In this document: one piece after another, positions 1 through 23,996 of the stretch
Layout: every line of letters starts with the position of its first letter
Position numbering within the stretch: the stretch's first letter is position 1
Source: a virus
Lineage: Duplodnaviria > Heunggongvirae > Uroviricota > Caudoviricetes
DNA length: 23,996 bases
Reading direction: 5' to 3' (one strand)
Virus record (IMG/VR): IMGVR_UViG_2713896899_000017
Program-made: the position numbers and the translations under genes
The notes under the pieces: generated by a model
Databases searched by the model: none
Told to the model about the DNA's origin: nothing
Seen by the model: the letters and a program-made list of their open reading frames with translations, nothing else

Positions 1-1053
1 TTACGGGGTAATGCCAACCGCTGCCGCCACTTTGTCGCCACTTGGCAGCGTTGCCAGAGGATTGAAACGGAGCGCCGTTTCCAGATGATCCGGTGCCAGA
101 TGTGCGTAACGCATAGTCATTTTTATATCGTGGTGTCCGAGAATTTTTTGTAAGGCCAGAATGTTTCCACCCGACATCATGAAGTGCGCCGCAAACGTAT
201 GGCGCAGAACGTGTGTGAGTTGACCGCGAGGGAGCACGATAGACGTTTTTTCCATCACGGATAAAAATTGAAAATAGCAGTCTGTGAAGAAATTGAACCC
301 ATCAAGCGCCATGATCTCTTCGTAAAGCTCTTTACTGATAGGGATGCTTCTGTTTTTCTTCCCCTTCGTTCTTACAAAGGTAATTCGGTATTTGGTCACC
401 TGTGAACGAGTAAGATTTACGGCTTCTCGCCAGCGTGCGCCTGTGCTTAAGCATATCTTAACTACCAGTGCCAGAATTGGGTCCTGACGTTTGCAATCAG
501 CCAGTAATTCAACAATCTGCTCATGGGTAAGCCATGCCATCTCTTTTTCTGCGATGGTGAATTTTCGCATGTTCTCCAGTGGGTTCGGATACGACCATTC
601 GCCCAGGCGGGATAGTTCGCTAAAAACACTACTTAGATAGCTTTGCTCCAGGTTAATGGTGACCGGGCTTGCTCCTTTCTTCCATTTCTCGCTGAAGTAG
701 ATCTCACCTGTCAGGCGTTTATCTCGATAGTGGGCAAACATTTTAGAGGTTAGATCAGTTGCAAGGGGATTGCCCAGAGCGTCAACCATCAGCAGCAATT
801 TGTCATAGACATGCTGCCCAGCAGTCAGTGATTTACCATGTAGTTTGAACCATAGCTCAACCACGTCTTTCAGTGTTCGACGATCCACTGATTCACCTAG
901 CCAGGGCTTTGCTTCGGTTTCTTCCATCGTGTGACGCTCAAAAGCCAGTGCTTCGCCTTTGGTGTCGAATTGTTTACGCACACGACGCCCACTACGTCCG
1001 GCGGGGTAACATTCGCAAAGCCATTTTCCTGTGGTGAGTTTTCGTACAGCCAT
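1..1053 (-). CDS. int: Phage integrase, tyrosine recombinase (P2/186 Int family)
   Basis: Translation from the internal Met (MAVRKLTTGKWLCECYPAGRSGRRVRKQFDTKGEALAFERH...) has a P2/186 Int-like N-terminus and a C-terminal catalytic region (HVLRHTFAAHFMMSGGNILALQKILGHHDIKMTMRYAHL). GGAGG-like RBS precedes the ATG at 1053; stop codon is at 1-3. Confidence 0.9.
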   Translation of the reverse strand: MAVRKLTTGKWLCECYPAGRSGRRVRKQFDTKGEALAFERHTMEETEAKPWLGESVDRRTLKDVVELWFKLHGKSLTAGQHVYDKLLLMVDALGNPLATDLTSKMFAHYRDKRLTGEIYFSEKWKKGASPVTINLEQSYLSSVFSELSRLGEWSYPNPLENMRKFTIAEKEMAWLTHEQIVELLADCKRQDPILALVVKICLSTGARWREAVNLTRSQVTKYRITFVRTKGKKNRSIPISKELYEEIMALDGFNFFTDCYFQFLSVMEKTSIVLPRGQLTHVLRHTFAAHFMMSGGNILALQKILGHHDIKMTMRYAHLAPDHLETALRFNPLATLPSGDKVAAAVGITP

Positions 1054-1241
1054 AAAAAATGCCCTCCAATAGAGAGCATTTTTACTGTATGTATAACCAG
1101 TGTCAATGTATGAAATCCTGCGACCATACATCTCACTGAAGCCATAATGAAGTAGGCTATTCTTTTTGCTATGTGATCATGTAACTTTTGCGGTTAACCT
1201 GTGGCTCATTTTTATTTTAGGCGCAGATATAAAAGCAAAAG

Positions 1242-1433
1242 TTATCGTGAGTTTTTAGTACAGATTTTTTTGGATTTACTAATAGTTCCATCATTGCAAA
1301 CGAATTTGCCATCAGAGGTACAGTGAGAAACACCTCCCTTTTTCCCTGAGCAGGGATAATTTCTAGCATAGGTAGCTAGTGGGTTTAATAACAAAGAACA
1401 TGACAAAACCACAAAAAATACCTTACCAAGCAT
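1242..1433 (-). CDS. Small secreted cysteine-rich protein (about 63 aa; signal peptide plus about 40-aa mature part with 4 Cys); moron between cI and int
   Basis: Strong RBS (GGGAGGAAATT) 5 nt upstream of the ATG at 1433. N-terminal hydrophobic signal-like segment [23 protein letters not shown], then a Cys-rich polar region. AT-rich relative to flanking int and cI. Confidence 0.55.
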
Positions 1434-1448
1434 AATTTCCTCCCGGTA

Positions 1449-2018
1449 CTATTTAACATACTTGACTGTTAAACTTATAATTTTACCAATTATTTCAATG
1501 TCTTCTATCTTACATTCAAAGGCTCTGTTTCCACCCTCGACGAAGATTCTTCCACCGGGTAAACGAGTAATGTCACGGATCGTTATTTCGCCATCAATAC
1601 TTATTACCCATTTACCATCACGTATATCATCAAATTCCTTATCACAAATAAATTCAGAATTATTATCTGTGATTACAAAAAGATTCTTGAATGCCGACGG
1701 TAGAAATTCTCTATCGAAAATATAAAAACCGTCTTCACACAAGGCCCCATCAGATAATACATATTTAGCAACTTCCATAGTATTTGTATTACCTGAAGTT
1801 TGCTTTGAACCATGCCCGGTTGTGAGCCAATTAAGCGAGGTGCCTGTTTCAAGGGCGCACTGGATTACCCATTCTGCTGGGAATGAGTCACGCATGTAGC
1901 GTGTGGCGAGTGTACTTTTAGAGATTCCTAAATGATCGCACAACGCCTGTCGAGTCTTGAATCCATAAGCTTCTACCATGCGCTCTATGGCGCCTCGTCC
2001 GCCTTTCTCCAAATTCAT
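1449..2018 (-). CDS. cI: Phage 186 CI-type immunity repressor
   Basis: About 190 aa, with N-terminal HTH-like segment (YGFKTRQALCDHLGISKSTLATRYMRDSFPAEW...ALETGTSLNWLTTG). Sits upstream of int on the same strand and divergent from apl/cII, as in 186. ATG at 2018 is preceded by GGAG; the ORF track starts at an in-frame GTG at 2024. Confidence 0.8.
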   Translation of the reverse strand: MNLEKGGRGAIERMVEAYGFKTRQALCDHLGISKSTLATRYMRDSFPAEWVIQCALETGTSLNWLTTGHGSKQTSGNTNTMEVAKYVLSDGALCEDGFYIFDREFLPSAFKNLFVITDNNSEFICDKEFDDIRDGKWVISIDGEITIRDITRLPGGRIFVEGGNRAFECKIEDIEIIGKIISLTVKYVK

Positions 2019-2143
2019 GGTCACTCCAAGTGAACTTTTATCTTGACGATTTCACCATGCGATCGTATGTTTATGGTGTTCACAAAATACAAACGATCCG
2101 TATTCGTCCTGATTAATCATCATTAAACGAGGAATGTTGCATC
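2019..2143. promoter_or_regulatory. Lysis/lysogeny switch region between cI and apl (expected pR/pL promoters and operators)
   Basis: Intergenic region between divergently oriented cI and apl; in 186 it carries face-to-face pR and pL. Exact promoter and operator positions not resolved by eye. Confidence 0.5.
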
Positions 2144-2365
2144 ATGAGACCTAACATTTCAATCACTCTTACCACGCCTCATGTGACTATTGAACGCTAT
2201 AGCGAGCTGACAGGGCTATCCATCGATACCATCAATGACATGTTGGCTGATGGACGCCTTATCCGTCACCGTCTGCGCAAAGATAAAAAACGCGAAAAAG
2301 TGATGATCAACATAGCAGCAATGACCGTTGATGCGCTTTCAGAATGCAATCTAAACCTTAATTAG
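2144..2365 (+). CDS. apl: Apl/Cox-type excisionase and switch regulator (small HTH protein)
   Basis: 73-aa ORF, first gene of the rightward early operon opposite cI, the position of 186 apl / P2 cox. GAGGA RBS upstream. Confidence 0.7.
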
Positions 2366-2397
2366 TTCGATTCTGAAATACATCAGAGGCATTGACC

Positions 2398-2907
2398 ATG
2401 TTTGATTACCAAGTTTCCAAACATCCACATTTTGATGAAGCCTGTCGTGCATTTGCACTGCGCCACAATCTGGTGCAACTGGCAGAACGTGCAGGCATGA
2501 ATGTGCAGATTCTGCGGAACAAGCTGAACCCAGCTCAGCCTCATTTATTAACCGCACCAGAAATCTGGTTGCTTACCGATCTGACTGAAGATTCAACGTT
2601 GGTAGACGGTTTTCTGGCACAGATTCATTGTCTGCCATGTGTTCCGATTAATGAGGTGGCAAAAGAGAAACTGCCGCATTACGTCATGAGTGCAACTGCA
2701 GAGATCGGGCGTGTTGCTGCAGGTGCGGTATCTGGCGATGTAAAAACCAGTGCAGGTCGTCGTGATGCTATCAGCAGCATTAACTCTGTAACACGACTGA
2801 TGGCGCTGGCGGCTGTTTCATTGCAGGCCCGTTTACAGGCTAATCCTGCGATGGCAAGTGCAGTTGATACTGTAACTGGCCTCGGTGCGTCATTCGGTTT
2901 GCTGTGA
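2398..2907 (+). CDS. cII: Phage 186 CII-type transcriptional activator
   Basis: Translation [24 protein letters not shown]...[51 protein letters not shown] closely matches 186 CII as I remember it. About 169 aa from the ATG at 2398. Confidence 0.85.
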
Positions 2908-2914
2908 GGTGCTT

Positions 2915-3115
2915 ATGCTGACGAAAGAACCATCATTTGCATCGCTGCTGGTAAAACAAAGCCCGGCAATGCACTACGGTCACGGCTGGATCATGGGGGA
3001 GGATGGTAAACGCTGGCATCCGTGCCGTTCACAAGATGAATTGCTGGCAGAACTATCTACGAAAAAACGGGGGAACAAATGGCTATTGAAGGCGCTGCGG
3101 CGACTGTTCCATTAA
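2915..3115 (+). CDS. Small early protein at the position of 186 fil (hypothetical)
   Basis: GAGGTG RBS immediately after the cII stop, ATG at 2915; about 66 aa. Assignment by position only. Confidence 0.5.
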   Translation: MLTKEPSFASLLVKQSPAMHYGHGWIMGEDGKRWHPCRSQDELLAELSTKKRGNKWLLKALRRLFH

Positions 3116-3420
3116 GCCCCGGTGAACGCCTGAATGGACTTAACCATATTGCGGAGTTAAGGGCGAAAGTATTTGGCCTGAATATTGAGTCAGAGCTTGA
3201 GCGGTTTATTAAAGATATGCGTGATCCACGGGATATCAATAACGAACAAAATAAACGGGCACTGGCTGCTATATTCTTTATGGCAAAAATTCCAGCTGAA
3301 CGTCATAGCATCAGCATTAATGAGCTGACCACTGACGAAAAGCGGGAGTTGATTAAAGCAATGAATCATTTTCGTGCAGTGGTGAGCTTATTTCCAAGAC
3401 GGCTAACCATGCCGAATTAA
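3079..3420 (+). CDS. Hypothetical early protein (about 113 aa)
   Basis: ORF in the early operon, overlapping the 3' end of the preceding gene in another frame; no recognisable motif. Confidence 0.5.
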   Translation: MAIEGAAATVPLSPGERLNGLNHIAELRAKVFGLNIESELERFIKDMRDPRDINNEQNKRALAAIFFMAKIPAERHSISINELTTDEKRELIKAMNHFRAVVSLFPRRLTMPN

Positions 3421-3487
3421 CCAACTAATGAAATTAATGGCGTAAACCCGCCGGGTATCCCTTTATCTAAATTCAGGAGAATTGATT

Positions 3488-3721
3488 ATGCGTAATATTG
3501 AAACCCTCACGACTAAAACCGGACCGGATGATGCAGGGCTTAATATTTTACTGACAGAGGCTCGTCTGGAAGAACGCCGGGCAAGGGCTGAAGCAATGGC
3601 AGCTCGCCTTGATAGCCTGGCGTGTCATATCACATCCCGCCAGCTAAACCACGTCGAAGCAGCAGAACTACTGCGTGTAACTGCTGAAGCAATCCAGAAC
3701 GAAGCGCAGGAGATCCACTAA
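3488..3721 (+). CDS. Hypothetical early protein (about 77 aa)
   Basis: AGGAGA RBS 7 nt upstream of the ATG at 3488; its stop overlaps the start of the next gene (TAATG). Confidence 0.55.
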   Translation: MRNIETLTTKTGPDDAGLNILLTEARLEERRARAEAMAARLDSLACHITSRQLNHVEAAELLRVTAEAIQNEAQEIH

Positions 3722-3948
3722 TGGCTGATGCAATGGATCTTGTACAGCAGCGCGTTGAAGAAGAACGCCAGCGCCATATCCGTGCTGCCCGTGCCAAAAC
3801 GCCGGGCGTGTCCCGCGTGCTTTGCATTGAGTGTGAAGCGCCAATTCCGCCAGCACGCCGCCGCGCCATTCCAGGTGTGCAGCTTTGCATTACCTGTCAG
3901 GAAATCGCAGAGCTGAAAGGCAAACATTACAACGGAGGTGCTGTATGA
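3721..3948 (+). CDS. DksA/TraR-family C4 zinc-finger protein
   Basis: 75 aa with CIECEAPIPPARRRAIPGVQLCITC (C-x2-C-x17-C-x2-C), typical of phage TraR-like proteins; translationally coupled to the flanking genes. Confidence 0.75.
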   Translation: MADAMDLVQQRVEEERQRHIRAARAKTPGVSRVLCIECEAPIPPARRRAIPGVQLCITCQEIAELKGKHYNGGAV

Positions 3949-4802
3949 GCACCATCCTGAAATGGGCGGGAAATAAAACCGCCATTATGTCCGAACTGAA
4001 AAAACACCTTCCTGCTGGCCCGCGACTGGTTGAACCTTTCGCGGGTTCCTGTGCTGTGATGATGGAGACGGATTACCCCAGCTATCTGGTTGCGGATATT
4101 AATCCTGATTTAATCAACCTCTATAAAAAGGTTGCCGCTGATTGTGAATCGTTTATATCTCGCGCCAGAGTTTTATTTGAGATCGCAAACAGGGAGGTGG
4201 CTTATTACAACATAAGGCAGGAGTTTAATTACTCTACTGAAATTACTGATTTCATGAAAGCGGTATATTTCCTGTATCTCAATCGTCACGGTTACCGTGG
4301 TTTATGTCGCTATAACAAGAGCGGGCATTTCAACATTCCCTACGGTAATTATAAAAATCCGTATTTCCCTGAAAAAGAAATTCGCGCATTTGCAGAAAAA
4401 GCCCAGCGGGCAACGTTTATCTGCGCCAGCTTTGATGAAACGCTGGCGATGTTGAAGGCGGGGGATGTGGTGTATTGCGATCCGCCGTATGACGGCACGT
4501 TTTCCGGTTATCACACTGACGGCTTCACTGAAGATGACCAGTATCACCTGGCATCCGTTCTTGAACATCGGTCATCAGAAGGACATCCGGTCATTGTTTC
4601 TAACAGTGACACATCCCTGATCCGTTCGCTGTATCGCAATTTTACTCACCACTACATCAAGGCAAAACGCAACATCGGTGTGGCAGCTGGCGAGGGTAAA
4701 TCAGCAACAGAAATCATTGCTGTTTCCGGGCCGCGCTGCTGGGTGGGATTTGATTATTCGCGTGGCGTGGACAGTTCTGCCGTGTACGGAGTACGTGCAT
4801 GA
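3945..4802 (+). CDS. dam: DNA adenine methyltransferase (Dam-like N6-adenine MTase)
   Basis: [12 protein letters not shown]-terminus, FAGSCAV (AdoMet-binding FxGxG-like motif) and VYCDPPYDG (DPPY catalytic motif). GGAGGTG RBS; ATGA overlap with the upstream gene and with A. Confidence 0.85.
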
Positions 4803-7213
4803 GTCATGCCGATATGAACAACTGCTGCGGCTTTAACGAGGCTGCCGCAGCATTCTCATGGAACAGCCCGAAAAAGGCCATTAACCCTTATCTGGACCCG
4901 GCGGAAGTTGCGCCGGTTTCTGCGCTTTCAAACCTGATCACTCTGTACGCTGCCGATAACGAGCAGGAACAACTGCGCCGCGAGGCACTGAGTGATCAGG
5001 TCTGGGAGCGTTATTTCTTTAATGAATCCCGTGATCCTGTCCAGCGCGAAATGGAGCAGGATAAGCTAATTAGCCGGGCAAAGCTGGCGCATGAGCAGCA
5101 GCGTTTTAATCCAGACATGGTCATTCTGGCGGATGTCAACGCCCAGCCTTCCCATATCAGCAAGCCGCTGATGCAACGTATTAAATACTTCAGCAACCTG
5201 GGCAGGCCAAAGGCTTATTCCCGCTATTTGCGTGAGACGATTAAGCCATGCCTGGAACGACTGGAGCATGTACGCGACAGCCAGCTATCTGCATCTTTTC
5301 GTTTTATGGCAAGCCATGAAGGGCTGGACGGTCTGCTGATCCTGCCTGAAATGAGTCAGGATCAGGTGAAACGCCTGTCCACCCTTGTCGCTGCGCATAT
5401 GAGCATGTGTCTTGATGCCGCTTGTGGTGATTTGTACGCCTCCGATGATGTTAAGCCGGAAGAAATCCGCAAGACATGGGAAAAGGTGGCAGCAGAAACC
5501 CTGCGACTGGATGTCATACCGCCTGCGTTTGAGCAACTCCGCCGGAAAAGAAACCGCCGCAAACCTGTGCCCTATGAACTCATTCCGGGTTCGCTGGCGC
5601 GTATGCTGTGCGCCGACTGGTGGTATCGGAAATTATGGAAGATGCGTTGCGAATGGCGGGAAGAGCAGTTGCGTGCTGTCTGTCTGGTCAGCAAAAAAGC
5701 ATCTCCCTATGTCAGCTATGAAGCCGTGATGCATAAACGTGAGCAGCGCCGTAAGTCGCTGGAGTTTTTCCGTTCTCATGAACTGGTGAACGAAGACGGC
5801 GACACGCTGGACATGGAGGATGTGGTAAACGCCAGCAGCAGCAACCCTGCGCATCGCCGCAATGAGATGATGGCCTGTGTTAAAGGCCTGGAGCTTATCG
5901 CGGAAATGCGCGGTGACTGCGCCGTTTTCTACACCATCACCTGTCCGTCACGTTTCCATTCCACGCTAAATAACGGCAGGCCCAACCCGACCTGGACAAA
6001 TGCGACGGTAAGACAAAGCAGTGATTATCTGGTTGGCATGTTTGCTGCATTTCGTAAGGCGATGCACAAAGCCGGATTGCGCTGGTATGGCGTGCGGGTG
6101 GCTGAGCCGCATCATGACGGTACAGTTCACTGGCACCTGTTGTGTTTTATGCGCAAAAAAGATCGCCGCGCCATTACTGCTTTGTTGCGTAAGTTTGCCA
6201 TTCGTGAAGACCGCGAGGAGCTGGGGAATAACACGGGACCACGCTTTAAGTCTGAGTTGATTAACCCGCGCAAAGGAACGCCGACAAGCTACATCGCGAA
6301 ATATATCAGTAAGAACATTGACGGGCGTGGTCTGGCTGGCGAGATCAGCAAGGAAACGGGTAAATCCCTGCGTGATAACGCTGAATACGTGAATGCCTGG
6401 GCGTCTCTGCATCGTGTTCAGCAATTCCGCTTCTTTGGCATTCCGGGGCGTCAGGCTTACCGTGAACTGCGATTGCTGGCTGGTCAGGCGGCAAGGCAAC
6501 AGGGTGACAAAAAAGCAGGTGCGCCGGTACTGGATAACCCGCGGCTTGATGCAATCCTGGCTGCTGCTGATGCTGGTTGTTTTGCCACCTACATCATGAA
6601 GCAGGGCGGCGTACTGGTTCCCCGTAAATATCACCTCATCAGAACTGCTTATGAAATCAACGAAGAGCCGACCGCCTATGGCGATCACGGCATTCGTATT
6701 TATGGCATCTGGTCACCTATTGCAGAGGGCAAGATCTGCACTCATGCCGTGAAGTGGAAAATGGTTCGTAAGGCCGTTGACGTTCAGGAGGCGGCAGCCG
6801 ACCAGGGCGCTTGCGCCCCTTGGACTCGTGGCAATAACTGTCCCCTTGCTGAAAATTTGTACCAACAAGGGAAAGACAAATCAGCTGATGGAGATACCAG
6901 AACGGATATCACCCGCATGGATGACAAGGAGTTGCACGATTACCTGCACAGTATGAGCAAAAAAGAACGCCGGGAACTGGCAGCAAGGTTACGCCTGGTG
7001 AAACCGAAACGGCGTAAAGACTACAAACAGCGAATTACAGACCATCAGCGACTGCAGCTCGTGTATGAACTGAAGTCCAGGGGATTTGATGGCAGTGAGA
7101 AAGAGGTCGATTTACTGCTTCGCGGCGGCAGTATTCCGTCAGGAGCAGGCCTGCGTATCTTCTATCGGAACCAGCGTTTGCAGGAAGATGATAAGTGGCG
7201 GGATCTGTATTAA
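4799..7213 (+). CDS. A: Replication initiation endonuclease (P2 gpA-type rolling-circle initiator)
   Basis: 804-aa ORF with metal-binding [10 protein letters not shown] (HUH-like) and paired active-site tyrosines in YIAKYISKN, as in P2 A; follows the early genes as in P2/186. Confidence 0.85.
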
Positions 7214-7305
7214 TTACGCGGGTTAACAATTCGTGCTCTTAATAATACCAGGTATATCAGGCTGATGATCGTAAAAAAACGTTTTACATCAGTAAGATTA
7301 TTATA

Positions 7306-7325
7306 TACTGTAAATATAAACAGTG
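7306..7325. promoter_or_regulatory. LexA operator (SOS box) in front of the tum-like operon
   Basis: tACTGTaaatataaACAGtg has the CTGT-N8-ACAG LexA consensus with an AT-rich spacer; located about 40 nt upstream of the ATG at 7365. Confidence 0.75.
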
Positions 7326-7364
7326 GTTATGTATACAGTGTTACTTGGTGTCATAGGAGGAAAG

Positions 7365-7553
7365 ATGCAGGACTATTTTTTGGAGTCTTTGAAGCTCCAG
7401 CGCATTGATTTTTTTCTTAAGCTTGTAGCGGCTAGTGAGTGTAGTGATGAAGAGAAGGGGCTGGCCCTGCAGTGGGTTTCTGAACTGACAGATGAACTCA
7501 TGGCAAAAATCAGAACCCACGAATACAACCGCTCAATGGATGTCATCAGCTGA
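7365..7553 (+). CDS. Small SOS-controlled protein (62 aa), possible N-terminal Tum-like antirepressor part
   Basis: AGGAGG RBS at 7355-7360, ATG at 7365, directly downstream of the LexA box; sits where 186 tum lies (right of A). Function inferred from position only. Confidence 0.55.
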   Translation: MQDYFLESLKLQRIDFFLKLVAASECSDEEKGLALQWVSELTDELMAKIRTHEYNRSMDVIS

Positions 7554-7563
7554 GGTGACTTTT

Positions 7564-7797
7564 ATGCGCATTGAAATAATGATCGATAAAGAGCAGAAGA
7601 TTAGCCAGTCTACACTGGACGCCCTTGAATCCGAGCTTTACCGCAATCTGCGCCCCCTGTATCCCAAGACGGTAATTCGTATCCGCAAAGGTAGCTCTAA
7701 CGGTGTGGAACTGACCGGACTGCAACTGGACGAAGAAAGAAAACAAGTGATGAAAATTATGCAGAAGGTGTGGGAAGACGACAGCTGGCTGCATTAA
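7564..7797 (+). CDS. DinI-family protein (SOS regulator of RecA activity)
   Basis: MRIEIMIDKEQKISQSTLDALESELYRNL...KVWEDDSWLH resembles E. coli DinI (MRIEVTIAK...DALAGELSRR...ETWESADDWF). GAGGTGA RBS; immediately follows the previous ORF in another frame. Confidence 0.8.
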   Translation: MRIEIMIDKEQKISQSTLDALESELYRNLRPLYPKTVIRIRKGSSNGVELTGLQLDEERKQVMKIMQKVWEDDSWLH

Positions 7798-8067
7798 GAA
7801 ACGTTGCTGGCGTCTGAACTTGCTTCTGGCGTCAGCAAGGTTGAACAACGAGCTATGCGAGGCGTTAGTGTCAATTTGTTACCTTAACCACTATATATGC
7901 CAGGAAATTAACAGTTCTTAAGAAACCGCTTGCATGATCGAGCGCATTGAACTTAAGTTTAAGTAACGAAATCAACAGATGATATTGTTGTCTAAATTTT
8001 AAAGATAATCTGTTGAGGTTGTAGGCGTCGGAGTGTAGACTTCCGCGCCATGTTAAAAGGAGGAGTT

Positions 8068-8283
8068 ATGTCAAGCATCGCCGCATTTAGCCTGGGTAAC
8101 CCAGTTGAACGTCTGGCAAGGGTTCTTAAAGAGAACCAGGACAAACTCAATCTTAGTAAAGATGGTTTTGTGTCCGTAGACTTGTCTAACAAAAGAGCAA
8201 TGGATGCCATCAAGGCACAGATGGATAAGCTTGAAGGCATCAAAACGAGCACTGTAAAAGAGAAAACTAATAGAACCAGATAA
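8068..8283 (+). CDS. Small soluble protein (71 aa), first gene of a two-gene accessory operon
   Basis: Strong RBS AAGGAGGAG 3-4 nt before the ATG at 8068; no TM segment; stop overlaps the start of the next gene by 1 nt (TAATG). No recognisable family. Confidence 0.6.
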   Translation: MSSIAAFSLGNPVERLARVLKENQDKLNLSKDGFVSVDLSNKRAMDAIKAQMDKLEGIKTSTVKEKTNRTR

Positions 8284-9125
8284 TGGCAACATTACTTTTA
8301 GCAGTGATTTTGGTTAGTGGTTTTATTTATGTAAACCTATCACTTTCAACAAGATACCGATATAAGCGTTCCAACGGCTGGGACGCTTATTTTTTTGTGG
8401 CTGCCTGGGGTATCGTTTTTTTTCTCCTTGGCGGTTTTTTCACCTTTATTTTGAACGTCAGCGGAGGGTTTCGTTGGCTGGCGAATGCCTTGAATCTAAC
8501 ACCTGACAGTTTTAATGGCATGTTGTCTTCATCGAAAGACAAACTTCAAAGAATAAATGAAATCAAACAGATAGCATGGGTTATGATTTCAATTGTCCTC
8601 GCTGCGATTTCAGGTTTTGGAAATAAGTTACGCACATCACGTGGAGATCGTCGCTGGGATGCCTTAGCTAAAGCTGTGGGTAATAACGCTTTCGAATCAT
8701 TACTCATGGAAGCGTCCGCAAGACAGTTTCCGATCATAGCAACTCTGTCGTCTCGCAAAATCTATGTTGGTCTTGTTACTTGTCCGGCGTTAGAAAACGG
8801 GCTTTCAGAGCACCTTGAACTTCTCCCGATGTTAAGCGGATATCGGGATAAAGATGATCTAACGATTAGTATCACGACTAACTATCACCAACATTATCTT
8901 GATAGTGGTGTGATAAGTGGAATGTCTCGGCTTAATATCGAAGATTTCCGTGTGCTCATACCAAAAGATGAGGTTGAAACAATTTCGTTTTTTGATACTG
9001 AGACATATAACAAATTTAAAGAAAATGAAGCCAGGGATAGAAAGAACTGTCGAAAGATTGGTAGTAAAAGTGCATCTTCGCGCAGCAAGCGTGCAGCAGA
9101 TGCTGAGTCAAATGATCGTGCATGA
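8283..9125 (+). CDS. Membrane protein with three predicted TM helices and a roughly 165-aa soluble C-terminal domain ending in a basic tail; unknown function
   Basis: Hydrophobic segments TLLLAVILVSGFIYVNL, YFFVAAWGIVFFLLGGFFTFILNV and IAWVMISIVLAAISGFG; translationally coupled to the upstream small ORF; followed by a rho-independent terminator. Confidence 0.6.
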   Translation: MATLLLAVILVSGFIYVNLSLSTRYRYKRSNGWDAYFFVAAWGIVFFLLGGFFTFILNVSGGFRWLANALNLTPDSFNGMLSSSKDKLQRINEIKQIAWVMISIVLAAISGFGNKLRTSRGDRRWDALAKAVGNNAFESLLMEASARQFPIIATLSSRKIYVGLVTCPALENGLSEHLELLPMLSGYRDKDDLTISITTNYHQHYLDSGVISGMSRLNIEDFRVLIPKDEVETISFFDTETYNKFKENEARDRKNCRKIGSKSASSRSKRAADAESNDRA

Positions 9126-9173
9126 CTATGCTGCATGAGAACGCATGATCGTTTGAGGATCGTTTTTGCTAAG

Positions 9174-9197
9174 GCCCGCCAGAACTGGCGGGCTTTT
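9174..9197 (+). terminator. Rho-independent terminator of the two-gene operon
   Basis: GCCCGCCAG aa CTGGCGGGC perfect 9-bp GC-rich stem followed by TTTT. Confidence 0.75.
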
Positions 9198-9242
9198 GCG
9201 TAGATCATGCAACTGCATGAAAACCACTACATAAAGTGGGCA

Positions 9243-9261
9243 GGCGTGGCGGGGATACGAG
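9243..9261. other. Candidate cos (cohesive-end) site
   Basis: GGCGTGGCGGGGATACGAG: the first 13 nt match the P2/186 19-nt cohesive end as I remember it (P2 GGCGAGGCGGGGAAAGCAC, 186 GGCGTGGCGGGGAAAGCAT). Lies between A and Q, where cos sits in P2. Confidence 0.45.
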
Positions 9262-9328
9262 CGCGCGCAACGGGTTGTCATTCAAACTCCAATGCTATAA
9301 AACTGTGTAATACAAACAACTAAAGTAG

Positions 9329-11083
9329 GTGGCCTCAGTGGAACTGCAAGCAAATGCTCGAACCTTAACAAACGTGTTATCTGTAAATAAAAAATATATA
9401 GTCCCTAGATTCCAAAGAGAATATTCTTGGGGGAAGGAACAAGTAAGTGAACTTTGGCATGATATAGTTTCCAATATTCATTACCAGGAGGATGGGCAGT
9501 ATCAATATGATGAGTATTTCATCGGTGCTCTCGTTTTGGTCGGGCAGGAAACTAGCTCTGAGCTGATGATTGTAGATGGTCAACAACGTCTTACGACTCT
9601 TACTATATTGTTATCAGCATTATGTGATAAATTTAAGTTGATAAATGAGTTGGCTGTAGCTCAATCAATATATAATAATTATATATCTGGTATGGATGAC
9701 GATGGCAGACCTTTTTTTAAATTAGTTAATGAAACTCCTAAGCCATACTTTCAAAACAACATTCAGCATATTGATAAGAGAAATGAAGGACCGGAGTCCC
9801 TTGAAGAAAGAAACTTGCAATCTTCATATAATGATTTAACTGAGTATCTTTCAGAAGATAATCTTTGCCAGACATTAGGAGTAGATAGAGAGAAATTTAT
9901 CTACTTGGAAGCGTTGAAGGCTGTGCGGGATCAAGTTCTACGGTATCTGAAAGTGATTTATATTACAGTTAATGATGAAGATGAAGCTTATACAATCTTT
10001 GAAACTCTGAATGCTAGGGGATTAAACTTAAGTTATGTAGATCTTATAAAAAACAAATTATTTAAGAAACTGAATGGCACACATCCTGATGATGATGCAA
10101 AAACTAAATGGAATAAAATTAGGCAAATAATTGCTAGTCGTAATGGTGTCGGTTCTATCGAGACATTTATCCGTCATTGGTGGGTGTCAAAATATTCTTA
10201 TGTAAGTAGTGACACTCTTTATAAAGCTTTTCTGGATAAGTGGAAAAAAGGCGACATTGATGCTTCAGCGTTCATTGATGAGCTACTTTCAGATGCCGAG
10301 ATATATGTGAAAATATCATCGCCTACAGAACAGGATTTTCCTGAACTGGAAATGAAACCAGTTTATCGAGGTTTGCAGGCATTAAGGCTGTTTAACATAT
10401 CTCAGAATAAACCATTTTTGTTATCTTTATTTAAGGCAAGAGCAAGAGGAACGCTAAAACTTGTTGATATGAATAATGCAGTGCTGTCAATTGAACGCTT
10501 TCATTTTATGTTTAATGCTATTTGTTCATTGCGACCATCAGGTATTGAAAGTGCGTATGCTAAAGCTGCTAGGGCTTTAGTGGATGAAGGTTCTACTAAA
10601 GCTAGTAATAGACAAGTAATAAAGTCTTTGCTTGAAATGTTGGTGAAGAGAAAACCAGACATTAATATGTTTGTTGAAAAGTTTGTTATGCTTAAATTTT
10701 CAAATCAAGAGTTGAAAAATAAAAGGTTGATTCAGTACATTTTTAATAGACTTGAGTTACATCACATGAAAACGGGGGAGTATATGCCTGATTCATTAAC
10801 ATTAGAGCATATTCAGCCTCAGAGTGTGGGGGATTCTGAAGTATATAGCATGATAGGAAATTTATTACCACTTTCAAAAGAATTAAATGAAAAAGCTGGA
10901 AATAAGTCTGTTGTGGATAAGCTTGAAATTTATAAACAATCACAATATGCGCTAGTTAAAATTTTTATTGATGAATTTGAAAATAAATATCAAGGAGAAT
11001 GGACGCCCGATCATATGAGGTCAAGAGCTGCTGAACTAAGTATTTTATCGTATAATTCAGTATGGAAATTGGGGCGTGAGTAA
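9329..11083 (+). CDS. DUF262/DUF1524 two-domain protein (GmrSD-like type IV, modification-dependent restriction endonuclease family)
   Basis: N-terminal DUF262 signatures (PRFQREYSWG, IVDGQQRLTTL) and C-terminal His-Me/HNH-like region (LTLEHIQPQS ... NEKAGNKSVVDK). Strongly AT-rich. GTG start at 9329 per ORF track; an AGGTGG RBS favours the in-frame GTG at 9338. Confidence 0.7.
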   Translation: MASVELQANARTLTNVLSVNKKYIVPRFQREYSWGKEQVSELWHDIVSNIHYQEDGQYQYDEYFIGALVLVGQETSSELMIVDGQQRLTTLTILLSALCDKFKLINELAVAQSIYNNYISGMDDDGRPFFKLVNETPKPYFQNNIQHIDKRNEGPESLEERNLQSSYNDLTEYLSEDNLCQTLGVDREKFIYLEALKAVRDQVLRYLKVIYITVNDEDEAYTIFETLNARGLNLSYVDLIKNKLFKKLNGTHPDDDAKTKWNKIRQIIASRNGVGSIETFIRHWWVSKYSYVSSDTLYKAFLDKWKKGDIDASAFIDELLSDAEIYVKISSPTEQDFPELEMKPVYRGLQALRLFNISQNKPFLLSLFKARARGTLKLVDMNNAVLSIERFHFMFNAICSLRPSGIESAYAKAARALVDEGSTKASNRQVIKSLLEMLVKRKPDINMFVEKFVMLKFSNQELKNKRLIQYIFNRLELHHMKTGEYMPDSLTLEHIQPQSVGDSEVYSMIGNLLPLSKELNEKAGNKSVVDKLEIYKQSQYALVKIFIDEFENKYQGEWTPDHMRSRAAELSILSYNSVWKLGRE

Positions 11084-11110
11084 ATGCCGGGGGGGGGCCC
11101 AGCATATTTA

Positions 11111-12160
11111 TCAAAAAGAATCGTTTGTGAAATTTAGGGAGTAGGCATCAAAGCGTATTGCTTCTTCGCCTAGCCAATAGTTAAGTTCTTGTAGCTGTTT
11201 CTGCAGGGGCATCAGTTCGTTGCGGACAAAAACACGACTAGCCTTCTCCACATCACCAAAGCCCCCAACATTATTAGGCATTATCCCCATCATTTGCGGC
11301 GGCACACGGTGTGCCGCCATCATGTCGTCCCGGCTCACGTTCTTGATATTCAGAAACTCATCCTTCGCCGCGACTTCTGACAACGGGATAATCTGAAGCC
11401 CGTCCTTTTTGCCGTTAGGAGAGTACATAAACAGGTTGCGGAAGTTGCCTGGCCCTTTGGCACTTTTCATTGCATTGCGGAGGTTGTTCACATCCTCCTG
11501 GTTCTGCGCGGCATCGGTCATGTACATGATGAAGCCTGCATGACTGCCGTTAATATAATACTTCCGGCGGAACAGCGTGGCGGACTCGTTGAGCAGGGCT
11601 GATGGAATGGCAGAAAGATAACTTGGCAGGCCGTAGATCTCCTGGTTGATGTCCGGTTCCATCAGATGAAAAATGCTGCCTTTCGTGAACTGATACGGCT
11701 GGGTTGTCATACCGTATTGCACAAACCAGTAGGTATCCAGGTCTAACCCGCGTCGGGTGTATTTTGCCAGAGCAGGCTCAAGGGCGATAACTTCACCGAA
11801 GCGGTTCGTGCGTTTCTCCAGGTAGGCGTTACCAAATACCAGATAGTCCTGCACAAAACGTGAAAAAGCCTGCTGGCTGAGCAGCGGGTGAGGGATGTAG
11901 GTACTGGTCAGAATGTTGCATTTCACCGCAATTGGTGAGCTGTGATGCACGGCGGCGCGGAAGGTTCGTGCCAGTCCGTCAAAGCTGACGGGCGGCTCAT
12001 ACCAGCGGTCCATCTGTACGCATTCCACATAGTCCAGCAGTTCTCGGCGGTCCAGAACAGGAACGGGATCGCCGAAGCTGAATGCTTCGGCTGTAGTCTG
12101 GCTTTTAAGCTGGATCTGTTTCGTCGCCGCAGCGCGGTTCTTCTTACTCTTTCCCATCAA
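11111..12160 (-). CDS. Q: Portal protein (P2 gpQ family)
   Basis: 349 aa, convergent on cos/accessory region, ATGA-overlapped by P upstream; P2 Q-like sequence and position. Confidence 0.85.
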   Translation of the reverse strand: MMGKSKKNRAAATKQIQLKSQTTAEAFSFGDPVPVLDRRELLDYVECVQMDRWYEPPVSFDGLARTFRAAVHHSSPIAVKCNILTSTYIPHPLLSQQAFSRFVQDYLVFGNAYLEKRTNRFGEVIALEPALAKYTRRGLDLDTYWFVQYGMTTQPYQFTKGSIFHLMEPDINQEIYGLPSYLSAIPSALLNESATLFRRKYYINGSHAGFIMYMTDAAQNQEDVNNLRNAMKSAKGPGNFRNLFMYSPNGKKDGLQIIPLSEVAAKDEFLNIKNVSRDDMMAAHRVPPQMMGIMPNNVGGFGDVEKASRVFVRNELMPLQKQLQELNYWLGEEAIRFDAYSLNFTNDSF

Positions 12161-13923
12161 AAAATCTCCACAATATTGCTGGTATTGGCGGATTCGCCCT
12201 GCAGCGGTTCGTTAAACAATGCGTGCATCGTTGCCCAGGCCAGATCGGCGTGGCTGGCTTCTTCGCTGCGGCTGGCTTCATAGGTCGGGCGGTTGCCGCT
12301 GGCGGTGGTTGCGCGACGGATTGCCATGAATGACTGCGCAATGTCGGTGTGTCCGGCGTCAAACTCCAGACGGCGGTGGCTGATAATGTCGTAGGCCTTG
12401 AGTACCAGGGCGTTTTTAACGTTGGGGTTGTAGACAAACTCCCGGACGGCTGGAAAAAACGCTTTCACGTTCTCGTAAACACCGTGGCCGACACCTGTCG
12501 AGTCGATGCCGATGTAGGTCACGTTGTACTGCTCGGTCAGTTTTTTGATGGCGTCAGCCTGGGCGCGGAAGTCCATCCCGCGCCACTGGTGACGCTCAAG
12601 AATGCGGAACTTACCACCCGGCACGGCTGGCGGTGCCACCACCACGCATCCGGCACTGTCGCCGTTCTGCGTACCTTTTGCCGGGTCATAACCGATCCAC
12701 ACTTCGCGCCAGCCAAACGGGCGCAGGGCCAGTGCATGAAAGTCGGTCCAGACTTCCCAACTGTCCACCATGCACGCTTGCAGCTCGCTGAGCGGGAACA
12801 CGGACGCGAGATCGTCCACAAACTCACACATCAGCAGGTTCTGGTATTCGTCCGGGCTGTACTCCATGCGCAACTGGTCGAGGTCGAACAGGTTACAGCC
12901 GCCCCGCACCGCATCTTCCACGGTGACTATCTGGCGGTACTGCCCGTCTGCGCACAGCAGGCCGGGGGCCAGATTGCTGTGGGACAGGTCGATGTCCACC
13001 TTATCGGCTTTGTTGCGCCCTCGGTTGAACAGCGCACCGGACCAGAACGGATAAGCACTGTGTGTCAGACTGGATGGTGTGGAAAAATAGGTCTGTCGCC
13101 ATTTTTTGTGAATAGCCATACCGGAAGCCACTTTGCGCAGCTCCTGGAATTTCGGTATCCAGAAATATTCATCCAGATACAGGTTGCCGTGGTAACTCTG
13201 GGCCGTGCGGGCATTGGTGCCGAGGAAGTAAAGCGTGGCCCCGTTAGGAAGCACCATCGGATCACCTTTCAGCTCCACCTCGACTTCTTTGGCGAAATCG
13301 ATGATGTACTGCTTAAAGACGTGAGCCTGTGCCTTACTGGCAGAAAGGAAAATCTGGTTACGTCCGGTAAGCAGGGCGTCAATTAGGGCTTCACGGGCAA
13401 AATAGAAGGTCGCGCCGATCTGGCGTGACTTTAGCAGGTTGCGGATGCGGTTGGTTTTTCCGGCTTCCCACCAGTGGCGCTGGTAGTTGAACATGGAGGA
13501 ATGGAAAATTTCTTCCAGCTTCTCAATCTGTTCATCGGTGAAAACATTCTTTTCAGGCTGACGGCGCGGGCCTTTGTTGCGGTTGGCGACGTTAGGGTTT
13601 AAGTCGGCTTCGTTGCCGCCATTGTTAAACTTGCCGATCCGCGCGTGGCGCTCAGACTGGCGCGCCAGCAGGTCAATCTCTTTGAAATCTTTCCCTTCTT
13701 TGTGTTCCTTCATAATGAGCTGGCAGTAGCGTGCGGCGGTGGTGAGCTGCATCTGATCCAGCGGCCCATAGTCACCCCACTTGTCGCGTTTTTTCCAGCT
13801 GTGAACGGTTGCAACTTTCTCGCCCAGCATTTCAGCAATGCGGGCTACGCGGTATCCCTGAAAGTACAGCAGCATGGCCTGCCGACGGGGATCGAGATCT
13901 GCGGGTGTCAGTGTGGTGTTCAT
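12157..13923 (-). CDS. P: Terminase large (ATPase) subunit (P2 gpP family)
   Basis: 588 aa, divergent from O across the late promoter region; P2 P-like. Confidence 0.85.
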   Translation of the reverse strand: MNTTLTPADLDPRRQAMLLYFQGYRVARIAEMLGEKVATVHSWKKRDKWGDYGPLDQMQLTTAARYCQLIMKEHKEGKDFKEIDLLARQSERHARIGKFNNGGNEADLNPNVANRNKGPRRQPEKNVFTDEQIEKLEEIFHSSMFNYQRHWWEAGKTNRIRNLLKSRQIGATFYFAREALIDALLTGRNQIFLSASKAQAHVFKQYIIDFAKEVEVELKGDPMVLPNGATLYFLGTNARTAQSYHGNLYLDEYFWIPKFQELRKVASGMAIHKKWRQTYFSTPSSLTHSAYPFWSGALFNRGRNKADKVDIDLSHSNLAPGLLCADGQYRQIVTVEDAVRGGCNLFDLDQLRMEYSPDEYQNLLMCEFVDDLASVFPLSELQACMVDSWEVWTDFHALALRPFGWREVWIGYDPAKGTQNGDSAGCVVVAPPAVPGGKFRILERHQWRGMDFRAQADAIKKLTEQYNVTYIGIDSTGVGHGVYENVKAFFPAVREFVYNPNVKNALVLKAYDIISHRRLEFDAGHTDIAQSFMAIRRATTASGNRPTYEASRSEEASHADLAWATMHALFNEPLQGESANTSNIVEIF

Positions 13924-13969
13924 GGCACAAACCTACAGCCTTGAATGAAGGCTTTCCCCGCCTGCGGTT

Positions 13970-13987
13970 TGTGTGGTTGTCGGTACA
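13970..13987. promoter_or_regulatory. Ogr/Delta-type activator site (TGT-N12-ACA dyad) of the P/O late promoter region
   Basis: tTGTgtggttgtcggtACAa in the P-O divergent intergenic region, about 85 nt upstream of the O start; P2-family late promoters carry this dyad upstream. Confidence 0.6.
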
Positions 13988-14065
13988 AATACCGCGCATT
14001 GTTTCACTGCCCCCATCACCGCAACCATAAGGCTCCAGTAAGTTTTTTCTAACGGAGCACGGCTC

Positions 14066-14899
14066 ATGACAGTGAAAGCAAAGCGTTTTCGCATCGGGGT
14101 GGAAGGTGCCACCACCGACGGACGCGAAATCCAGCGTGAATGGCTGGAACAGATGGCAGCCAGCTACAACCCGGCGGTGTATACCGCGCTGATTAACCTT
14201 GAGCACATCAAGTCTTATCTGCCGGACAGCACCTTTAACCGCTACGGCAAGGTGACGGCGCTGTTTGCTGAAGAAATCACGGAAGGTCCGCTGGCAGGCA
14301 AGATGGCACTGTATGCCGACGTTGAGCCAACGGAGTCCCTGGTGGAACTGGTGAAAAAAGGCCAGAAATTATTCACCTCTATGGAAGTCAGCCCGAAGTT
14401 CGCTGATACGGGCAAAGCCTACCTGGTCGGCCTGGCTGCCACTGATGACCCTGCCAGTCTGGGTACGGAAATGCTGACATTCAGCGCCAGTGCAGCCCAT
14501 AACCCACTGGCAAACCGCAAGCAGAATCCTGCCAATCTCTTTACCGCTGCAGAGGAAACGGTGATCGAACTGGAAGAAATCCAGGACGATAAACCGTCCC
14601 TGTTTGCCCGTGTCACGGCGCTGTTTACCAAAAAAGAGCAGTCCGATGACGCCCGGTTCTCTGATGTGCATAAGGCCGTGGAGCTGGTCGCCACTGAGCA
14701 GCAGAACCTGAGCGCACGCACCGAAAAATCCCTGTCTGAGCAGGAAGAACGCCTGTCTGAGCTGGAGACAGCCCTGCAGGCACAGCAAACCGCCTTTAAC
14801 GAACTGGTGGACAAGCTGAGTCATGAAGACAGCCGCCAGGACTACCGCCAGCGTGCAACAGGCGGTAACGCCCCCGTTGACACTCTGACCAATTGCTGA
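14066..14899 (+). CDS. O: Capsid scaffolding protein (P2 gpO family)
   Basis: 277 aa, first gene of the rightward late operon, GGAG RBS; P2 O-like. Confidence 0.85.
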   Translation: MTVKAKRFRIGVEGATTDGREIQREWLEQMAASYNPAVYTALINLEHIKSYLPDSTFNRYGKVTALFAEEITEGPLAGKMALYADVEPTESLVELVKKGQKLFTSMEVSPKFADTGKAYLVGLAATDDPASLGTEMLTFSASAAHNPLANRKQNPANLFTAAEETVIELEEIQDDKPSLFARVTALFTKKEQSDDARFSDVHKAVELVATEQQNLSARTEKSLSEQEERLSELETALQAQQTAFNELVDKLSHEDSRQDYRQRATGGNAPVDTLTNC

Positions 14900-14915
14900 T
14901 GGAGCACAAAACCCG

Positions 14916-15974
14916 ATGAAGAAGAATACCCGCTTTGCTTTTAACGCTTACCTGCAGCAGCTGGCGCGTCTGAACGGTGTGGCAGTTGAAGAACTGTCCA
15001 GCAAGTTCACCGTGGAGCCGTCTGTGCAGCAGACGCTGGAAGACCAGATCCAGCAGTCCGCCGCTTTCCTGACGCTGATTAATGTCACCCCGGTGACTGA
15101 GCAGTCCGGTCAGCTGCTGGGGCTGGGTGTTGGCAGCACCATTGCCGGAACCACTGACACCACCGCGAAAGAGCGTGAGCCTGTCGATCCGACGCTGATG
15201 GTCGATGTGGAATACAAATGCGAGCAGACCAACTTTGATACGGTGCTGACCTACGCGAAGCTGGACCTGTGGGCGAAATTTCAGGATTTCCAGGTGCGTA
15301 TCCGTGACGCCATCGTGAAACGTCAGGCACTGGACCGCATCATGATCGGCTTTAACGGCGTGAAGCGTGCGAAAACCTCCAACCGTAGTGAAAACCCGCT
15401 GCTGCAGGATGTGAACAAAGGCTGGCTGCAGAAAATCCGTGAGGATGCACCGGATCACGTCATGGGCAGCACCACCACAGGAGGTGAAACCACACCGGGC
15501 GCGGTGAAAGTCGGTAAAGGTGGCGAATATGCCAACCTGGACGCTGTGGTGATGGATGCCGTCAATGAGCTTATCGACGTGGTCTACCAGGACGATGACG
15601 ATCTGGTGGTGATTTGCGGTCGTGAACTGTTGTCTGACAAGTATTTCCCACTGGTCAACAAAGAGCAGGAAAACAGTGAAAAACTGGCTGCCGATATGAT
15701 CATCAGTCAGAAACGCATGGGTGGCCTGCAGGCCGTGCGTGCGCCGTTCTTCCCGCCGAATGCGCTGCTGATCACCCGTCTGGATAACCTGTCCATCTAC
15801 TGGCAGGAAGACACCCGCCGCCGTTCAGTTATCGACAACCCGAAACGTGACCGGATTGAAAACTTTGAATCCGTTAACGAAGCCTATGTGGTTGAGGACT
15901 ACCGCTGCGCCGCACTGGTGGAAAACATCCAGATTGGTGATTTCAGCGCCGCTGCAGCCGAAACCGGAGCGTAA
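14916..15974 (+). CDS. N: Major capsid protein (P2 gpN family)
   Basis: Translation (TRFAFNAYLQQLARLNGV...KFTVEPSVQQTL...DTVLTYAKLDLWAKFQDFQVRIRDAIVKRQALD...) closely matches P2 gpN as I remember it. Confidence 0.9.
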   Translation: MKKNTRFAFNAYLQQLARLNGVAVEELSSKFTVEPSVQQTLEDQIQQSAAFLTLINVTPVTEQSGQLLGLGVGSTIAGTTDTTAKEREPVDPTLMVDVEYKCEQTNFDTVLTYAKLDLWAKFQDFQVRIRDAIVKRQALDRIMIGFNGVKRAKTSNRSENPLLQDVNKGWLQKIREDAPDHVMGSTTTGGETTPGAVKVGKGGEYANLDAVVMDAVNELIDVVYQDDDDLVVICGRELLSDKYFPLVNKEQENSEKLAADMIISQKRMGGLQAVRAPFFPPNALLITRLDNLSIYWQEDTRRRSVIDNPKRDRIENFESVNEAYVVEDYRCAALVENIQIGDFSAAAAETGA

Positions 15975-15977
15975 TCC

Positions 15978-16628
15978 ATGAACCTGAGTCCCGCACGGCA
16001 GCATCGCCTGCGCGTTCAGGCTGAACAGGCCGCCCGCGAGGGCGGCAGTGTTCGCCACGCATCGGGCTATGACCTGATGCTGCTGCAACTGGCGGAAGAC
16101 CGCCGCCGTCTCAAGGGCGTTCAGTCCACGGTCAAAAAAGCGGAAATCAAGGTGGAGCTGCTGCCGAAGTACGCCGCCTGGGCAGAGGGTGTCCTGGCTG
16201 CCGGAGGCGCTCAACAGGATGACGTGCTGATGTACGTGATGCTGTGGCGCATTGATGCCGGAGATTATGCCGGAGCGCTGGAGATCGGGCGTCATGCCTT
16301 GCGTCATGGCTGGGTGATGCCGCTGGGTAACCGCAACGTGCAGACCGTGCTGGCAGAGGAAATGGCAGACGCCGCGCAGAGCGCAATGCTTGCCGCCACC
16401 GGCTTTGATGCCGATCTGTTGTTGCAGACGCTGGAGCTGACAGACGGTATGGATATGCCGGACCAGTCACGGGCGCGTCTGCATAAAGCGATTGGCGCTG
16501 TCCTGAGTGAAAACAATCCGGCGTCCGCCCTTAATCATCTCAACCATGCGTTACAGCTCGATCCCCGCTGTGGCGTGAAAAAAGACAAACAGCAGCTGGA
16601 GCGCAGACTGCGCAATGACAGCCGCTGA
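15978..16628 (+). CDS. M: Terminase small/endonuclease subunit (P2 gpM family)
   Basis: 216 aa immediately after N; P2 M-like. Confidence 0.8.
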   Translation: MNLSPARQHRLRVQAEQAAREGGSVRHASGYDLMLLQLAEDRRRLKGVQSTVKKAEIKVELLPKYAAWAEGVLAAGGAQQDDVLMYVMLWRIDAGDYAGALEIGRHALRHGWVMPLGNRNVQTVLAEEMADAAQSAMLAATGFDADLLLQTLELTDGMDMPDQSRARLHKAIGAVLSENNPASALNHLNHALQLDPRCGVKKDKQQLERRLRNDSR

Positions 16629-16723
16629 CAGAACGTGCCCCCGCGCACGGGCGGCACGGGGTGGCGAAAGGCACTGCCACATCAAAACCCCGTCCACCGC
16701 CCTCTATTTCAGGAGAAAGCAGC

Positions 16724-17188
16724 ATGAAGTTTGTTGCGCCAGAACAGGCACCGGAACAGGCGGAAATCATCAGGAATACGCCGTTCTGGCCTGATGTGGA
16801 CCTGTCGGAGTTTCGCAGTGTCATGCGCACTGACGGCACTGTGACGCAGCCGCGTTTAAAGCAGGTTGCGCTGTCGGCAATTTCGGAGGTCAACGCAGAG
16901 CTGTATGAGTTTCGCAGACGTCAGCAGATGCTGGGGTATGCGTCGCTGGCTGAGGTTCCGGCGGAACAGCTGGACGGCAAAAGTGAGCGCATCCAGCACT
17001 ATTTCAACGCGGTTTACTGCTGGGCACGCGCCATGCTCAACGAACGATACCAGGACTATGACGCCACGGCATCCGGTGTGAAGCGAGGCGAGGAACTGGC
17101 GGAATCCAGCGGTGATTTGTGGCGTGACGCCCGCTGGGCCATCAGCCGGGTGCAGGATGCGCCGCACTGCACAGTGGAGCTTATCTGA
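16724..17188 (+). CDS. L: Head completion/stabilisation protein (P2 gpL family)
   Basis: AGGAGAAAG RBS, ATG at 16724; 154 aa; position after M. Confidence 0.8.
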   Translation: MKFVAPEQAPEQAEIIRNTPFWPDVDLSEFRSVMRTDGTVTQPRLKQVALSAISEVNAELYEFRRRQQMLGYASLAEVPAEQLDGKSERIQHYFNAVYCWARAMLNERYQDYDATASGVKRGEELAESSGDLWRDARWAISRVQDAPHCTVELI

Positions 17189-17391
17189 TGAAAGTGCGTG
17201 CGCATCAGTATGACACGGTGGACGCGCTTTGCTGGCGTCATTACGGGCGCACGCAGGGTGTCACGGAGCAGGTACTGAAGGCAAATCCGGGGCTTGCCGA
17301 ATATGGCCCCTTTTTACCTCACGGGCTGCAGGTGGAGCTGCCGGACATTCCGACCACCACCACCGTGCAGACCGTCCAGCTATGGGACTGA
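17188..17391 (+). CDS. X: Tail protein X (P2 gpX family, LysM-like)
   Basis: 67 aa, ATGA-coupled to L; P2 X-like. Confidence 0.8.
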   Translation: MKVRAHQYDTVDALCWRHYGRTQGVTEQVLKANPGLAEYGPFLPHGLQVELPDIPTTTTVQTVQLWD

Positions 17392-17394
17392 ATT

Positions 17395-17610
17395 ATGACG
17401 CTTGAGCGAATCAGCGCCTTTATCACGTACTGCATCGCCGTTGTGCTGGCCTGGCTGGGCGATTTGTCCATCAAGGATGCCTCAACGCTGGGCGGCCTGA
17501 TGATTGGTGTGCTGATGCTGGCTATCAACTGGTACTACAAACACAAAGCCTACCAGCTTCTGCGCGACGGGCAGATCTCGCGGGAGGACTATGAATCCAT
17601 CAATCGTTAA
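17395..17610 (+). CDS. Y: Holin (two predicted TM helices)
   Basis: 71 aa with two hydrophobic helices (ISAFITYCIAVVLAWLG, LGGLMIGVLMLAINWYY) and a charged C-terminus; sits immediately upstream of the endolysin, as P2 Y does. Confidence 0.7.
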   Translation: MTLERISAFITYCIAVVLAWLGDLSIKDASTLGGLMIGVLMLAINWYYKHKAYQLLRDGQISREDYESINR

Positions 17611-18103
17611 ACGCTGCCTTGTCGGGGCCGTGCTGGCTATTGCTGCCACGCTGCCGGGTTTTCAGCAGCTTCACACCTCCGTGGAGGGGCTGAAACTGAT
17701 TGCAGATTACGAAGGCTGTCGTCTGCAGCCGTATCAGTGCAGCGCGGGCGTCTGGACCGACGGCATTGGTAACACGTCAGGCGTTATTCCCGGCAAAACC
17801 ATTACGGAACGACAGGCAGCAGAAGGACTGATTTCCAACGTGCTGCGTGTGGAGCGGGCGCTGGAAAGGTGTGTGAAACAACAGCCGCCGCAGAAGGTAT
17901 ATGACGCTGCGGTGTCGTTTGCCTTCAACGTGGGAACGGGCAATGCCTGCAGTTCCACGCTGGTGAAATTACTCAATCAGCGGCGCTGGGCGGATGCGTG
18001 CCGACAGTTGCCGCGCTGGGTTTATGTGAAAGGTGTGTTTAATCAGGGGCTGGATAACCGCCGTGCGCGGGAGATGGCCTGGTGTTTACAGGGAGCAAAC
18101 TGA
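17591..18103 (+). CDS. K: Endolysin, T4-lysozyme-type muramidase with N-terminal SAR (signal-anchor-release) domain
   Basis: Gly/Ala-rich weakly hydrophobic N-terminus (VKRCLVGAVLAIAATLPGF) followed by an E-x8-D-x5-T catalytic triad (YEGCRLQPYQCSAGVWTDGIGNT), as in P1 Lyz / phage 21 R. GGAGGA RBS. Confidence 0.8.
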   Translation: MNPSIVKRCLVGAVLAIAATLPGFQQLHTSVEGLKLIADYEGCRLQPYQCSAGVWTDGIGNTSGVIPGKTITERQAAEGLISNVLRVERALERCVKQQPPQKVYDAAVSFAFNVGTGNACSSTLVKLLNQRRWADACRQLPRWVYVKGVFNQGLDNRRAREMAWCLQGAN

Positions 18104-18104
18104 A

Positions 18105-18482
18105 ATGAAAAAGAAATTAATCAGCGGGCTGTTTCTGATGTTATGGATGGCGCTGTTAATCGCAGCAATGGTGTATCCGCAGGGGATTTTTCCGGTACTG
18201 GCAGCGTCCGGCGTTTGGGTAGCCTGTTTACTGACATGGGCGGTAATTCCGGTAGCACTGGCTGCGTTAATTAAGAATGGCCCGCTCTGGCAGGAGTTGA
18301 GGGCATCTTTGCTTAAGACCATTACCCGAAAAGAAAACGTATTTATCAGCTGGGTGATGCGATTGCTGATTGTCGTAAGTCTCGCCTGGACGGGGTGGGC
18401 TATTACCCTGGTCTTTTATCTACTGACCGTTATTGCCTTCTGGATCACCCGTAATCAGATGGCGCAACAGGTAGCAGCATGA
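18105..18482 (+). CDS. lysA: LysA-like lysis membrane protein (four predicted TM helices)
   Basis: 125 aa, highly hydrophobic, directly downstream of the endolysin as in P2. Confidence 0.7.
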   Translation: MKKKLISGLFLMLWMALLIAAMVYPQGIFPVLAASGVWVACLLTWAVIPVALAALIKNGPLWQELRASLLKTITRKENVFISWVMRLLIVVSLAWTGWAITLVFYLLTVIAFWITRNQMAQQVAA

Positions 18483-18907
18483 ACCGGTTGCTGCTGGTTA
18501 TGCTGGCGTTATTACTGGCGGCGCTGGGCTGGCAGACGTGGCGGCTGGCTGATGCCAGCCAGACCATTAGCACGCAGGCAGACGAGCTGCAGAGCAAAAG
18601 CCAGGCACTGGCAAAGAGCAACAGCCAGCTTATCAGCCTGTCCATTCTGACTGAAACCAATAACCGGGAGCAGGCGCGGCTCTATGCCGAAGCAGAACAG
18701 ACCAGCGCGCTGCTGAGACAACGACAACACCGGATAGAGGAACTGAAACGTGAGAACGAGGATTTACGCCGCTGGGCTGATACTCCTTTGCCTGCTGACA
18801 TTATCCGGCTGCGGAAACGTCCGGCATTCACCGGAGGTGCAGCTTACCGTCAGTGGTTGTCCGCGAGTGACGCCGTGTCGACTGGATCAGACAGCGCCGC
18901 GCACTAA
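18479..18907 (+). CDS. lysB: LysB, Rz-like inner-membrane spanin
   Basis: N-terminal TM segment (LLLVMLALLLAALGW) followed by a charged coiled-coil-like region; contains the embedded/overlapping lysC. Confidence 0.75.
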   Translation: MNRLLLVMLALLLAALGWQTWRLADASQTISTQADELQSKSQALAKSNSQLISLSILTETNNREQARLYAEAEQTSALLRQRQHRIEELKRENEDLRRWADTPLPADIIRLRKRPAFTGGAAYRQWLSASDAVSTGSDSAAH

Positions 18908-19040
18908 CGGTGATCTGAACACATTGCTGGACGAAACGGAGGCCGCCTGGGCGGTATGTGCAGACAAAGTGGACATGATTATTGCGTGTCAGGAGCGAAA
19001 CAGTGAACAAACCACAATCCCTGCGCCACGCCCTCAATAA
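18750..19040 (+). CDS. lysC: LysC, Rz1-like outer-membrane lipoprotein spanin
   Basis: GTG start with GAGGAA RBS; lipobox LTLSGC; Pro-rich; begins inside lysB in another frame and extends past its stop (overlapped spanin architecture). Confidence 0.7.
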   Translation: MRTRIYAAGLILLCLLTLSGCGNVRHSPEVQLTVSGCPRVTPCRLDQTAPRTNGDLNTLLDETEAAWAVCADKVDMIIACQERNSEQTTIPAPRPQ

Positions 19041-19434
19041 AGCAGTGCCTTATGTCCGTAATAACCCGGACAAACTGCATCTGTTTGTGGATAACGGTTC
19101 GCTGGTTGCCACGGGGGCCAGCTCCATGTCATGGGAGTACCGTTACACCCTGAACGTGGTGATTGAGGATTTCAGCGGCGACCAGAATCTGCTGATGGCC
19201 CCGGTTTTGCTGTGGCTGCGGGATAACCAGCCCGATGCCATCAATAACCCGGCGTTACGGGAAAAGCTATTCACCTTTGAGGTGGATATTCTGCGCAACG
19301 ATGTCTGTGATATCAGCCTTAACCTGCAACTGACGGAACGTCTGCTGGTCAGCACTGACGGCAGTGTGTCGAGCGTTGAAGCTGTAGCAGAACCTGATGA
19401 ACCTGAAGAAATGTGGACGGTGAAACGTGGCTGA
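19003..19434 (+). CDS. R: Tail completion protein R (P2 gpR family)
   Basis: GTG start at 19003 preceded by AGGAG; the N-terminus (NKPQSLRHALNKAVPYVRNNPDKLHLFVDNGSL) resembles P2 gpR. Confidence 0.8.
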   Translation: MNKPQSLRHALNKAVPYVRNNPDKLHLFVDNGSLVATGASSMSWEYRYTLNVVIEDFSGDQNLLMAPVLLWLRDNQPDAINNPALREKLFTFEVDILRNDVCDISLNLQLTERLLVSTDGSVSSVEAVAEPDEPEEMWTVKRG

Positions 19435-19879
19435 ACTGCAGAAAGTGGACGACTGGCTGAGTGCCTTGCTGGCGAATCTGGAACCAGCCGCCAGAAGCCG
19501 CATGATGCGCCAGCTGGCGCAGGAACTGCGCCGGACACAGCAGCAGAATATCAGGATGCAGCGCAACCCTGACGGCAGCAGCTATGAACCGCGACGGGTA
19601 ACAGCACGAAGTAAAAAAGGGCGCATCAAACGTCAGATGTTTGCAAAGCTGCGCACCACAAAATACCTGAAAACCGCCGCCAGCGCGGATTCTGCCAGCG
19701 TACAGTTTGAAGGTAAGGTGCAGCGCATTGCCCGCGTTCATCATTACGGCCTGCGCGATCGCGTCAGTCCAAAGGGGGGAGTCATTAAGTATCCATCCCG
19801 AAAATTGCTGGGTTTAAATGAACATACTGAAAATGAAGTAAGAGATTTACTTTTAAAGTATTTTTTGATGAAAAATTAG
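19427..19879 (+). CDS. S: Tail completion protein S (P2 gpS family)
   Basis: 150 aa, GTG start overlapping the R stop; position and length match P2 S. Confidence 0.75.
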   Translation: MAELQKVDDWLSALLANLEPAARSRMMRQLAQELRRTQQQNIRMQRNPDGSSYEPRRVTARSKKGRIKRQMFAKLRTTKYLKTAASADSASVQFEGKVQRIARVHHYGLRDRVSPKGGVIKYPSRKLLGLNEHTENEVRDLLLKYFLMKN

Positions 19880-19884
19880 AATGT

Positions 19885-20415
19885 TTACGCACTTAATAAA
19901 CTTAAATAACTTTTTATGCTTTGGCAAAAAGGGAAAAGGTCTATTTTAATTTTCCAGTTTTTTTTGTTTTGAACCCCAGAAGCAATAATAGAACCATCCC
20001 AATATTTTATTCCATTTTTGCCGGTCTTTTTTGTTAACTCAAAACTTAATGCGTGAATAATTTTGTTGCAGCATTCGCGTATAGAACCTTTAACATGACC
20101 ATCTATAACAAAAAGTATATTTTCATGTTCTTCAAATGCTTCTTTCTCAGGTGAGTAATCTGGGTTCCACTCATGTTCACTAGTGTCTTGGAGAATTCGT
20201 AGTTTTGTACAAAGGCTAATAAGATTGTTGCTAATGGTATATTCCAACCATCCGTTGTACGATAACTCCTCTATTTCAAATTCAGTTACTATAGAACCAT
20301 CATATACTTTCTGTGTGGAATATATACGCTGTAAATAAAATTCAGATGAACAGCATAATTGCTCAATTATTCTTGCGTGTTCTTCTATAGCGTAGTAATC
20401 AATTGGATGGCTCAT
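19885..20415 (-). CDS. AT-rich hypothetical protein (about 176 aa) encoded antisense between S and V (P2 orf30 position)
   Basis: Minus-strand ORF; the internal ATG at 20415 has an AAAGGTAAAAG-type RBS. Strongly AT-rich against a GC-richer backbone; no TM segment or recognisable motif. Confidence 0.6.
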   Translation of the reverse strand: MSHPIDYYAIEEHARIIEQLCCSSEFYLQRIYSTQKVYDGSIVTEFEIEELSYNGWLEYTISNNLISLCTKLRILQDTSEHEWNPDYSPEKEAFEEHENILFVIDGHVKGSIRECCNKIIHALSFELTKKTGKNGIKYWDGSIIASGVQNKKNWKIKIDLFPFCQSIKSYLSLLSA

Positions 20416-20446
20416 TCTTTTACCTTTCTTCGATTGGAATTGTATT

Positions 20447-20464
20447 TGTGTCATTTACCACACA
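20447..20464. promoter_or_regulatory. Ogr/Delta-type TGT-N12-ACA dyad upstream of V (putative late promoter PV)
   Basis: TGTgtcatttaccacACA in the intergenic region just upstream of V. Confidence 0.5.
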
Positions 20465-20510
20465 AGGACGTATTGATGCCATAGATTCAAGGTCCGTGCA
20501 ACCTAACCCT

Positions 20511-21089
20511 ATGAACGCACAACTAACCGAAATCATGCGCCTTATCACCAACCTGATCCGCACTGGGGTAGTCACCGAAGTGGACCGGGAGAACTGGCTT
20601 TGCCGGGTGAAAACGGGCGAGCTTGAAACCAACTGGATCAGCTGGCTGACGCTGCGTGCCGGGAATGCCCGGACATGGTGGCGACCATCGGAAGGTGAGC
20701 AGGTGGTGCTGCTGAGTCTGGGCGGCAATCTGGAAACCGCCTTTGCGTTGCCCGCCATCTATTCGAATCAGTTCGCGCCACCGTCGACGTCGGCGGACGC
20801 CTGCGTGACAGAACATCCTGACGGTGGCTGGTTTGAATACGAACCCGCCACCGGGCGCTGGTATGTCAGGGGCATCAAATCAATGGTCATTGAGGCCGCT
20901 GACAACATCACCATGAAAACCAGTGAGTTTGTACTGGAGGCTGACCGCACGCGTATTAATAGTGAAGTAGTGATCAATGGCGGCGTTACCCAGGGCGGCG
21001 GTGCGATGAGTTCTAACGGAATTGTGGTTGATGCACATCAGCATACTGGCGTCCTGAAAGGCGGCGACACAACCGGAGGCCCGGTATGA
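20511..21089 (+). CDS. V: Baseplate spike/assembly protein V (P2 gpV family)
   Basis: N-terminus MNAQLTEIMRLITNLIRTGVVTEVD resembles P2 gpV. Confidence 0.8.
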   Translation: MNAQLTEIMRLITNLIRTGVVTEVDRENWLCRVKTGELETNWISWLTLRAGNARTWWRPSEGEQVVLLSLGGNLETAFALPAIYSNQFAPPSTSADACVTEHPDGGWFEYEPATGRWYVRGIKSMVIEAADNITMKTSEFVLEADRTRINSEVVINGGVTQGGGAMSSNGIVVDAHQHTGVLKGGDTTGGPV

Positions 21090-21445
21090 CGCTTTATAGC
21101 GGGATGAACAATACCAGCGGCAAAGCTATTACTGATATTGACCATCTGCGCCAGTCGGTGCGGGACATTCTGCTGACACCGCAGGGTAGCCGCATTGCCC
21201 GCCGGGAATATGGTTCCCTGCTGTCGGCACTGATAGACCAGCCACAAAATCCGGCGTTACGCCTGCAGGTCATGTCGGCAGTGTATGTGGCGCTGAGTCG
21301 CTGGGAGCCACGGCTGACGCTGGATTCCATCACCATCAACAGCAACTTTGACGGTTCTATGGTGGTGGAGCTGACCGGGCGGCGGAATAACGGTGTGCCT
21401 GTGTCCCTTTCCGTATCAACAGGAGCAGAGAATGGCAGTGATTGA
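21086..21445 (+). CDS. W: Baseplate wedge protein W (P2 gpW / T4 gp25-like)
   Basis: 119 aa, ATGA-coupled to V, GGAGG RBS; P2 W-like (SRIARREYGSLLSALIDQPQNPALRLQ). Confidence 0.85.
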   Translation: MTLYSGMNNTSGKAITDIDHLRQSVRDILLTPQGSRIARREYGSLLSALIDQPQNPALRLQVMSAVYVALSRWEPRLTLDSITINSNFDGSMVVELTGRRNNGVPVSLSVSTGAENGSD

Positions 21446-22340
21446 CCTTTCGCAGTTGCCTGCGCCGCAGATTGTGGATGTGCCGGACTTTGAGACGCTG
21501 CTTACCGAACGCAAGGCAGAATTTGTGGCGCTTCATCCGAAAGATGAGCAGGAAGCAGTGATCCGCACGCTGGAACTGGAATCTGAACCCGTCACCAAAT
21601 TGTTGCAGGAGAATGCTTACCGTGAGTTGCTTCTGCGCCAGCGCATTAACGAAGCCGCGCAGGCTGTGATGGTGGCTTACGCGATGGGCGGCGATCTTGA
21701 CCAGCTCGCTGCCAACTACAACGTGAAACGCCTGACGGTGACGCCTGCTGATAATGACGCTGTGCCGCCCGTTGCGGCTGTGATGGAAAGCGATGAAGCG
21801 TTACGCCTGCGTGTGCCCGCAGCCTTTGAAGGGCTTTCAGTTGCGGGGCCAACTGCAGCTTATGAATTTCATGCACGAAGCGCCGACGGTCGGGTGGCGG
21901 ATGCCAGTGCAACCAGCCCGGCACCTGCAGAGGTGGTGCTGACTGTTCTTAGCCGCGAAGGCGATGGAACTGCAGAAAAAGACCTGCTGGACGTGGTGGA
22001 AAAAGCTCTGAACAGTGAGAACGTCCGCCCGGTGGCTGACCGTCTGACGGTTCGCAGCGCAGAAATCATCCCGTACCGCGTGGAAGCCACCATTTTTCTC
22101 TATCCGGGACCGGAAGCAGAGCCGGTAATGGCAGCGGCAAAAGCCAGTCTGCAGAAGTACATCGCCAGTCAGACGCGTCTTGGCCGGGATATTCGCCGTA
22201 GCGCCATCTTTGCCGCCCTGCATGTTGAGGGTGTGCAGCGTGTGGAGCTGGCTTCGCCGCTGGCGGATGTGGTCCTGAACAAAACACAGGCGGCATCATG
22301 TACGCAGTGGAGCGTAACCAACGGAGGAACGGATGAATAG
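21432..22340 (+). CDS. J: Baseplate assembly protein J (P2 gpJ family)
   Basis: AGGAGCAGAG RBS, ATG at 21432; N-terminus MAVIDLSQLPAPQIVDVPDFETLLTERKA resembles P2 gpJ. Confidence 0.85.
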   Translation: MAVIDLSQLPAPQIVDVPDFETLLTERKAEFVALHPKDEQEAVIRTLELESEPVTKLLQENAYRELLLRQRINEAAQAVMVAYAMGGDLDQLAANYNVKRLTVTPADNDAVPPVAAVMESDEALRLRVPAAFEGLSVAGPTAAYEFHARSADGRVADASATSPAPAEVVLTVLSREGDGTAEKDLLDVVEKALNSENVRPVADRLTVRSAEIIPYRVEATIFLYPGPEAEPVMAAAKASLQKYIASQTRLGRDIRRSAIFAALHVEGVQRVELASPLADVVLNKTQAASCTQWSVTNGGTDE

Positions 22341-22938
22341 TCTGCTGCCACCGGGTTCAACACCACTGGAGCGCCGACTGGCGCAAACCTGCAGCGGGAT
22401 TTCTGATCTGCAGGTGCCGCTGCGTGACTTGTGGAATCCGGCAACCTGTCCGGTCAGTTTCCTGCCTTATCTCGCCTGGGCGTTCTCTGTGGATCGCTGG
22501 GACGAGGGCTGGACAGAAAGCGTCAAGCGCCAGGTGGTGAAGGATGCTTTTTATATTCATCAGCATAAAGGGACCACCAGTGCCGTGCGGCGGGTGGTGG
22601 AGCCGTTCGGCTTTCTGATCCGCATTATTGAGTGGTGGCAGACCGGAGAGGCACCGGGCACGTTTCGCCTGGATATCGGCGTGCAGGACCAGGGCATCAC
22701 TGAAGATACCTATCTGGAACTTGAGCGACTGATAAGCGATGCCAAACCATGTAGCCGTTACATGATCGGCATGTCCATCAATCTGCAGACCAGCGGCCCG
22801 CATTGGGTGGGAGCCGCCAGCTATCTTGGCGAAGAAATCACGATCTATCCGTATATCAACGAAACAATTATTTCCGGCGGCACCGCGCATGAAGGCGGGG
22901 CGGTCCATGTTATTGACACAATGAGAGTGAATCCATGA
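22333..22938 (+). CDS. I: Baseplate/tail protein I (P2 gpI family)
   Basis: 201 aa, start overlaps the J stop; position as in P2. Confidence 0.8.
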   Translation: MNSLLPPGSTPLERRLAQTCSGISDLQVPLRDLWNPATCPVSFLPYLAWAFSVDRWDEGWTESVKRQVVKDAFYIHQHKGTTSAVRRVVEPFGFLIRIIEWWQTGEAPGTFRLDIGVQDQGITEDTYLELERLISDAKPCSRYMIGMSINLQTSGPHWVGAASYLGEEITIYPYINETIISGGTAHEGGAVHVIDTMRVNP

Positions 22939-23996
22939 GCACAAAATTTTATACCCTGCTGACGGATATTGGCGCGGCGAAACTTGCCAGCGCCGCCGCG
23001 CTCGGTGTGCCTTTAAAAATTACCCATATGGCGGTCGGCGATGGCGGCGGAACATTACCAACGCCGGACGCAAAGCAGACAGCACTGGTAAATGAGAAAC
23101 GCCGGGCTGCGCTGAATATGCTCTATATCGACCCGCAGAACAGCAGCCAGATTATTGCTGAACAGGTGATCCCTGAAAACGAGGGCGGTTGGTGGATACG
23201 TGAAGTGGGCCTGTTTGATGAGTCCGGGGCATTGATTGTCGTGGGCAACTGCCCGGAAAGCTATAAGCCGCAACTGGCTGAAGGCAGCGGGCGTACCCAG
23301 ACCGTGCGTATGGTGTTGATTACCAGCAGCACGGACAATATCACCCTGAAAATCGACCCTGCCGTAGTGCTGGCTACCCGCAAGTATGTGGATGATAAGG
23401 TACTGGAGCTGAAGGTGTACGCGGATGATCAGATGGCAAAACATCTTGCCGCACCGGACCCGCATTCACAGTATGCACAGAAAGAAAGTCCTACGTTTAC
23501 CGGGACACCCAAAGCGCCAACGCCAGCGGCGGGGAATAACACCACGCAGGTTGCGACCACCGCGTTTGTTCAGGAGGCACTGACGGCTCTTATTAATGGT
23601 GCGCCAGCCACGCTGGACACGCTGAAAGAAATAGCCGTAGCCATTAACAATGATCCGAAATTCAGTACCACCATTAACAATGCGCTGGCACTGAAAGCGC
23701 CGCTGTCGAGTCCGGCACTCACCGGAACGCCAACAGCCCCCACGGCGGCGCAGTCGGTCAACAATACACAGATTGCCACTACGGCTTTTGTGAAATCGGC
23801 GATTGCGGCAATGGTGGGTTCTGCACCTGCGGCACTGGATACACTGAACGAACTGGCGGCGGCGCTGGGGAATGACCCGAACTTTGCCACGACAATGCTT
23901 AATGCACTGGCAGGTAAACAACCGCTGGACAATACGCTGACTAATTTGAGTGGAAAGGATGTTGCTGGTCTTCTCGCATACCTTGGTTTGGGAGAA
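22935..23996 (+). CDS. H: Tail fibre protein H (P2 gpH family), 5' partial; runs off the window end
   Basis: Open frame from the ATG at 22935 (ATGA overlap with I) to the window end without a stop; not in the supplied ORF track because it is unterminated. N-terminus MSTKFYTLLTDIGAAKLASAAALGVPLKITHMAVGDGGG is typical of P2-type tail fibres. Confidence 0.85.
   Translation, partial: MSTKFYTLLTDIGAAKLASAAALGVPLKITHMAVGDGGGTLPTPDAKQTALVNEKRRAALNMLYIDPQNSSQIIAEQVIPENEGGWWIREVGLFDESGALIVVGNCPESYKPQLAEGSGRTQTVRMVLITSSTDNITLKIDPAVVLATRKYVDDKVLELKVYADDQMAKHLAAPDPHSQYAQKESPTFTGTPKAPTPAAGNNTTQVATTAFVQEALTALINGAPATLDTLKEIAVAINNDPKFSTTINNALALKAPLSSPALTGTPTAPTAAQSVNNTQIATTAFVKSAIAAMVGSAPAALDTLNELAAALGNDPNFATTMLNALAGKQPLDNTLTNLSGKDVAGLLAYLGLGE
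23490..23930 (+). repeat. Tandem duplication (two units of about 220 nt / about 73 aa) inside tail-fibre gene H
   Basis: Two consecutive protein units share the pattern TGTP-APT-AA-NTTQ-ATTAFV ... APA-LDTL-E-A-A-NDP-F-TT-NALA-K-PL. Coordinates are approximate. Confidence 0.6.

What the first reader, a model, noticed from the sequence alone, without database searches (positions are those of the whole stretch)
1242..1433. Secreted cysteine-rich mini-protein inserted between cI and int in the lysogenic operon
In 186, cI and int are co-transcribed from pL. Here an extra 63-aa ORF with an excellent RBS (GGGAGGAAATT), a signal-peptide-like N-terminus and a roughly 40-aa mature part containing four cysteines is wedged between them in an AT-rich patch. 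A gene in this operon would be expressed constitutively in the lysogen, the classic position of a lysogenic-conversion or superinfection-exclusion factor. A small disulfide-bonded periplasmic or secreted peptide there is unusual.
Basis: partly seen in the sequence, partly recalled or inferred. Interest (0 to 1): 0.55.

Follow-up and report, generated by a model that had tools for sequence, protein, structure and literature searches.

The report
Prophage YdcA-family secreted mini-protein gene
The small gene after the prophage repressor is real and belongs to the widespread YdcA family of exported, disulfide-bonded mini-proteins; its function is untested, and my best guess is that it interferes with foreign DNA in the cell envelope.

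Summary
The 63-aa ORF at 1242-1433 (minus strand) is a real gene. It scores above the curated cutoff of NCBIfam NF007463 (YdcA family) and matches phrog_6000. It is under strong purifying selection (pN/pS 0.05). About 590 of 5,426 complete E. coli genomes carry it, where RefSeq calls it "hypothetical" or "YdcA family protein".

It has a Sec-type signal peptide and a 40-aa, pI 9.7 mature part with four conserved cysteines. It starts 15 nt after a 186-type cI, whereas in phage 186 cI and int overlap.

The order cI, ydcA-like gene, int recurs in Yersinia, Buttiauxella and Pasteurellaceae prophages. It also occurs in Haemophilus phage HP2, where the gene is unannotated and overlaps the cI stop codon. 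In relatives the same slot holds other cargo, including a defence candidate (PDC-S20) and a Sie-like protein.

The function is unknown experimentally. The domain is fused or adjacent to three unrelated secreted nuclease families and weakly resembles Legionella T4SS subunit Dis2.

Best guess (about 0.4): a periplasmic factor made in the lysogen that binds DNA or a related phosphorylated polyanion and interferes with incoming foreign DNA.

Its claim that such a gene is "unusual" there is not. Interest is moderate.

The parts
1242..1433 (-). YdcA-family gene: 63-aa precursor plus stop codon
   Evidence: ORF list. NCBIfam NF007463 scores 114.6 bits against a cutoff of 93. phrog_6000 E 3e-34. The identical protein P0001 carries precomputed PF27300. 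pN/pS is 0.05.
1365..1433 (-). Predicted Sec signal peptide, residues 1-23, with cleavage after T-Y-A
   Evidence: Hydropathy profile. AF2 predicts a helix at residues 3-15. In 43 homologues the N-termini diverge while Ala at -1 is at least 90% conserved and the mature part is nearly invariant. SignalP was not available.
1245..1364 (-). Mature 40-aa, Lys-rich domain with four cysteines (pI 9.7, net charge +7)
   Evidence: Invariant motif PCSGxKGG[VI]xxC...F[VI]CxDG[TS]xSxSKxxC. AF2 pLDDT is 85-91 with a beta-hairpin at 35-38 and 44-46.
1438..1444 (-). Shine-Dalgarno GGGAGGA in the 15-nt cI-ORF spacer
   Evidence: Read directly from the sequence.
1449..2024 (-). 186-type CI repressor gene, 33% identical to 186 CI
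   Evidence: Pfam Phage_CI_repr and Phage_CI_C. BLASTP against 186 CI.
1114..1448 (-). Variable cargo slot of this prophage lineage; here it holds the ydcA-like gene and its 3' untranslated region
   Evidence: Alignment of cargo variants. Other cargo occupies the slot in CFT073, WGI31CT, FDAARGOS_1251 and Klebsiella phage 4LV2017.
1177..1250 (-). Long hairpin that begins at the ORF stop codon
   Evidence: RNA fold of 1040-1250, z -5.7. It has no following T-run. By eye, the two substitutions in the E. coli B allele within the stem look disruptive rather than compensatory. Its function is unknown.
1054..1113 (-). Conserved int leader: promoter-like TTGACA-17-AAAAAT (1106..1078) and a hairpin at 1055-1083 that sequesters the int SD, flanked by A5 and U6
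   Evidence: Promoter scan. Fold dG -20.8 kcal/mol, z -6.7. The block is nearly identical across all cargo variants and is also matched in Klebsiella phages.
1..1053 (-). Tyrosine integrase gene
   Evidence: Pfam Int_N and Phage_integrase. RefSeq annotates a 350-aa integrase in near-identical prophages.

Best explanation
This is a genuine accessory gene (a moron) of a 186-like prophage and a member of the YdcA family. The steps below are ordered from best to least supported.

1. Transcription (inferred from anatomy, about 0.85). The gene is transcribed with cI from the lysogenic promoter and translated from its own strong SD, so it is made continuously in the lysogen.

2. Export and folding (inferred from sequence and family conservation, about 0.85). 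The precursor is exported by Sec and cleaved after Ala23. The 40-aa mature peptide folds in the periplasm into a small beta-hairpin domain held by two disulfides.

3. Molecular activity (inference, about 0.4). The conserved SGxKGG loop and SxSK motif, within a strongly cationic peptide, bind a phosphorylated polyanion. DNA is the most likely ligand, because the same domain is fused or adjacent to three unrelated families of secreted nucleases.

4. Role in the lysogen (inference, about 0.25-0.3). By binding DNA, or the site where DNA crosses the envelope, the protein interferes with foreign DNA entering the cell from superinfecting phages, conjugation or transformation. It would then be an exclusion-type factor that benefits the prophage.

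The overall confidence given (0.4) refers to steps 3 and 4 as a package. That the ORF is a real, exported YdcA-family gene coupled to cI is above 0.9.
For: Real gene: NF007463 scores above its cutoff; phrog_6000; PF27300 is recorded on the identical protein; there are 11 synonymous against 2 non-synonymous differences between alleles, both changes at the signal peptide or cleavage site; 590 of 5,426 E. coli genomes carry it; at least 537 IMG/VR contigs encode a relative.

Coupling to cI: the gap is 15 nt with GGGAGGA. In HP2 the ATG overlaps the cI stop as TAATG. The gap ranges from -4 to +47 nt in Pasteurellaceae and in two of the three Yersinia prophages, whose cI is only 31-39% identical. 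CI_repr is the commonest upstream neighbour and integrase the commonest downstream neighbour among about 75 species-level loci.

Export: the N-termini vary, Ala at -1 is conserved, and the mature part is nearly invariant; hydropathy profile.

Link to DNA: among 42 long family representatives the only enzymatic partners are Endonuclease_NS (5), SNase (3) and PLDc_2 (1). SNase genes lie directly next to ydcA-like genes in 6 of 80 species-level loci, and a fusion to Endonuclease_NS occurs in L110. In HP2 the next gene encodes a secreted OB-fold (tRNA_anti-like) protein that also matches the 'Sie-like' phrog_8545. The mature peptide has net charge +7 and stand-alone family members have a median of +4.

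Exclusion context: the same slot holds a PDC-S20 KAP NTPase in FDAARGOS_1251. The family is enriched on phages and on small mobilizable plasmids. The integrase-to-primase region of P2-like phages is a described minor defence hotspot (PMC13586616).
Against: - There are no experimental data on this protein or on any family member's biochemistry. K-12 ydcA is described as of unknown function, with only a 3-hydroxypropionate/acid-related phenotype (PMC7642389).
- There is no PADLOC hit and no similarity to known Sie proteins.
- In the nuclease fusions the domain is not cationic (net charge -1 to +4). Simple electrostatic DNA binding is therefore not a property of the domain as such, and it could instead be a localisation module.
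- The only solved possible relative, Dis2, is a structural subunit next to the outer membrane and is not known to touch DNA (PMC8486379).
- Phage genomes are usually thought to cross the periplasm inside a protected conduit, which a soluble binder might not reach (background knowledge).
- Most family members (about 85% of species-level loci) have no phage or nuclease neighbour.
Confidence: 0.4

Rival explanations
1. Envelope adaptor. The domain is a small module proximal to the outer membrane that docks on lipoproteins, peptidoglycan-associated proteins or the inner leaflet, as Dis2 does in the Dot/Icm outer-membrane cap. In nuclease fusions it only tethers the enzyme to the envelope. The prophage copy would alter an envelope structure such as a receptor, a secretion or uptake machine, or envelope stress tolerance, rather than bind DNA.
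For: - The best PDB sequence hit, and the rank-1 Foldseek hit of the single-domain model, is Dis2/Lpg0823; hhalign gives 70% probability with 46% identity over 26 columns.
- Dis2 contacts DotK, DotC and DotD next to the outer membrane (PMC12716638).
- The nuclease-fused domains are near neutral.
- Deleting K-12 ydcA sensitises cells to 3-HP or acid stress (PMC7642389).
Against: - Dis2 lacks the conserved basic SxSKK motif.
- The window contains no T4SS.
- An anchoring role does not by itself explain why nucleases are the only enzymatic partners.
Confidence: 0.3
2. General stress or physiology factor. It would do the same job as the chromosomal ydcA paralogue, such as acid or organic-acid tolerance, and the prophage carries it as a fitness gene for the host without any role in phage or MGE competition.
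For: - The mature domain is about 79% identical to E. coli matches that are probably the host's own ydcA.
- NF007462, which I take from memory to be the K-12 YdcA model, matches at 68.5 bits.
- A ydcA deletion phenotype and YdcI/acid regulation have been reported (PMC7642389).
Against: - The phenotype is weak and indirect.
- It does not explain the long-standing linkage to cI in phages of different host families, nor the presence on small plasmids and in phage moron clusters.
Confidence: 0.1
3. Secreted bioactive peptide. A cationic, disulfide-stabilised peptide, defensin- or bacteriocin-like or a protease inhibitor, that acts on competitors or on the animal host.
For: - The peptide is 40 aa, net charge +7, with four cysteines.
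- Weak matches to Pin-II proteinase inhibitors, E 0.23-1.8.
- A YdcA-family gene was flagged among genes associated with antimicrobial activity in Pseudomonas protegens (PMC13541209).
Against: - The Pin-II matches are not significant, and the eight-cysteine Pin-II pattern is absent.
- There is no immunity, export or processing partner gene nearby.
- A Sec signal alone takes the peptide only as far as the periplasm.
- The Pseudomonas association is correlative only.
Confidence: 0.08
4. Neutral passenger. The gene hitch-hikes with the cI immunity module and does nothing useful for phage or host.
For: The AT-rich patch spans both the cI C-terminal half and the ORF, which suggests they move as one block. 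No phenotype is known.
Against: pN/pS is 0.05. The mature domain is nearly invariant across Alpha-, Beta- and Gammaproteobacteria. The gene has been gained or retained repeatedly next to very divergent cI genes.
Confidence: 0.05

Closest known systems
E. coli K-12 YdcA and the YdcA family (NCBIfam PRK10040 group NF007462-NF007464; Pfam PF27300; phrog_6000)
   Same: Same architecture: a Sec signal peptide followed by a mature domain of about 35-40 aa with four invariant cysteines and the PCSGxKGG...FVCxDG.xSxSK motif. The window protein scores above the curated cutoff of NF007463.
   Different: It belongs to the prophage-borne subgroup (NF007463), not the subgroup I take to be the chromosomal K-12 one (NF007462 scores 68.5 bits, below its cutoff of 118). 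It is expressed from a phage lysogeny operon. The whole family has no established function.
Legionella pneumophila Dis2 (Lpg0823), a Dot/Icm T4SS outer-membrane-cap subunit (PDB 7MUC/7MUD)
   Same: An exported, disulfide-rich small protein. It shares the motif C-x-K-x-GG-[IV]-x-x-C ... G-x-[FL]-VCN-[DN]-G. It is the top Foldseek hit of the single-domain model.
   Different: Dis2 has two lobes pinned by five disulfides, lacks the basic SxSKK tail, and is a stoichiometric T4SS subunit. The similarity is borderline (hhalign 70%, Foldseek E 0.68). The literature calls Dis2 Legionella-specific with no structural neighbours (PMC8486379, PMC12716638).
Periplasmic or envelope superinfection-exclusion factors made by phages (T4 Spackle and Imm, P22 SieA, HK97 gp15; HP2 orf1, which matches the 'Sie-like' phrog_8545)
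   Same: A small exported protein, encoded by the phage and positioned to act on incoming phage. In HP2 the ydcA-like gene lies directly upstream of a Sie-like gene in the same lysogenic operon.
   Different: No sequence or profile similarity to any of them. The exclusion phenotype is untested. The statements about T4, P22 and HK97 are from background knowledge.
Lysogenic-conversion and defence cargo of P2-like phages (old, tin, fun/Z; hotspots described by Rousset et al. 2022, PMC9122126, and in PMC13586616)
   Same: A variable accessory gene in a recombination-prone slot of a P2/186-like prophage. The same slot holds a PDC-S20 defence candidate in a sister prophage.
   Different: The classical hotspots lie between gpA and gpQ and within the tail genes. 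The cI-int slot falls in the minor integrase-to-primase region. The product is extracytoplasmic, unlike Old or Tin (background knowledge).

Membership tests
YdcA family (NCBIfam NF007463 / PRK10040.1-2) | Whole-protein HMM score at or above the curated cutoff | tested here: met
   114.6 bits against a cutoff of 93, E 1.3e-33, covering model positions 1-58 of 58.
YdcA family (Pfam PF27300 / phrog_6000) | Signal peptide plus a single short domain with four invariant Cys and the PCSGxKGG[VI]xxC...F[VI]CxDG[TS]xSxSKxxC motif | tested here: met
   Alignments A1, A4 and A5. PF27300 is precomputed on the identical protein P0001. phrog_6000 E 3e-34. The local Pfam copy lacks PF27300, so the direct Pfam scan returned only noise.
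Dis2 (Lpg0823)-like T4SS subunits | Significant sequence or structure similarity to Dis2 | tested here: inconclusive
   [not shown]
Dis2 (Lpg0823)-like T4SS subunits | Two tandem lobes with five disulfides, encoded in a genome with a Dot/Icm-type T4SS | tested here: not met
   The window protein has one lobe and four mature cysteines. The window is a P2/186-like prophage with no T4SS genes.
Lysogeny-operon moron (lysogenic-conversion gene) | Located in the repressor transcription unit, on the same strand, with no intervening promoter or terminator | tested here: met
   15-nt gap after the cI stop. No terminator-like site on the minus strand between cI and the ORF, and no promoter-like site on the minus strand upstream of the ORF in the scanned 900-2200. 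The same arrangement occurs in HP2, Yersinia and Pasteurellaceae.
Lysogeny-operon moron (lysogenic-conversion gene) | Expressed in the lysogen and confers a phenotype on it | not testable with these tools
   Needs RNA-seq or RT-PCR, proteomics and deletion phenotypes.
Known anti-phage defence or superinfection-exclusion proteins (PADLOC; PHROG Sie families) | Profile match to a described defence or exclusion family | tested here: not met
   No PADLOC hit at E <= 0.01. The only significant PHROG hit (phrog_6000) and the two weak ones are of unknown function.
Bacterial lipoproteins | Conserved lipobox [LVI][ASTVI][GAS]C at the end of the signal peptide | tested here: not met
   C12 is preceded by V-L-S and is not conserved among homologues, whereas an A-x-A-like site before residue 24 is.
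Pin-II (potato type II) proteinase inhibitors | Significant similarity and the eight-cysteine repeat pattern | tested here: not met
   E-values of 0.23-1.8 only. The mature peptide has four cysteines.

The most novel reading that the evidence does not exclude
The YdcA/Dis2-type mini-domain is a previously unrecognised extracytoplasmic nucleic-acid-binding or DNA-entry-site-binding module. Temperate phages from Escherichia to Haemophilus keep a stand-alone copy translationally coupled to their CI repressor. It would act as a new kind of periplasmic exclusion factor against incoming DNA from phages, conjugation or transformation. If so, chromosomal ydcA and the 'Legionella-specific' T4SS subunit Dis2 would also gain a functional context.
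Probability: 0.25. Interest if true: 0.7.

Novelty: new member of a known kind. Interest (0 to 1): 0.42.

Why it matters
If the exclusion idea holds, this would be a very small (4.3 kDa) soluble periplasmic factor of a new type, made in the lysogen and present in about a tenth of E. coli genomes and in many other Proteobacteria. It would also assign a function to the orphan YdcA family. The work yields several concrete leads:
- an unannotated gene in the reference genomes of Haemophilus phages HP2 and S2;
- a cI-linked gene pair conserved across distant Peduoviridae;
- a possible relative outside Legionella for the T4SS subunit Dis2;
- a recurrent association of the domain with secreted nucleases.

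If the idea fails, the gene is still a well-defined, easily tested prophage accessory gene of unknown function.

Tried and rejected
- **Local Pfam scan of the ORF.** It gave only a sub-threshold GULLO2-like hit, which is noise, because the local copy lacks PF27300.
- **PADLOC.** No hit.
- **Pin-II inhibitor and lectin matches in the PDB search.** Not significant, and rejected.
- **AF2 model of a two-lobed family member.** It was meant to test the Dis2 relationship, but the model was poor (pLDDT 67, pTM 0.31) and Dis2 fell to rank 45.
- **Search with a Dis2 fragment to build a Dis2 profile.** No candidates.
- **Rfam on 950-1500.** Only a sub-threshold mir-153 hit, which is noise.
- **IMG/VR scan.** It returned 80 near-identical copies, which was useless for diversity.
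- **Literature searches.** Searches for the RefSeq protein accessions and phrog_6000, and for PF27300, 'YdcA family' and PRK10040, found nothing functional. The search for HP2 papers was uninformative. The 'ydcA' of the gonococcal genetic island was not examined for homology; I assumed from background knowledge that the name is positional.
- **Lipoprotein reading of C12.** Rejected because the residue is not conserved.
- **Alignment of the pR/pL region to phage 186.** Too divergent to map pL, so the lysogenic promoter is inferred from architecture and not located.

Full report
**1. Observation**

The window opens with the 3' end of a tyrosine integrase gene on the minus strand (stop at 1-3). 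RefSeq annotates a 350-aa integrase in near-identical prophages, so the start is at 1053. A 63-aa ORF lies at 1242-1433 and a 191-aa repressor gene at 1449-2024, both on the minus strand.

The repressor has the two Pfam domains of 186-type CI and is 33% identical to 186 CI.

The product has a hydrophobic N-terminus that ends in T-Y-A. The remaining 40 aa are hydrophilic, with pI 9.7, net charge +7 and four cysteines.

In phage 186 itself the cI stop and the int start overlap. About 395 bp are therefore extra here.

GC falls to 34-36% around the ORF. The AT-rich patch runs on to about 1800, so it also includes the C-terminal half of cI.

**2. Is it a gene?**

Yes.
- It scores 114.6 bits against NCBIfam NF007463 (PRK10040.1-2, cutoff 93) and E 3e-34 against phrog_6000.
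- The identical protein represents a cluster of 355 sequences seen on at least 1,000 contigs and carries precomputed Pfam PF27300. The local Pfam copy lacks that model, which explains the empty Pfam scan.
- The whole cI-int spacer is present in 590 of 5,426 complete E. coli genomes, where RefSeq labels the gene "hypothetical protein" or "YdcA family protein". This includes a defective prophage of the E. coli B lineage.
- The window allele and the B allele differ at 11 synonymous and 2 non-synonymous sites (pN/pS 0.05). Both amino-acid changes lie in the signal peptide or cleavage region.
- Across 43 homologues the N-terminal 20-25 residues are free to vary, the Ala at -1 is conserved, and the mature part is nearly invariant. 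This is the usual signature of a cleaved Sec signal.
- Cys12 is not conserved and has no lipobox, so a lipoprotein is unlikely.

**3. Genomic setting**

The cI-int interval is a cargo slot in this prophage lineage, which is integrated next to rcdA.
- The window type carries only the ydcA-like gene.
- FDAARGOS_1251 carries the ydcA-like gene plus a KAP-family NTPase that matches the PADLOC candidate PDC-S20 at E 2e-171.
- CFT073 and WGI31CT carry an unrelated protein of about 323 aa.
- Klebsiella phage 4LV2017 carries a 349-aa protein.

The right-hand boundary of the slot is sharp. The 60 nt before the int ATG are nearly identical in all variants.

A recent survey lists the integrase-to-primase region of P2-like phages, which contains this slot, as a minor defence hotspot (PMC13586616).

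**4. Linkage to cI is old or recurrent**

- In Haemophilus phage HP2, and by the same tblastn match in S2, an unannotated 60-aa homologue starts at the cI stop codon (TAATG). It is followed by orf1 and then int. Orf1 is a secreted protein with a tRNA_anti-like OB fold, and it also matches the 'superinfection exclusion Sie-like' phrog_8545.
- The order cI, ydcA-like gene, int also occurs in Yersinia alsatica, Y. aldovae and Y. nurmii, in Haemophilus parainfluenzae and in a Pasteurellaceae MAG. Their cI is only 31-39% identical to the window's. The cI-ORF gap is -4 to +47 nt in most of them, but about 213 nt by crude ORF calling in Y. nurmii.
- In Buttiauxella a 133-aa ORF lies between cI and the ydcA-like gene, and no int was detected downstream.
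- Among about 75 species-level loci, 186-type CI is the commonest upstream neighbour (6) and integrase the commonest downstream neighbour (6). Otherwise there is no conserved partner.
- Elsewhere the gene sits in moron clusters with Ant genes in Moraxella and Acinetobacter phages, on 4-kb mobilizable Acinetobacter plasmids, and at many chromosomal sites in Alpha-, Beta- and Gammaproteobacteria.

**5. What the domain might do**

No experiment addresses this. K-12 ydcA is called "function unknown", with only a sensitivity phenotype to 3-hydroxypropionate and acid-linked regulation (PMC7642389).

Three computational clues exist.

(a) A profile search of 1.84 billion representatives found 330 clusters. 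Among the 42 longest listed members, the only enzymatic partner domains are secreted nucleases of three unrelated folds: Endonuclease_NS (5), SNase (3) and PLDc_2 (1). In the fusions whose sequences I inspected, the YdcA domain follows the signal peptide.

(b) SNase genes lie directly beside ydcA-like genes in 6 of 80 species-level loci.

(c) The best PDB match is Dis2/Lpg0823. This is a two-lobed, five-disulfide subunit of the Legionella Dot/Icm outer-membrane cap, which the literature treats as Legionella-specific and without structural neighbours (PMC8486379, PMC12716638).

The Dis2 link is only probable.
- phmmer gives E 3.2e-5 for the whole protein, but the domain i-Evalue is 0.014.
- The profile search gives E 0.036.
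- hhalign gives 70% probability with 46% identity over 26 columns.
- Foldseek ranks Dis2 first, but at E 0.68.

One caveat applies to a simple charge-based DNA-binding idea. The nuclease-fused domains are near neutral (net charge -1 to +4), whereas stand-alone members are basic (median +4; the window protein +7).

**6. Best explanation and rivals**

I commit to the following. It is a real accessory gene expressed in the lysogen and coupled to cI, and its exported, disulfide-stabilised product binds a phosphorylated polyanion. DNA is the most likely ligand given the nuclease associations. The product would interfere with foreign DNA entering through the envelope, giving an exclusion-type benefit that fits the defence and Sie-like cargo found in the same slot. 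I put about 0.4 on this mechanistic package. I put more than 0.9 on the gene being real, exported and in the YdcA family.

The main rival (0.3) is an envelope-adaptor role proximal to the outer membrane, like that of Dis2. Minor rivals are a general stress function shared with chromosomal ydcA, a secreted bioactive peptide or inhibitor, and a neutral passenger. The last is contradicted by the strong purifying selection.

**7. Novelty and verdict**

The ORF is already annotated in databases and has family models, so it is not a new kind of object. It is a prophage-borne member of a known family that has no assigned function.

I did not find the following points in the literature searched:
- the conserved coupling to cI across distant Peduoviridae;
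- the missing annotation in HP2 and S2;
- the association of the domain with nucleases;
- the possible relationship to Dis2.

Interest is moderate (0.42). Its claim that the gene is unusual there is wrong.

Noticed in passing
window 1054-1113 (minus strand): A roughly 60-nt block just upstream of the int ATG is nearly identical in all cargo variants and is also matched in Klebsiella phages. It holds a promoter-like TTGACA-17-AAAAAT and a 13-bp hairpin (dG -20.8 kcal/mol, z -6.7) flanked by A5 and U6 that buries the int SD (GGAGGG). It could terminate or translationally silence read-through from cI, while a transcript starting inside the left arm would leave the SD free..
   Followed up: partly
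window 1177-1250 (minus strand): A long hairpin starts at the ORF stop codon, and the whole 1040-1250 spacer folds with z -5.7. It has no T-run. By eye, the two substitutions in the E. coli B allele within the stem look disruptive rather than compensatory. Its role is unknown..
   Followed up: partly
[not shown]
   Followed up: yes
window 9329-11083 (+), and 8283-9125 (+): The 584-aa ORF matches PADLOC HEC-06 and Orf5 models (E 4e-90), with weaker SspE and type IV restriction matches. It lies in the classical P2 gpA-gpQ defence hotspot. The neighbouring 280-aa ORF has no PADLOC hit..
   Followed up: partly
L008 1142-2473 (E. coli FDAARGOS_1251): A sister prophage carries a KAP-family NTPase (PADLOC PDC-S20, E 2e-171) between its ydcA-like gene and int. 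CFT073 and WGI31CT carry an unrelated protein of about 323 aa with a weak DUF2207_C match, together with a longer CI of about 310 aa..
   Followed up: partly
P0170, P0225, P0195, P0108, P0184, P0226, P0130; loci L099, L102, L104, L110, L157, L163, L167: The YdcA-like domain is fused to Endonuclease_NS, SNase and PLD-type nucleases, and ydcA-like genes lie next to SNase genes in Brucella/Ochrobactrum, Microvirga and Rhizobium. Tandem forms with two or three copies exist (P0080-P0082)..
   Followed up: yes
PDB 7MUC/7MUD chain AN (Legionella Dis2/Lpg0823): Dis2 is described as Legionella-specific with no structural neighbours. It shares the CxKxGG[IV]xxC...VCN[DN]G motif with the YdcA family, so it may be a tandem, diverged YdcA-type domain. 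The evidence is borderline..
   Followed up: partly
window 1453-1481 (+): A near-consensus sigma-70-like site (TTAACA-17-TATAAT, 11 of 12) points antisense into the 3' end of cI. The number of promoter-like sites in the region equals the shuffle expectation (4 against 4.0), so this may be AT-rich noise..
   Followed up: no
L170 (E. coli T7Express, B lineage): A defective prophage with truncated cII and replication genes still keeps intact int, ydcA-like and cI genes. This gives a convenient laboratory strain for testing expression..
   Followed up: no

Follow-up and report, generated by a model that had tools for sequence, protein, structure and literature searches.

The stretch of DNA analysed here (the window; 23,996 nucleotides) is a P2-like prophage of the Peduoviridae, and its immunity region, with CI, Apl, CII and Fil, is of the 186 type. 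Directly after the replication gene A (gpA) lie two small genes, ORF1 and ORF2, in the slot that the LexA-controlled p95-tum-orf97 operon occupies in phage 186. The features of the window that bear on this analysis are listed below.

1-1131, minus strand: integrase
1449-2024, minus strand: 186-type CI immunity repressor (Pfam Phage_CI_repr, 2.8e-33; Phage_CI_C, 2.7e-27)
after CI: Apl/Cox-like, CII-like and Fil-like genes
4799-7213: gpA replication gene
7283-7311, plus strand: putative SOS promoter, with -35 TTTACA at 7283-7288, a 17-nt spacer and -10 TACTGT at 7306-7311
7306-7325: LexA (SOS) box, tACTGTaaatataaACAGtg
7365-7553, plus strand: ORF1, a putative tumA-type antirepressor gene of 62 aa, with ATG at 7365 and TGA at 7551-7553
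7564-7797, plus strand: ORF2, a tumB-type DinI-family gene of 77 aa, with ATG at 7564 and a TAA end
7804-7838, plus strand: stem-loop 3' of ORF2 with an 11-bp stem, in a position analogous to 186 t95a
8050-8283 and 8283-9125, plus strand: two adjoining ORFs of 77 aa (phrog_9843) and 280 aa (phrog_3630)
9329-11083, plus strand: GmrSD-like gene of 584 aa (GmrSD_N, 1e-38; GmrSD_C, 1.2e-11)

The CI protein has the two-domain architecture of 186 CI, with Peptidase_S24 below threshold. It shares 33% identity with 186 CI and 100% identity over 189 aa with the CI of DuoHS, a prophage of E. coli HS. By analogy with 186, CI is the presumed target of the TumA-type antirepressor discussed below. The region from the tum operon to the portal gene is variable and contains the GmrSD-like gene, whose product also matches the PADLOC HEC-06 (3.8e-90) and Orf5 models and, from these matches, looks like type IV (modification-dependent) restriction-like defence cargo. 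The two adjoining ORFs at 8050-8283 and 8283-9125 had no match in Pfam or PADLOC and may be additional cargo or may work together with the defence gene. The segment that holds them (8050-9125), located 3' of the tum operon and 5' of the GmrSD-like gene, is unlike the corresponding DNA of Fels-2, DuoHS and phage 813R9.

The LexA box at 7306-7325 contains a CTGT-N8-ACAG core at 7308-7323 and, counted by eye, agrees with the consensus TACTGTATATATATACAGTA at 17 of 20 positions. It precedes the 62-aa ORF, as an earlier note on this DNA had claimed. CTGT-N8-ACAG occurs once in the 24 kb of the window, with 0.47 matches expected by chance, and at least one match was found in 38 of 100 shuffles of the window. 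Taken alone, the lone match is not significant, and since the count is unremarkable the weight of the box comes from its placement. Ten related loci were fetched, with sizes of 12 to 45 kb and, for others, 3 to 9 kb. All ten contain one CTGT-N8-ACAG each, located about 25-45 nt 5' of the start of the tumA-like gene, and the box is found in this position even where the ORF1 homologue shares just 37-44% identity. Because one box occupies the same position in every locus, LexA control is backed comparatively, and this is good comparative evidence at the sequence level that ORF1 would be transcribed from a LexA-repressed promoter.

The -10 hexamer of the putative promoter, TACTGT, falls inside the LexA box. 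This promoter is the putative counterpart of 186 p95, which is given in the 186 record as a -35 of TTCACA, an 18-nt spacer and a -10 of TACTGT that makes up the initial 6 nt of the LexA site; the record labels the equivalent site as LexA binding. A sigma-70 consensus scan of the window made no call at 7283-7311 because TACTGT fits TATAAT at 3 of 6 positions only, and the hexamers are therefore assigned by analogy with p95. Positions 7280-7330 are invariant across Fels-2, DuoHS and 813R9. Directly 3' of the LexA box there is also a partial second box, GTGG-N8-ACAG, at 7323-7338. Its TACAGT half-site is invariant in the four phages and the three bases that precede it vary. It may serve as a second, weak half-site for LexA, or it may belong to the leader of the transcript.

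The two genes of the operon begin in different frames, with ORF1 starting at 7365 (3 x 2455) and ORF2 at 7564 (3 x 2521 + 1), and each has a Shine-Dalgarno sequence: AGGAGG at 7355-7360 for ORF1, and GAGGTGA at 7552-7558, overlapping the ORF1 stop codon, for ORF2. The ORF2 product matches the Pfam DinI family PF06183 over the entire profile (1-63 of 63; E 6.6e-23, 81.3 bits against a cut-off of 24.2) and the DinI structure 1GHH in the PDB over residues 1-75 (E 2.7e-6). The description of ORF2 in the earlier note as a separately initiated 77-aa DinI-family gene, in another frame and behind a GAGGTGA ribosome-binding site, was thus correct. Against the NCBIfam DinI equivalog model NF007893, ORF2 scored 42.7 bits (E 5.8e-11), which is below the cut-off of 111 and about equal to the 44.5 bits of 186 Tum. 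On these scores ORF2 classifies as a phage DinI-like paralogue and not as the chromosomal E. coli DinI equivalog.

The ORF2 product is 41% identical to residues 71-145 of 186 Tum, in keeping with the resemblance to the DinI part of Tum that had been proposed, and 42% identical to the 186 Tum C-terminal product. It shares 78% identity with PSP3 TumB and is 100% identical to Fels-2 STM2726.1 and E. coli HS ECHS_RS04500. Its C-terminal acidic segment, VWEDDSW, is kept in 186 Tum and PSP3 TumB. By analogy, the ORF2 product most likely modulates RecA filaments rather than CI. In the Gifsy prophages, deletion of the dinI homologue was without effect (Lemire et al. 2011, PMC3121763).

Two hairpins flank ORF2. 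The stem-loop at 7804-7838 lies in a 76-nt fold of -26.4 kcal/mol (z -1.9) and lacks a U tract, and the terminator scan made no call there; with weak support, it may act as a partial terminator equivalent in position to 186 t95a. The sole terminator-like call of the scan, a weak one, was a hairpin at 7542-7559 (GTCATC/GGTGAC) that spans the ORF1 stop codon and the ORF2 Shine-Dalgarno sequence. We considered whether this hairpin hides the ORF2 ribosome-binding site for translational coupling and dropped the idea because the fold is no better than that of shuffled sequence (z -1.2).

ORF1 is 61/62 residues identical to E. coli HS ECHS_RS04495, and the same holds for Fels-2 STM2728. Searches of Pfam, NCBIfam, PADLOC and PDB sequences returned no match. 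The similarity to the N-terminal part of 186 Tum that the earlier note had supposed did not appear in BLASTP, which gave no alignment between ORF1 and 186 Tum; it did appear at the level of profiles. In the PHROG library, ORF1 matched phrog_698 (E 3.6e-38), phrog_8554 (2.4e-8) and phrog_1993 (2.2e-3), and residues 1-70 of 186 Tum matched the same three PHROGs (5.9e-6, 3.4e-12 and 1.5e-23, respectively). An initial hhalign comparison of low-diversity profiles, built from the 120 closest homologues per side (Neff 1.5), gave a probability of 15% (E 0.0018). An exhaustive HMMER search for ORF1 yielded 66 cluster representatives at 50% identity, nearly all of 50-100 aa, and with a profile of 61 sequences that included diverse HMMER representatives, the ORF1 family aligned with the 186 Tum N-terminal part at a probability of 95.4% (E 1.6e-8). 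This alignment is colinear, residues 2-44 against 2-44, and the common pattern is roughly E-x4-(Q/E)R(I/V)(D/E)-x3-(K/R)L-x5-C-x3-(K/R)-x-(L/I)A(L/I)-x-(W/L)(V/I)(S/A)E(L/I). As no similarity is detectable by BLASTP, the homology of ORF1 and Tum rests on profile methods, which support ORF1 as a remote homologue of the Tum N-terminal part and hence as a diverged protein of the TumA family. The position of ORF1 directly downstream of gpA (4799-7213, with ORF1 from 7365) is common to 186, PSP3, Fels-2, DuoHS and the distant loci.

Homologues of ORF1 are called 'levan regulatory protein', 'levan regulatory domain protein' or 'hypothetical protein' in some sources. The 'levan regulatory' name found no support in the profile libraries and has the look of an annotation error for the TumA-type antirepressor that spread from record to record.

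Both the layout and the content of this operon have close relatives. Fels-2, a reference phage from another host genus, has the same LexA box and junction between the two genes, an ORF1 counterpart with 61/62 residues identical (STM2728, in which the final residue is N, not S) and an ORF2 counterpart with 77/77 (STM2726.1). PSP3 likewise has a LexA box, a 60-aa tumA and a separately initiated 77-aa DinI-like tumB directly after gpA. Its TumA, however, belongs to the 186-like subfamily and bears no likeness to ORF1 detectable by eye, and its tumA and tumB share one frame, with a stop codon and 3 nt between them, whereas in the window the frame changes from one gene to the next and the spacer measures 10 nt. 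The PSP3 GenBank record describes tumA as 'similar to 5' end 186 tum; UV induction of prophage' and tumB as 'similar to dinI and 3' end of 186 tum'. Phage 186 resembles the window in the placement of the operon after gene A, in the LexA box overlapping a TACTGT -10, in the CI architecture, in a Tum N-terminus homologous to ORF1 at the profile level and in a Tum C-terminal DinI-like domain with 41% identity to ORF2. In 186, however, both parts form one polypeptide, the 146-aa Tum, and orf97 comes next, whereas in the window unrelated cargo follows, including the GmrSD-like gene. The 186 RefSeq tum (7083-7523 of locus L001) is annotated with four nested in-frame products of 146, 137, 100 and 76 aa. 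The shortest has a GTG start and corresponds exactly to the DinI-like part, so 186 already makes a free TumB-like protein beside the fusion. A more distant parallel is provided by the dinI-gfoA/gftA operons of Gifsy-1/2/3, which are also LexA-controlled and encode a small antirepressor and a separate dinI homologue, and in which the repressor is inactivated through binding, not cleavage (PMC3121763). Unlike the window, these lambdoid phages have the reversed gene order, with dinI first.

A split tum region has been described before. Lemire, Figueroa-Bossi and Bossi (2011, PMC3121763) noted that 186 Tum resembles an antirepressor fused to DinI, that tum is split in two in Fels-2 and PSP3, and that in PSP3 the antirepressor activity lies in the upstream gene; for Fels-2, the split into two is also attributed to Bunny et al. 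2002, as cited in PMC3121763. Our literature search on tumA/tumB/PSP3 returned no matches. Through the PSP3 annotation, the 2011 report and the genetics of DuoHS, the split tum SOS operon is already known.

The DuoHS genetics bear directly on the function of ORF1. In the Phollow paper (2025, PMC12055606), a markerless 'tum' deletion was made in the E. coli HS prophage DuoHS, with the locus tag ECHS_RS04495. In the HS genome this tag denotes a 189-nt gene directly 5' of the DinI-like ECHS_RS04500. Cultures carrying delta-tum or lexA(Ind-) were without lysis or viral foci after mitomycin C (PMC12055606), which showed that tum and a cleavable LexA are both required for mitomycin induction in this near-identical prophage. 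DuoHS and the window agree in TumA (61/62), the DinI-like protein (77/77) and CI (189/189), and the LexA box, the promoter region and the junction are identical. They differ by a conservative T51S change in TumA, by a few silent or intergenic changes and by other cargo genes 3' of the operon. With CI and TumB identical and TumA 61/62, the published genetics can be transferred to the window with little risk. In the DuoHS delta-tum allele the start codon is fused to the stop codon (PMC12055606), and since the stop of the deleted gene overlaps the ribosome-binding site of the DinI-like gene, and the DNA directly 5' of that site is gone, the deletion may have a polar or coupling effect on ORF2 expression.

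With high confidence, we propose that the window is a Fels-2/DuoHS-type P2-like prophage with 186-type immunity in which 7283-7797 constitutes an SOS operon that would work as follows. In a healthy lysogen the operon would be kept off by host LexA bound to the box that overlaps the promoter -10. Upon DNA damage, RecA would become active, LexA would cleave itself and the operon would be transcribed. The 62-aa TumA-type protein would, as in 186, bind the non-cleavable CI and remove it from its operators, leaving the early lytic promoter free. The 77-aa TumB-type protein, translated from the same mRNA through a ribosome-binding site of its own, would most likely tune RecA filaments and thereby the strength or duration of the SOS response. 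We infer the direct binding of TumA to CI by analogy from the biochemistry of 186 Tum, which has been reported to bind CI and prevent operator binding (Shearwin et al. 1998, as cited in PMC3121763).

The proposed mechanism depends on ORF1 being the antirepressor. Alternatively, ORF1 could be an unrelated small protein, with induction driven by the DinI-like protein or another product of the SOS operon. The missing BLASTP similarity to Tum and the lack of a Pfam, NCBIfam or PDB match for ORF1 would fit this alternative, as would the names 'levan regulatory protein' and 'hypothetical protein' in the sources, and the DuoHS deletion could have altered translation of the downstream gene. However, ORF1 has profile homology to the Tum N-terminus that is colinear from residue 2 and is bridged by shared PHROGs, and the DuoHS deletion called tum removed the orthologue of ORF1. 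Distant homologues of ORF1 keep the LexA box and the post-gpA slot without a DinI gene, which places the SOS-controlled function in the small protein. In addition, the upstream gene is the one reported to hold the antirepressor activity in PSP3 (PMC3121763), and the C-terminal DinI-like product of 186 is annotated in its record solely as an induction modulator ('modulates SOS induction'). Considering these observations together, we regard a non-antirepressor ORF1 as quite improbable.

The earlier note had left two explanations for the separate ORFs, a natural split of Tum or a frameshift, and had pointed to the junction in independent isolates as the place to look. The junction, TGAGGTGACTTTTATG, together with the LexA box and the two-gene layout, is identical in the window, Fels-2, DuoHS and phage 813R9: the ORF1 stop codon, the 10-nt spacer, GAGGTGA and the ATG are the same in the three other phages. 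The few differences among the four isolates within ORF1 include several silent third-position changes. The region is present in 1125 of 5426 complete E. coli genomes and, among the matches listed from these, two CDS are annotated wherever both genes are covered; it is also present, again as two CDS, in 67 phage records. The invariant junction and the recurrent two-CDS annotation lead us to reject a frameshift or sequencing error. The natural split, for its part, agrees with the correspondence of ORF2 to Tum residues 71-145 (41% identity) and of ORF1 to the Tum N-terminal part (hhalign, 95.4%). The two-gene arrangement is the normal state of the Fels-2/DuoHS-type lineage.

The same data weigh against the idea that the locus is an SOS-non-inducible remnant, a single tum gene broken by a frameshift, nonsense mutation or sequencing error. 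The single 146-aa Tum at the equivalent position in 186 would be compatible with such a break, and the ORF2 frame is open for 24 codons 5' of its ATG (ORF 7492-7797), although by the estimate (61/64)^24 an opening of this length arises by chance about one third of the time. Beyond the shared stop, spacer, ribosome-binding site and ATG of the junction and the two CDS in the E. coli matches listed and the phage records, PSP3 holds an independent two-gene version, and DuoHS, with the same layout, is mitomycin-inducible and makes infectious virions (PMC12055606). No DinI domain was found among the 120 ORF1 homologues listed. A broken gene is accordingly very improbable.

Equally improbable is programmed +1 frameshifting in the 7492-7553 overlap, by which a fused Tum-like protein would be made as well, giving three products: the ORF2 frame is open from 7492 and overlaps the final 20 codons of ORF1, the 186 record has four nested tum products and a weak hairpin crosses the junction, but no recognisable +1 shift site was seen on reading 7492-7553 by eye, the hairpin is no better than shuffled sequence (z -1.2), the conserved Shine-Dalgarno sequence and ATG belong to ORF2 itself, solo tumA genes exist without a DinI part, and the PSP3 genes are parted by an in-frame stop instead of a change of frame, so that no common recoding mechanism is conserved. 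A fused Tum made in this way was therefore rejected, for want of a shift site and of conservation.

Solo tumA-like genes of 63-69 aa, located right after gpA and without a DinI-like gene downstream, were observed in several loci, at the following positions:

L006 and L007, 2501-2707: solo tumA-like gene
L008 and L009, 2501-2692: solo tumA-like gene
L010, 2501-2710: solo tumA-like gene
L011 and L012, 1501-1692: solo tumA-like gene

They comprise three distant ORF1 homologues (P0292, P0288 and P0301; L006-L010) and one close 186-like TumA (P0164; L011 and L012), all in the post-gpA slot with no DinI gene next to them. The three distant homologues each lie behind a LexA box, with one CTGT-N8-ACAG per locus. 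The gene that follows is ogr or, for P0164, a DNA methylase. Three architectures therefore exist behind the same kind of LexA box, namely solo tumA, tumA with a separate dinI-like gene, and the 186 fusion; the match list for 186 Tum itself consists mostly of truncated or partial gene calls. The presence of distant tumA-like genes with a LexA box in the post-gpA slot and without DinI marks the DinI part as an optional add-on. These observations support a reading in which the small N-terminal module acts as the indispensable SOS-controlled effector, with the DinI part in an accessory role. A more speculative extension, which we consider possible but rather doubtful, is that Tum is a three-state modular kit in which the DinI-like tuner has been gained, lost and fused repeatedly, and in which the split or fused state alters the threshold or timing of induction. 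If this were true, the DinI-like part would set the duration of SOS signal needed before the prophage commits.

As a discovery the split tum operon has little value; the practical gain lies in annotation. Among the matches listed from about one fifth of complete E. coli genomes, the 62-aa gene goes by 'hypothetical protein' or 'levan regulatory protein', and numerous records of Klebsiella and Salmonella phages use the same labels. The label TumA-type SOS antirepressor could replace these and would mark the prophages that encode the gene as ones that DNA damage, and hence fluoroquinolones or mitomycin, can induce.

Follow-up and report, generated by a model that had tools for sequence, protein, structure and literature searches.

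The interval between gpA and gpQ of P2-like phages is an experimentally validated cargo hotspot. Many of its occupants were shown to be anti-phage, and it also carries non-defence cargo, for example partition systems and the cdt toxin (Rousset et al., 2022; PMC9122126). The transmembrane (TM) proteins of known anti-phage systems are believed to act as suicide effectors on infection (Rousset et al., 2022). Several systems of the P4 and P2 hotspots, such as Hydrolase+3TM, 2TM+1TM+TIR (phage AC1) and RT-nitrilase+1TM, combine a membrane protein with a partner. The SieA and SieB proteins of phage P22 are prophage-encoded membrane proteins carried as cargo, and each is annotated as one gene without a small partner gene upstream. 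In E. coli, MscS is a protein of about 280 aa with three N-terminal TM helices and its N-terminus outside, and its cytoplasmic beta domain of Sm-like topology builds a heptameric ring. Sm, LSm and Hfq proteins make up a superfamily of ring-forming beta-barrels, of which WYL domains are more distant relatives.

Here we analyse a pair of genes encoding a 71-aa and a 280-aa protein that resembles the P4/P2-hotspot systems in its locus and in the logic of a membrane protein with a partner. Like SieA and SieB, the pair includes a prophage-encoded membrane protein carried as cargo, and this protein is like MscS in overall plan (length, TM helices, cytoplasmic beta domain). Unlike the hotspot systems, the pair has a partner without an enzymatic or TIR domain, and unlike SieA and SieB it has a small partner at all. 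Against the membrane components of Hydrolase+3TM and 2TM+1TM+TIR, hhalign gives probabilities of 0.3% and 0.2%; identity with Rst_3HP or with the AC1 2TM+1TM+TIR system was ruled out by the cloned protein sequences together with hhalign. A relationship to SieA or SieB is not supported (hhalign below 1% against both P22 proteins and no Pfam SieB match), nor is one to MscS (no MS_channel profile match and no structural match of TM3 plus beta domain). For the systems of Vassallo et al. (2022), the motifs and accessions of the pair are absent from the part of the supplements covered here and no PADLOC PD-T4, PD-T7 or PD-Lambda model is matched, which rules these systems out to that extent.

The first-pass annotation of this DNA had assigned neither protein to a sequence family, and Pfam, NCBIfam, PADLOC and PDB sequence profiles are indeed all blank. 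Both proteins match PHROGs of unknown function and nothing else. The annotation had also suggested checking the locus with PADLOC: neither protein matches a defence model in PADLOC-DB v2.0.0, where the small protein has no match and the membrane protein only an insignificant one (E 0.14). Ten divergent members of the family likewise gave no Pfam, NCBIfam or significant PADLOC match, and neither protein falls into a type II toxin/antitoxin family of Pfam, NCBIfam or PADLOC. A literature search on Sm-like membrane proteins in defence or exclusion, and on the accessions of the pair, found no match.

A coupled gene pair beside cos

The window, that is, the whole stretch of 23,996 nucleotides that was analysed, comes from a P2-like prophage of Escherichia coli. 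The region is 99.9% identical to E. coli WL7562, in which RefSeq PGAP calls the same two coding sequences (WP_000094764 and WP_000212611), in agreement with the two ORFs first proposed from the sequence. Both genes are clearly real, the small one because homologues bearing its motif precede the membrane gene in almost all of 80 loci from many genera. The placement of the pair between A and Q proved right (Table 1). The pair is low-GC cargo of the P2 gpA-gpQ hotspot: the G+C content is 41% in the pair, 34% in the GmrSD-type gene and 53% in the backbone.

Table 1. Features of the window around the gene pair (positions counted from the first nucleotide of the window).
Feature	Position	Strand	Basis or remark
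Replication endonuclease gpA	4799-7213		ORF call and annotation
62-aa ORF, PHROG 698 (unknown function)	within 7365-7797	+	between gpA and the DinI-like gene
DinI-like gene	ends 7797	+	last gene before the pair
Upstream intergenic region, presumed promoter of the pair	7798-8056	+	259 bp without ORF, after the DinI-like gene
Shine-Dalgarno sequence of the small gene, AAGGAGGAG	8057-8065	+	sequence reading
Small partner gene	8068-8283	+	71 aa, soluble
Membrane protein gene	8283-9125	+	280 aa; ORF; PHROG 3630, E 3.3e-99
Three TM helices	8289-8624	+	residues ~3-21, 36-60, 94-114; hydropathy and model
Predicted Sm/LSm/Hfq-like beta-barrel, cytoplasmic	8688-8990	+	residues ~136-236; LSSRKxYVG and LSGYRDKD...TTNYxxHY
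Variable Lys/Arg/Ser-rich C-terminal tail	9030-9122	+	residues ~250-280, low pLDDT
G+C-rich hairpin then UUUU, terminator-like	9171-9197	+	fold and conservation
Homologue of the cos site	~9215-9270	.	boundary outside the module; alignment with P2 and P4 cos regions
Conserved non-coding segment			between the pair and the GmrSD-type gene
GmrSD-type DUF262/DUF1524 gene	9329-11083	+	
Portal Q	11111-12160	-	terminase P also on the minus strand

The stop codon of the small gene and the start codon of the membrane gene overlap in a TAATG (agaTAATGgca). This tight coupling, as well as the strong ribosome-binding site (AAGGAGGAG two bases 5' of the ATG at 8068), had been pointed out before and can be read directly in the sequence. 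Scanning the plus strand of the intergenic region at 7798-8056 found no sigma-70 consensus. The 62-aa ORF and the DinI-like gene that precede this region are kept in the P2-like prophages examined, regardless of the cargo past cos.

On the other side of the pair, the hairpin at about 9171-9197 has an 11-bp G+C-rich stem followed by UUUU, and the 66-nt stretch folds with -28.5 kcal/mol (z = -3.8); it fails the rule of the terminator scanner, which asks for at least five T. Dozens of P2-like phages without the pair share the backbone segment 9118-9250 at 91-95% identity, and because the hairpin lies inside this segment it is not private to the operon. Of the strong terminator at 9174-9197 that had been described as closing the unit, the strong hairpin is therefore present, but it is part of a shared cos-flanking backbone, and cos also bounds the unit. 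Another hairpin on the plus strand, 12 bp followed by TTTTTTT at 8362-8400, about 80 nt into the membrane gene, was flagged as terminator-like. It codes for the conserved KRSNGWDAYFFV stretch and may be a coincidence or an attenuator. PGAP also records a pseudogene ("hypothetical protein, internal stop") at 9135-9323 on the plus strand, and at the matching position a Klebsiella phage record shows a 69-aa ORF that is intact. Both span the terminator hairpin and cos and are probably not genes.

The cos homologue was recognized by aligning it with the corresponding regions of P2 and P4 (references from Table S2 of PMC9122126). It shares 40 invariant columns with them, including the GGCG-GGCGGGGA core, and reads GGCGTGGCGGGGATACGAGCGCGCGC. 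The P2 cos 19-mer itself has no match within three or fewer mismatches; a homologous, diverged site is shown by the alignment instead. This site stands between the two: the pair is on its gpA side, which forms the right end of the virion DNA, and the GmrSD-type gene is on its portal side, which forms the left end. Elsewhere, the identical pair has past cos a PIN protein, a hypothetical+TIR combination, two hypotheticals, a SEFIR protein or a SieB-domain protein, so that a SieB-domain gene co-occurs with the pair in some P2 loci. Conversely, the same GmrSD protein is also found without the pair (tables of Rousset et al., 2022).

Because the G+C content differs, because the GmrSD-type gene occurs alone and because the pair has other cargo across cos, the two are independent modules. 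A single operon of both was ruled out by the G+C content (41% against 34%), by the cos between them and by the occurrence of each without the other. The A-to-Q hotspot of P2 is two cargo slots split by cos and filled independently. The GmrSD-type gene has strong PADLOC matches to HEC-06 and Orf5 (E 3.8e-90) and is a separate candidate for a type IV restriction-like defence gene in the cos-to-portal slot.

The two proteins and the predicted Sm-like domain

The 71-aa protein is soluble and predicted to fold as helix, beta-hairpin and helix; its structure model has no significant analogue. The small partners across the loci are homologous to it, and all share a hairpin core, (K/R/N)(D/N)G-x-h-S-h-(N/D) or a GRG variant, followed by an amphipathic helix. 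In practically every one of the 80 loci, the partner ORF (53-100 aa) reaches the start of the membrane gene or runs past it, L077 being the sole locus without it. Four loci (L016, L019, L023 and L035) have a truncated membrane gene, and the small gene is still intact there. The pairwise identities of the small and the large proteins are correlated (Mantel r 0.84, reached by 0 of 999 permutations), as expected of a unit that is inherited and transferred together. Translationally coupled to the membrane protein and inherited together with it, the small protein is its partner in an ancient two-gene unit.

Some lineages show further features. In the Pseudomonas fluorescens group (L053, L054, L060 and L062), the partner ends in a conserved D(E/D)SW(A/G)C, and its ORF shares 13 nt with the membrane gene. 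The partners in Snodgrassella (L061) and Aeromonas (L017) open with a hydrophobic segment (MKKIFGIMTGLLSCVALG, lipoprotein-like, and MWIIALVLLLVAVLAV), which hints that the partner is itself membrane-attached in some lineages, unless the start codons are over-extended. In NCBI and UniRef, the 71-aa protein often carries the wrong name "multidrug ABC transporter ATPase", and also "YobD"; in public databases, one homologue of the membrane protein is named "HrcA", others being "hypothetical". No profile match backs these names.

The large protein resides in the inner membrane and has three TM helices. Kyte-Doolittle windows give the three hydrophobic segments listed in Table 1, and the AlphaFold2 model (36 homologues, pLDDT 78) has long helices at residues 2-19, 33-60 and 87-119, so that hydropathy and model agree on the three N-terminal TM helices first noticed in the sequence. 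Basic stretches are found in the RYRYKRS loop after TM1 and also in the region after TM3. By the positive-inside rule, the N-terminus would be outside and the C-terminal part of about 165 residues cytoplasmic. The Lys/Arg/Ser-rich tail noticed earlier at the end of this part is present and is not conserved in the family alignment.

In the AlphaFold2 model, the cytoplasmic domain is an Sm-like barrel, to which the Foldseek search also points. A helix at the N-terminus of the domain precedes a bent antiparallel sheet of five strands, the hallmark of the Sm fold. For the Sm1 and Sm2 motifs, there is no Pfam LSM or Hfq match at E up to 1, and the hhalign probabilities of 1.3% for SmAP1 and 0.1% for Hfq are not significant; the best local hhalign alignment sits exactly on the Sm1 strand pair. 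Because the link at the sequence level is not significant, the domain is predicted to be Sm-like in fold and is not placed as a member of the family. The first-pass annotation had described a cytoplasmic domain but had missed its fold.

Compared with Sm, LSm and Hfq proteins, the 280-aa protein differs in being anchored by three TM helices, in a helix-bearing insertion between beta4 and beta5 and in its own invariants RKxYVG, SGYRDKD and TTNYxxHY. In the family alignment, the invariant residues gather in the Sm-like domain (RKxYVG, LSGYRDKD, TTNYxxHY and SFFD), with further invariants where TM1 and TM2 end on the cytoplasmic side (R29, Y36 and G43). The most conserved motif, SGYRDKD, corresponds to the beta3-beta4 loop of the model, which we take not to be the canonical RNA pocket of Sm proteins.

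A large family with several genomic homes

A profile search of 1.84 billion cluster representatives (clusters at 50% identity) retrieved 2,887 relatives of the membrane protein with a cut-off of E 1e-3, and still 2,016 when the cut-off is tightened to 1e-10. Nearly all are 240-290 aa long and are matched over their full length. While the lack of an assignable family had been seen from the sequence, the size of the family (2,887 clusters) had been missed. Scanning one genome per species, we recovered 80 loci spanning Enterobacterales, Vibrionaceae, Shewanella, Pasteurellaceae, Neisseria, Snodgrassella, Advenella, Pseudomonas, Xanthomonas and Acidobacteria; at large, the family is found in Proteobacteria and some Acidobacteria. 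The version studied here is present in 52 of 5,426 complete E. coli genomes. These 52 are among 672 genomes that match the query stretch, most of which match the cos-flanking segment only.

In P2-like prophages, the pair occupies the slot between gpA and cos in Escherichia, Klebsiella, Salmonella, Citrobacter, Serratia, Buttiauxella, Photorhabdus and Edwardsiella. Several distant P2-like prophages have the pair alone between gpA and cos. Its identity in distant prophages (46-57%) is close to that of the portal protein (46-55%), and because it has diverged about as much as the portal, the pair behaves there like a long-term resident rather than rapidly swapped cargo. Lambdoid prophages offer other positions: in Enterobacter hormaechei, a relative lies between the tail genes K and I/J, and in E. 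coli another occupies the nin region, with hok/gef beside it and RusA and Q after it. This pair (L091, 5390-6819) is 52% identical and directly 3' of the hok/gef toxin gene, and two membrane-active cargo modules thus adjoin. The genome ends of SEN4/SEN5, phiES15 and vB_Pae_U5/U6 carry versions consisting of the C-terminal domain only.

Conjugative IncC plasmids found in Salmonella carry relatives too, with an AAA ATPase as neighbour. On pSTY1-2010K-1587 (L086, 3872-6789), a divergent pair of 68 aa and 262 aa is directly 3' of a 547-aa AAA-family ATPase and lies between a mer transposon and a DNA methyltransferase. This plasmid region may be a small defence islet. Other relatives sit in the chromosome among housekeeping genes. 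One such position is conserved in the Pseudomonas fluorescens group, where it follows a 651-aa ORF common to these loci. The upstream ORFs of the Pseudomonas loci recurrently belong to the families Oxidored_FMN/Pyr_redox and TetR, and from these family counts we infer that the 651-aa ORF is FadH-like and that the upstream neighbour is a TetR protein.

No third gene belongs to the unit: a conserved third gene was ruled out, as three ORFs on each side in 47 loci show no recurrent Pfam family. In these 47 loci, mostly outside P2, the flanking genes are chiefly housekeeping genes, with an integrase in about eight loci. About 19 of their 271 flanking ORFs match PADLOC models, many of them generic; any excess of PADLOC matches among the neighbours of distant members is at most weak and uncalibrated. 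The association with a defence context is strong in P2-like prophages and present in the lambdoid cargo slots.

The pair is also found in the published catalogue of the P2 hotspot, where exactly WP_000094764 and WP_000212611 are listed without annotation in Table S5A (Rousset et al., 2022; PMC9122126). Two divergent paralogues are unannotated systems of Table S5B, #43 with 93 loci and #57 with 75 loci (PMC9122126). Like the pair, both carry the SGYRDKD motif and the plan of TM helices plus barrel, and #57 also has a small partner, with the GRG hairpin motif; unlike the exact pair of Table S5A, #43 and #57 are divergent. The pair, #43 and #57 are absent from the tested systems in parts 1-2 of the four parts of Table S2, and a motif and accession search did not find them among tested systems either (PMC9122126). 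The first-pass annotation had called the system undescribed. This holds in that no annotation or test appears in these tables, but the sequences were already in Tables S5A and S5B.

Possible phage exclusion and competing readings

Taken together, these observations show that the two genes form an autonomous cargo module, a "moron", which temperate phages carry as do other mobile elements. We tentatively favour, at somewhat short of an even chance, that it is a phage-exclusion module expressed from the prophage and composed of a ring-forming membrane effector and a small regulator. The first-pass annotation had proposed a defence module of the abortive-infection or toxin/antitoxin kind. Coupled, separable hotspot cargo is what we find, but defence is only a candidate role, and no defence model matches. 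By analogy with other Sm-fold proteins, the cytoplasmic domains would assemble into a hexameric or heptameric ring, and such a ring would bring 18-21 TM helices together in a single membrane assembly, the putative effector. This picture is drawn because Sm folds usually form rings and because the overall plan is MscS-like. The small protein would bind the assembly and either keep it inactive or couple it to a trigger. Expressed from the prophage, the module may then exclude competing phages by one of two routes: membrane integrity could collapse after infection (abortive infection), or genome entry could be blocked at the inner membrane (superinfection exclusion).

We favour exclusion because the pair recurs in cargo slots of unrelated temperate phages, resides in a hotspot with many proven anti-phage occupants and shuffles independently of neighbouring defence genes, because its sequence diversity is great (2,887 clusters) while its length is uniform, and because a membrane protein is the type of component believed to be a suicide effector (Rousset et al., 2022). 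The near-universal partner, the correlated divergence, the Sm-like fold, the recurrence as #43 and #57 and the presence on IncC plasmids also count for it. Against it count the lack of any defence HMM match even for divergent members, the lack of similarity to the validated P4/P2 membrane components or to P22 SieA and SieB, the largely housekeeping neighbours outside phages, the divergence in distant P2-like phages, which is about that of the portal gene, the failure to find a sigma-70 consensus in front of the pair and the non-defence cargo that the P2 hotspot also carries.

The evidence bears differently on other readings. A role in host physiology or lysogenic conversion that is unrelated to phages and merely spread by mobile elements, for example that of a membrane-tethered Sm/Hfq-like RNA- or ligand-binder in envelope stress or localized RNA control, would suit an Sm-like fold, which is typical of RNA- and ligand-binding rings; yet the Sm/Hfq sequence motifs are not significant (the hhalign values given above), and the SGYRDKD motif is in a loop that is presumably not the canonical RNA pocket. 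The mostly metabolic or regulatory neighbours of distant members and the position conserved across many Pseudomonas species speak for such a role, as does the known non-defence cargo of the P2 hotspot (PMC9122126), while the patchy, diverse distribution and the recurrent phage cargo slots speak against it. On balance, we consider it rather unlikely. An addiction module, in which a membrane toxin and a small neutralizer stabilize a prophage, plasmid or island, is to our mind unlikely. An upstream small gene with a stop that overlaps the larger gene behind it is the arrangement of classical type II modules, the pair is found on plasmids as well as prophages with one relative directly beside hok/gef, and the small gene stays intact where the membrane gene is truncated. 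Neither Pfam, NCBIfam and PADLOC nor the small-protein model reveals a known antitoxin fold or toxin family.

The position directly beside cos in P2-like phages raises a role in the phage life cycle itself, in lysis timing, in DNA ejection or entry, or in packaging. Several distant prophages fit this, having the pair as the only gene content between gpA and cos, diverged along with the backbone, and one relative lies within a tail gene cluster. We regard this role as highly improbable, given that only 52 of the 672 matching E. coli genomes carry the pair, most matching just the cos-flanking segment, and that relatives lie at unrelated positions in unrelated phages as well as on plasmids and at phage-free chromosomal sites. 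Finally, the pair could represent a new class of membrane sensor-effector, in which a ring of Sm-like domains just beneath the inner membrane would recognize incoming or nascent phage nucleic acid, or a phage protein delivered by the partner, and gate the 18-21-helix assembly; we hold this to be distinctly unlikely. If it were true, an Sm/Hfq-type ring would for the first time do the sensing in an immune or exclusion system.

The sequence of the pair is not new, being abundant in databases and present without annotation in a published hotspot catalogue. What is new is the recognition of a coherent, large two-gene family, the Sm-like fold predicted for its membrane-anchored domain, the spread over several phage cargo slots and the splitting of the P2 hotspot by cos. 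The candidate fits a known pattern, a small partner and a membrane effector in phage cargo, with one component that is new in that role. It is a good experimental candidate and not a demonstrated system, and the module is small (1.1 kb) and easily cloned from E. coli. Should phage exclusion be its function, the pair would be a widespread two-gene system of about 2,900 clusters, from Enterobacterales to Pseudomonas, Neisseria, Pasteurellaceae and Acidobacteria, with an effector architecture that has no counterpart among described defences, and three recurrent unannotated cassettes of the P2 hotspot would be explained. Even if exclusion is not its function, the pair still defines a large protein family missing from Pfam and NCBIfam, and provides for it a structural hypothesis, in which an Sm-like ring is anchored to the membrane and a small partner is obligatory.

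Follow-up and report, generated by a model that had tools for sequence, protein, structure and literature searches.

A probable cos site dividing two separately exchanged accessory slots in a 186/Fels-2-like prophage

Cos and its neighbouring cargo in the P2 family

During packaging of P2 DNA the gpM/gpP terminase recognises cos, nicks the two strands 19 nt apart and encapsidates one unit genome. Both P2 and 186 have the stop codon of the portal gene Q ~190 bp from cos, with a terminator only between the two, and carry cargo (old/tin or tum/orf97) on one side of the site only. The satellite P4, which is without terminase and structural genes, has the other arrangement, with variable cargo (gop/beta/cII) that starts right after cos at the virion left end and no cargo on the other side. 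Despite these differences P2-family phages and P4 have in common a cos core of 55 bp (Ziermann & Calendar 1990, as quoted in passages of PMC9594776 and PMC5694545).

The DNA close to cos has long been associated with foreign genes. The interval from cosL to gpQ has been called a hotspot for such genes in P2-like genomes (Dodd & Egan 1996 and Nakayama 1999, as quoted in a passage of PMC5694545), and phiCTX and the Ralstonia phages phiRSA1 and phiRSY1 carry extra ORFs between cosL and their Q homologue (Askora 2017, PMC5694545). More recently a gpA-gpQ defence hotspot 'adjacent to' cos has been described in the relevant sections of Rousset et al. 2022 (PMC9122126) and Moura de Sousa et al. 2026 (PMC13586616), which between them count 1,650 arrangements in E. 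coli and note that numerous loci carry more than one system.

The ends of virion DNA have been mapped in a P2-like prophage of E. coli HS, hereafter HS phage 1, that was induced with mitomycin C (Zund et al. 2021, Microbiome 9:77, PMC8008629). Its cos is given in Suppl. Table 4 of that study as 5'-GGCGTGGCGGGGATACGAG-3' at NC_009800 926016-926034, by means of read-start analysis and PhageTerm. The same 19-mer is given as the cos of Salmonella phage SEN8 in PMC5427200, an assignment that was made by annotation. A further candidate source, PMC4837284, concerns unrelated Salmonella phages and was set aside.

It follows from these sources and from public records that nothing is new in the cos sequence, in its experimental mapping or in the presence of cargo on either side, all of them known from related phages. 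What the locus described here adds is modest, namely two slots with defined boundaries, their independent assortment, and a left part of the cos block that travels with the left cargo.

The prophage and its conserved cos block

The window, by which we mean the whole stretch of 23,996 nt that was analysed (IMG/VR record IMGVR_UViG_2713896899_000017), is on its sequence the left two-thirds of a 186/Fels-2-like (Peduoviridae) prophage, ending before the right att site. Its genes were mapped with Pfam, PHROGs and PADLOC scans. An integrase (1-1131) and a 186-type CI (1449-2024) are encoded on the minus strand and are followed by CII (2392-2907) and by a Dam methylase (3885-4802). The latter is a Dam-type D12-class N6-adenine methyltransferase within the early operon, its gene overlaps the start of gene A, and PADLOC assigns it as an 'orphan methyltransferase' (5e-111).

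The accessory island has a conserved left anchor (4799..7797, +), identified from Pfam and the annotation of relatives, that consists of the replication protein gpA (4799-7213, +; Pfam Phage_GPA), a 62-aa ORF and a DinI/Tum-like protein (7564-7797, +; Pfam DinI). The mitomycin-inducible HS phage has an identical DinI-like protein, and the Fels-2 record describes the Fels-2 counterpart as similar to PsP3 TumB; the protein may be the SOS-controlled antirepressor of this 186-type CI phage. On the far side of the island are the portal protein gpQ (11111..12160, -; Pfam Phage_portal) and the large terminase gpP with its ATPase and nuclease (12157..13923, -; Pfam Terminase_5, Terminase_6N and Terminase_6C). 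The order after P is O, N, M and then the tail genes, with the small terminase gpM at 15978..16628 (+; PHROG 74, 1.9e-88). The window does not contain AACAAAAAACCCAT, the att core of HS phage 1, which places the integration site of this prophage elsewhere; the near-equal distance from int to cos in the two is shared gene layout only.

Between gpA and gpQ, at 9243..9261 (+), is the exact 19-nt sequence GGCGTGGCGGGGATACGAG, the equivalent of cosN, in a single copy. No second match to it was found within the window on either strand when up to 3 mismatches were allowed, and 100 dinucleotide shuffles also gave 0. For its first 13 nt, GGCGTGGCGGGGA, the copy at 9243 is the sole match in the window with fewer than 2 mismatches, and an exact 13-mer would be expected by chance ~0.001 times in 24 kb of both strands. 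A search with this 13-mer at up to 3 mismatches returned 12 hits against 6.4 expected, which is uninformative, and only the exact hit is counted. The first-pass annotation had described the 13 nt as common to P2 and 186; this holds for 186 (13/13 to U32222 nt 1-13), but for P2 it is one base off (12/13 to AF063097).

Across all 19 nt the sequence matches 186 at 15/19 positions and P2 and P4 at 14/19 each, and it matches Fels-2, nt 1-19 of Salmonella phage SEN8 and E. coli phage Cartapus at 19/19. The sequence has the form of a P2-family cohesive end, G+C-rich, 19 nt long and beginning GGCG(A/T)GGCGGGGA, and in 186 and P2, as here, the 19-nt 5' end starting GGCG(T/A)GGCGGGGA is followed by GCGCGC. 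The overhangs differ at positions 14, 16, 17 and 19, the window having ATACGAG and the two phages AAAGCAT/AAAGCAC. If the annotations of 186 and P2 and the PhageTerm mapping of HS phage 1 are carried over, the top strand would be nicked 5' of G9243 and the bottom strand after 9261.

It is apparent that the likeness to the P2 and 186 cos regions is a property of the whole region and not of the 13-mer alone. When the two genome ends of P2, of 186 and of P4 were joined before alignment with the window and Fels-2, a conserved block of 152-155 bp (~9117..9271, +) aligned to the cos regions of P2, 186, P4 and Fels-2, forming an island of homology between two variable slots, and in 87 phage records homology is confined to ~9117-9271. 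The block is asymmetric, with ~126 bp to the left of the cut and just the 19-mer and a further 7-10 bp to the right. The 55-bp core of P2-family phages and P4, from -29 to +26 relative to the first cohesive-end base, is found by anchored alignment at 9214..9268 (+). Aligned without gaps from this anchor it has 45/55 positions in common with 186, 41/55 with P2 and 42/55 with P4, which places 9214-9268 with the cores shared by the family, and conservation extends for another ~95 bp beyond the core on its left side.

The homologous elements are an upstream segment (TCATGCAACTGCAT-G/T-AAAACC...AAAGTGGGCA), the 19-mer and then GCGCGC, with a G+C hairpin and TGCAT motifs leftward. In 186 and P2 the same TGCAT...AAAACC stands just 5' of the cut with TGCAT repeats and a hairpin leftward of it, and the site likewise lies between the A side and Q. 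The nucleotides after the overhang (9262-9270) are CGCGCGCAA in the window, Fels-2, HS phage 1 and P4 (nt 20-28), so that P4 has both the core and this stretch in common with the window and Fels-2, and TGCGCGC(T/C) in P2 and 186. The CGCGCGCAA variant is common to elements with cargo directly after cos.

Within E. coli the cos block was found in 1236 of 5426 complete genomes. A cross-species scan, using one genome per species and the pattern GGGCRGGCGWGGCGGGGAWA, returned 120 loci (L009-L128), 26 of them without a match to P2/P4 marker proteins; ~20 of these 26 are chance matches that do not have the GCGCGC flank, several being in unrelated taxa (Streptomyces, Halogranum, soil MAGs), and the chance matches were left out of the conservation profile. 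When the 86 true cos loci were aligned on the cut, the information content stayed high from ~-125 to +26 and was ~0 from +27 onwards, with positions -5 to +14 and +21 to +26 set by the search pattern or filter and the independent evidence coming from the remaining positions.

Two elements stand out to the left of the cut. TGCATGA occurs in a cluster of 4 copies (at 9119, 9132 and 9214 on the plus strand and 9205-9211 on the minus strand; repeat families D1, I4, I5 and I7), with 4 of the 9 copies in the whole window falling in the 102-bp stretch 9119-9220. The TGCAT motifs are at the same positions in P2, 186, P4 and Fels-2 and are kept across species, and the TGCATGA repeats are candidate terminase-binding (cosB-like) elements. 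The second is a G+C-rich hairpin, GGCCCGCCAG-AA-CTGGCGGGC followed by TTTTGC (9168..9199, +; inverted repeat I1), that folds at -28.5 kcal/mol (z = -3.8) and has a hairpin at the same position in 186, P4 and Fels-2. It is probably the terminator of the left-slot operon and would then shield cos from incoming transcription, although a consensus terminator scan did not call the 9168-9199 hairpin, as its T-run is short and it falls under the threshold. Covariation between the hairpin arms left of the cut (CCGCCC/GGGCGG in P2, CCACT/AGTGG here) was considered and rejected, the arms being out of register when compared by eye. In an Rfam scan of 7200-11300 at E <= 1 there was one chance miRNA hit and no known RNA family overlapped the cos block.

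In several genomes PGAP places a pseudogene ('hypothetical protein, internal stop') across it, at the equivalent of 9135-9323 (2236-2424 of L132; also in L129, L130, L133 and L136), and a 'hypothetical protein' is annotated over it in phage records such as MLG42 and those of Klebsiella prophages.

By far the best reading is that 9243-9261 is the functional cos of this P2/186-like prophage, as the first-pass annotation had proposed, because an identical terminase and an identical core are found in a phage whose ends have been mapped. The 19-mer was confirmed in the HS genome region at exactly NC_009800 926016-926034. The gpP of the window is identical to that of HS phage 1 (588/588), gpM is 214/216 (99.1%) identical, and gpQ is 92.8% identical with a divergent C-terminal tail; all three are full length, and the packaging genes are intact. 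The cos blocks of the two agree at 141/152 positions (93%), with the 11 differences all left of -24 and the sequence from -24 to +28 fully identical. The location is also that of a P2-family cos, from the A side to the portal gene Q with the genes of the cognate gpP and gpM present. The SEN8 record begins with the 19-mer under the label 'putative cos site', and in Cartapus it is inside an annotated 'putative cos site', both being annotation-based assignments.

A different location for cos had been named beforehand, the 27-bp gap (11084..11110) that separates GmrSD from Q, two genes that converge here. This gap holds a G/C hairpin, ATGCCGGGGGGGGGCCCAGCAT, which is probably a bidirectional terminator, there is no match to the 13-mer or 19-mer near it, and no second cos-like site was found elsewhere in the window.

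It might be argued that the sequence is a non-functional relic, within a prophage that is defective or uses some other packaging site, and that its conservation reflects recent common descent only. The virion ends were after all mapped in a relative, HS phage 1, the window stops at 23996, and the 11 substitutions among the 152 positions of the block are situated, left of -24, where an inactivating change is possible. This is nevertheless quite unlikely. None of those substitutions falls in the invariant core from -24 to +26, the window has just this one cos-like site, and the full-length gpP, gpM and gpQ share 93-100% identity with their counterparts in an inducible phage whose cos is the same 19-mer. 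Furthermore, the block is kept across genera while both of its flanks turn over completely, which points to selection on the block itself.

Cargo on either side of cos

The left cargo slot (7868..9116, +), delimited from ORFs and breakpoints, corresponds to the virion right end and the old/tin position and contains a two-gene operon. The first gene encodes 71/77 aa (8050/8068-8283, +) and the second 280 aa (8283-9125, +), the latter predicted to be membrane-spanning at its N-terminus. They belong to PHROG 9843 and 3630 respectively, both families of unknown function, and neither a Pfam match nor a PADLOC defence-family match was obtained for the operon. It may be considered a candidate for an uncharacterised defence or exclusion system. 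The operon is widespread, and its position is the one occupied by the old/tin defence genes.

The right cargo slot (9272..11150, +), delimited by breakpoints, corresponds to the virion left end, from cos to Q, and contains a GmrSD-family type IV restriction gene (9329 or 9338-11083, +) recognised by Pfam and PADLOC. The predicted protein has the two domains that define this family, an N-terminal DUF262/GmrSD_N domain with the DGQQR motif (GmrSD_N 1e-38, residues 15-245; IVDGQQRLTT in the translation) and a C-terminal DUF1524/GmrSD_C His-Me nuclease domain (GmrSD_C 1.2e-11, residues 457-570), and it matches PADLOC HEC-06 at 3.8e-90. A role in type IV restriction or anti-phage defence is therefore predicted. 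The G+C content of the GmrSD segment is 31-35% against 50-60% for the phage backbone. In the 58-67 bp that separate the cos block from the GmrSD start (9272-9337) a consensus scan found no sigma-70-like promoter.

The limits of the slots come from a BLAST comparison of window positions 7200-12200 with eleven related loci. Homology runs through DinI to ~7796-7868 and is then lost until 9117-9119, from where it holds to 9268-9274 and is lost again until ~11150-11174, a point 40-63 bp into Q from its 3' end. Cargo is thus present on both sides of the 9117-9271 block, the two-gene operon to the left and GmrSD to the right, as had been suggested from the window alone. HS phage 1 is built in the same order, with A, the 62-aa ORF, DinI, left cargo, cos, right cargo, Q and P, and has the same 19-mer, the same positions +20 to +28 (CGCGCGCAA) and cargo on both sides of cos. 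It differs in the cargo itself, which is a 225-aa hypothetical protein on the left and a 463-aa hypothetical protein on the right, and also in its integration site and in the C-terminal tail of Q.

The contents of the two slots vary separately. An identical 581-aa GmrSD is in the cos-Q slot in all 10 of the 10 contexts that were read, and the left slot beside it has at least 8 states: empty, DUF6236, a 225-aa protein, 352-aa, 141-aa and DUF4145 proteins (each in reverse orientation), a three-gene set, and the operon of the window. Conversely, the same left operon is paired with at least 5 right contents (GmrSD, SEFIR, AAA-ATPase+HNH, PIN and hypothetical+TIR). The exact combination of left and right cargo in the window was found in 1 of 5426 complete E. 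coli genomes, that of WL7562 (NZ_CP128790), in which the prophage has 99.2% identity to window positions 7200-12200. The two independent insertion points put forward in the first-pass annotation are borne out by these many combinations together with the reproducible breakpoints.

Variable content between conserved gpA and gpQ in otherwise similar prophages is what characterises the published hotspot, and it is found here. The locus is the same, as are the kinds of defence gene, including DUF262/GmrSD types, and the extreme combinatorial diversity. In the sections of the surveys that deal with it, however, the gpA-gpQ hotspot is one locus, whereas here there are two slots, exchanged independently, with the cos block of ~155 bp between them. 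The treatment as a single hotspot, and the many loci in those sections with more than one system, would suit a single insertion point, at which an island of cargo was acquired as a unit with cos inside it or carried along, so that the two sides were not independent. Such an origin is very improbable given the 8 left states seen beside a single right state, the 5 right states seen beside a single left state, reproducible breaks in homology that flank the cos block on both sides, variants in the left part of the block that track the left cargo only, and the use of the left slot only by P2 and 186 and of the right slot only by P4.

The distribution across species is in keeping with separate slots. 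For 42 cross-species phage loci it was possible to place the C-terminus of Q, which is within ~240 bp of cos in 24/42, as in P2 and 186, and 593-3984 bp away in 18/42. The loci with an ATACGAG/ATACGAT overhang, all ten of which belong to these 18, have genes between cos and Q throughout (10/10), and among those with P2/186-type overhangs 24/32 have none. This interval holds one or two genes in Fels-2, SEN8, Cartapus and HS phage 1, and the Fels-2-like lineage seems to have the right slot as a constant trait. Among the P4-like satellites of the same sample psu was placed in 14 of 34 loci, always with its end 165-180 bp before cos and with variable cargo confined to the far side of the site, and the virion left end of P4 is the position of the GmrSD slot of the window. 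Three layouts can therefore be recognised in the family, with cargo to the left of cos only (P2, 186), to the right only (P4) or on both sides (the lineage of the window). The extra ORFs of phiCTX, phiRSA1 and phiRSY1 are different in their hosts and in their cargo (cytotoxin, Vgr-like and others), and the cos of these phages is related but distinct (GGTGAGGCGGGG...).

The outer boundary of the right slot is within Q itself. The last ~13-21 codons of Q (11111-11174) change along with the right-slot cargo, and the tails of the window and the HS phage differ. In a Pectobacterium prophage (L056, 1714-1896) a 60-codon remnant of the Q 3' end is present at the normal distance from cos and is followed by cargo and then by a complete Q; the remnant is the footprint of a cassette insertion through the 3' end of Q. 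Together with the tails that co-vary with cargo, it suggests that right-slot cassettes bring their own Q 3' end.

That the block owes its conservation to a small encoded protein or a pseudogene, rather than to a role as packaging signal, is most unlikely, since the 38-codon ORF (9207-9323) that might be cited for it alongside the PGAP pseudogene in several genomes and the hypothetical protein in several phage records is broken in relatives and crosses the slot boundary into cassette-specific DNA, conservation ends at +27 and not at an ORF boundary, and the conserved stretch corresponds to the non-coding cos that was defined by experiment in P2, 186 and P4. With conservation of non-coding DNA as strong as this, the pseudogene and protein calls across cos look like an annotation artefact.

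Packaging and possible cassette exchange at cos

Taken together, it is very probable that 9243-9261 is a cos that divides two separately exchanged accessory slots in a 186/Fels-2-like prophage. The two-gene operon ends (9125) 118 bp before the cut and the start codon of GmrSD is 86-95 bp after the first cohesive-end base. As the cut is inside an intergenic region of 203 bp (9126-9328), neither cargo would be severed by cos cleavage, which settles in the affirmative the question, raised with the original suggestion, of whether both are packaged intact. The geometry that was predicted at the same time, with the operon at the virion right end in the old/tin position and GmrSD at the left end before Q, also agrees with these positions.

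On the model of P2, gpM and gpP would recognise 9117-9271 after induction, probably by means of the TGCATGA repeats and the core left of the cut, and the terminase would make its nicks staggered by 19 nt so that one cos-to-cos genome is packaged. In the virion DNA the two-gene operon would be last, at the right end, and GmrSD would be first, at the left end, before Q. After injection the cohesive ends would anneal and circularise the genome, and the two slots would then be rejoined as what is seen as a single 'gpA-gpQ hotspot'. Each slot is exchanged separately, between a boundary in or at the cos core and a second one in conserved flanking sequence, which for the left slot falls directly behind DinI and for the right slot within the 3' end of Q.

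Linkage was compared in 22 related cos blocks (L129-L148, L005, which is Fels-2, and L008). Substitutions at -126 to -25 track the left cargo and not the right cargo, and one shared substitution pattern is found in the HS phage, Fels-2, L140 and L145 beside three different right cargos. The sequence from -24 to +26 is invariant except at one site, and sequence differences that go with the right cargo set in at +27 to +29. As the variants in the left part of the block track left cargo and the core is invariant, linkage between the slots breaks inside the ~50-bp core that holds the cut.

It is possible, though rather doubtful at present, that the cos cut is itself the joint at which cargo is reassorted, cos then being both a packaging signal and a site of cassette exchange. 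The linear genomes of co-resident P2-like phages with the same 19-nt overhang could anneal and be ligated end to end, which would link the right-end cassette of one phage to the left-end cassette of another, and one crossover elsewhere would restore a unit genome. Cohesive ends as substrates for recombination are raised in the relevant section of Rousset et al. 2022 (PMC9122126), where the idea is speculated upon and not shown. The linkage data are in keeping with this idea, and ordinary homologous recombination inside the 52-bp invariant core fits them equally well.

The finding leaves current understanding unchanged, but the correct placement of cos gives the true virion map, with the start of GmrSD ~90 bp from the left end and the end of the operon ~120 bp from the right, and both cargos would travel with the phage since neither is interrupted by packaging. 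Viewing the locus as two slots is useful in delimiting defence cassettes, for cos-based transduction vectors and in correcting the PGAP pseudogene across cos. Should exchange at the cos cut prove to be true, it would explain why the hotspots of P2-family phages and of P4 hug cos on either side.

What the first reader, a model, noticed from the sequence alone, without database searches (positions are those of the whole stretch)
9329..11083. AT-rich DUF262/DUF1524 (GmrSD-like) nuclease gene inserted next to the portal gene
The 584-aa protein has the DUF262 hallmark motifs (FQREYSWG, DGQQR) and a C-terminal His-Me-finger/DUF1524-like region (EHIQPQ ... N-x-K-x-G-N-K), the architecture of GmrSD-type modification-dependent restriction enzymes and BrxU-like defenses. 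The gene is far more AT-rich than the phage backbone and sits in the A-to-Q hotspot, convergent on Q with only about 27 bp between stop codons. It is probably a phage-borne defense gene protecting the lysogen against phages with modified DNA.
Basis: partly seen in the sequence, partly recalled or inferred. Interest (0 to 1): 0.6.

Follow-up and report, generated by a model that had tools for sequence, protein, structure and literature searches.

The report
Prophage-borne GmrSD-type restriction nuclease gene
A P2/186-like prophage carries, between its DNA-packaging (cos) site and its portal gene, an AT-rich single gene for a GmrSD-family nuclease that most likely protects the lysogen from phages with modified DNA; this is an ordinary cargo gene that published tables already list.

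Summary
An intact ORF ends at 11083, and its true start is the GTG at 9338, giving 581 aa rather than 584. It matches Pfam GmrSD_N (1e-38) and GmrSD_C (1.2e-11) and carries all family motifs: QR, DGQQR, FxxxN and the EH...N...N His-Me finger. Its GC is 34%, against 52-56% in the flanking phage genes, and it converges on portal gene Q with 27 bp between the stop codons.

The best full-length profile match is PADLOC HEC-06 (3.8e-90). HEC-06 is an experimentally validated single-gene GmrSD-like defence reported to block T4. The closest solved folds are DndI, SspE and BrxU.

The gene occupies the slot between cos (9243-9261) and Q, at the left end of the packaged genome. Its cassette is ≥99.8% identical in only 6 of 5426 complete E. 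coli genomes, next to varying neighbouring cargo, so it acts as a self-contained unit.

The exact protein, WP_000422658, is already listed in Rousset et al. 2022 as DUF262/DUF1524 cargo of the P2 A-Q hotspot. Silas et al. 2025 place it in GmrSD cluster CLS_024, which they did not test. Its target specificity is therefore inferred, not shown.

The parts
9338..11083 (+). CDS for a 581-aa DUF262/DUF1524 (GmrSD-family, HEC-06-like) nuclease, identical to WP_000422658.1. It starts with GTG and ends with TAA.
   Evidence: ORF. RefSeq annotation of the identical gene. M-E-L N-terminus invariant in 56 homologs. Homologs have ATG at this codon. Pfam and PADLOC hits.
9371..10063 (+). N-terminal DUF262 / GmrSD_N ParB-like NTPase domain. 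Motifs in 581-aa numbering: QR at 26-27, DGQQR at 80-84, FETLN at 221-225.
   Evidence: Pfam PF03235, E 1e-38. Motifs invariant in the alignments. The N-terminus matches the SspE and DndI sequences.
10697..11038 (+). C-terminal DUF1524 / GmrSD_C His-Me finger nuclease domain, with E490-H491 at the end of strand beta1, N508 in beta2 and N517 in the following helix.
   Evidence: Pfam PF07510, E 1.2e-11. These residues are invariant. The AlphaFold model shows strand 488-491, strand 509-512 and helix 514-520.
9275..9301 (+). Putative promoter of the cassette: TTGTCA (9275-9280), a 15-nt spacer, then the extended -10 element TGcTATAAA (9293-9301).
   Evidence: Read from the sequence. The same elements are conserved in the 82-83% homologs, and a TGnTGTAAT element sits at the same place in three of the four 53-56% homologs. 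The generic promoter scan did not call it because of the 15-nt spacer. This part is inferred.
9327..9332 (+). Shine-Dalgarno sequence AGGTGG, 5 nt upstream of the GTG start.
   Evidence: Sequence.
9243..9261 (.). Cohesive-end (cos) site of the prophage, GGCGTGGCGGGGATACGAG. It marks the left boundary of the cos-to-Q cargo slot. Sequence shared with prophages whose slot is empty ends at 9274.
   Evidence: Gap-free alignment to the annotated P2 cosL/cosR 19-mer GGCGAGGCGGGGAAAGCAC. Invariant core in 9 related loci. Comparison with the empty slot of E. coli TUM1881.
11084..11110 (.). 27-bp spacer between the convergent stop codons of the nuclease gene and Q. It holds a G9C3 run that forms an 8-bp hairpin on the Q-strand transcript, a possible weak terminator in the place of P2 tQ.
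   Evidence: Sequence. Fold of the minus strand: -12.9 kcal/mol, z = -2.2. P2 has the annotated terminator tQ at the equivalent position. The G-run length varies from 7 to 9 between genomes.
11111..12160 (-). Portal gene Q, the right boundary of the slot. The ORF as listed starts at a TTG; RefSeq annotates a start 3 nt shorter.
   Evidence: ORF. Annotated as phage portal protein in the near-identical locus.

Best explanation
The gene encodes a stand-alone GmrSD-family enzyme of the HEC-06-like branch. It is carried as accessory cargo by a P2/186-like temperate phage, in the slot between cos and the portal gene.

The proposed mechanism has three steps. First, the gene is transcribed from its own promoter just right of cos, probably in the lysogen (inferred). 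Second, the N-terminal ParB-like DUF262 domain binds and hydrolyses NTP through the QR/DGQQR/FxxxN pocket and acts as the DNA sensor and switch. Third, it licenses the C-terminal DUF1524 His-Me finger (E490/H491, N508, N517) to cut incoming phage DNA that carries modified bases, most likely the glucosyl-hmC or hmC DNA of T-even phages. The Dam/Dcm-methylated DNA of the host and prophage is spared.

Shown here: the domain architecture, intact catalytic motifs, the fold, the single-gene cassette nature, the foreign composition and the location in the hotspot. Inferred from relatives: anti-phage activity, NTP dependence and dependence on DNA modification.
For: - Domains: Pfam GmrSD_N 1e-38 and GmrSD_C 1.2e-11.
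- Defence profiles: PADLOC HEC-06 matches end to end (3.8e-90, residues 1-581 against profile positions 1-566 of 569), ahead of the 'Orf5' models, with SspE and mREase_IV matching only the N-terminus.
- Motifs: all family motifs are invariant in 56 homologs.
- Fold: the AlphaFold model has mean pLDDT 86 and a beta-beta-alpha element at the EH/N/N residues. Foldseek finds only GmrSD-like structures: DndI 9jfl 2e-14, SspE 2.4e-13, BrxU 2.5e-5.
- Link to a tested protein: 27% identity, collinear, with the available first ~400 aa of the tested HEC-06 protein WP_096851903 (E 3e-31). In that protein, mutations in DGQQR and EH abolish defence.
- Target class: HEC-06 is reported to block T4, and a 22%-identical homolog blocks T-even phages but not T4-GT7.
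- Single-gene unit: the cassette is ≥99.8% identical in 6 E. coli genomes with four different neighbouring cargoes. The 54% and 60% homologs examined in Stanieria and Pectobacterium are also single genes with no dnd, ssp or second DUF262 gene nearby.
- Location: the P2 A-Q hotspot holds old/tin and many defence systems, and Rousset et al. label the 55% paralog found there 'Type-IV restriction enzyme'.
Against: - No experiment exists for this protein or its cluster. CLS_024 was not among the clusters synthesised in PMC12373910.
- The protein is only 27% identical to the tested HEC-06. GmrSD-like proteins differ widely in specificity, and SspE and DndI use the same architecture for the opposite logic.
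- The closest solved relative by sequence and fold is DndI, a phosphorothioate (PT) sensor.
- Of 15 GmrSD groups tested against T-even phages in PMC12373910, only 8 showed activity, so a T-even target is not guaranteed.
- The promoter and expression in the lysogen are inferred only.
Confidence: 0.8

Rival explanations
1. It is a phosphorothioate-sensing effector like SspE or DndI. In that case it would read PT marks on the host's own DNA and nick or cut unmodified foreign DNA, so it would need a host dnd or ssp modification module.
For: The best sequence match in the PDB is DndI (9jfl, E 1.4e-12, matching both domains), followed by SspE. The same two lead the fold search. PADLOC SspE models match the N-terminus at 3.7e-21.
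Against: - Identity to DndI and SspE is only 15-19%, and the SspE profiles cover residues 8-117 only. The HEC-06 profile scores far higher over the full length.
- No dnd or ssp genes lie in the window, in the six E. coli prophages, in the Klebsiella lambdoid prophages, or next to the Pectobacterium and cyanobacterial homologs.
- The cassette moves between phages and hosts on its own.
- DndI is harmful to cells that lack PT, which would make it poor cargo for a roaming prophage.
Confidence: 0.07
2. It is not host defence. It would be an HNH-type nuclease serving the phage itself or acting as a selfish element, for example in competition with P4-type satellites or other P2-like phages, or in a homing-like spread of the cos-Q segment.
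For: The gene sits 13 bp beyond the cohesive-end sequence. The cos-gene-Q unit is conserved across divergent P2-like phages. A fossil of the whole unit lies in lambdoid prophages. Rousset et al. showed that hotspot cargo can act against related P2-like phages.
Against: Close homologs (54-60%) occur as lone chromosomal genes in Pectobacterium islands and in cyanobacteria with no phage context. The architecture and motifs are those of defence nucleases with an NTPase switch, not of homing endonucleases. Anti-phage and anti-satellite roles do not exclude each other.
Confidence: 0.08
3. It is an inactive relic: a decaying horizontally acquired gene with no current function.
For: It is rare (6 of 5426 complete E. 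coli genomes), has strongly atypical composition and uses a GTG start where homologs have ATG.
Against: The 581-codon frame is intact, and every catalytic and nucleotide-binding residue is conserved. The six copies from hosts on three continents are ≥99.8% identical. The Shine-Dalgarno sequence is good and the extended -10 element is conserved.
Confidence: 0.03

Closest known systems
HEC-06 (Payne et al. 2024 preprint, doi 10.1101/2024.01.29.577857; tested protein WP_096851903.1 from E. coli MOD1-EC1687)
   Same: Both are single ~560-580-aa polypeptides with an N-terminal DUF262 carrying DGQQR, a helical linker, and a C-terminal DUF1524 with an EHIxP motif. The PADLOC HEC-06 profile matches over the full length at 3.8e-90. 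The two proteins are collinear at 27% identity over the available ~400 aa. HEC-06 works alone, needs DGQQR and EH, and is reported to block T4.
   Different: Identity is only 27%. HEC-06 was found embedded in an Hma system on a chromosome, whereas this gene is prophage cargo next to cos. The phage range of this protein is unknown.
P2-hotspot system #10, 'DUF262/DUF1524, Type-IV restriction enzyme' (Rousset et al. 2022, PMC9122126, Table S5B)
   Same: It has the same architecture and the same cos-to-Q slot, convergent on Q in P2-like prophages. This exact protein, WP_000422658, is listed in Table S5A of the same paper.
   Different: The representative of system #10 is a paralog about 55% identical. 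It has 231 occurrences, whereas this allele is much rarer. The function label is a curator's note in Table S5B, and the main text names no DUF262 gene among the validated systems.
GmrSD of E. coli CT596 / Eco94GmrSD (the classical Type IV enzyme that cuts glucosyl-hmC DNA)
   Same: Same Pfam domain pair, the same QR/DGQQR/FxxxN and His-Me motifs, and action as a single polypeptide.
   Different: Sequence similarity is very low. The PADLOC type IV REase model matches only residues 9-246, at 5.6e-16. This protein falls in a different cluster (CLS_024, against CLS_006) in PMC12373910. Whether the T4 inhibitors Ip1, Ip2 or Ip3 act on it is unknown.
BrxU (BREX-associated GmrSD-like enzyme, PDB 7P9K; equivalent to HEC-05)
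   Same: Same overall fold class (Foldseek E 2.5e-5, probability 1.00) and the same architecture of an NTPase-regulated His-Me nuclease.
   Different: BrxU is not detectable by sequence search and shares 13% identity in the structural alignment. The HEC-06 group lacks BrxU's RLFDS motif. BrxU is embedded in a BREX locus.
DndI (PDB 9JFL) and SspE (PDB 6JIV, 7DRR), phosphorothioate-sensing effectors
   Same: They are the closest solved structures (2e-14 and 2.4e-13). DndI has the same length and two-domain layout.
   Different: They work with adjacent dnd or ssp modification genes and target unmodified DNA. No such genes accompany this gene in any context examined.

Membership tests
GmrSD family (DUF262 + DUF1524 Type IV restriction enzymes, sensu Machnicka et al. 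2015) | N-terminal DUF262 (PF03235) ParB/Srx-like domain | tested here: met
   Pfam GmrSD_N scores 133.9 bits against a cut-off of 33.2, E 1e-38, covering profile positions 3-199 of 199.
GmrSD family (DUF262 + DUF1524 Type IV restriction enzymes, sensu Machnicka et al. 2015) | Three DUF262 motifs: QR, (I/V)DGQQR and FxxxN | tested here: met
   F25-Q26-R27, V79-D80-G81-Q82-Q83-R84 and F221-E-T-L-N225 are all invariant in 56 homologs.
GmrSD family (DUF262 + DUF1524 Type IV restriction enzymes, sensu Machnicka et al. 2015) | C-terminal DUF1524 (PF07510) His-Me finger with (D/E)H ... N ... N on a beta-beta-alpha element | tested here: met
   Pfam GmrSD_C scores 45.2 bits against a cut-off of 23, E 1.2e-11. 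E490, H491, N508 and N517 are invariant. The model has strand 488-491, strand 509-512 and helix 514-520.
GmrSD family (DUF262 + DUF1524 Type IV restriction enzymes, sensu Machnicka et al. 2015) | Both domains on one polypeptide, joined by a long alpha-helical linker | tested here: met
   The model shows helices spanning residues 233-476 between the two domains, at high pLDDT. Full-length structural matches to DndI, SspE and BrxU.
GmrSD family (DUF262 + DUF1524 Type IV restriction enzymes, sensu Machnicka et al. 2015) | NTP-stimulated cleavage of DNA with modified bases, and no cleavage of unmodified DNA | not testable with these tools
   This needs purified protein and T4 glc-hmC, hmC and C DNA substrates.
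HEC-06 subfamily (PADLOC-DB v2) | Full-length match to the HEC-06 profile HMMs | tested here: met
   PDLC04154 3.8e-90 (query residues 1-581, profile 1-566 of 569), PDLC04157 1.7e-87 and PDLC04155 4.4e-84. Pairwise identity to the tested HEC-06 is 27%.
HEC-06 subfamily (PADLOC-DB v2) | Single-gene anti-phage activity that depends on DGQQR and EH | not testable with these tools
   This has been shown only for WP_096851903. Single-gene organisation is supported here by the cassette's independent movement.
PT-sensing effectors SspE / DndI | Genetic linkage to sspABCD or dndBCDE phosphorothioation genes | tested here: not met
   There are no such genes in the window or in the homolog contexts examined.
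Two-gene GmrS/GmrSD systems (TgvAB, GmrSD-ECOR17) | An adjacent second gene with a DUF262 domain only | tested here: not met
   The upstream ORFs of 77 and 280 aa have no Pfam or PADLOC hit. They are replaced by unrelated cargo in other genomes that carry the identical nuclease gene.
Cargo of the P2-like A-Q (cos-proximal) defence hotspot (Rousset et al. 2022) | Variable, compositionally foreign gene between replication gene A and portal gene Q, next to cos | tested here: met
   Gene order is A, DinI-like gene, cargo, cos, this gene, then Q. The slot is empty or differently filled in other prophages. GC is 34% against 52-56% in the flanks. The accession is listed in Table S5A.

The most novel reading that the evidence does not exclude
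This untested branch (CLS_024 and its 55% paralogs) is fixed 95 nt from the cos end across divergent P2-like phages and is unusually well conserved (52-56% identity) as far away as cyanobacteria. It could have a target range unlike the classical enzymes that cut glucosyl-hmC DNA. It might act on non-cytosine hypermodifications, or in competition between P2-like phages or against P4 satellites. Its tight linkage to cos and the 3' end of Q could also reflect selection for co-transfer as a recombination unit. The cos-gene-'Q fossil in Klebsiella lambdoid prophages fits that idea.
Probability: 0.12. Interest if true: 0.5.

Novelty: already known. Interest (0 to 1): 0.2.

Why it matters
The practical value is annotation. 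The gene labelled 'DUF262 domain-containing protein' in this prophage can be called a predicted HEC-06-like GmrSD-family Type IV restriction enzyme that sits in the cos-Q cargo slot. Strains lysogenic for such prophages may resist T-even-like therapeutic phages, and this cluster (CLS_024) has never been tested. Measuring its specificity, and its sensitivity to the T4 internal proteins, would add one more data point to the arms race between GmrSD enzymes and Ip inhibitors. Nothing here challenges current understanding.

Tried and rejected
- NCBIfam gave no hit for the nuclease or for the two upstream ORFs, so no curated name is available.
- The generic sigma-70 scan found no promoter upstream of the gene, and the total number of promoter-like sites in 7200-11300 was below the shuffled expectation. 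The promoter I propose rests on an extended -10 element that is conserved in homologs. It remains an inference.
- RefSeq annotates a 189-nt pseudogene ('hypothetical protein, internal stop') just upstream, at window 9135-9323. I checked whether it was a partner or leader gene. The stretch is in fact the terminator of the upstream module plus the cos site, and it is conserved in prophages that lack the nuclease gene. I rejected it as a gene.
- I considered that the 77-aa and 280-aa ORFs might form a system with the nuclease. This is rejected. A strong terminator and cos separate them from it. The seven such genomes inspected in detail among the 1261 matched carry the pair without the nuclease. 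The nuclease also occurs with other neighbours.
- No sequenced phage in the INPHARED collection carries a close homolog; the best is 26.7% identical, in a Listeria phage. Phage carriage was therefore documented from prophages and IMG/VR contigs instead.
- I could not find out what PADLOC's 'Orf5' label stands for and treat it as a label only.
- The upstream 280-aa protein was not found in the stored, truncated part of the Rousset supplementary tables.
- Only about 400 aa of the tested HEC-06 sequence was available, so its C-terminal domain could not be compared pairwise.
Full report
**What is in the sequence.** The window is a P2/186-like prophage. Its genes run in this order:
- integrase (1-1131, minus strand);
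- CI-type repressor (1449-2024, minus strand);
- CII-like regulator;
- a Dam-type orphan methylase (3885-4802);
- replication endonuclease A (4799-7213);
- a DinI-like gene;
- two ORFs of unknown function (77 aa and 280 aa, 8050-9125);
- the ORF in question;
- on the opposite strand, portal Q (11111-12160) and terminase P (12157-13923), followed by head and tail genes.

Its start should be moved to the GTG at 9338, for four reasons. A Shine-Dalgarno sequence AGGTGG lies 5 nt upstream. RefSeq annotates that start for the identical protein WP_000422658.1. The N-terminus M-E-L is invariant in 56 homologs. The homologs have ATG at exactly that codon. The product is therefore 581 aa.

GC is 34.2% (GC3 27%), against 51.8% for Q, 56.4% for P and 53% for A. 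The nuclease gene and Q converge with 27 bp between their stop codons.

**What the protein is.** Pfam gives GmrSD_N (E 1e-38) and GmrSD_C (E 1.2e-11), both well above their curated cut-offs. In PADLOC the best matches are three HEC-06 profiles that cover the whole protein (3.8e-90, 1.7e-87, 4.4e-84). A series of models labelled 'Orf5' comes next. SspE and type IV REase models match only the N-terminal domain.

All family motifs are present and invariant across homologs:
- QR at 26-27;
- DGQQR at 80-84;
- FETLN at 221-225;
- E490-H491, N508 and N517.

An AlphaFold model built from 56 sequences has mean pLDDT 86. It places H491 at the end of a strand, N508 in the next strand and N517 in the following helix, which is the beta-beta-alpha metal finger. 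A long helical linker separates the two domains. Against the PDB, Foldseek returns only GmrSD-like proteins with significant scores: DndI (9jfl, 2e-14), SspE (2.4e-13) and BrxU (2.5e-5). By sequence alone, DndI is the best solved relative (E 1.4e-12), matching both domains.

**What is known about relatives.** HEC-06 was validated by Payne et al. (preprint 10.1101/2024.01.29.577857) as a single-gene defence. Mutations in DGQQR (Q79A, R80A) and in the EH motif (E471A, H472A) abolish protection. A later study states that HEC-06 blocks T4. It also shows that a 22%-identical homolog protects against T-even phages but not against T4-GT7, which has unmodified cytosine. The protein here is 27% identical and collinear with the available first ~400 residues of the tested HEC-06.

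GmrSD and BrxU cut DNA with modified cytosines. SspE and DndI use the same architecture to sense phosphorothioate on host DNA and need adjacent modification genes.

**Anatomy of the locus.** Window 9243-9261 (GGCGTGGCGGGGATACGAG) aligns without gaps to the annotated P2 cohesive-end 19-mer, so it is this phage's cos site. Upstream of it lies a strong terminator, GCCCGCC-AGAACT-GGCGGGC-TTTT (-27.6 kcal/mol, z = -4.1). It closes the 77-aa/280-aa module.

The nuclease gene therefore does not occupy the position of P2 old/tin, which lies between A and cos. It lies in the interval between cos and the Q stop codon, at the left end of the packaged genome. That interval is 167 nt in P2 and holds only the terminator tQ. 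Here it is 1849 nt. In E. coli TUM1881 the slot is empty, and sequence shared with the window ends at 9274, 13 nt beyond the cohesive end. In strain A30 the slot holds two other genes.

Just right of the junction are TTGTCA (9275-9280) and an extended -10 element, TGcTATAAA (9293-9301). Both are conserved in the 82-83% homologs. Three of the four 53-56% paralogs have TGnTGTAAT at the same place. I take this as the cassette's own promoter, which is an inference.

The 27-bp spacer before Q contains a G9C3 hairpin that may stand in for tQ.

RefSeq annotates a pseudogene ('internal stop') at 9135-9323. This stretch is simply the terminator plus cos, so the call is not a gene.

**The gene is a self-contained mobile unit.** The cassette 9275-11110 occurs in exactly 6 of 5426 complete E. 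coli genomes, at ≥99.8% identity. It is always next to Q in a P2-like prophage. The cargo on the other side of cos differs between them:
- the same 77-aa/280-aa pair as in the window;
- a 141-aa ORF on the opposite strand;
- a DUF4145 gene;
- three hypothetical genes.

The 77-aa/280-aa flank, by contrast, is widespread among the 1261 genomes matched by the 7200-11200 query. The seven such genomes inspected in detail carry the pair without the nuclease. The nuclease gene therefore has no fixed partner.

In IMG/VR, relatives with at least 53% identity nearly always lie in the same arrangement: cos about 95 nt upstream, then the gene, then Q on the opposite strand. This holds even in P2-like phages whose A proteins are only 33-39% identical to the one here. 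Relatives at about 30% identity occupy the other side of cos in further P2-like phages.

Homologs of 54-60% identity are lone chromosomal genes in a Pectobacterium island and in the cyanobacterium Stanieria, beside toxin-antitoxin genes. None has dnd, ssp or a second DUF262 gene nearby.

**Mechanism and rivals.** The best-supported reading is a stand-alone, modification-dependent (Type IV) restriction nuclease. It would be expressed from the prophage, with the DUF262 NTPase acting as sensor and switch and the His-Me finger as the blade. My confidence is about 0.95 for family membership, about 0.8 for defence in general, and lower for the specific target of T-even-type cytosine modification.

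There is one constraint worth noting. The prophage encodes a Dam-type methylase and lives in hosts that are normally Dam+ and Dcm+. The enzyme must therefore tolerate those marks (inference).

The phosphorothioate-sensing rival rests only on DndI and SspE being the closest solved structures. Against it stand the absence of any modification genes, the solitary mobility of the gene, and the toxicity of DndI in cells without PT. A role in phage or satellite competition is not excluded. An inactive relic is unlikely, given the intact motifs and the near-identical copies in unrelated hosts.

**Novelty.** The gene is already catalogued. Rousset et al. 2022 (PMC9122126) defined the A-Q hotspot. Their Table S5A lists WP_000422658 by accession as 'DUF262/DUF1524'. 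Their Table S5B annotates the 55% paralog as system #10, 'Type-IV restriction enzyme', with 231 occurrences. Silas et al. 2025 (PMC12373910) list WP_000422658 in GmrSD cluster CLS_024. Only the 20 commonest clusters were examined and synthesised, so this one has not been tested.

The finding is correct but ordinary. What remains open is the enzyme's specificity and whether any phage inhibitor acts on it.

Noticed in passing
window 9243-9261 (cos); RefSeq pseudogene call at 9135-9323: The prophage's cohesive-end site lies here. It splits the 'A-Q hotspot' into two separate cargo slots, A-to-cos and cos-to-Q. The RefSeq pseudogene ('hypothetical protein, internal stop') drawn over this stretch is an annotation artefact that covers a terminator plus cos.
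   Followed up: yes
L005-L008 about 5839-7937 and L021 (Klebsiella lambdoid prophages): An 86%-identical copy of the nuclease gene sits between the replication (O/P-like) genes and the nin genes of lambdoid prophages. A degenerate P2-type cos with a 2-nt deletion lies upstream. A 45-aa fragment of the portal Q C-terminus lies downstream (66.7% identity, E 1.8e-15). This is a fossil showing that the cassette was captured from a P2-like phage.
   Followed up: partly
window 8050-9125 (77-aa and 280-aa ORFs with overlapping stop and start, then a terminator at 9166-9195): This two-gene module of unknown function is widespread among the 1261 complete E. coli genomes matched by the wider 7200-11200 query. 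The 280-aa protein appears to have several N-terminal membrane helices, judged by eye from the sequence. Neither ORF has a Pfam, NCBIfam or PADLOC hit; they match only the PHROG families phrog_9843 and phrog_3630, both of unknown function. It fills the old/tin position and may be an uncharacterised accessory or defence system.
   Followed up: partly
window 11089-11097 (G run in the 27-bp spacer): The homopolymeric G tract is 9 nt long in the window but 8, 8, 8 and 7 nt in four otherwise near-identical E. coli loci. It forms part of the hairpin between the convergent genes. The variation could be slippage or sequencing error.
   Followed up: partly
window 19885-20454 (minus strand): This AT-rich (about 33% GC) 189-aa ORF lies on the opposite strand to the surrounding tail genes. 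By recall, P2 carries orf30 at the equivalent position. It has no Pfam or PADLOC hit and is probably a second cargo gene.
   Followed up: partly
window 3885-4802 (+): A D12-class N6-adenine (Dam-like) orphan methyltransferase lies just upstream of gene A and overlaps its start. The phage presumably methylates its own DNA, so the co-resident nuclease must tolerate that mark.
   Followed up: no
L043, L046-L048, L050 (IMG/VR P2-like contigs): More distant GmrSD-like genes (about 30% identity) occupy the other side of cos, in the A-to-cos slot, in other P2-like phages. Members of this family have therefore been recruited to both cos-flanking slots independently.
   Followed up: partly
homolog list (for example P0038, P0061, P0108): Dozens of cyanobacterial proteins are 52-56% identical over the full length to this enterobacterial prophage protein. 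That is about as close as the second E. coli paralog, and it points to wide and fairly recent horizontal spread of this branch.
   Followed up: no
window 7492/7564-7797 (+): A DinI-like gene (Pfam DinI, 1.3e-22) lies directly after A and is conserved in all related prophages. The ORF listing start at 7492 is probably too far upstream, since RefSeq annotates a 77-aa product.
   Followed up: no

Follow-up and report, generated by a model that had tools for sequence, protein, structure and literature searches.

An AT-rich antisense gene between tail genes S and V of a P2-like prophage: a swappable cargo gene for an enzyme-like protein with a possible role in defence

In the P2-like prophage analysed here (IMG/VR record IMGVR_UViG_2713896899_000017; the window denotes the whole stretch of 23,996 nucleotides), a gene of 176 codons lies antisense to the late genes, between the tail-completion gene S and the baseplate spike gene V. 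The reading that we favour, with a probability of roughly 0.4, is that this gene encodes a single-gene effector of anti-phage or inter-element defence with HEPN-like chemistry, carried as a stand-alone moron in the S/V slot; a role of any kind in defence or in conflict between elements is somewhat more probable than that. The analysis shows the gene to be real, conserved, mobile and not needed by the phage; that it serves defence, that its product acts as an RNase and that late transcription shuts it off is what we infer. Taken by itself, the gene is of an ordinary kind, a moron in a region of P2-like phages known to be variable. What goes beyond the routine is the combination of an unannotated, enzyme-like protein family, a slot that also holds defence genes and a uniform antisense layout in which the cargo abuts a late promoter.

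The module between S and V

The window contains a P2-like prophage in prophage order, with the integrase at 1-1131, the CI repressor at 1449-2024, gpA at 4799-7213 and the portal gene at 11111-12160, after which come the lysis genes, R, S (19427-19879), V (20511-21089) and then W, J and I. On the plus strand, S (Pfam Phage_tail_S, 6.8e-42) closes the upstream late operon and V (Pfam Phage_base_V, 6.1e-18, together with a GpV Apex motif) opens the next one. The cargo gene lies between them on the minus strand (19885-20415, 176 aa) and is documented by the list of open reading frames, by PHROG 18838, by homologs and by dN/dS. It converges on S, with a spacer of 5 bp (19880-19884) between the S stop, which ends at 19879, and its own stop at 19885-19887. 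Direct reading of the minus strand places a Shine-Dalgarno motif, GAAAGG (20423-20428), 7 nt 5' of the ATG at 20415. The gene has a GC content of 0.326 and a GC3 of 0.266, against 0.573 and 0.648 in V, and in 300-bp windows GC is 0.28-0.36 over 19700-20450 and 0.55-0.61 on either side. A preliminary description of this DNA had reported an ORF of 176-189 aa (19885-20415, or -20454) on the opposite strand inside the late cluster, its AT-richness, its own ribosome-binding site and its convergence with S across 5 bp, all of which are borne out here, as is the placement of the gene at the orf30 position of P2 when the P2 annotation is set beside the ORFs of the window.

In alignments with Cartapus, 500465-1 and KP12, an AT-rich module of 728 bp (19771-20498), composed of the 3' tail of S, the antisense cargo and the region of the V promoter (P_V), stands in for about 160 bp of the phages with an empty site. 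Homology to the empty site (500465-1, KP12) ends inside S at about 19771 and restarts 12 bp short of the V ATG, at about 20498. The final 36 codons of S (19771-19879, plus strand) are in this way a module-borne variant of the C-terminus with a GC content of 0.315, compared with 0.579 in the remainder of the gene; the S domain is intact despite the variant tail, with Pfam Phage_tail_S spanning residues 3-146 of 150. The preliminary description had spoken of an insertion with its junction inside the AT-rich 3' end of S. The junction is indeed there, but the alignments indicate that the module, which carries its own P_V box, arrived as a replacement through recombination between P2-like phages and not by simple insertion.

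In a megablast search of phage genomes, the whole region was found in one phage, Escherichia phage Cartapus (96.8% identity), which is the P2-like prophage of E. coli LF82, and many close relatives matched S and V with the middle absent. Among 5426 complete E. coli genomes, the cassette occurs in 22, in all cases on the chromosome and at 98.8-99.5% identity. This type of V is present in 1035 of the same genomes, so that 22/1035 have the cassette. The best match to V among the 5426 genomes is 97.6% identical and the best match to the cassette 99.5%, so that the window itself probably comes from none of them.

Elsewhere in the window, the main hotspot between gpA and the portal gene (7214-11110, GC 0.31-0.44) holds a GmrSD-type type IV restriction gene (9329-11083, plus strand; Pfam GmrSD_N 1e-38 and GmrSD_C 1.2e-11; PADLOC HEC-06 3.8e-90). 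Beside it is an ORF of 280 aa (8283-9125, plus strand) with no Pfam or PADLOC match, a further cargo candidate.

The cargo gene and its orthologs

The list of open reading frames also contains a longer in-frame version of the gene (19885-20454, 189 aa), which starts at an ATG at 20454 and to which the ATG at 20415 is internal. The start of the 176-aa form appears to be the true one because all homologs, at about 176-181 aa, begin with MSHPI, because RefSeq and the Cartapus record annotate this form, and because the ATG of the 189-aa form (20452-20454) lies inside the activator box of P_V (20447-20464). The original annotation of LF82 used the 189-aa version, which is probably wrong. In the Salmonella ortholog, TTG takes the place of ATG as the start codon and the MSHPI N-terminus is otherwise kept.

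At the composition of the cargo, an open frame of 176 codons would arise by chance with a probability of about 2e-6, and comparison with the Salmonella ortholog gives a dN/dS of 0.09 at a dS of 1.6. Conserved homologs and the low dN/dS together indicate that the cargo is a real gene under purifying selection. Orthologs in Salmonella and Enterobacter (75% and 60% identity) occupy the same slot in the same orientation in P2-like prophages whose backbones have diverged, with V at 78-80% nucleotide identity, and the S tail 'IKYP-RKLLG' is common to the window and to these ortholog-carrying phages. The occurrence of orthologs in the same slot of diverged backbones, together with the dN/dS value at this dS, points to the gene as a long-standing, selected occupant of the S/V slot. 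On the plus strand, a T-rich direct repeat of 19 nt is present in three copies within 19851-20035 (77-100% identity, spacing 99 and 67 bp), most likely a compositional effect of the poly-A codon runs of the cargo coding strand.

The protein matches PHROG 18838 over its full length (E 2.2e-133, residues 1-189 on profile positions 1-189). This PHROG is without annotation and, within the phage collection searched, the protein was seen only in phage Cartapus; the cargo is a near-identical member, and membership gives no clue to function. Its orthologs are Cartapus gp14, which is the same as LF82_787 and CARTA_14, and WP_000019234.1. The identical protein is recorded as 'MULTISPECIES: hypothetical protein [Enterobacteriaceae]' on 127 contigs and falls in a cluster, built at 90% identity, that has 193 members. 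No paper on the protein came up in a literature search for WP_000019234. Two names from the literature do not refer to the cargo gene: LF82_P8 (Rousset et al.) is an unrelated virulent phage, and the moron LF82_789 (Misson et al.) is another Cartapus gene, located in the main hotspot.

A variable slot with a fixed architecture

The slot was surveyed in 80 IMG/VR contigs whose V protein is 98-100% identical to that of the window, 78 of which could be scored. It is empty (159-160 bp) in 64 of these 78 near-identical backbones and is filled in the other 14 by eight different inserts, of 644, 728, 839, 942, 1138, 1305, 1511 and 1981/1983 bp. All eight have a GC content of 0.33-0.36 and a main ORF that runs antisense to the late genes (8/8), and the S tail comes in a separate variant for each cassette type. 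The TGT-N12-ACA box also differs from one cassette type to another, yet it keeps a constant offset of -51 to -53 from the right junction. By itself the pattern is no more frequent in the window than expected (6 observed, 6.6 expected), and the significance of the box comes from its fixed offset in every cassette type and not from the frequency of the pattern; a constant position in 9/9 cases (the eight cassettes and the empty site) cannot be chance. The start codon of the cargo is about 20-35 bp from the box in the eight cargo types.

Because each insert combines its own S tail and its own box with the common antisense layout, the cargo is exchanged by recombination in which the S and V genes serve as homology arms, the moving unit being the S tail, the antisense cargo and P_V. 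The S/V interval is a bona fide variable cargo slot and its cargo is non-essential for the phage. The preliminary description was right to regard it as a second cargo slot: across the P2-like prophages compared, its content is highly variable, with eight cargo types.

Two of the slot cargos match defence models, one of them PDC-S59 over its full length (655 bits) and the other an ApeA-like HEPN protein. One further slot cargo matches DUF6216, and the remaining slot cargos and P2 Orf30 have no above-threshold match to a domain or defence model. The ApeA-like cargo (inserts of 1981 and 1983 bp) is made up of two ORFs, of which one (195 aa) resembles the N-terminal part of ApeA and the other (273 aa) its C-terminal HEPN part, and represents either a frameshifted pseudogene or a two-gene variant.

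The orf30 region has been described as one of three horizontally acquired regions in P2-like phages (PMC3091744), and phage R18C has a different ORF in it (PMC6823313). Work on defence hotspots in P2-like phages places these between gpA and the portal gene, at Z/fun or 'within the tail genes', and close to int (Rousset et al. 2022; NAR 2026), and the available text of these two papers does not name the S/V slot explicitly among them. As far as that text goes, the slot lies in a known variable region yet has not been characterised as a defence-gene hotspot.

Promoters and expression

An Ogr-type late-activator box of P_V, matching TGT-N12-ACA, is located on the plus strand at 20447-20464 (TGTGTCATTTACCACACA), starting 64 bp before the V ATG. 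The empty-site phage has its box at the same 64-bp offset to V, and Salmonella and Enterobacter phages also carry it, at -64/-65. In P2, the annotated activator site is about 55 bp upstream of the annotated start of the V operon, a geometry close to that of the window. Most of 20416-20510, the interval that the preliminary description had marked for promoter mapping, is P_V.

A scan with the sigma-70 consensus found no site on the cargo strand. The weak candidate that can be put forward is a -10 element, TACAAT (20439-20444, minus strand), with a weak -35 element, TTGTGT, at a spacer of 15 nt; this promoter, if real, would overlap the Ogr box and P_V on the opposite strand. At the other end of the gene, a terminator scan found no terminator-like site between the stops of S and the cargo, and the segment 19850-19930 folds no more stably than its shuffles (z = 0.92). 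A search of the cassette for a partner gene, an antitoxin ORF, an Rfam RNA or a repeat array found none of these, and it has no other credible ORF.

Transcription can be followed in LF82, for which Misson et al. 2023 provide RNA-seq values in their S1 Table (PMC9928086) that include the ortholog LF82_787 / CARTA_14 (98% identical). The values in this table are log2(5+fpkm) for two replicates, and the conditions were assigned from its column codes (BLB, B1, B6, MB1, MB6) and legend. On this basis, the ortholog has values of 3.51 / 2.71 in overnight LB, 5.06 / 5.16 after 1 h in DMEM, 5.89 / 5.97 after 6 h in DMEM, 5.11 / 5.28 after 1 h in macrophages and 4.57 / 4.38 after 6 h in macrophages. Across all conditions of the same table, S has values of 2.32-3.58 and V of 2.37-4.34, and CI is at about 5 in LB and at 8-9 otherwise. 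In overnight LB the ortholog is at background level in this source and under the authors' LB-based threshold for morons, and the two Cartapus morons that they called there are other genes. In LF82, a different strain from that of the window, the ortholog appears to be weakly transcribed on its own, with the flanking late genes essentially off. The preliminary description had suggested expression in the lysogen independently of late transcription. In this table (PMC9928086, S1 Table) the ortholog stands above S and V, which stay at 2.3-4.3, both in DMEM (log2 5.1-6.0) and in macrophages (log2 4.4-5.3), and in overnight LB it is at 2.7-3.5. A gene without transcription, which the preliminary description had named as speaking against its reading, is thus not what the ortholog shows.

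An unannotated family with an enzyme-like motif

The window protein has no match in Pfam or NCBIfam and none in PADLOC-DB v2.0.0 at E up to 1, and sequence and profile searches of the PDB gave no match either. When 76 members of its family were searched, 0 relevant matches to Pfam were obtained, and those to PADLOC were five scattered single-member matches (E ~0.003-0.007). A profile search of 1.84 billion representative proteins assigns 468 clusters to the family at E up to 1e-3 and, in the 90%-identity database, 1,829 clusters at E up to 0.1, some of whose members come from archaea, clostridia and cyanobacteria. The proteins in these 1,829 clusters are about 170-210 aa long, all of them are stand-alone and none has a Pfam domain.

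An alignment of 76 diverse members, from which all conservation counts given here are taken, contains a family motif, R113-E-C-C116-N117-K118-I-I-H121-A122 (20050-20079, minus strand), as the putative active-site helix. Arg73, Asn117, His121 and Trp154 are each present in 75/76 sequences, Lys118 and Gly147 in 74/76, Arg113 in 71/76, Asp77 in 67/76, Cys116 in 64/76 and Glu114 in 60/76, followed by His3 in 59/76 (with Tyr in 11), Ser24 in 57/76 and Ser62 in 56/76. Conserved polar sets of this kind are typical of enzyme active sites. The earlier statement that the protein has no detectable motif is correct for database domains and does not extend to this near-invariant family motif.

Profile and structure searches gave no annotated match, and the AlphaFold2 model, built on a 15-sequence alignment, is confident (pLDDT 90.1, pTM 0.86). 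The model opens with two helices (7-34 and 45-78). An insert made of a short helix (89-95) and one strand (101-105) leads to the motif helix (112-120), which ends at His121; a sheet of three strands (124-159) and a last helix (160-175) follow. Foldseek searches with the model against the PDB and BFVD found nothing significant, the fold matches being marginal.

HEPN proteins, in the available text of PMC3710099, are four-helix bundles with inserts after helix 2; helix 3 ends in an Rx4-6H motif whose Arg is directly followed by a polar residue, and helix 2 has an acidic residue, typically as Ex3[KR]; in the Parep1/8 family of HEPN proteins the His is kept and the Arg is lost. The cargo family departs from Rx4-6H, with Cys (64/76) and no Arg five residues before H121; the nearest Arg that is conserved, R113 (71/76), comes a helical turn before this position and makes the motif R-x7-H. 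The polar residue is present as N117 (75/76), four residues before H121 and in the RNxxxH register. D77 (67/76) and R73 (75/76) are placed at the C-terminal end of the helix 45-78, in the order R-x3-D and not E-x3-K/R. As modelled, the family agrees with HEPN in the N-x3-H register, and its topology and the acidic residue towards the C-terminal end of helix 2 may correspond as well.

With hhalign, the family was insignificant against a single Abi_2 sequence, with LRExCNKIIHA aligned to LRELRNDIAH, and likewise insignificant against a 24-sequence Abi_2 profile (probability 0.5%, E 0.11), with the motifs aligned; Abi_2 too has an upstream Arg. The family profile gave no hhalign match to the ApeA-like HEPN slot cargo. 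The family was not filed under HEPN, as Pfam, the PDB profile search and hhalign (ApeA-like, Abi_2) were all insignificant. The cargo protein may act as HEPN RNases do, through a rebuilt site in which Cys stands at the place of the catalytic Arg, a change for which Parep1/8 is a precedent; membership of the superfamily is not established, and this specific RNase mechanism is on balance rather unlikely.

Neighbourhoods of the homologs

Homologs of the cargo are also known from plasmids and chromosomes, from a filamentous prophage and from archaea. Outside P2-like phages, 13 homolog contexts were sampled, in which the closer homologs have 33-45% identity. An Aliivibrio homolog is directly behind a Lit-type peptidase (PADLOC Lit, 1.9e-23), a Vibrio anguillarum homolog on an IS-rich plasmid is directly behind a PD-T4-7 homolog (4.7e-29), and a Pseudoalteromonas homolog is directly ahead of a LmuB/GajA-like ATPase (4.5e-13). 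Homologs on metagenomic contigs lie beside an Abi_2 protein and DUF6338. Another metagenomic homolog is in an island with AlpA, and one on a short contig is near a putative serine recombinase known from N-terminal sequence only. One more distant member is in a toxin-antitoxin-rich region and others are in unremarkable metabolic neighbourhoods, and no partner gene is conserved across the contexts. A homolog in Aeromonas caviae (40% identical) belongs to an integrated CTX-like filamentous prophage (Zot, RstB, Rep_trans, integrase), by which the family is seen to be carried by very different phage types.

A recognised defence gene is the immediate neighbour in roughly 4-5 of the 13 sampled contexts, which by a rough estimate is well above background; this is an association and not proof. 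Defence genes in the slot and in the neighbourhoods lend the same kind of associative weight to a defence role, which the preliminary description had considered alongside anti-defence and host modulation.

Possible functions of the cargo

If the gene is a defence effector, its own weak promoter would keep its product scarce in the lysogen. This product would be a helical-bundle enzyme with an active site that combines R113-E-x-C-N117-K118-x-x-H121 with R73/D77 at the end of helix 2 and with His3, resembling that of a HEPN metal-independent ribonuclease with Cys replacing the canonical catalytic Arg. Infection by a competing phage would activate the enzyme, which would cut RNA and so abort the infection. 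During the late phase of the prophage itself, occlusion at P_V and read-through from S in the antisense direction would turn the cargo off; such silencing by late transcription is suggested by the position of the gene, which runs towards S with no terminator between them and lies against the Ogr-activated P_V.

Other functions have to be weighed against this. A moron with a role outside defence, in host modulation (stress, metabolism or virulence-related fitness) or as a counter-defence factor, is unlikely but comes next. In the LF82 table (PMC9928086), the ortholog is up in cell-culture medium and in macrophages and not in overnight LB, which would suit host adaptation; some distant members are found among carbohydrate and housekeeping genes, and no defence model matches the cargo protein. 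However, defence genes (PDC-S59, ApeA-like, Lit, PD-T4-7 and Abi_2) are concentrated in the slot and around the closer homologs, and the enzyme-like invariant polar residues suit a catalytic effector better than a binding inhibitor. For a counter-defence factor, expression from an early lytic promoter would be expected, and not an antisense position in the late cluster.

The HEPN-like motif is toxin-like as well, one distant homolog has toxin-antitoxin-rich surroundings, and with 5 bp and no terminator between the two genes, read-through from S would be antisense to the cargo. The gene could on these grounds be a selfish toxin or addiction module that stabilises the cassette or the prophage and is checked by antisense transcription, either S read-through or an unannotated antisense RNA. 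This has a small probability, since the cassette has no antitoxin ORF, Rfam RNA or repeat array, the late operons are silent in the lysogen, so that read-through from S is no source of antitoxin there, and the non-phage homologs have no conserved convergent partner.

It is very improbable that the cargo is an accessory of the phage life cycle needed by this lineage, for example in tail assembly or late-gene regulation. The gene is indeed surrounded by tail morphogenesis genes and linked to a matching variant of the S C-terminus and to a P_V box, but it is absent from 64/78 phages with near-identical S and V and is on the strand opposite to the late genes. Moreover, its LF82 ortholog is transcribed while the late genes are silent, and the homologs on plasmids, chromosomes, the filamentous prophage and in archaea are all without P2 tails. 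Least credible of all is a non-functional hitch-hiker, a decaying or neutral ORF in an AT-rich recombination patch, for although transcription in LB is low, a strong promoter is lacking and no function is assigned, the dN/dS of 0.09 at a dS of 1.6, the full frame kept in 193 cluster members and ~1,800 related clusters, the near-invariant residues and the chance of ~2e-6 for such an open frame argue against it.

To return to the defence effector, a bolder combination may be stated, namely that the cargo is the first phage-borne member of an unnamed but widespread bacterial and archaeal family of single-protein defence enzymes with a HEPN-derived site (Cys for Arg) and that the S/V slot is an overlooked third defence hotspot with built-in self-immunity; taken jointly, these claims are doubtful. 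A defence effector would make the cargo a compact single-gene system of 176 aa from a family of ~1,800 clusters that no annotation resource names, and the slot a source of further candidates, as 6/8 cargo types have no defence annotation. The Cys-for-Arg motif would inform how HEPN-like active sites are rebuilt. If the proposed silencing is true, the S/V layout makes expression of the cargo and late transcription of the phage mutually exclusive, and an antisense slot abutting a promoter would be a simple model of how a prophage shields its own lytic cycle from a potentially suicidal effector. Should the gene be no defence effector, it is one more hypothetical moron of the usual kind, at a locus already known to vary.

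Comparison with known systems

By the P2 annotation, Orf30 of P2 shares the position and orientation of the cargo, in the S/V interval, antisense to both genes and right before the Ogr-activated P_V, and the occupant of the P2 orf30 region is non-essential, AT-rich and replaceable, as it is here. Orthology with P2 Orf30 (NP_046770) was rejected, as BLASTP gives an E of 0.28 and 9/26 identities in the best segment; close relatives of the window likewise have no orthologue with backbone-like composition, the outcome that the preliminary description had named as one that would speak against its reading. The likeness is limited to position; Orf30 is a protein of 261 aa. P2 also has a putative terminator between S and orf30, in contrast to its absence here.

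Abi_2/AbiD-AbiF, ApeA and HepS of Gifsy-1 are single-protein HEPN effectors borne by prophages or islands, as is proposed for the cargo, and in HepS a lone HEPN protein both senses and aborts infection. With these HEPN Abi RNases the cargo shares a predicted helical core, the x-N-x3-H arrangement at the end of a short helix and, possibly, an acidic residue at the end of helix 2. The sequence 'RELRNDIAH' of Abi_2 has an upstream Arg as in the cargo family, and the S/V slot of a sister phage is filled by an ApeA-like HEPN protein. The cargo differs from the HEPN Abi RNases in having Cys for the catalytic Arg and a three-stranded beta insert between the motif helix and the last helix.

The P2 exclusion genes old, tin and fun(Z) and the hotspots of P2-like phages, as presented in the available text of Rousset et al. 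2022 and NAR 2026, consist of AT-rich cargo that sits in fixed slots flanked by conserved core genes and is swapped fast between near-identical phages, as in the S/V slot; it is expressed in the lysogen, as the cargo described here may be. In comparison with the gpA-portal, Z/fun and int-proximal hotspots as they are presented there, the S/V slot is distinguished by holding a single small gene, always antisense and wedged against a late promoter.
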